In this document: piece after piece, positions 1 through 4,033 of the stretch
How the letters are laid out: each line of letters opens with the position of its first letter
How positions within the stretch are numbered: position 1 is the first letter of the stretch
Source of the DNA: a virus
Taxonomy: Duplodnaviria > Heunggongvirae > Uroviricota > Caudoviricetes
DNA: 4,033 nucleotides
IMG/VR virus record: IMGVR_UViG_2695420699_000010
Reading direction: 5' to 3' (one strand)
The notes under the pieces: generated by a model
The model's input: only the letters and a program-made list of their open reading frames with translations
What the model was told of the DNA's origin: nothing
Database searches by the model: none
Position numbers and translations under genes: made by a program

Positions 1-168
1 CATGACAAAGTCATCGGGCATTATCTGAACATAAAACACTATCAATAAGTTGGAGTCATTACCGAGGCTATCTGCCTCAGGCATGAACACCAAAAGGCAG
101 ATAGAGAAAAGCCCCAGTTAACATTACGCGTCCTGCAAGACGCTTAACATTAATCTGAGGCCCAATCT

Positions 169-381
169 ATGTCTCACAAATGTAGGTTAGCCTCTTACGT
201 GCCGAAAGGCAAGGAGAAGCAGGCTATGAAGCAGCAAAAGGCGATGTTAATCGCCCTGATCGTCATCTGTTTAACCGTTATAGTGACGGCACTGGTAACG
301 AGGAAAGACCTCTGCGAGGTACGAATCCGAACCGGCCAGACGGAGGTCGCTGTCTTCACAGCTTACGAACCTGAGGAGTAA
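169..381 (+). CDS. mok-like in-frame N-terminal extension of the hok reading frame (70 codons); possible regulatory/coupling ORF
   Basis: ATG at 169 preceded by GAGG (157-160) with 8-nt spacing; same frame and same stop as the hok ORF. This mirrors the Mok/Hok arrangement as I recall it for chromosomal hok loci. Whether it is translated is not determinable from sequence. Confidence 0.4.
   Translation: MSHKCRLASYVPKGKEKQAMKQQKAMLIALIVICLTVIVTALVTRKDLCEVRIRTGQTEVAVFTAYEPEE
226..381 (+). CDS. hokD: Hok/Gef family type I toxin (small membrane-active peptide, 51 aa), HokD/RelF-like
   Basis: ATG 226 with AAGGAG (212-217) 8 nt upstream; TAA stop 379-381. Product MKQQKAMLIALIVICLTVIVTALVTRKDLCEVRIRTGQTEVAVFTAYEPEE has the Hok signature: hydrophobic N-terminal helix followed by the conserved TRKxLCEV.R...EVAxF.AYE core. 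Symbol assigned from recalled similarity to E. coli HokD/RelF, not from a search. Confidence 0.85.
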   Translation: MKQQKAMLIALIVICLTVIVTALVTRKDLCEVRIRTGQTEVAVFTAYEPEE

Positions 382-388
382 GAGACCA

Positions 389-410
389 GGCGAGGGAGAA
401 ATCCCTCGCC
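389..410 (+). other. Perfect 9-bp stem with GAAA tetraloop immediately 3' of the hok stop (RNA stability or fold-back element candidate)
   Basis: GGCGAGGGA (389-397) / GAAA loop (398-401) / TCCCTCGCC (402-410), exact reverse complement. No U-tract follows, so it is not itself a classical terminator. Confidence 0.45.
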
Positions 411-449
411 ACCTCTCATGTGTCAGGCATCCTCAACGCACCCGCACTT

Positions 450-476
450 AACCCGTTTCGGCGGGGTTTGTTTTTT
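450..476 (+). terminator. Intrinsic terminator closing the hok transcription unit
   Basis: Stem AACCCG (450-455) pairing with CGGGTT (462-468, one G-U pair), followed by a T-rich tract TGTTTTTT (469-476). Lies about 70-95 nt past the hok stop. Confidence 0.55.
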
Positions 477-548
477 CCTGGCATTCTGGTTTACAATTCG
501 CACGCCAGCCTGAACAACTGGCACCTGCTGCGCCAGCAGAGACAGCCG

Positions 549-827
549 ATGGCGCACGATACCAAATTACACAATTCTGATGATTCTGCCGTCTTTGCCA
601 GCAGGCGCGGACGGTGTTTTCACGCATTCAAATCTGACTGGTACCAGCATCCCCCATGCACTGAAGAACAGGCCGAATGGCTCATTCAGTGTTACCGCAG
701 GCGCGGATGCGAGGTTAAAAAAGCCCTTAGCCTCGACTACCGTCACTGGATAATCTCCGTCAGGCCCCCTTACTCCGAACGGCCACCGCGTCCGTCCCGC
801 ACATTCCAGCAACGGATCTGGAGGTAA
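549..827 (+). CDS. Small prophage protein of unknown function (Rem-like by position), 92 aa
   Basis: Six-frame ORF 420-827. ATG 549 is preferred as start because the GTG-420 extension would span the terminator at 450-476. Stop TAA 825-827 overlaps the next gene's start. Gene order hok, small ORF, DUF968 recalls hokD-rem-ydfU in E. coli Qin prophage, but this is from memory. Arg/Pro-rich composition and no clear SD lower confidence. Confidence 0.5.
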   Translation: MAHDTKLHNSDDSAVFASRRGRCFHAFKSDWYQHPPCTEEQAEWLIQCYRRRGCEVKKALSLDYRHWIISVRPPYSERPPRPSRTFQQRIWR

Positions 828-828
828 T

Positions 829-1878
829 GTGCGGGTATTACTTCGACCTGTTCTGGTGCCGGAACTCGGTCTGGTTATCGTTAAGCCAGGCCGTGAATCA
901 ATGTCAGCATTCCATAACGGCAGAATACTGGTGGAGCCGGAACCAAAAAGCATGCGCGGCCTGCCATCCGGAACCGTTCCTGCCGTTCGCCAGCCGCTGG
1001 CGGAAGACAAATCTCTGCTGCCATTTTTCAGCGACGAGCGGGTAATTCGTGCCGCTGGCGGTGCCGGTGCACTGTCTGACTGGTTATTGCGTCACGTTAA
1101 ATCCTGCCAGTGGCCTCATGGTGACTATCATCACAGTGAAATCGTCATACATCGTTACGGCACCGGCGCGATAGTGTTGTGCTGGCACTGTGACAACCAG
1201 CTGCGCGACCAGACATCAGAATCACTCGATCAACTTGCTCAGCAGAATCTGGTTGCCTGGATGATTGACGTCATCCGTCACGCAATAAGCGGTACGCAGG
1301 AGAGGGAGTTATCGCTGGCCGAATTATCCTGGTGGGCGGCCTGCAATCAGGTGGTGGATGCACTACCTGAGGCAGTAGCGCGTCGTTCGCTGGGATTACC
1401 AGCGGAAAAAATCCGCTCCGTATACCGTGAGAGTGACATCGTACCGGGAGAACAGACAGCCATCAGCATACTGAAGCAGCGCACAAAAAATATTGCGCTG
1501 CCACTTCACGTCCACCAGCAACAAAATCCATCACAGAAAAAAACGGTTGTCAGTATCGCCGTTGATCCGGAGTCTCCTGAATCGTTCATGAGGCGGCCTA
1601 AACGTCGCCGTTGGGTTAATGAGAAATACACGCGCTGGGTAAAGACACAGCCGTGTGCGTGTTGTGGTAAGCCAGCTGACGATCCGCATCACCTGATTGG
1701 TCATGGTCAGGGGGGGATGGGAACAAAGGCCCACGATATTTTCACGCTACCGTTGTGCCGGGAACATCACAACGAACTTCATGCTGACCCGCTGGAGTTT
1801 GAGAAAAAGTACGGCTCTCAGGTTGAGTTAATTTTTCGTTTTCTTGAGCACGCCTTTGCAACTGGCGTGCTCGGGTAA
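829..1878 (+). CDS. DUF968-like prophage protein (YdfU-like) with C-terminal Cys/His HNH-like zinc-binding motif, 349 aa
   Basis: Long uninterrupted ORF. GTG 829 with GGAGG (820-824) 4 nt upstream and overlapping the upstream stop (TAATGTG); alternative start ATG 901 (MSAFHNGR...). C-terminus QPCACCGKPADDPHHLIGHG...LPLCREHHNELH (nt ~1651-1790) is a CxCC...HH...C..HH pattern. Position between replication genes and rusA/Q is typical of nin-region genes in lambdoid phages. Confidence 0.85.
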   Translation: MRVLLRPVLVPELGLVIVKPGRESMSAFHNGRILVEPEPKSMRGLPSGTVPAVRQPLAEDKSLLPFFSDERVIRAAGGAGALSDWLLRHVKSCQWPHGDYHHSEIVIHRYGTGAIVLCWHCDNQLRDQTSESLDQLAQQNLVAWMIDVIRHAISGTQERELSLAELSWWAACNQVVDALPEAVARRSLGLPAEKIRSVYRESDIVPGEQTAISILKQRTKNIALPLHVHQQQNPSQKKTVVSIAVDPESPESFMRRPKRRRWVNEKYTRWVKTQPCACCGKPADDPHHLIGHGQGGMGTKAHDIFTLPLCREHHNELHADPLEFEKKYGSQVELIFRFLEHAFATGVLG

Positions 1879-1890
1879 AAGAGGTGACTG

Positions 1891-2250
1891 ATGCTCATAG
1901 ATTTGGTTTTACCTTACCCGCCGACGGTGAACACTTACTGGCGACGCCGTGGCAGCACATATTTTGTATCAAAAGCCGGGGAGCGTTATCGCCGGGCAGT
2001 GGCGCTTATTGTTCGCCAGCAGCGACTGAAATTAAGCCTGTCCGGACGGCTGGCAATAAAAATTATTGCAGAGCAACCGGATAAGCGCCGCCGTGACCTG
2101 AACAATATTCTGAAAGCACCGCTGGATGCGCTGACGCACGCGGGGTTGTTAATGGACGATGAGCAGTTTGATGAAATCAATATTGTACGTGGCAAGCCAG
2201 TATCTGGTGGACGGCTGGAGATAAAAATTACAGAGGTGGGGTGTGCATGA
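1891..2250 (+). CDS. rusA: Crossover junction endodeoxyribonuclease RusA (Holliday junction resolvase), 119 aa
   Basis: ATG 1891 with AAGAGG (1878-1883) upstream. Product carries the RusA hallmarks: N-terminal LPYPPTVNTYW, central PDKRRRDLNNILKAPLDALTHAGLLMDDEQ (catalytic Asp cluster), and C-terminal GGRLEIKITE. These parallel E. coli RusA (...[30 protein letters not shown]...GGRLELTITE) as recalled. Confidence 0.93.
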   Translation: MLIDLVLPYPPTVNTYWRRRGSTYFVSKAGERYRRAVALIVRQQRLKLSLSGRLAIKIIAEQPDKRRRDLNNILKAPLDALTHAGLLMDDEQFDEINIVRGKPVSGGRLEIKITEVGCA

Positions 2251-2936
2251 ATAACCAGTATTTACAGTTTGTTCGTGAGCAACTCATGATTGCCACTGCG
2301 GATCTCAGTGGGGCGACAAAAGGTCAACTGGAAGCCTGGCAGGAAAATGCCCTGTTCGATACAGGGCGTTACAGACGCAAAAAAATTCGTTACCGCGATG
2401 AGGTAACCGGAAAAATGATCACGCGGGATAATCCCCCAATCCCGGGTAAACAATCACTGGCGAAAGGCTCATCAATTGCCCTGGTCAGTCCTGTTGAGTT
2501 TGCAACATCATCGTGGCGGCGTACCCTTCTGGAACTGGAAGAACATCAGAAGGCGTGGTTGTTGTGGTGTTATGGCGGAAACATTTGCTGGGAGCATCAG
2601 ATCGCGATAATGCAGTGGGTGTGGAATGAATTTAAAACTCAGTCTGGTACCAGAAAAATTGCAGTGAAAACGCTGGAGCGTGTGAAGAAGTTGATCTGGC
2701 TGGCGGCACAGGATGTCAGAGGATGGGTTACCGGGTGTGAGGTCTACCAGAGACAGGAGCTTGCCAGACTGTGTGGAGTTAAGCCTGATAACTGGAGCCA
2801 TAATTATGCGAACTACTGGCGTGAGATGTGCGATATTTTTAAGCGCCTCGATAGAGAATCCTTGATTTGCTCCGTGAAAATAAGAGCGCAACAAAAAGCG
2901 ACCTTTTCACGACGAGATATTGCAAAAGTCAATTAA
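2247..2936 (+). CDS. Putative late-gene antitermination protein Q (lambdoid Q-type), 229 aa
   Basis: ORF immediately after rusA; ATG 2247 overlaps the rusA stop (ATGA), with GAGGTG (2234-2239) upstream; alternative GTG 2241. Followed within 90 bp by a promoter-like element and a strong intrinsic terminator, the canonical Q / pR' / tR' layout. Assignment is mainly by synteny and size; I could not confirm the Q family by motif. Confidence 0.72.
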   Translation: MNNQYLQFVREQLMIATADLSGATKGQLEAWQENALFDTGRYRRKKIRYRDEVTGKMITRDNPPIPGKQSLAKGSSIALVSPVEFATSSWRRTLLELEEHQKAWLLWCYGGNICWEHQIAIMQWVWNEFKTQSGTRKIAVKTLERVKKLIWLAAQDVRGWVTGCEVYQRQELARLCGVKPDNWSHNYANYWREMCDIFKRLDRESLICSVKIRAQQKATFSRRDIAKVN

Positions 2937-2948
2937 ATCGCGTATGTT
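2920..2948 (+). promoter_or_regulatory. Candidate late promoter (pR'-like) overlapping the 3' end of the Q gene
   Basis: TTGCAA (2920-2925), 17-bp spacer, TATGTT (2943-2948); predicted start near 2955. A second -10-like TATAAA sits at 2952-2957. Sequence-only prediction. Confidence 0.3.
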
Positions 2949-2997
2949 TCGTATAAATCTGATATTTTGCCTATTTTGTACGCGATGGCAAAGTAAG

Positions 2998-3025
2998 AAA
3001 AAAACTGCCGCCAGGCGGTTTTTTT
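2998..3025 (+). terminator. Strong intrinsic terminator (tR'-like) downstream of Q
   Basis: A7 (2998-3004), stem CCGC (3008-3011) / loop CAG / GCGG (3015-3018) with flanking G-T closure, then T7 (3019-3025). The A-run/T-run symmetry makes it potentially bidirectional. Confidence 0.7.
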
Positions 3026-3071
3026 ATGTCCGAAAATCGCGTCAGTACAGTAAACGCGCTGGCGGCGGTGA

Positions 3072-3366
3072 ATACCGGTCTTTCAGCTTGCTGGCTTTTT
3101 CGACAAGAGTTATTGGTGTGTCACGTTAACCGGAAAAAGGAAAGTTTGAGAAACGCGATCTGGCACAGGCGGTTATTAATGCTGCCTACCTGGTGGCCTG
3201 TGCAGATGGTGAATGTGAGGCTTCCTAGAAATCGAAGATCGAACAGGTACTGCGTAATCAGCCTGCGCTGTCCGCGTTTACGTCAGAAATAATTGAGCCG
3301 GAAGAGCGCAAGGTGCTGGAAGAGATTGCCGGTGTTCTGGGTCTTCGTCTGGAGAATCACCTGTGA
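3072..3366 (+). pseudogene. Decayed TerB-like (tellurite-resistance TerB domain) gene: frameshifted, with an in-frame amber stop
   Basis: One frame gives ...AGFFDKS... (3072-3149). The next frame gives GKFEKRDLAQAVINAAYLVACADGECEAS, then TAG (3226-3228), then KSKIEQVLRNQPALSAFTSEIIEPEERKVLEEIAGVLGLRLENHL, stop 3364-3366. The FFDK start, the hydrophobic-A-x-ADG-x-x-x-x-E core and the C-terminal acidic-E..IA..LG pattern resemble TerB as I recall it. No single intact frame exists. Confidence 0.4.
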
Positions 3367-3494
3367 CGGTAAAACTGCGCCTGACTGTGGCTGCACTCCT
3401 GCTGTTTCTGGTGGTGATGGTGGATTTCACCAGCAGAATCATGTCGGTGCTGGCGGATGGGGTGCTGGTCTGCGGCATTGTGGTATTGCTGTAG
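3363..3494 (+). CDS. Hypothetical 43-aa hydrophobic (membrane) peptide, GTG start overlapping the upstream stop
   Basis: GTG 3363 overlaps TGA 3364-3366 (GTGA); GGAG (3351-3354) 8 nt upstream; stop TAG 3492-3494. Product VTVKLRLTVAALLLFLVVMVDFTSRIMSVLADGVLVCGIVVLL is almost entirely hydrophobic, consistent with one or two transmembrane helices. It is absent from the supplied ORF track, most likely because of its short length. Confidence 0.35.
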   Translation: MTVKLRLTVAALLLFLVVMVDFTSRIMSVLADGVLVCGIVVLL

Positions 3495-3711
3495 CCGGTG
3501 ATAAAAAGAAACAGCCTGCATAATGCTTGATTTTTTTATTTGCTGTTTATTAAAAACACTTCTGCATGGTGAATCCCCCTGTGCGGAGGGGCGACTGGTG
3601 TAGGTAGCATTTATTATGTTATAGGCAAGCCGACGCGGGTTCAGTGACACCGGCTGAATTCACCGGGAGGCACCCGGCACCATGCAAGAAAAAGAATGTG
3701 CATGCAAACAT

Positions 3712-3736
3712 GCCCCTCTCCGGAGGGGCTTTTTTT
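3712..3736 (+). terminator. Intrinsic terminator (+ strand)
   Basis: GCCCCTC (3712-3718) / loop TCCG / GAGGGGC (3723-3729), a perfect 7-bp GC-rich stem, followed by T7 (3730-3736). Confidence 0.65.
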
Positions 3737-3742
3737 ATGGGT

Positions 3743-3768
3743 AAAAAATGCCCGAATGGGTTCGGGCA
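3743..3768 (-). terminator. Intrinsic terminator (minus strand), convergent with the + terminator at 3712-3736
   Basis: On the + strand: A6 (3743-3748) then a perfect 8-bp stem TGCCCGAA (3749-3756) / loop TGGG / TTCGGGCA (3761-3768). On the minus strand this reads hairpin followed by UUUUUU. Confidence 0.5.
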
Positions 3769-3803
3769 ATAGCATGAGATACTGATATTGTTGTGTTGTT
3801 ATC
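3743..3803 (-). ncRNA. Candidate small RNA (~60 nt) on the minus strand, antisense to the late-region leader
   Basis: Minus-strand promoter-like element: -35 TTGCGC (+ coordinates 3834-3839), 18-bp spacer, -10 TAAAAT (+ 3810-3815). Predicted transcript AUAACAACACAACAAUAUCAGUAUCUCAUGCU is A/C-rich and unstructured, then ends at the minus-strand terminator hairpin plus U6 (3743-3768). Purely predicted. Confidence 0.25.
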
Positions 3804-3829
3804 GTGTGGATTTTAACCAGGGTTTATCA

Positions 3830-3856
3830 GGCTGCGCAACTGCGTGGCCTTTTTTC
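3830..3856 (+). terminator. Possible intrinsic terminator (+ strand)
   Basis: Stem GGCTGCGC (3830-3837) / loop AACT / GCGTGGCC (3842-3849), 8 bp including two G-U pairs, followed by TTTTTT (3850-3855). Overlaps the proposed minus-strand -35. Confidence 0.45.
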
Positions 3857-3864
3857 ATTTCTTG

Positions 3865-3907
3865 GGCTGTAGTCCCCGAGTGTCATTCAGGCTTCCGGAC
3901 TACAGCC
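3865..3907. repeat. Perfect 11-bp inverted repeat with 21-nt spacer in the leader of the downstream late gene
   Basis: GGCTGTAGTCC (3865-3875) and GGACTACAGCC (3897-3907) are exact reverse complements. No U-tract on either side, so it is not a terminator; candidate protein-binding site or RNA processing/translation-control stem. Confidence 0.6.
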
Positions 3908-3955
3908 AGCCCACTCCATATCTGATTTAATACACTATCCCGGCCGGGAGGAATA

Positions 3956-4033
3956 ATGACATTTAAACATTATGATGTTGTCAGGGCGGCGTCGCCGTCA
4001 GACCTTGCGGAAAAGCTGACACACAAACTGAAA
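3956..4033 (+). CDS. 5' end of a late-region gene (small conserved phage protein, possibly DUF1737-like); truncated by the window edge
   Basis: ATG 3956 with GGGAGG (3946-3951) 4 nt upstream; open to the end of the window. Product begins MTFKHYDVVRAASPSDLAEKLTHKLK. The family assignment is a recollection, not a search result. Confidence 0.55.
   Translation, partial: MTFKHYDVVRAASPSDLAEKLTHKLK

Follow-up and report, generated by a model that had tools for sequence, protein, structure and literature searches.

A hokD/hokW-type hok/mok/sok locus in a lambdoid prophage that has lost its promoter and most of its tac element to IS1

The window, the whole stretch of 4,033 nucleotides analysed here, carries a hok/mok-type type I toxin locus at its left end. 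The locus occupies its usual site in a lambdoid prophage, where rem, DUF968/ydfU, rusA and Q follow downstream. The DUF968 protein is encoded at positions 829-1878. The window is an entire draft contig, CYEQ01000077.1 of assembly GCA_001283285.1, recorded in two samples; it therefore begins within a repeat, inside the insertion sequence IS1. The features of this left end, with what each call rests on, are as follows.

1-63, plus strand: right end of IS1, co-oriented with hok (63 of 63 positions match both annotated IS1 ends of locus L001)
1-48, plus strand: last 15 codons and stop codon of insB, within the IS1 right end
64-225, plus strand: hok mRNA leader without its first 8 nt, GGGUGCUU (Rfam RF01794 match, alignments)
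64-67, plus strand: remnant GAGG of the tac element; the rest of the 12-nt tac, GGGUGCUUGAGG, is gone (alignments to uninterrupted alleles)
109-115, plus strand: ucb, or anti-SD box, AAGCCCC (partner of model positions 1-8, Rfam consensus structure)
107-177, minus strand: Sok-type antisense antitoxin RNA (sokW misc_RNA of phage 933W, L004 1543-1613, transferred by alignment)
184-212, minus strand: sok promoter, -35 TTGCCT (212-207), N17, -10 TAACCT (189-184) (sequence scan; identical in 933W and Sp5)
169-381, plus strand: mok-type ORF of 70 aa, in frame with hok (ORF list; SD GAGG at 157-160)
226-381, plus strand: hok toxin ORF of 51 aa (Pfam PF01848 HOK_GEF; SD AGGAG at 212-216)
389-410, plus strand: 3' stem-loop of 9 bp with a GAAA loop, arms GGCGAGGGA and TCCCTCGCC (sequence, covariation)
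431-443, plus strand: fbi (fold-back inhibition) element CCTCAACGCACCC, 5' partner lost (minimum free energy (MFE) folds of L002 and L007)
450-476, plus strand (452-476 in the scan): intrinsic terminator of the hok mRNA, a hairpin and T-run (terminator scan)

The original prediction, made from the sequence alone, described a hok/mok-type toxin locus that carries a 3' stem-loop and a terminator of its own, and this much is borne out. The toxin ORF encodes a small (~50 aa) membrane toxin of the Hok/Gef kind and matches the HOK_GEF profile over its full length (82.9 bits, E 1.2e-23); the leader matches RF01794 with 84.3 bits. The protein is identical to HokD of E. coli K-12 at all 51 positions. 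In thousands of E. coli genomes RefSeq calls this same protein (WP_000813254.1) HokD. Its expression is toxic, and hok genes are reportedly enriched in prophages (bioRxiv 10.1101/2025.08.07.668861).

The hok frame is nested in the mok frame, as had been proposed. The mok frame also has the SD that was claimed for it: GAGG precedes the mok ATG by 8 nt, and AGGAG the hok ATG by 9 nt. The mok product is identical to the annotated MokW of 933W at 63 of 70 positions. Translation of the two overlapping frames may be coupled. Mok is in frame with hok in hokC/gef, too; in plasmid R1 it is out of frame.

Downstream of hok, the GNRA-capped stem is perfect, as the original prediction had it. Its pair 393-406 shows one compensatory change, from A-U to G-C, in 933W and in a Rac-type prophage; among the five loci compared, only this hairpin has a compensatory pair. 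In plasmid R1 the last stem-loop of the processed mRNA stabilises the transcript against 3' exonucleases (PMC9841398). By analogy, 389-410 is likely the last hairpin of a 3'-processed hok mRNA and its shield against such exonucleases. The predicted terminator is present as well.

At its 5' end the locus meets IS1. The terminal inverted repeat of IS1 ends (...GGAGTCATTACC) at nt 63, and nt 1-63 translate into the C-terminus of InsB (...HDKVIGHYLNIKHYQ, then stop). Thousands of matches to these nucleotides, at an identity of at least 99%, are annotated as IS1 transposase. Uninterrupted hok loci align to the window from nt 64 and never earlier. Two assemblies, L007 and L008, carry the locus without IS1 and have 3 mismatches against window 64-4033 (3,970 nt). 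Directly 5' of the equivalent of nt 64 they read TTGCGG-N16-TAGAAT-N7-GGGTGCTT. The same motif recurs in four more distant relatives (L002, L001, phage 933W and the Rac-type prophage). Every uninterrupted relative has TAGAAT(N7)GGGTGCTT at this place, and the promoter TTGCGG-N16-TAGAAT is present in L002 as in L007 and L008, with IS1 in its place in the window. Hence, the junction and the uninterrupted alleles together show that the hok promoter is gone, along with 8 of the 12 tac nucleotides at the 5' end. By these alignments IS1 sits 8 nt inside the putative hok transcript, and the promoter and the first 8 nt are lost.

The right junction is short-read assembly evidence, and the left end of IS1 lies outside the contig. 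The same IS1/hok junction was found in none of 5,426 complete E. coli genomes, and in no plasmid, GTDB representative genome or JGI metagenome contig searched. The insertion looks recent because its flank is nearly identical to L007 and L008 (3 SNPs in about 4 kb). If the insertion was simple, IS1 should be present in full, at 768 bp, with the left flank TTGCGG-N16-TAGAAT-N7-GGGTGCTTGAGGCTATC, and there should be a 9-bp target duplication, with GAGGCTATC repeated to the left of IS1.

One of the three differences from L007 and L008, T466G, falls in the terminator. It weakens the stem, and the hairpin has a predicted energy of -7.7 kcal/mol in the window against -11.2 kcal/mol in L007. We considered whether the 3' UTR changes at 417, 456 and 466 reflect decay after inactivation, and rejected this: 417 and 456 are also changed in L007 and L008, and only T466G is private to the window.

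No substitute for the lost promoter is apparent. A scan for promoter-like sites found no sigma-70-like promoter on the plus strand of window 1-230, and the window holds no constitutive hok promoter of its own. We also considered and dropped a hybrid promoter spanning the end of IS1: for the outward TTGGAG at 50-55, no -10 that could serve is spaced 16-18 nt away.

The leader that remains is still recognisable as a structured RNA. RF01794 matches window 53-231 on the plus strand (E 1.8e-18; gathering score 59), and the conserved leader structure is present. In uninterrupted alleles the model scores 120.1 and 121.7 bits and begins exactly at GGGTGCTT. The score of the window is about 36 bits lower because helix 1 is replaced by IS1 bases, and this first helix is flagged with non-canonical pairs. 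The original prediction had proposed a search with the hok and Sok families of Rfam. Rfam has no 'hok' family; the other half of the proposal gave the match just described, on the sense strand. The last three positions of RF01794 ('sok antitoxin') align with the hok AUG. The model as built is the hok mRNA leader, which is why it matches the sense strand; the real Sok is a partial reverse complement of it. Weak Rfam matches to CsrC (382-425, minus strand), isrK, AgrB, ceN48 and Phe_leader lie far below their gathering scores and were taken to be chance.

When the intact mRNA (L002 and L007) is folded to its MFE, the partner of nt 1-12 (GGGUGCUUGAGG) is CCUCAACGCACCC, the equivalent of window 431-443. 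This tac/fbi pairing of the two ends, a defining trait of hok mRNAs, is lost in the window: the full-length MFE is -152.7 kcal/mol, compared to -169.1 kcal/mol for the intact mRNA. The duplex of the 5' end with fbi falls from -21.1 kcal/mol (intact) to -5.3 kcal/mol (window), and that with ucb from -9.9 to -0.3 kcal/mol. Thus the window has lost the tac element, a 5' end that pairs with fbi in the closed form and with ucb in the open form, and its ucb and fbi, both present, are both orphaned. In the MFE folds ucb pairs with CUGAGGC. From the Rfam consensus structure and the folds, ucb is predicted to pair with tac when the mRNA is translatable and with the mok SD region when it is closed. In the window, ucb and the mok SD region are still paired in every predicted fold.

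The folding calculations have clear bounds. For the 3'-processed intact RNA the MFE fold itself lacks the tac/ucb stem, and a fold in which this stem is enforced lies only 0.8 kcal/mol above it. The accessibility of the mok SD, calculated from the partition function, takes the same values in the intact and the truncated RNA and does not separate the alleles. The tac/fbi helix is invariant across the five loci by pair counting and hence provides no covariation evidence.

How much the tac element matters has been established for plasmid R1. In a saturation mutagenesis of that locus, any substitution at tac G4, C5 or T6 abolishes toxicity; the substitutions keep the closed form from switching to the open one, and Hok protein is drastically reduced (PMC9841398). 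The R1 mutants are non-toxic because the mok SD stays sequestered by ucb.

The antisense strand is in better condition than the original prediction supposed. It had seen only a weak minus-strand promoter at about 184-212 and no clean minus-strand terminator, and had left the antitoxin status open. The promoter is indeed weak in that only 7 of 12 consensus positions match, and it is the homologue of the sokW promoter. The terminator, however, had been overlooked: a hairpin at 163-111 followed by CUUUUCUCU (-32.5 kcal/mol, z -5.6; all 200 shuffles less stable) lies where the SokW RNA of 933W is annotated. By homology and predicted structure, a complete sok-type gene is present, which settles the status that had been left open.

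In the putative Sok RNA, a single-stranded 5' tail of 14 nt (177-164) is followed by the long hairpin (163-111), and from 110 to about 100 the 3' end is rich in U. The 5' tail is complementary to the mok start region, and the promoter lies inside mok. Promoter and RNA are identical between the window and the intact alleles L007 and L008, and Sok is probably still made from the window allele. The published hokW probe YO-597 has exactly the minus-strand sequence of window 214-185. As we read their sequences, primers YO-421/422, used for a promoter-less sokW construct, replace exactly this -10. The Sok 5' tail and the target patch vary between copies of the locus, which suggests that Sok specificity groups exist.

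The closest characterised relatives are the hokW/mokW/sokW loci of phage 933W and of Sp5 (VT2-Sakai). They share 93% DNA identity with the window across the leader, the ORFs and the 3' UTR up to fbi. Their sok promoter does not differ at all and their Sok hairpin hardly, and both loci belong to lambdoid prophages. In 933W all three genes mokW, hokW and sokW are annotated, with mok in frame with hok as in the window. The hokW-sokW pair is an experimentally validated type I toxin-antitoxin system, which depends in part on RNase III and Hfq, and it aids phage release after induction (PMC8621323). The reports of Hok toxicity and of its neutralisation by Sok concern the identical HokD protein and this pair.

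The relatives also differ. Phage 933W keeps its own promoter and the complete 5' end, whereas in the window both are cut off by IS1. The two Hok proteins end differently, FTAYEPEE against FVDYESEK. Mok codons 2-4, the target of the Sok 5' tail, differ, as does the terminator region. The 933W locus lies near the right end of the phage, while that of the window lies upstream of rem-DUF968-rusA-Q.

The locus of plasmid R1 is built from the same elements in identical order: tac, ucb, mok SD/dcb, mok, sok, hok, 3' hairpin, fbi and terminator. Its sok promoter is also inside mok, and the Rfam leader model covers both loci. Yet sequence similarity is distant, and R1 carries out post-segregational killing for a plasmid, whereas the copy in the window is chromosomal, prophage-borne and 5'-truncated.

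K-12 hokD (relF, on prophage Qin) shares with the window the identical toxin, the hok SD, the 3' stem-loop, an fbi-like sequence and the terminator, and the downstream genes rem, ydfU and Q. In K-12 the whole leader (tac, ucb, mok and sok) has been lost to relBE, and hokD is read within that operon. In contrast, the window keeps everything from +9 on; IS1 has cost it no more than the promoter and +1 to +8. An alignment to K-12 1,644,900-1,645,700 accordingly shows homology from about window 212 on only (~212-476). The original prediction was right that relE is missing upstream, and right that K-12 hokD is embedded in relBE while this copy is not. The relBE-hokD arrangement is absent from the window because IS1 lies upstream, not because the locus is autonomous.

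Following the R1 paradigm, an uninterrupted copy would work as follows. The weak promoter TTGCGG-N16-TAGAAT would give an mRNA of about 421 nt. Its tac element, at the 5' end, would pair with the 3' fbi, and the mRNA would be closed and untranslated. Trimming from the 3' end toward the 389-410 hairpin would remove fbi, and the freed tac would then pair with ucb and expose the mok translation start. From here on there are two fates: either Sok binds and the duplex is cleaved, or mok and hok are translated and Hok damages the inner membrane.

In the window copy, IS1 splits the locus from its promoter and deletes 8 of the 12 tac nucleotides, leaving sok and the Hok ORF untouched. There would be little or no transcription of hok. 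A read-through transcript without tac would have neither the tac/fbi lock nor the tac/ucb activation.

We therefore read window 64-476 as a type I hok/mok/sok locus of the hokD/hokW kind whose promoter and tac element have been cut by IS1 and whose toxin arm is disarmed, with a probability of about three in four. By extrapolation from R1, the toxin arm is most likely disarmed because promoter and tac are lost; the silence of hok, the continued expression of Sok and the consequences for folding are what we infer, while the identities of the elements, the IS1 junction and the loss of promoter and tac can be read directly from the alignments. Neither the protein, the locus type nor the mode of inactivation is new; all three are known.

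Several observations pull against a disarmed toxin arm. IS1 is co-oriented with hok, and transcripts could read through into the locus from the transposase promoter of IS1 or from the hok promoter that IS1 has displaced. Loss of the tac/fbi lock could open such a transcript more rather than less, and the modelled accessibility of the mok SD is the same for both alleles. The rules of the mechanism were taken from plasmid R1, and its locus bears only a distant sequence resemblance to this one. The junction itself rests on short reads on the right and lies outside the contig on the left.

The first two of these observations lead to the alternative that survives best, that the pair is still active. 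Chimeric IS1-hok read-through transcripts would be unlocked and open to Sok and to ribosomes, and the cell would need Sok continuously. The mok SD, the hok SD, both ORFs and the Sok target are all intact, as this alternative needs. However, the transposase promoter of IS1 is weak and IS1 is strongly polar. Moreover, tac mutants of R1 are non-toxic with their mok SD held by ucb, and in the window ucb and the mok SD are paired in every fold. A precedent in its favour is K-12 gef/hokC, which is transcribed and regulated by antisense RNA despite the disruption of fbi by IS186 (PMC3562002). On balance we consider an active pair unlikely, at odds of roughly one to several.

A second alternative concerns the half of the locus that IS1 left alone. 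The retained sok could act as an orphan antitoxin: the window would then hold a recent natural deletion allele, lacking tac and promoter, with a live sok that neutralises same-target hok mRNAs of other prophages in the cell or of incoming phages of the hokW type, in an anti-addiction role. Neither promoter nor RNA differs from that of intact alleles, and related loci are many, with a median of 11 matching places per E. coli genome (for window 1-520, IS1 copies included). The variation of the 5' tail and target patch between copies fits this role, too. But the retention of sok needs no selection, given how recent the insertion looks. We regard the orphan role as doubtful, somewhat more so than an active pair. 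It is compatible with the disarmed toxin arm rather than opposed to it. If it were true, selection would have favoured IS1 insertions at the very start of the hok transcript as a way to disarm prophage toxins.

Much less survives of the original view, in which the locus is self-contained: a hok/mok unit in full working order, equipped with a promoter and a terminator, whose antitoxin may be lacking. Both SDs are intact, as are the ORFs, the 3' stem-loop and the terminator, and to that extent the description 'apparently intact' fits the toxin ORF. It does not fit the expression apparatus, from which the promoter and tac are lost. The supposedly complete transcription unit of about 400 nt amounts to 413 of about 421 nt, without the hok promoter. 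Nucleotides 1-63 are IS1, and the promoter and first 8 nt of the near-isogenic alleles are absent; no plus-strand promoter exists in 1-230 to replace them, and the antitoxin gene is complete. Unless the junction is an assembly error, it refutes this view, which we consider very improbable. A K-12-type hokD (relF), read as the third gene of a relBEF operon, can be dismissed despite its identical Hok and the shared rem, ydfU and Q, since K-12 shares only ~212-476 and the window keeps the leader from nt 64 with IS1, not relE, upstream.

For annotation the disarmed toxin arm has a practical consequence. Any pipeline would call the ORF a HokD toxin, yet this allele lacks the promoter and the R1-type 5' switch element and is not to be counted as an active toxin-antitoxin system. 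Beyond correct annotation, its importance is slight. The IS1 allele and the alleles of L007 and L008 form a natural control pair for the tac requirement in the hokD/hokW subgroup. This subgroup is far less studied than R1.

The locus adds one more case of insertion sequences associated with chromosomal hok loci. In K-12 gef/hokC, as in the window, an insertion sequence adjoins an intact hok ORF and breaks the pairing between the 5' and 3' ends of the mRNA. There, IS186 sits on the downstream side and reportedly disrupts fbi (PMC3562002). Here, the insertion is upstream, and what IS1 takes away is the promoter and tac. The two insertions have thus taken opposite halves of the same helix: fbi in gef/hokC and tac in the window.

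The association between IS1 and the hok locus is recurrent. In other E. coli lineages IS1 is also found near hok, at sites that differ from the one in the window. In the Qin-like prophage L001, about 200 bp separate the end of an IS1 copy (3351-4063) from the 5' end of hok, which lies downstream of it. In L006, from ETEC O6:H16 strains, one IS1 (1851-2563) lies about 700 bp upstream of hok and a further one, from 3712 onward, follows the hok terminator after about 30 nt. The insertion of the window itself, 8 nt into the hok transcript, was absent from all 5,426 complete E. coli genomes searched. The window (L009) is the complete 4,033-bp draft contig CYEQ01000077.1 of GCA_001283285.1 and is recorded in two samples. 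This contig starts within IS1 and ends within a DUF1737/SASA-type gene, and both ends are probably assembly breaks induced by repeats.

Over about 4 kb, the window differs from the uninterrupted alleles L007 and L008 at only three positions: 466, 3362 and 3384. The first of these, T466G, is private to the window and affects the terminator stem of hok on its 3' side, where it reduces the stability of the hairpin from -11.2 to -7.7 kcal/mol and sets the stem apart from the U-run.

Upstream of the terminator, the Tyr47 codon of Hok (TAC, followed by G; 364-367) lies in a UACG context that is unpaired in the predicted folds. In hokD mRNA, as in hokB, A-to-I editing by TadA is reported to recode a tyrosine to the second cysteine, which is needed for the disulfide (bioRxiv Hok survey, 10.1101/2025.08.07.668861). 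The UACG at 364-367 would be the site that corresponds to this reported editing.

The most variable patch of the locus is found at the start of mok. When we compare the window with its equivalents in L001, L004 (the phage 933W record), L005 and L006, variation is concentrated in Mok codons 2-5 (172-182), while the flanks are conserved. The N-terminal variants are MSHKC, MNGKS, MLNTC and MLDTC, plus a Rac variant. It is exactly this patch that the antisense RNA Sok targets with its single-stranded 5' tail. Such variation at the target of the tail suggests, from sequence comparison, that the prophage copies fall into separate Sok/hok specificity groups.

Directly 3' of the hok terminator lies a further reading frame:

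549-827, plus strand, 92-aa ORF without a Pfam match

It ends one base short of the start of DUF968 (829). K-12 Qin and a Rac-type record carry rem in the same position, which in the Rac-type record is annotated as 'prophage antirepressor Rem'.

Four features follow the Q gene:

2953-3027, plus strand, strong terminator-like hairpin (AAAAAACTGCCGCC-AGGCGGTTTTTTT) just 3' of Q
about 3128-3365, TerB-family gene remnant that contains an in-frame TAG (about 3226-3228) and matches Pfam TerB only marginally (E 0.006)
3538-3742, plus strand, sRNA STnc100 (strong Rfam match, 154.1 bits, E 1.2e-35)
3743-3804, minus strand, anti-GcvB sRNA AgvB (strong Rfam match, 96.5 bits; 62 of 62 positions identical to the model consensus)

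The hairpin also yields sub-threshold Rfam matches to AgrB (24.8 bits) and isrK (19.2 bits), which probably reflect only the shape of a terminator.

In contrast to the window with its remnant, relatives such as H26 and L002 carry an intact TerB of 141 aa. They also have about 2 kb more between the Q region and TerB, encoding a DNA methyltransferase, tRNA-Ile and tRNA-Arg. The shortened arrangement is common to the window, L007 and L008. Since the latter two lack IS1, it is older than the IS1 event.

AgvB directly adjoins STnc100 on the opposite strand, and a weaker AsxR match (43 bits, below the Rfam gathering threshold) overlaps it. The strong AgvB match identifies, at the level of sequence, a predicted EHEC-type anti-sRNA that the prophage carries downstream of Q.

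Follow-up and report, generated by a model that had tools for sequence, protein, structure and literature searches.

A YdfU-type protein encoded beside rusA in a lambdoid prophage carries a predicted HNH nuclease domain and a putative second zinc module

Introduction

What does the protein encoded directly upstream of the RusA Holliday-junction resolvase do in a lambdoid Escherichia coli prophage? We analysed a stretch of 4,033 nucleotides (the window), which represents the nin/Q region of such a prophage and is most similar to genomes of STEC and cattle strains (~95.6% identical). The gene in question is of the ydfU type, within the DUF968 family, and belongs to the 'y-ome', the set of E. coli genes that are poorly characterised. 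Genes of this type are found in thousands of prophages of E. coli, Shigella, Salmonella and Klebsiella, Stx-converting phages included.

A zinc-finger HNH motif was noted in DUF968 by Curtis et al. in 2014 (PMC4118853). Jablonska et al. subsequently classified YdfU/DUF968 as group 7 of the His-Me finger proteins in 2017, described RusA, Q and antirepressor genes as neighbours, and from these proposed a role in recombination or repair (PMC5714182). For the sister family DUF1364/YbcO a nuclease function was predicted by Kaur and Subramanian in 2016, who linked it to Ref and HNHc_6. The first-pass annotation of this DNA had described the family as uncharacterised. This is true of its biochemistry, as we found no biochemical study of a YdfU-type protein in the literature, but not of its class, which was published in 2014 and 2017, is reflected in the label of PHROG 96 and is joined by a 2026 study of the relative Gp16. 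The HNH reading of the YdfU C-terminus is correct and already published, and having been in print since 2014–2017 it is nothing new as a discovery. The practical value of our analysis lies in a map that pinpoints residues for mutagenesis and in a putative second zinc module in the N-terminal half, the latter a minor new detail.

The ydfU-type gene and its family

829–1878, + strand: ydfU-type gene (DUF968 family), 349 amino acids, GTG start, intact; taken from the open reading frame list

The GTG start at 829 is preceded by a Shine-Dalgarno sequence, GGAGG, at 819–823. The protein matches the Pfam DUF968 model (PF06147) with 257.4 bits and an E value of 8.9e-77, residues 160–346 aligning to model positions 1–171, which is far above the gathering threshold of 27.8 bits and places it within the DUF968/YdfU family. 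It also matches PHROG 96, 'HNH endonuclease', at 4e-174. Alignment to K-12 YdfU (b1560, Qin prophage), which is likewise 349 residues long, is gap-free over 349 amino acids with 84% identity, and all the conserved cysteine, histidine and aspartate residues are common to both. The Qin gene is also placed in the same way, with a Q-like gene downstream and hokD close by. On sequence grounds the window protein is an ortholog of Qin YdfU.

The first-pass annotation had looked to profile searches for a link to DUF968 and to the HNH clans, and both were found, the second at lower strength. HNHc_6 (PF16784) scored 23.1 bits with the whole protein and 25.5 bits with the C-terminal fragment, below its gathering threshold of 26.6; some close homologs do pass this threshold, for example P0009 with 29.9 bits. 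RecA_dep_nuc (PF16786, the family of P1 Ref) reached 17.2 bits (E 0.0056) with the C-terminal fragment only, below its cutoff of 26.9, and covers the same stretch of the protein as the HNHc_6 match. The Pfam YbcO/DUF1364 model (PF07102) was not matched, no NCBIfam model was found for the protein, and the NinB/Orf-like N-terminal domain that is part of the HNHc_6 architecture is absent. Using an exhaustive HMMER search of representatives clustered at 50% identity we identified 3217 relatives at E <= 0.001. The family is present in 187 phage records, among them ST64B, cdtI, mEp460, Stx2-converting phages and phages of Klebsiella and Vibrio.

A conserved Cys/His cluster

The following features were mapped in the C-terminal part of the protein; conservation percentages were calculated from the best 150 of the 3217 relatives, taken as representatives clustered at <=50% identity.

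1591–1614, + strand: basic segment RRPKRRRW, residues 255–262, just N-terminal of the HNH domain; P257 88%, K258 99%
1648–1790, + strand: Cys/His cluster, in frame, residues 274–321
1654–1656, + strand: codon of C276; Cys in 95%
1660–1662, + strand: codon of C278; poorly conserved, 44%
1663–1665, + strand: codon of C279; Cys in 78%
1687–1689, + strand: codon of H287; His in 91%
1690–1692, + strand: codon of H288; His in 93%
1735–1737, + strand: codon of D303; Asp in 99%
1756–1758, + strand: codon of C310; Cys in 86%
1765–1767, + strand: codon of H313; His in 51%, Cys in 27% (either in 78%)
1768–1770, + strand: codon of H314; His in 90%
1780–1782, + strand: codon of H318; His in 91%

Bases 1648–1790 encode QPCACCGKPADDPHHLIGHGQGGMGTKAHDIFTLPLCREHHNELH, followed by ADP. 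Eleven cysteine and histidine residues (4 Cys, 7 His) fall within 45 residues; when the protein was shuffled 20000 times, a 45-residue window as dense as this arose in only 99 cases. The cluster proposed for this stretch is thus confirmed by direct reading of the codons, by the shuffle test and by conservation. Its position needs correction, as it spans residues 276–318 of 349, having been assigned to the last ~60 residues. The CxCC motif that had been read here holds in its outer cysteines, C276 and C279, but since C278 is conserved in only 44% of the sequences the zinc knuckle is better described as C276-x2-C279. Lack of conservation of the Cys/His residues had been named as grounds for refuting the zinc-coordinating, HNH-like reading made at first pass; they prove to be conserved across the family, and the reading is supported. 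The putative structural zinc site, of the form CxxC...CxxH/C, has its candidate ligands present and conserved, and the interchange of histidine and cysteine at position 313, a pattern typical of a metal ligand, favours a role for this residue in zinc binding. Lys300 is also conserved, in 94% of the 150 representatives. The basic segment that precedes the domain may contact DNA or a partner, a suggestion that follows from its conservation.

As the main alternative we considered whether the protein could be a non-catalytic zinc finger, with treble-clef fingers only, that serves in DNA binding or regulation, for example with Q on late transcription, or by binding branched DNA without cutting it. 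We regard this as unlikely. His287 and His288, Asp303, His314 and His318 are retained at 90–99%, above the zinc ligands Cys279 and Cys310. Furthermore, in a subclade of alignment A1 (for example P0167, P0179 and P0208) Cys279 and Cys310 have been lost, yet the HH pair, Asp303, His314 and His318 persist, which suggests selection on the catalytic set. Both observations fit a catalytic centre better than a purely structural finger. Divergent members of the same alignment, P0220 and P0254, have lost the catalytic histidines and kept Cys276; these are probably inactive.

Predicted fold of the C-terminal domain

1495–1548, + strand: linker between the two modules, residues 223–240; pLDDT <50, gapped and variable in alignment A1
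1612–1875, + strand: predicted C-terminal HNH (beta-beta-alpha-metal) nuclease domain, residues ~262–349

An AlphaFold2 model built from 27 diverse sequences has a mean pLDDT of 85 and consists of two domains joined by a linker. In the C-terminal domain the model places a helix (265–272), the CxxC knuckle (C276-x2-C279), two strands (285–288 and 306–309) and a final helix (311–319). This is the beta-beta-alpha-metal arrangement of the His-Me finger/HNH superfamily as far as the prediction goes. The first strand ends in His287-His288, where the general base of a His-Me finger would sit. The final helix would carry Cys310 and His313, the putative zinc ligands, together with His314 and His318, which are positioned as candidate ligands of the catalytic metal.

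Foldseek returned no significant match for the model in the PDB (best E 0.42); the top ranks were nonetheless HNH proteins. Searches of PDB sequences gave only chance matches to C2H2 zinc fingers with single-sequence phmmer (E ~1) and only YbcO with the family profile (E 0.41), so sequence alone gives no link to a solved structure. Taking structural and sequence comparisons together, the best relatives are Ref, YbcO and HNHc_6, and the C-terminal domain is very probably homologous to their HNH domains. The HNH domains of Cap5, GVE2, McrA and Cas9 come lower in the structural comparison.

Lambdoid and HK97-like phages often use HNH proteins as accessories of packaging (background cited in PMC12817073), and a terminase-associated protein aiding cos cleavage and packaging, in the manner of HK97 gp74, is therefore a role to weigh. 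We judge it highly improbable. The packaging HNH proteins are not among the best relatives, the gene belongs to the early nin/Q region and does not adjoin terminase, and a related prophage encodes a small HNH endonuclease separately, immediately before its terminase small subunit.

Characterised relatives

The closest match to the C-terminal profile among the proteins compared using hhalign was Gp16 of Staphylococcus phage PhiNM1 (probability 95%, E 3.9e-8, 40% identity over 60 columns), followed by YbcO (83%, E 8e-6) and Ref (69%, E 4.6e-5). Gp16 scores 29.1 bits on the Pfam DUF968 model, above the gathering score, and matches HNHc_6 as well. It shares with the window protein the CxxC pair, the gap of nine residues to the histidine and the motif C-R-E-H-H-N-E-x-H. 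The zinc residues Cys148, Cys181 and His184 of Gp16 correspond one-to-one to Cys279, Cys310 and His313 in the window protein, and those of its catalytic centre, His157, His185 and His189, correspond in the same way to His288, His314 and His318. The gene for Gp16 is an early one and part of a replication/recombination module that includes RusA; the N-terminal domain of Gp16 is NinB-like, whereas that of YdfU is unrelated.

Gp16 is reported to interact with RecA, to be expressed early and, as a purified protein, to nick plasmid DNA in vitro (PMC12817073, NAR 2026). Growth inhibition by Gp16 was completely abolished in zinc-ligand mutants, partly relieved by H185A and H189A, and not relieved by H157A (PMC12817073). 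That the zinc-ligand mutants have stronger phenotypes than the catalytic-centre mutants would agree with a non-catalytic protein. Equally, as H157A, the counterpart of His288, is still inhibitory and H185A and H189A have partial effects, the catalytic roles assigned from the motif may be wrong in detail. Since Gp16 cuts plasmid DNA without RecA, dependence on RecA is not constant across the family.

Ref of phage P1 was detected by BLASTP against the window protein (E 7e-6), with PCxxC, HH(I/L)xG and LPLCRxHH in common. Ref, an HNH nuclease, depends on RecA and cleaves inside the D-loops that RecA makes (PMC4330346). Ref and Gp16, the nearest relatives for which experiments are reported, are thus both nucleases, which argues against a non-catalytic role for YdfU. 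The relatives also differ from YdfU. Ref (RecA_dep_nuc; PDB 3PLW) has an unstructured basic N-terminus of 76 residues where YdfU has a folded zinc domain, and an extra active-site histidine (H153) past the helix. Because the N-terminal domain of YdfU is unrelated to both the basic tail of Ref and the NinB-like domain of Gp16, targeting may differ. YbcO from the DLP12 prophage (DUF1364; PDB 3G27) is a single domain of 96 amino acids with no N-terminal module, and does not have the first CxxC cysteine pair or the second histidine of the HH pair.

The pairing of an HNH module with differing N-terminal partners is also what might be expected of a selfish homing-type endonuclease, or of a host-directed toxin or anti-defence nuclease, in place of a recombination enzyme. 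Gp16 inhibits host growth (PMC12817073), and Ref is reported to increase the lethality of ciprofloxacin (PMC4713147). We consider such a function for YdfU improbable. The gene is not associated with an intron or intein, the PADLOC defence models found no match in YdfU, nor in the upstream open reading frame or RusA, and the gene is widely retained intact in resident prophages, which disfavours strong toxicity under repression.

Two further phage proteins were compared. NinG/Rap of lambda resembles the proposed YdfU in being a His-Me finger recombination nuclease encoded late in the nin region ahead of Q; the 2017 classification places NinG/Rap in group 24 and YdfU in group 7, and no sequence match to NinG/Rap was detectable in the window or in 80 related loci. 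PdcB of phage P1 is a full-length relative of YdfU with 26% identity. The pdcB gene is non-essential and of unknown function, and is immediately followed by lpa, the gene for the late promoter activator (PMC10695390). This position would fit a regulatory, non-catalytic protein. As this distant homolog is dispensable in P1, any role is likely to be accessory.

We also observed that P1 encodes both Ref, which is the HNH core alone, and PdcB, and that the order pdcB-lpa echoes that of ydfU-Q.

A putative N-terminal zinc module

1060–1293, + strand: N-terminal HNH-like zinc module, residues ~78–155, with putative ligands C93, H101, C118 and C121
1105–1107, + strand: codon of C93, putative ligand; 96%
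1129–1131, + strand: codon of H101, putative ligand; His in 72%, Cys in 17%
1180–1182, + strand: codon of C118, putative ligand; 99%
1189–1191, + strand: codon of C121, putative ligand; Cys in 58%, His in 41%

A separate model of the N-terminal region (pLDDT 89, pTM 0.75) contains a helix (78–89), a loop carrying Cys93, a hairpin (105–110/113–118) and a second helix (119–125). In the predicted structures the order of these elements is the same as in the C-terminal module. No conserved histidine is present at the place of the general base. With moderate confidence we interpret the N-terminal half, which the first-pass annotation did not mention, as a zinc module of the treble-clef type whose HNH-like fold is weaker and apparently non-catalytic; we found no description of it in the literature on DUF968 and YdfU. 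That one module of the protein is predicted to have this fold with no catalytic histidine would suit the non-catalytic alternative.

The similarity between the two modules might reflect an internal duplication. However, aligning one to the other with hhalign gave an E value of 0.18, which is not significant, so the likeness is confined to structure and may have arisen by convergence or date far back. Curtis et al. proposed a NinB/Orf-like N-terminus for Gram-positive 'DUF968' proteins; this is unsupported for YdfU. In four database proteins (P0146, P0186, P0188 and P0241) the N-terminal 150–270 residues of YdfU are joined to tail-fibre or tip domains. These fusions look like products of prophage rearrangement or assembly chimeras, and we do not regard them as genuine architectures.

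Gene neighbourhood

53–381, + strand: hok/sok type I toxin-antitoxin module; sok RNA at 53–231 (Rfam sok, 84.3 bits), Hok/Gef open reading frame (HokD-like) within 169–381
549–827, + strand: upstream gene of unknown function, 92 amino acids; PHROG 1212, hypothetical in the closest genome
1891–2250, + strand: RusA Holliday-junction resolvase gene; Pfam RusA 5.7e-16, PHROG 34 at 9.5e-54
2247–2936, + strand: Q antiterminator gene; Pfam Phage_antiter_Q 1.3e-82, start placed from a related annotated genome and the sequence

The genes around ydfU are closely packed in the window. The upstream open reading frame, for which no Pfam, NCBIfam or PADLOC match was found and which has relatives in 16 of 80 related loci, stops 1 nt before the ydfU start, and the two are probably translationally coupled. 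The gap from the ydfU stop to rusA is 12 nt. The stop of rusA and the ATG of Q share the sequence ATGA at 2247–2250, which suggests that resolvase and late-gene antiterminator are translationally coupled as well.

To place this arrangement in context we compared 80 loci from different Enterobacterales species, located using an 11-sequence subset of the alignment. In at least 69 of them the DUF968 gene is followed immediately by a Q antiterminator gene (PF06530 in 49, PF03589 in 20), and 18 downstream genes match DUF1133, in part overlapping the Q matches. The first-pass annotation had described the gene as tightly linked to the resolvase. RusA is directly adjacent in the window, but in the other loci the order varies: RusA lies directly downstream, as here, in only three of the 80, and the usual downstream neighbour is Q. 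Judged by the downstream gene alone the linkage would appear not to be conserved. We rejected this interpretation, as a scan of the whole locus finds RusA within ~4 kb and in the same orientation in 61 of the 80, as a rule upstream by one or two genes. In 18 loci it adjoins the DUF968 gene on the upstream side, and in ~40 it is 0.7–3.5 kb upstream, mostly ~0.7–0.9 kb or about one gene; what separates the two is usually a gene for an Ant-, Rha- or KilA-N-type antirepressor. Qin differs from the window in the same respect, with ydfU next to the Q homolog ydfT and no RusA between them. NinG, NinB and NinH were not detected in the 80 loci. Overall this neighbourhood of RusA, Q and antirepressors reproduces the picture given for group 7 by Jablonska et al. 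(PMC5714182).

The neighbourhood bears on two of the alternatives. A shifting position relative to RusA, with antirepressor genes inserted between, would suit a homing or host-directed nuclease; against this, the slot just upstream of Q is conserved across Enterobacterales. That same slot, with Q directly downstream in most loci, could point to a regulatory protein, and one member of the family has been annotated as a transcriptional regulator (PMC5714182).

Proposed mechanism

Our preferred interpretation, which we consider reasonably likely, is that the YdfU-type protein works as an HNH nuclease, stabilised by zinc, whose substrates are intermediates of recombination or replication in the early phase of phage development. 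Jablonska et al. arrived at the same hypothesis for group 7 (PMC5714182). The gene would be a delayed-early (nin-region) gene of the lambdoid prophage, and its product would consist of two zinc-braced beta-beta-alpha modules separated by a flexible linker. The C-terminal module (~262–349) would be a catalytically competent HNH/His-Me finger nuclease of the Ref/YbcO/HNHc_6 lineage. In this domain Cys276, Cys279, Cys310 and His313 are predicted to hold the structural zinc, His288 at the end of strand 1 would act as the general base, and His314 and His318 on the helix, aided by the invariant Asp303, would bind the divalent metal needed for catalysis. The N-terminal module (~78–155) appears to have kept a four-ligand zinc site and lost the catalytic histidine, and would most likely recognise DNA structure or a partner. 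The most likely activity is nicking or cutting of DNA at recombination or replication intermediates, which would feed a phage recombination pathway completed by RusA. The analysis itself establishes family membership, residue conservation, the predicted fold, homology to Ref, YbcO and Gp16 and the gene neighbourhood, and from these zinc binding, nuclease activity, substrate and RecA involvement are inferred.

By analogy to the closest characterised relatives, P1 Ref and PhiNM1 Gp16, the host RecA protein might recruit the nuclease. We put forward direction by RecA only tentatively. It is conceivable, if rather doubtful, that YdfU-type proteins are tandem His-Me finger proteins in which the degenerate N-terminal module (Cys93, His/Cys101, Cys118, Cys/His121) guides a Ref-like C-terminal nuclease to RecA-coated or branched DNA. 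Were this the case they would add a third class, with an architecture of its own, to the phage nucleases guided by RecA, and one that is widespread among prophages of enterobacteria. If active, and perhaps directed by RecA, the nuclease could affect prophage recombination and mosaicism as well as the efficiency of induction. It could also change the sensitivity of the host to DNA-damaging antibiotics, as is reported for P1 Ref.

Other features of the window

3007–3026, + strand: terminator-like hairpin GCCGCCAGGCGGT followed by a T run, ~70 nt past the Q stop
3363–3494, + strand: small hydrophobic open reading frame, counterpart of a DUF3927 gene in a related genome
3538–3742, + strand: STnc100 small RNA gene, 154 bits
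3743–3804, − strand: AgvB small RNA gene, 96.5 bits
3957–4033, + strand: start of a SASA-family carbohydrate esterase gene, which continues past the window end

The closest genome (95.6% identical; L001 9086–10765) has ~2 kb of extra sequence between Q and a TerB-like remnant, at the place of ~2937–3300 in the window. This extra sequence consists of a small open reading frame, a frameshifted DNA methyltransferase gene, tRNA-Ile and tRNA-Arg. The window carries no tRNA here, which reflects either a deletion in the window or an insertion that was never gained. Further 3′ of Q, the genes for STnc100 and the anti-GcvB small RNA AgvB lie back to back; both are full length, and each ends in a terminator-like hairpin.

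Follow-up and report, generated by a model that had tools for sequence, protein, structure and literature searches.

What occupies the short interval between the late antiterminator gene Q and the lysis genes of this prophage, and can it still encode a protein? The window, by which we mean the whole 4,033-nt stretch of DNA analysed here, belongs to an E. coli lambdoid prophage, of which it forms the late-regulatory region (Table 1). An earlier note, made from the sequence alone, had read positions 3026-3366 as a decayed TerB-like cargo gene in the place where Stx phages carry stx, and had attributed its broken frame to a pseudogene, to homopolymer errors or to a suppressed amber codon. From homology searches and comparison with related prophages, we found that 3139-3366 is very probably a non-functional relic of tciA, the TerB-family gene of the tciA-tciB accessory pair.

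Table 1 Features of the window, with positions counted from its first letter
Feature	Position	Strand	Basis or remark
sok RNA	53-231		Rfam-type match, 84 bits
hokD	226-381		annotated hokD in L003
DUF968/HNH protein	829-1878		
RusA	1891-2250		
Late antiterminator Q gene	2247-2936	+	phrog_304, E = 3e-103
Untranslated late-operon leader	3001-3143	+	90% identity to L006 2501-2642
Intrinsic terminator	3007-3025	+	terminator scan and direct sequence reading
Deletion 1 junction	3139-3143	+	blastn against L003, junction sequences
tciA remnant part 1	3139-3290	+	family positions 17-68 of the 143-aa family; HMM, tblastn, DNA alignment
Amber TAG	3226-3228	+	translation, intact proteins, DNA alignment
Deletion 2 junction	3290/3291	+	comparison with L003
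tciA remnant part 2	3291-3366	+	family positions 120-143, TGA stop 3364-3366; HMM, alignment
tciB (DUF3927)	3363-3494	+	PF13064, E = 4.8e-12; phrog_1470 'TciB-like', E = 2e-21
STnc100 and AgvB region	3538-3742 (+) and 3743-3804 (-)		Rfam; each ends at a terminator-like hairpin
nanS-p type esterase start	3957-4033		collinear with the relatives' 1,851-nt gene

TerB homology is confined to one reading frame

A full-length query was rebuilt from the longer allele of the closest relative found, the prophage of strain 2014C-3011 (L003; 95.6-95.9% identity), and was used for a protein database search. It returned many intact 143-aa proteins (e.g. P0001, P0002 and P0007), grouped in clusters with 108-848 members, which read MFGIFGKKARRAA.EIKKFEKRDLAQAVINAAYLVA(C/Y)ADGECEASEKAKIEQ.... 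The intact homologues that the earlier note had hoped for exist: many E. coli proteins of 143 aa and the TciA of phages JLK-2012 and Evi. The reconstructed protein matches phrog_632 'tellurite resistance' (E = 5.6e-69) and is 98.6% identical to the TciA of Escherichia phage JLK-2012 (AFB75444.1); phage records name the gene tciA and its DUF3927 neighbour tciB.

All 120 homologues were compared with the window by tblastn (word size 2, E up to 10). We also searched its six frames with an HMM of the family, trained on 87 full-length homologues (filters off, E up to 1000). The tblastn E-values reach 1e-34 and the HMM gives E = 7.8e-36, which bears out the presence of a TerB-family remnant in the interval. 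All significant tblastn alignments lie in one frame and start at 3133 or 3142, corresponding to homologue residues 14-18, and the HMM matches a single frame in two pieces, HMM positions 17-68 (86.8 bits) and 120-143 (26.0 bits). The N-terminal residues of the homologues found no tblastn match in the other frames of 3026-3130, and the filter-free HMM search left the other two forward frames empty, its sole extra match being on the minus strand at -3.0 bits. TerB homology spans about 3139-3363 in that one frame only, and we rejected the earlier proposal that two frameshifts, near 3070 and 3130, stitch several frames into a protein of about 110-120 aa.

In the three-frame forward translation, the homologous frame reads ...KFEKRDLAQAVINAAYLVACADGECEAS, a stop, KSKIEQVLRNQPALSAFTSEIIEPEERKVLEEIAGVLGLRLENHL and a second stop. 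Scored against PF05099, the remnant reaches 20.6 bits (E = 5.8e-4), below the gathering score of 24.4 bits, and the reconstructed full-length ancestor reaches 55 bits (E = 1.2e-14). Despite this sub-gathering Pfam score, the family HMM match of the remnant makes its descent from the TerB family certain. The frame retains only family positions 17-68 and 120-143, is interrupted by the in-frame TAG and has no usable start, and no started ORF holds a complete TerB domain (about 118 profile positions). On its upstream side, the tciA frame is shut by an in-frame TAA at 3127-3129; after it, the sole in-frame ATG, GTG or TTG before the amber is the GTG at 3193, which gives a peptide of ~10 aa.

The DNA upstream of the remnant is a late-operon leader

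The stretch 3001-3143 is late-operon leader and not tciA, because it is 90% identical to the segment downstream of Q in Stx2a phages (Table 1). In the Stx2a-converting phage LC567829 (L006), the matching leader lies between Q and a 65-aa ORF, which is followed by a DNA methylase, three tRNAs and stx2A, with no tciA there. Of 5,426 E. coli genomes, 2,871 contain the leader, which there mostly lacks annotation. It carries a TerB signal in no frame by Pfam, tblastn or HMM. The frame-2 and frame-3 segments of the earlier note fall inside it. A peptide 'GFFDK' in another frame was considered as a diverged N-terminus and discarded; it has no profile support and no Pfam match, and its DNA is that of the Stx2a-phage leader.

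The terminator consists of a GC-rich hairpin, GCCGCCAGGCGG(T), with an A run before it and a T run after it, and is common to the Stx2a phage leader. Its position suggests a tR'-like terminator that would be read through under Q. The segment from the Q stop to the terminator (2946-3027) would be the source of a short pR'-to-tR' transcript; its Rfam matches are all sub-threshold (AgrB 24.8 bits, isrK 19.2 bits), and within it only the part from the terminator hairpin onward is common to Stx2a phages.

The relic lies in the cargo slot between Q and the lysis genes

The Q gene marks the upstream edge of the cargo slot. L003 and a further relative, L002, have a collinear 690-nt gene annotated 'bacteriophage antitermination protein Q'. 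At the other end, the nanS-p gene is annotated in relatives as a SASA family carbohydrate esterase or a DUF6645 protein, and holin and lysozyme genes lie beyond it. The gene order of the window, together with this continuation in relatives, shows that the label of a Q-to-lysis cargo slot was correct: the remnant lies 3' of Q and the terminator and 5' of nanS-p and holin. The slot is also that of stx, as the earlier note had supposed, since the series of Q, leader, ORF, methylase and tRNA(CAT)/tRNA-Arg that precedes tciA in L003 precedes stx2A in L006. The position thus has the features of a lambdoid late-operon cargo ('moron') slot on both sides. Elsewhere in the window, a hok/sok type I toxin-antitoxin locus spans 53-381.

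Two deletions and one nonsense codon disable the gene

The collinear blocks found by blastn against L003 mark out the two deletions of the window copy. Window 64-3143 corresponds to L003 1501-4580, window 3141-3290 to L003 6486-6635, and window 3291-4033 to L003 6792-7516. The first gap, deletion 1, is 1,905 bp long (L003 4581-6485); it took the 65-aa ORF, the methylase, tRNA(CAT) and tRNA-Arg(TCT) as well as the ribosome-binding site, ATG start and codons 1-17 of tciA, and joined the leader to tciA codon 17. Both parental breakpoints carry AAAAAG, in GGGAAAAAG/ACATG and ATTAAAAAG/TTTGA (the slash marks the breakpoint), which points to deletion 1 as microhomology-mediated. The second gap, deletion 2, took out 156 bp (L003 6636-6791) without shifting the frame, at a cost of 52 codons (family positions about 68-119). 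It removed the residues between the slashes in ...SEI/NAIS...ADGE/IEPEE..., and its breakpoints are without microhomology.

The third lesion is the amber codon. Intact 143-aa proteins have Glu at this site (...GECEASEKAK...) and the DNA alignment shows the codon GAG, so the amber replaces a Glu codon (GAG to TAG) and interrupts the homologous frame exactly where the earlier note had placed it. Of the anatomy drawn in that note, the decay and the amber hold, the frameshifts do not, and both deletions, the 5' one of 1,905 bp and the in-frame one of 156 bp, had been overlooked; the real lesions are two deletions and one nonsense codon.

The downstream partner tciB is still open

The tciB gene encodes a 43-aa hydrophobic peptide, annotated WP_001344632.1 in relatives, and its frame is still open. 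It starts with the GTG at 3363, which shares bases with the TGA of tciA (GTGA), and a GGAG of its own lies at 3351-3354. A TerB-family gene overlapping a DUF3927/TciB gene in this manner is the tciA-tciB module as found in JLK-2012 and Evi. Here tciB is 12 codons shorter than the 55-aa form because of a TGG to TAG change at 3492-3494, a second amber in the same two-gene module and the same lineage. The relatives L003, L008, L010 and L011 have TGG at this site, and the 43-aa and 55-aa forms are both RefSeq proteins. Two Rfam matches above the gathering score lie directly 3' of tciB: STnc100, at 154 bits, and AgvB, a prophage anti-GcvB sRNA, at 96.5 bits. AgvB is overlapped by a weaker match to AsxR.

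The lesions recur among E. coli prophages

When 5,426 complete E. coli genomes were searched by megablast, 2,352 proved to contain the region. Most often it is labelled there as a 'tellurite resistance TerB family protein', flagged as a pseudogene for its internal stop, with a 'DUF3927 family protein' after it; O111:H8 strains have the window's exact allele under the label 'hypothetical protein, internal stop'. To count each lesion, we used exact 30-mers spanning it in the complete genomes, with the variable base placed so that every 28-base seed covers it. Junction 1 occurs at 638 places in 502 genomes. Junction 2 occurs at 43 places in 43 of the 5,426 genomes, nearly all of them O111 STEC and including the reference strain 11128; the exact double-deletion allele is likewise present in 43 complete genomes, for the most part O111 STEC. 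For the TAG allele the count is 990 places (576 genomes) and for GAG in the same flank 70 places (66 genomes), in a sample dominated by clonal STEC lineages and with GAG alleles that have other flanking variants left out.

Junction 1 is also present with GAG (L010, L011) and TAG is present without junction 1 (L003), indicating that the lesions have been reshuffled by recombination among prophages. The TAG alleles compared differ mainly by mosaic recombination, with few private changes, too few for dN/dS. Relatives carry other independent lesions, showing that tciA decays repeatedly. These include a change from A6 to A7 in codons 7-8 (L003, L012), one A lost from an A5 run (different runs in L009 and L012), a tciA copy truncated beside the mom-com gene pair (L012), and an IS1203/IS629-type element between junction 1 and the amber in strains E2855 and SD134209. 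The L012 copy (3397-4589, NZ_CP027591.1) comes from a second prophage in the same genome as L003 and is a GAG-allele tciA with two homopolymer frameshifts. In strain E2855 (L013 1826-3039, NZ_AP018796.1), the element is inserted in a tciA remnant of the double-deletion allele.

Discussion

The nonsense codon and the two deletions relative to intact alleles, and their recurrence in 43-576 complete genomes, bear out the pseudogene option among those left by the earlier note, and in NCBI RefSeq/PGAP annotation the allele is already listed as pseudogenic, with an internal stop. The three lesions are a G-to-T nonsense mutation, a 1.9-kb deletion between short AAAAAG repeats that fused the leader to codon 17 with the loss of ribosome-binding site and start, and an in-frame deletion that cut 52 codons out of the middle of the TerB domain. 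Judged by what is left of the reading frame, no TerB protein is producible from the window copy. The relic DNA is probably still passively transcribed within the Q-antiterminated late transcript and may serve at most as a 5' untranslated region of tciB, which keeps its own Shine-Dalgarno, GTG start and open frame. The relic would persist because it is small, neutral and placed between modules that are swapped as blocks among lambdoid prophages.

Could the gene nevertheless be alive? The suggestion of readthrough, by a suppressor tRNA or in a programmed manner, would have a functional TerB-like protein still made, and it draws on the wide spread of the TAG allele, on relatives such as L003 where the stop is the sole lesion flagged by annotation, and on the second amber that ends tciB early in the same lineage. 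L003, however, also has the A7 frameshift relative to the ATG-start form, and intact alleles use an ordinary GAG for Glu. ARAGORN found the window to be free of tRNAs. In the four loci of relatives that were scanned, none of the tRNAs has a CUA anticodon, and those beside the gene carry CAT, TCT, TCG, GTT and TCC; we rejected a suppressor tRNA on these grounds. Suppression could in any case not rescue the window copy, because its start, ribosome-binding site, codons 1-17 and 52 internal codons are missing; readthrough is thus extremely improbable. The idea of an intact gene whose apparent lesions stem from faulty assembly or from homopolymer sequencing errors fares still worse, with a probability close to nil. 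The short A and T runs on which the earlier note based it are indeed present, near 3095-3099 and 3134-3138, but the sequence round them is not tciA, and none of the lesions is a single-base indel: one is a base substitution and the other two are large deletions. Such error is excluded by the recurrence of identical junction 2, junction 1 and TAG in 43, 502 and 576 independently sequenced complete genomes, respectively.

A new gene might instead have taken the place of tciA, in an 88-aa ORF (3026-3292) or another overprinted frame. The 88-aa ORF is the longest open frame of the interval and its ATG follows directly on the terminator; yet it adjoins the terminator T run with no Shine-Dalgarno, has no Pfam match, and consists in its 3' half of tciA read out of frame. 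In L001 and L011, an indel just past the ATG shuts the frame after 8 codons. With no family match and no conservation in close relatives, we consider a functional gene in this frame very unlikely. Two facts sit less well with a neutral relic, namely that TAG is far commoner than GAG in the same background and that the 156-bp deletion is in frame, for which the chance is one in three. The dominance of disabled tciA might reflect selection against TciA in STEC lysogens, for example through a cost during late gene expression. Alternatively, the remnant RNA might have gained a cis-regulatory role on tciB or on the downstream STnc100/AgvB sRNA region. We regard both readings as very unlikely. The selection reading rests on the 990 against 70 places and on at least five other independent lesions, and clonal sampling with hitch-hiking explains the TAG and GAG counts equally well. 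Clonal sampling and hitch-hiking suffice for both the frequent inactivation of tciA in STEC and the second amber in tciB, and the neutral relic of tciA remains our preferred reading.

A decayed phage tciA (TerB, PF05099) in a known cargo slot, flagged as such in RefSeq, was already known, and nothing here is new in kind. The present result corrects the anatomy of that pseudogene and names the original cargo as the tciA-tciB pair. Its value is modest, as an example of a Q-to-lysis slot that is partly eroded (65-aa ORF, methylase, tRNAs and the tciA 5' end), by microhomology deletions here and by IS insertions in relatives, with the flanking regulatory RNAs and tciB surviving. The 156-bp deletion is a lineage marker for an O111 STEC prophage. 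It is also mildly notable how often STEC prophages inactivate tciA, and that a second amber (TGG to TAG) shortens tciB.

Lambdoid and P1-like phages carry tciA-tciB as late-expressed cargo. The closest counterparts of the window copy are the intact TciA of JLK-2012 and Evi and the clusters P0001-P0007 of 143-aa E. coli 'tellurite resistance TerB family protein' sequences, to which the retained codons are orthologous, with 88-96% DNA identity and 92-96% amino acid identity over family residues 17-67 (tblastn). JLK-2012 and Evi have the gene in the same slot, from Q and tRNAs to nanS-p and the lysis genes, and with the same GTGA overlap with tciB; compared with intact TciA, the window copy is a pseudogene without codons 1-17 and about 68-119 and with TAG for Glu. 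What the pair does is documented in our literature search only by homology-based names and by one essentiality call, from a CRISPRi screen in which P1 tciA/B/C scored as non-essential to the lytic growth of the phage (PMC10695390). A PADLOC search gave no significant defence-system match (best PDC-S48, 15.3 bits, E = 0.002, with no stretch passing alone), and we did not assign tciA to a defence system. The P1 TciA shares 52.8% identity with the full-length reconstruction and is also paired with a TciB/DUF3927 peptide, but its locus, whose gene names are homology-based, lies outside any Q-to-lysis slot. More distantly, the reconstructed protein resembles TerB of the ter operon, matching PF05099 (E = 1.2e-14) and the NMR structure of Klebsiella pneumoniae TerB (2JXU; E = 4.3e-08, residues 15-137); unlike that TerB, tciA is a stand-alone phage gene without terZACDE neighbours. 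With the stx2AB cargo of Stx2a-converting phages, tciA shares the insertion slot; the genes are unrelated and have their position alone in common.

Follow-up and report, generated by a model that had tools for sequence, protein, structure and literature searches.

A truncated tciB (DUF3927) allele beside a tciA remnant in the late-regulatory region of an Escherichia coli lambdoid prophage

The late-regulatory region and its features

The stretch of viral DNA considered here, referred to as the window, is 4,033 nucleotides long and represents the late-regulatory region of an Escherichia coli lambdoid prophage with a mosaic structure. Its features are collected in Table 1. No end-to-end match to the window is present among the complete E. 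coli genomes of RefSeq, the best match reaching 98% coverage at 95.6% identity, and no tRNA genes lie in the window.

Table 1. Features of the window, with positions counted along the whole 4,033-nucleotide stretch
Feature	Position	Strand	Basis
hok/sok type I toxin-antitoxin locus	53–381	+	Rfam sok and Pfam HOK_GEF
sok RNA	53–231	+	Rfam, 84 bits
Hok ORF, 70 aa, in the Mok/Hok frame	169–381	+	Pfam HOK_GEF, E 3e-23
DUF968 gene	829–1878		
rusA	1891–2250		
Antiterminator gene Q	2241–2936		Pfam Phage_antiter_Q, E 1.3e-82
Strong Rho-independent terminator between Q and tciA	3007–3026	+	Terminator scan
tciA (TerB-like) pseudogene remnant	3141–3366	+	Alignment with the tciA of STEC299 and JLK-2012
GGAG Shine-Dalgarno-like motif, 8 nt 5' of the tciB GTG, within the last tciA codons (L-E-N-H-L)	3351–3354	+	
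Truncated tciB/DUF3927 ORF, 43 codons plus amber stop	3363–3494	+	ORF list, Pfam, PHROG, dN/dS
Premature amber of tciB, TGG to TAG at Trp44	3492–3494	+	DNA alignment with relatives
Former tciB tail codons (PVIKRNSLHNA) and original TGA stop, now untranslated	3495–3530	+	Equal to the tail of the 55-aa allele
STnc100 sRNA (RF02076)	3538–3742	+	Full-length Rfam match, 154 bits (gathering score 47)
AgvB	3743–3804	-	Full-length Rfam match to RF02702, 96.5 bits (gathering score 56)
DUF1737/SASA esterase gene, 5' end only in the window	starts 3956		Neighbours by comparison with related prophages

The true small hydrophobic toxin encoded in the window is that of the hok/sok locus on the 5' side. Further downstream, the segment from the Q stop to the terminator (2946–3026, + strand) gives sub-threshold Rfam matches to isrK (19 bits) and AgrB (25 bits), and it lies where lambdoid phages have their short pR'-tR' leader transcript. 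Judging from its position, the terminator that closes this segment would be the equivalent of tR', and tciAB would thus head the Q-dependent late transcript. The old ATG of the tciA remnant, at 3026, abuts the T-tract of this terminator.

Two small RNA genes follow the tciAB remnant. The 3' end of STnc100 coincides with a terminator at 3712–3729, and its 5' end lies 8 nt past the ancestral tciB stop, so that a promoter of STnc100, if there is one, would overlap the untranslated tail of tciB. AgvB, a prophage-encoded anti-GcvB sponge sRNA with its own terminator (3768–3749, - strand), converges on STnc100; the match to AsxR at the same site is weaker (43 bits, below the gathering score of 63).

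The 43-codon frame and the DUF3927/TciB family

A sequence-only reading of this DNA had singled out a 43-codon frame that starts on the stop of a TerB-like remnant, is preceded by a well-placed GGAG and encodes an almost purely hydrophobic peptide, and the frame is present exactly as described, both in the sequence and in the ORF list. Its GTG start (3363–3365) overlaps the TGA (3364–3366) that closes the TerB-like frame, giving GTGA, and its translation, (M/V)TVKLRLTVAALLLFLVVMVDFTSRIMSVLADGVLVCGIVVLL*, has a GRAVY of 1.95. A length of 43 codons alone means little in a window that holds 45 ORFs of at least 30 aa, and the RNA fold around the start shows nothing beyond shuffled controls (z = 0.96).

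The frame is recognizable as a member of a real gene family because of its Pfam match, its PHROG match and its frame-specific conservation. Pfam assigns it to PF13064 (DUF3927) with 46.1 bits against a cutoff of 25 (E 4.8e-12), and PHROG places it in family 1470 (E 2e-21), which is labelled 'TciB-like inhibition of cell division or resistance to colicin'; these are its only matches in the two collections, and no holin family is among them. The peptide is 57% identical to TciB of phage P1 over 37 aa and 81% identical to TciB of JLK-2012. When the 43-aa protein was compared with phages and plasmids by tblastn, the low-complexity filter masked its first hydrophobic half, so that only residues 21–43 aligned and only the annotation names were taken from the search. 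The pair in JLK-2012 is annotated as tciA/tciB, and 'TciB' appears in 434, 2B8 and others. An identical 43-aa protein is deposited in NCBI as 'DUF3927 family protein' (e.g., BDQ70617.1), and RefSeq carries a 'DUF3927 family protein' (WP_001344632.1) at the equivalent position in related prophages, beside a pseudogene that is labelled 'tellurite resistance TerB family protein' and has an internal stop. Judged by its sequence, the frame is an already catalogued DUF3927/TciB member and no new gene; its earlier description as unannotated holds for the ORF track used in that reading and not for the public databases.

When 1.84 billion representative proteins were searched with a profile, the family comprised 118 representatives at 50% identity, nearly all of them 50–58 aa in length. 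Comparison of the window copy with the moderately diverged copies of JLK-2012 and a proteobacterial MAG gave a dN/dS of 0.19–0.20 in the tciB frame and values above 1 in four of the five other frames, the exception being the codon-aligned antisense mirror frame (0.26–0.29). The DUF3927/TciB family is under purifying selection across lineages. Within the close E. coli lineage, the polymorphism (12 DNA alleles, with about seven nonsynonymous or nonsense changes against two to three synonymous ones) is roughly neutral, the diversity being too small to separate relaxed from purifying selection. Across an alignment of 41 sequences, D21 is invariant and F22, S28 and D32 are each at least 90% conserved, and these residues, as well as the basic residue 6, are kept in the window copy. 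The hydrophobic segments of TciB span residues 7–20 and 26–47, approximately, with basic residues flanking them, and both are retained in the 43-aa product. For the 55-aa allele, AF2 predicts one continuous helix (residues 3–54, pLDDT 90), a model that neither confirms nor excludes a two-segment hairpin.

In every relative examined, the family member lies directly 3' of a gene for a TerB-domain protein of about 145 aa. In both P1 and JLK-2012, tciB lies directly 3' of a TerB-like tciA with overlapping stop and start codons, and the intact TciA of JLK-2012 (143 aa) matches Pfam TerB with an E value of 2.9e-16. The same organization extends to remote members, three of which (P0185, P0211 and P0194) each adjoin and overlap an upstream TerB-domain gene of 144–158 aa, while in a fourth (P0249) the contig ends within the overlapped upstream gene, whose identity is therefore not readable. 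Three other family representatives (P0172, P0205 and P0217), which looked like TerB-DUF3927 or other fusions, were rejected as frameshifted or chimeric gene calls and do not constitute Rosetta-stone evidence. In all relatives checked, the tciB start overlaps the upstream stop, be it as GTGA, ATGA, TGATG or by 1–11 nt. The GGAG is conserved within the close lambdoid lineage and absent in the remote relatives, which have the stop/start overlap only, and most of the latter lack any recognizable Shine-Dalgarno motif. This universal overlap, together with the general lack of a Shine-Dalgarno motif in remote members, indicates termination-reinitiation as the ancestral route of TciB synthesis. Pfam, PHROG and the gene order in relatives thus agree with the part of the sequence-only reading that took the frame for a genuine gene for a small hydrophobic protein and for the downstream partner of a TerB-like gene.

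In P1, the tciA, tciB and tciC genes lie in the ban operon, which is repressed by C1, and the phage forms plaques without the tciAB pair. In both JLK-2012 (L003, 2549–3543) and P1 (L005, 849–2509), tciA-tciB is located just downstream of tRNA-Asn and tRNA-Thr genes, an adjacency that points to a common tRNA-tciAB cassette moving between unrelated phage types.

Lesions in tciB and tciA and their distribution

The window copy of tciB ends at L43, and all 40 other members of the 41-sequence alignment run 7–21 residues beyond this point. The residue at position 44 is a tryptophan in 26 of these 40 and aromatic in 33, P45 is present in 34, and position 48 is Lys or Arg in 29. A full-length member is 50–58 aa long and carries the aromatic-Pro-x-x-Lys/Arg motif followed by a polar tail, both of which lie beyond the end of the window copy. 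From its sequence, the window tciB is a family member by descent and a truncated allele devoid of the (W/F)PxxK basic tail, and its 43-aa product would most likely be non-functional or at best hypomorphic. Since the codons after the amber still equal the tail of the 55-aa allele, the nonsense mutation appears to be recent. The sequence-only reading had regarded the partner gene as the decayed one; tciA is indeed a pseudogene, and tciB has itself lost its tail.

The tciA remnant carries three lesions: its start codon and about 17 codons at the 5' end are replaced by unrelated sequence, an amber (GAG to TAG, 3226–3228) interrupts the frame 135 nt before the tciB GTG, and an in-frame deletion of 156 bp (52 codons) lies at about 3290/3291. 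Both inactivating codons of the tciAB pair are ambers (TAG). The 156-bp deletion is also found in E. coli O111:H8 strain 8E (L001); its absence from the other loci with an amber tciB marks it as a later, lineage-specific step of decay. With tciA devoid of a start codon and interrupted by an amber 135 nt upstream, ribosomes are unlikely to reach the GTGA by termination-reinitiation, and the ancestral translational coupling between tciA and tciB is probably broken in the window. As the upstream translation is gone, any expression of the 43-aa ORF would rest on the GGAG alone. The earlier argument from coupling signals to genuine translation thus holds for the overlap, which is conserved throughout the family, and fails for the window copy, where only the GGAG is left.

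The tciB lineage occurs in 696 of 5426 complete E. coli genomes, with a median of 6 and up to 10 copies per genome and about 3,770 sites in total. Among 699 matching records, an exact copy of the amber allele is present in 96 and an exact copy of the TGG allele in 609, and in the loci retrieved, codon 44 is TGG in 77 of 88 close copies. Counted by contigs, the 43-aa allele of the window (T8) is found on 214 and the 43-aa A8 allele on at least 992. The occurrence of the tciB amber on both the T8 and A8 backgrounds implies that the mutation either has recurred or has been carried from one co-resident prophage to another by gene conversion. The amber of tciA (CEAS*K) is present in 51 of the 92 loci examined, where it occurs with at least two different tciA 5' ends and beside different types of Q gene. 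Taken together, the distribution of the tciA and tciB ambers suggests either that gene conversion has spread them through co-resident prophages or that the genes have been inactivated repeatedly. An intact tciB stands next to an amber tciA in 41 of 80 IMG/VR loci, and the reverse combination, an amber tciB next to an intact tciA, is seen in locus L094. Given that the amber alleles are common, occur on two backgrounds and include the arrangement in L094, there is no obvious sign that truncated TciB is being purged, and it may retain some activity. A scan of genome contigs for the tciB locus returned two loci, too few for a taxonomic survey.

Proposed role of TciAB and comparison with known systems

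The reading that we regard as probable is that the ORF is a truncated tciB allele inside a decaying accessory ("moron") module, tciAB, with which the Q-dependent late transcript begins, and that its product is most likely non-functional or hypomorphic. Normally, TciB would be a helical inner-membrane protein of 50–58 aa and the obligate downstream partner of TciA, a small soluble TerB-domain protein. In intact modules, where the tciB start lies on the tciA stop, TciB would be made by termination-reinitiation and hence in step with TciA. Gene linkage, coupling and analogy make it most likely that TciB serves as an inner-membrane anchor to which TciA is bound. In lambdoid prophages, tciAB comes first among the cargo genes that follow Q and its terminator and would be expressed once late transcription sets in, and the lesions in both genes of the window suggest a module in decay. 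Studies of related elements place tciAB among accessory genes: tciA, tciB and tciC of P1 were non-essential in a genome-wide CRISPRi screen (PMC10695390), the tci genes were named by homology only and their operon is found in some P1-like elements and not in others (PMC9603915), and tciA/tciB of D6-like prophages were described as morons of the tRNA region, without a functional test (PMC6799933). No experiments on TciB function were found in the literature searched.

According to the sequence-only reading, the peptide is a candidate for a membrane-active toxin, a holin or antiholin modulator, or a superinfection-exclusion factor. A 43-aa factor of this kind, translated independently and no longer in need of TciA, would be in keeping with the well-spaced GGAG of the ORF, its extreme hydrophobicity, its position in the leader of the late operon downstream of Q, and the wide spread of amber alleles, and the intact tciB copies that stand beside an amber tciA could mean that tciB has independent value. 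However, Pfam, PHROG and PADLOC do not relate the ORF to Hok/Gef, to holins or to known defence families: in PADLOC-DB, the TciB of the window, the TciB of JLK-2012 and the TciC of P1 are without a match, and intact TciA gives only a marginal match to PDC-S48 (E 0.003). No Rfam match overlaps 3363–3494, be it to an antisense RNA or to another RNA family. Moreover, the invariant partner across the family is TerB, with coupled translation, and not a lysis gene, the window copy is devoid of the conserved tail, the polymorphism of its lineage is roughly neutral, and the real holin of the relatives is a separate class II holin further downstream. We therefore consider a stand-alone factor unlikely, and the roles proposed for it receive no backing from these searches.

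It is likewise improbable, in our judgement, that the recurrent nonsense alleles reflect selection, a leaky TerB-like module expressed from many co-resident prophages being harmful and hence switched off repeatedly, or, alternatively, that tail-less TciB has gained a stand-alone activity at the membrane. If either were true, tciAB would have a real physiological activity at the start of late transcription.

Slightly less probable still is that the truncated TciB works in the normal TciAB pathway by pairing in trans with the intact TciA of other prophages in the same poly-lysogenic genome. The numerous copies per genome would provide the opportunity, strains with an amber copy also carry intact ones (e.g., E2863), and the conserved core residues are kept in the 43-aa product. 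On the other hand, tciB translation is normally coupled in cis to tciA, a drive no longer available to the window copy. Furthermore, the absent WPxxK tail belongs to the better conserved portions of family members, and a truncated tciB would be redundant in a genome that also carries intact ones. Finally, the idea of a chance open frame without coding history, which the many ORFs of the window might suggest, is refuted by the significant Pfam and PHROG matches, the 118 family representatives and the frame-specific dN/dS of about 0.2.

As a damaged copy of a catalogued family in a module that is apparently decaying, the window tciB is itself of little weight. What gives the locus a modest wider interest is tciA-tciB as a conserved, translationally coupled two-gene cassette, which is located directly behind Q in many Shiga-toxin-type prophages as well as in the ban operon of P1, and whose name rests on homology to tellurite-resistance genes. 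The question worth asking is what intact TciAB does, and it is the intact copies, rather than that of the window, that are suited to experiments.

When compared with known systems, the ORF resembles the Hok/Gef type I toxins in being a small hydrophobic peptide encoded by a prophage, but it has no HOK_GEF match, no sok-like antisense RNA and no mok-type arrangement, and its partner is TerB. Class II holins (PF04971) are likewise small late-operon proteins with two hydrophobic segments; the ORF, in contrast, shows no sequence match to them and is not adjacent to an endolysin gene. In relatives, a class II holin is encoded about 2.7 kb downstream of tciB, after the SASA esterase gene, so that the lysis cassette forms a separate unit.

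The ter operons, which are associated with resistance to tellurite, phages and colicins, offer a different parallel, as the gene of a soluble TerB-domain protein lies there beside that of a membrane protein, TerC, as in tciAB. TerC, an integral-membrane protein, has been reported to form a complex with TerB (as stated in PMC11003894, citing Turkovicova 2016), and this complex is the analogy behind the anchoring role proposed for TciB. The parallel has its limits, since TerC spans the membrane several times whereas TciB is about 54 aa long and without sequence similarity to it, tciAB comes without terZ, terA, terC, terD and terE, and the literature searched reports no phenotype of tciAB with respect to tellurite, colicins or phages. 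With regard to TciB of P1 (P1_gp075) and the DUF3927 proteins of lambdoid phages, the window copy differs in stopping at codon 44, before the (W/F)PxxK tail, and in having a pseudogene as its tciA partner, and, relative to P1, the window holds no tciC-like third gene. Nevertheless, it shares with them the position after a TerB-like tciA with overlapping stop and start codons, the N-terminal basic residues, and the conserved D21, F22, S28 and D32.

Follow-up and report, generated by a model that had tools for sequence, protein, structure and literature searches.

The small RNA AgvB (EcOnc01) is known from the work of Tree et al. (2014) on E. coli O157:H7 Sakai, where it is the most abundant previously unannotated sRNA crosslinked to Hfq, with the highest Hfq CRAC signal among the unannotated sRNAs, and where it is encoded in two copies, in the prophages Sp10 and Sp17 (PMC4104026). 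The Sp10 copy (EcOnc01a, AgvB1) lies on the minus strand, yields an RNA of 60 nt on Northern blots and is destabilised in an hfq deletion (PMC4104026 Table S2). A review places AgvB in prophage Sp5 instead (PMC12197685); according to Table S2 of PMC4104026 and the Sakai sequence checked here, AgvB resides in Sp10 and Sp17, and Sp5 carries AsxR, not AgvB.

The function of AgvB was established by reporter, binding and competition experiments. AgvB lifts the repression that GcvB exerts on a dppA-GFP fusion, this relief is abolished by a 4 nt seed mutation, and compensatory changes (the G1 mutations) restore it; furthermore, AgvB and GcvB form a stable duplex in EMSA, and AgvB and the dppA mRNA contest the distal face of Hfq (PMC4104026). 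In vivo, RNase E CLASH yielded 82 unique hybrids of AgvB with GcvB (PMC5286369), and in vitro, Hfq speeds the annealing of the two RNAs about 20-fold (bioRxiv 10.1101/2021.04.25.441314). Deletion of both agvB copies lowers DppA translation by 32%, a modest effect size in the native host, and makes the strain less competitive in bovine terminal rectal mucus, a loss that is not seen in LB or MEM-HEPES (PMC4104026). In the mechanism shown for AgvB in the literature, the single-stranded 5' module copies CACAACA, the consensus target site of the G/U-rich R1 seed of GcvB. As an Hfq-binding anti-sRNA, or sponge, AgvB thereby blocks the core sRNA GcvB, the mRNAs of amino acid and peptide transporters, for example dppA, are derepressed, and the relief from GcvB lets O157:H7 grow better in bovine terminal rectal mucus.

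Several described RNAs resemble AgvB in part. AsxR (EcOnc02; RF02703), an sRNA that is directed against FnrS and encoded by the Stx2 phage Sp5, shares with AgvB the promoter, the CGAT start, the scaffold with its terminator and the convergent placement within the moron region, but its 5' module, UUAUUAAAACGA, targets the terminator loop of FnrS and lacks CACAACA. EcOnc03 of Sakai Sp9, an uncharacterised paralogue, likewise corresponds to AgvB in promoter, scaffold and context; its 5' module, AAAAAUGACAAUGCAA, also lacks CACAACA. SroC, a GcvB sponge derived from the gltIJKL mRNA, is similar to AgvB in that it is Hfq-dependent, base-pairs with GcvB and relieves the repression of the regulon. Unlike AgvB, however, it is encoded in the core genome, is processed from an mRNA and is unrelated in sequence, and it reportedly triggers the decay of GcvB. 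In contrast, AgvB blocks the seed, and the levels of GcvB are not appreciably lowered (PMC4104026).

The agvB gene of the window

The window, that is, the whole stretch of 4,033 nt of viral DNA analysed here, had been proposed in a preliminary description to encode, on its minus strand, an sRNA of about 60 nt that would be transcribed from its own promoter. Judged by its sequence, the predicted RNA is an exact copy of AgvB, and its prediction is thus the rediscovery of an already known element. In a search with all Rfam families, RF02702 (AgvB, "Anti GcvB sRNA") matched the minus strand from 3804 to 3743 with 96.5 bits, compared with a gathering score of 56. The match spans model positions 1 to 62 of 62, all 62 bases are equal to the consensus, and the E-value of 1.2e-18 rules out a chance match. 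The AsxR model reached 43 bits on the window, which is below its gathering score of 63. The two Sakai copies, agvB1 of Sp10 and agvB2 of Sp17, also score 96.5 bits each, and the AgvB gene of the window is identical to both of them (EcOnc01a/b), including the promoter and the flanks within 3743–3960. In Sp10, the 62-mer is located at 1941920–1941981 on the minus strand of NC_002695.2, and the agvB1 locus is 100% identical to window positions 3743–3960. The published Northern probe for EcOnc01 matches the window exactly at 3766–3798. The 60 nt RNA detected in Sakai (PMC4104026), on an identical sequence, agrees with the predicted size and the predicted independent transcription. It is almost certain that positions 3743–3839 of the minus strand constitute a complete agvB gene, with a sigma-70-type promoter, a primary transcript of about 60 nt and an intrinsic terminator, which encodes an Hfq-binding anti-GcvB sRNA. 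From its sequence, we infer that this copy would be expressed and would act likewise in its own host. The features of the gene and of its surroundings are compiled in Table 1. The only open reading frames over the locus (3641–3775 minus, 3644–3772 plus and 3788–3925 plus) were rejected as genes because their reading frames run through the terminators.

Table 1. Coordinates of the agvB gene, its elements and the neighbouring features in the window
Feature	Position	Strand	Basis and remarks
hok/mok/sok toxin-antitoxin module	53–381	+	sok match at 53–231, RF01794, 84 bits
Hok ORF	226–381	+	PF01848; within 70-aa mok-type ORF 169–381
DUF968	829–1878		Domain match
RusA	1891–2250		
Q antiterminator	2247–2936		PF06323, E = 1e-82; 229 aa
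tR'-like, pR'-proximal intrinsic terminator	3007–3019 + T7 tract (to 3025)	+	Terminator scan; strong
DUF3927	3363–3494		
STnc100-type sRNA (PasD-related)	3538–3742	+	RF02076, 154.1 bits (gathering score 47)
AgvB sRNA gene	3743–3804	−	Rfam RF02702; 62 nt in the model, ~60 nt on published Northern blots
Intrinsic terminator	3743–3768	−	8-bp hairpin 3768–3749 and U6 tail 3748–3743; terminator scan, fold, inverted-repeat finder
Small internal hairpin (nt 22–34), start of conserved 3' scaffold	3771–3783	−	MFE and centroid structure; Rfam consensus structure
A/C-rich segment, AACAACACAACAA	3800–3788	−	Sequence reading
GcvB-pairing seed (AgvB nt 3–16), AUAACAACACAACA	3789–3802	−	RNAduplex; motif named in PMC4104026
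−10 element TAAAAT	3815–3810	−	Sequence reading; invariant across paralogue loci
Promoter spacer, 18 nt	3833–3816	−	Sequence reading
−35 element TTGCGC, agvB promoter	3839–3834	−	Sequence reading; invariant in AgvB, AsxR, EcOnc03 and L105-type loci
Putative terminator-like hairpin + T6 tract	3829–3856	+	Terminator scan and plus-strand fold; function inferred
DUF1737/SASA sialate-esterase gene, start	3956	+	Domain match; preceded by 5' UTR after agvB

The two promoter elements and their spacing are present as had been proposed. The −35 element agrees with the consensus at three of six positions and the −10 element at five of six, with a spacer of 18 bp, and the promoter is absent from the output of the promoter scan because its −35 element matches at only three positions. 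The consensus cannot establish this promoter, and therefore the conservation among paralogues and the published 5' end were used instead. The −10 element ends 6 nt before C3804, with which the Rfam AgvB model begins, and primary 5' ends have been mapped in Sakai by TAP-dependent RLM-RACE on a sequence identical to that of the window (PMC4104026). As an assignment from sequence, the promoter is supported by its position, by its conservation and by the published mapping of an identical sequence, not by its consensus score.

At the other end of the gene, the AAAAAA at 3743–3748 of the plus strand provides the U-tail of the minus-strand transcript, and the adjacent hairpin at 3749–3768, TGCCCGAA-TGGG-TTCGGGCA, consists of a perfect 8-bp stem and a 4 nt loop. 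Both the terminator scan and the inverted-repeat finder pick up this hairpin, which lies at the coordinates that had been predicted for a minus-strand terminator. Altogether, six terminator-like sites are found in the region 2900–4033, the agvB hairpin on the minus strand being one of them, compared with 1.1 ± 1.1 in shuffled sequences.

In the predicted fold of the 62 nt RNA, nt 1–21 are unpaired and are followed by a 5-bp hairpin (nt 22–34), the terminator (nt 37–56) and the U6 tail, which corresponds to the anticipated order of an unstructured A/C-rich 5' segment, a terminator hairpin and a U-tail. The minimum free energy is −13.7 kcal/mol (z = −3.75), and none of 200 shuffled sequences folds as well. 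The predicted fold of AgvB agrees with enzymatic probing (bioRxiv 10.1101/2021.04.25.441314). The conserved 3' scaffold of about 42 nt, which closes with the Rho-independent terminator and the U-tail, is present in the window; the AgvB copies are nearly identical and would therefore carry no covariation signal.

Motifs like the Hfq-binding ARN repeats to which the segment had been likened are present in relaxed form. The triplets AAC-AAU-AUC-AGU (AgvB nt 13–24) contain one mismatch in four and fit the relaxed ARN4m1 definition, and together with the preceding CAC they form five triplets with two mismatches, which fits ARN5m2. In the A/C-rich stretch for which the resemblance had been pointed out, only two of the four triplets are strict A-R-N. 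For AgvB itself, the Hfq CRAC signal, the ARN4m1/ARN5m2 motifs and the destabilisation in an hfq deletion have been reported (PMC4104026). Reading of the raw sequence alone recovered the strand, the borders, the promoter, the size and the Hfq motif of agvB, but it missed the mimicry of GcvB targets. This result carries little weight as a discovery: the characterisation of AgvB goes back to 2014, and Rfam lists the RNA as a separate family.

The pairing with GcvB was analysed with RNAduplex, using the GcvB sequence of MG1655. Nucleotides 3–16 of AgvB form 14 contiguous pairs with nt 72–85 of GcvB, which lie within the R1 seed; the motif CACAACA occupies nt 10–16 of AgvB (window 3795–3789), inside the A/C-rich stretch. 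The interaction of the AgvB 5' region with GcvB has an energy of −19.4 kcal/mol, and the net gain upon cofolding is about −16 kcal/mol. In a mononucleotide-shuffle control of the A/C-rich 5' end, 17 of 1,000 shuffles paired with GcvB at least equally well, but this control is not stringent, because R1 is a G/U repeat with which any A/C-rich string pairs. It was therefore replaced by a comparison with the natural 5' modules of the paralogues, for which energies of −5.0 kcal/mol (AsxR), −10.9 kcal/mol (EcOnc03) and −4.7 kcal/mol (L105 type) were obtained. The combination of CACAACA and R1 pairing also separates AgvB from EcOnc03, which barely reaches the gathering score of the AgvB model (56.6 versus 56) and pairs more weakly with GcvB.

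Paralogous loci and distribution in E. coli

IMG/VR was scanned with a terminator-anchored and a promoter-anchored search, which yielded 109 and 149 usable loci, respectively. The 117 nt segment of the window is the commonest variant and occurs in 65 of the IMG/VR loci. Among the loci, four types of 5' modules share one upstream sequence. The transcribed modules are CGATAACAACACAACAATATCA in AgvB, CGATTATTAAAACGA in AsxR, CGATAAAAATGACAATGCAA in EcOnc03 and CGATTATAAAAATGTA in the L105 type, a single case in which this module was seen once on the AgvB/AsxR promoter and scaffold. Common to all four types, and invariant, are the −35 element TTGCGC, the 18 nt spacing, the −10 element TAAAAT and the CGAT with which the transcribed part begins. 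After CGAT, the next 14 to 18 nt vary, and then the alignment is conserved again throughout the 3' scaffold.

The 116 nt comprising the promoter and the gene are present with at least 99% identity in 621 complete-genome records of E. coli, and an agvB match was found in 652 of 5,426 complete E. coli genomes. The serotypes with copies of at least 99% identity are O157:H7, O55:H7, O145, O121, O111 and O103. In all 30 records listed, out of 654 with a match, there is no annotated feature under the AgvB match, and therefore annotation-based screens would flag the locus as empty intergenic DNA.

The window corresponds to the complete contig CYEQ01000077.1 of the draft assembly GCA_001283285.1, which was identified by an exact match of the RusA protein. 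No contiguous match to the whole window was found in the complete E. coli genomes or in the phage records. Compared with the window, its relatives carry either about 2 kb of extra DNA or an insertion of the IS3 family: in the closest complete genomes, the additional 2 kb, with a DNA methyltransferase gene and ileZ/arg tRNAs, are located at the equivalent of 3028–3366, and in one IMG/VR locus (L062), an IS3-family element has inserted at a site that corresponds to window position ~3158.

A scan of the GTDB species-representative genomes for the terminator pattern gave one match, of the AsxR type, on an 888-bp contig labelled Xanthomonas pisi DSM 18956 (NZ_JPLE01000080.1; locus L003). Since this AsxR-type sRNA comes with the E. 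coli prophage promoter, the contig most likely represents a contamination of the Xanthomonas pisi assembly with DNA of E. coli or of an Stx phage. The scan is uninformative on the spread outside E. coli, because its one E. coli representative gave no match.

Prophage context and the convergent sRNA

The agvB gene of the window is part of a lambdoid prophage and occupies its moron region, downstream of Q and pR' and upstream of the sialate-esterase and lysis genes. The same arrangement, with a moron site and convergent sRNA pairs, was described by Tree et al. (PMC4104026). Like the window, Sakai Sp10 and Sp17 contain a convergent STnc100-type partner and a downstream esterase gene. The Q alleles differ, with a protein of 229 aa (PF06323) in the window and an antiterminator of 184 aa in Sp10. 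In addition, the window lacks the ileZ/argO tRNAs of these Sakai prophages, and its TerB gene is decayed.

Between the stop codon of Q (2936) and the pR'-proximal terminator, there is a short plus-strand leader (2946–3027) with weak, sub-threshold matches to isrK and AgrB. By analogy with the lambda 6S RNA or StxS, this leader probably corresponds to a pR'-tR' short transcript. The moron region that follows (3028–3366, plus strand) is decayed: its TerB-like frame is broken by an in-frame TAG at 3226–3228, and the TerB remnant remains below the Pfam threshold (20.6 versus 24.4 bits). Decayed tRNAs were considered for the G+C-rich structured stretch at 3560–3690 and rejected, since the tRNA search of the window found no tRNA genes; the stretch is therefore regarded as a part of the STnc100-type RNA. 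Downstream of agvB, the 5' UTR of the esterase gene contains a perfect 11-bp inverted repeat on the plus strand (3865–3875 and 3897–3907, with a 21 nt loop); in Sakai Sp17, 4 nt are missing from the 3' arm of this repeat.

The STnc100-type sRNA has its own terminator (3712–3729, followed by a T7 tract) and stops 1 nt before the 3' end of AgvB; its T7 tract and the A6 tract of agvB are 4 nt apart. This back-to-back arrangement of an STnc100-type and an AgvB-type RNA recurs in Sakai Sp9, Sp10 and Sp17. The central segment of the STnc100-type RNA (about 3607–3660) differs from both Sakai copies, whereas the flanks are identical. The RNA is probably a homologue of EcOnc06, an Hfq-bound RNA of about 177 nt encoded in Sp17, the mapping of which is approximate because of an offset of about 130–150 nt between two versions of the Sakai record. 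STnc100 has been described as related to PasD, and Rfam matches to AgvB and AsxR were reported in the 10-kb flanks of PasC genes (preprint 10.64898/2026.05.13.724894). In the Sakai annotation, two hypothetical coding sequences run antisense across the STnc100-type region, namely ECs_1960 (3872–4390 of locus L115, minus strand) and ECs_3499 (880–1209 of locus L166, plus strand); both are probably annotation artefacts.

Action in trans and proposed action in cis

Two other readings of the minus-strand element were weighed. According to one of them, no independent RNA exists: two terminators placed back to back would insulate the late operon, the hairpin would be no more than the minus-strand side of this pair, and the resemblance to a promoter would be due to chance. 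The short distance between the T7 tract of the STnc100-type RNA and the A6 tract of agvB fits with such a pair, as does a promoter that deviates from the consensus and that the scan did not detect. However, the identical Sakai sequence gives rise to an abundant primary transcript of 60 nt, as detected by CRAC, RLM-RACE and Northern blotting (PMC4104026), the Rfam match extends beyond the hairpin over the full length of the RNA, and the promoter is conserved across the paralogues. This reading has next to no probability.

The other reading accepts the RNA but sees its main role in cis-antisense control, in which AgvB, by pairing or by head-on interference, would act on the Q-antiterminated late transcript from pR' and modulate the expression of the esterase and lysis genes. 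The underlying geometry, which the preliminary description had pointed out, is indeed present: AgvB is complementary to any late transcript derived from pR', 152–213 nt upstream of the start codon of the esterase gene. The agvB gene is on the strand opposite to Q, the pR'-proximal terminator and the esterase ORF (Table 1), and its convergent position is kept in all paralogues. Moreover, a terminator-like hairpin of the plus strand, with nine pairs including G-U, the loop AACT and a following TTTTTT, overlaps the −35 element of agvB and the A-tract upstream of it, and therefore late transcription and the initiation of agvB transcription compete for the same DNA. The hairpin is conserved in the AsxR, EcOnc03 and L105-type loci, but the sequences are too alike for this conservation to be decisive, and its T-tract, which on the minus strand is an A-tract just upstream of the −35 element, could also be a UP element. 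Several observations argue against a main role in cis. The overlap is far from the ribosome-binding site, and the published phenotypes are explained by the antagonism of GcvB, including the compensatory mutations (PMC4104026). Among the paralogues, the 5' modules vary and correspond to distinct host sRNAs (GcvB and FnrS), which indicates selection for trans targets. Furthermore, antisense regulation by AgvB is explicitly denied in a review (PMC12197685), and no report of a cis effect of AgvB on the late transcript was found in the literature searched. Cis-antisense control as the main role of AgvB thus appears very unlikely. The function that has been established for AgvB is the mimicry of GcvB targets in trans via CACAACA, rather than control of the late transcript as a cis-antisense RNA.

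It is a separate question whether AgvB, besides sponging GcvB, has a second role at the cis level, in the form of a reciprocal damping between agvB and the Q-antiterminated late transcription into the esterase and lysis genes. We regard such an additional role as unlikely, albeit less so than a main role in cis. Q-antiterminated late transcription could then shut off agvB, and, conversely, agvB transcription or pairing of its RNA could damp the read-through into the esterase and lysis genes. Since all four paralogue types share the arrangement of a promoter within a terminator, the cis-level role would belong to the anti-sRNA cassette as such, and, if true, it would couple a lysogenic programme of host manipulation by sRNAs to the lytic switch. 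As for its function in trans, the presence of AgvB marks the DNA as part of an EHEC/EPEC-type lambdoid prophage that would be able to retune the GcvB regulon of its host, and with it the uptake of amino acids and peptides.
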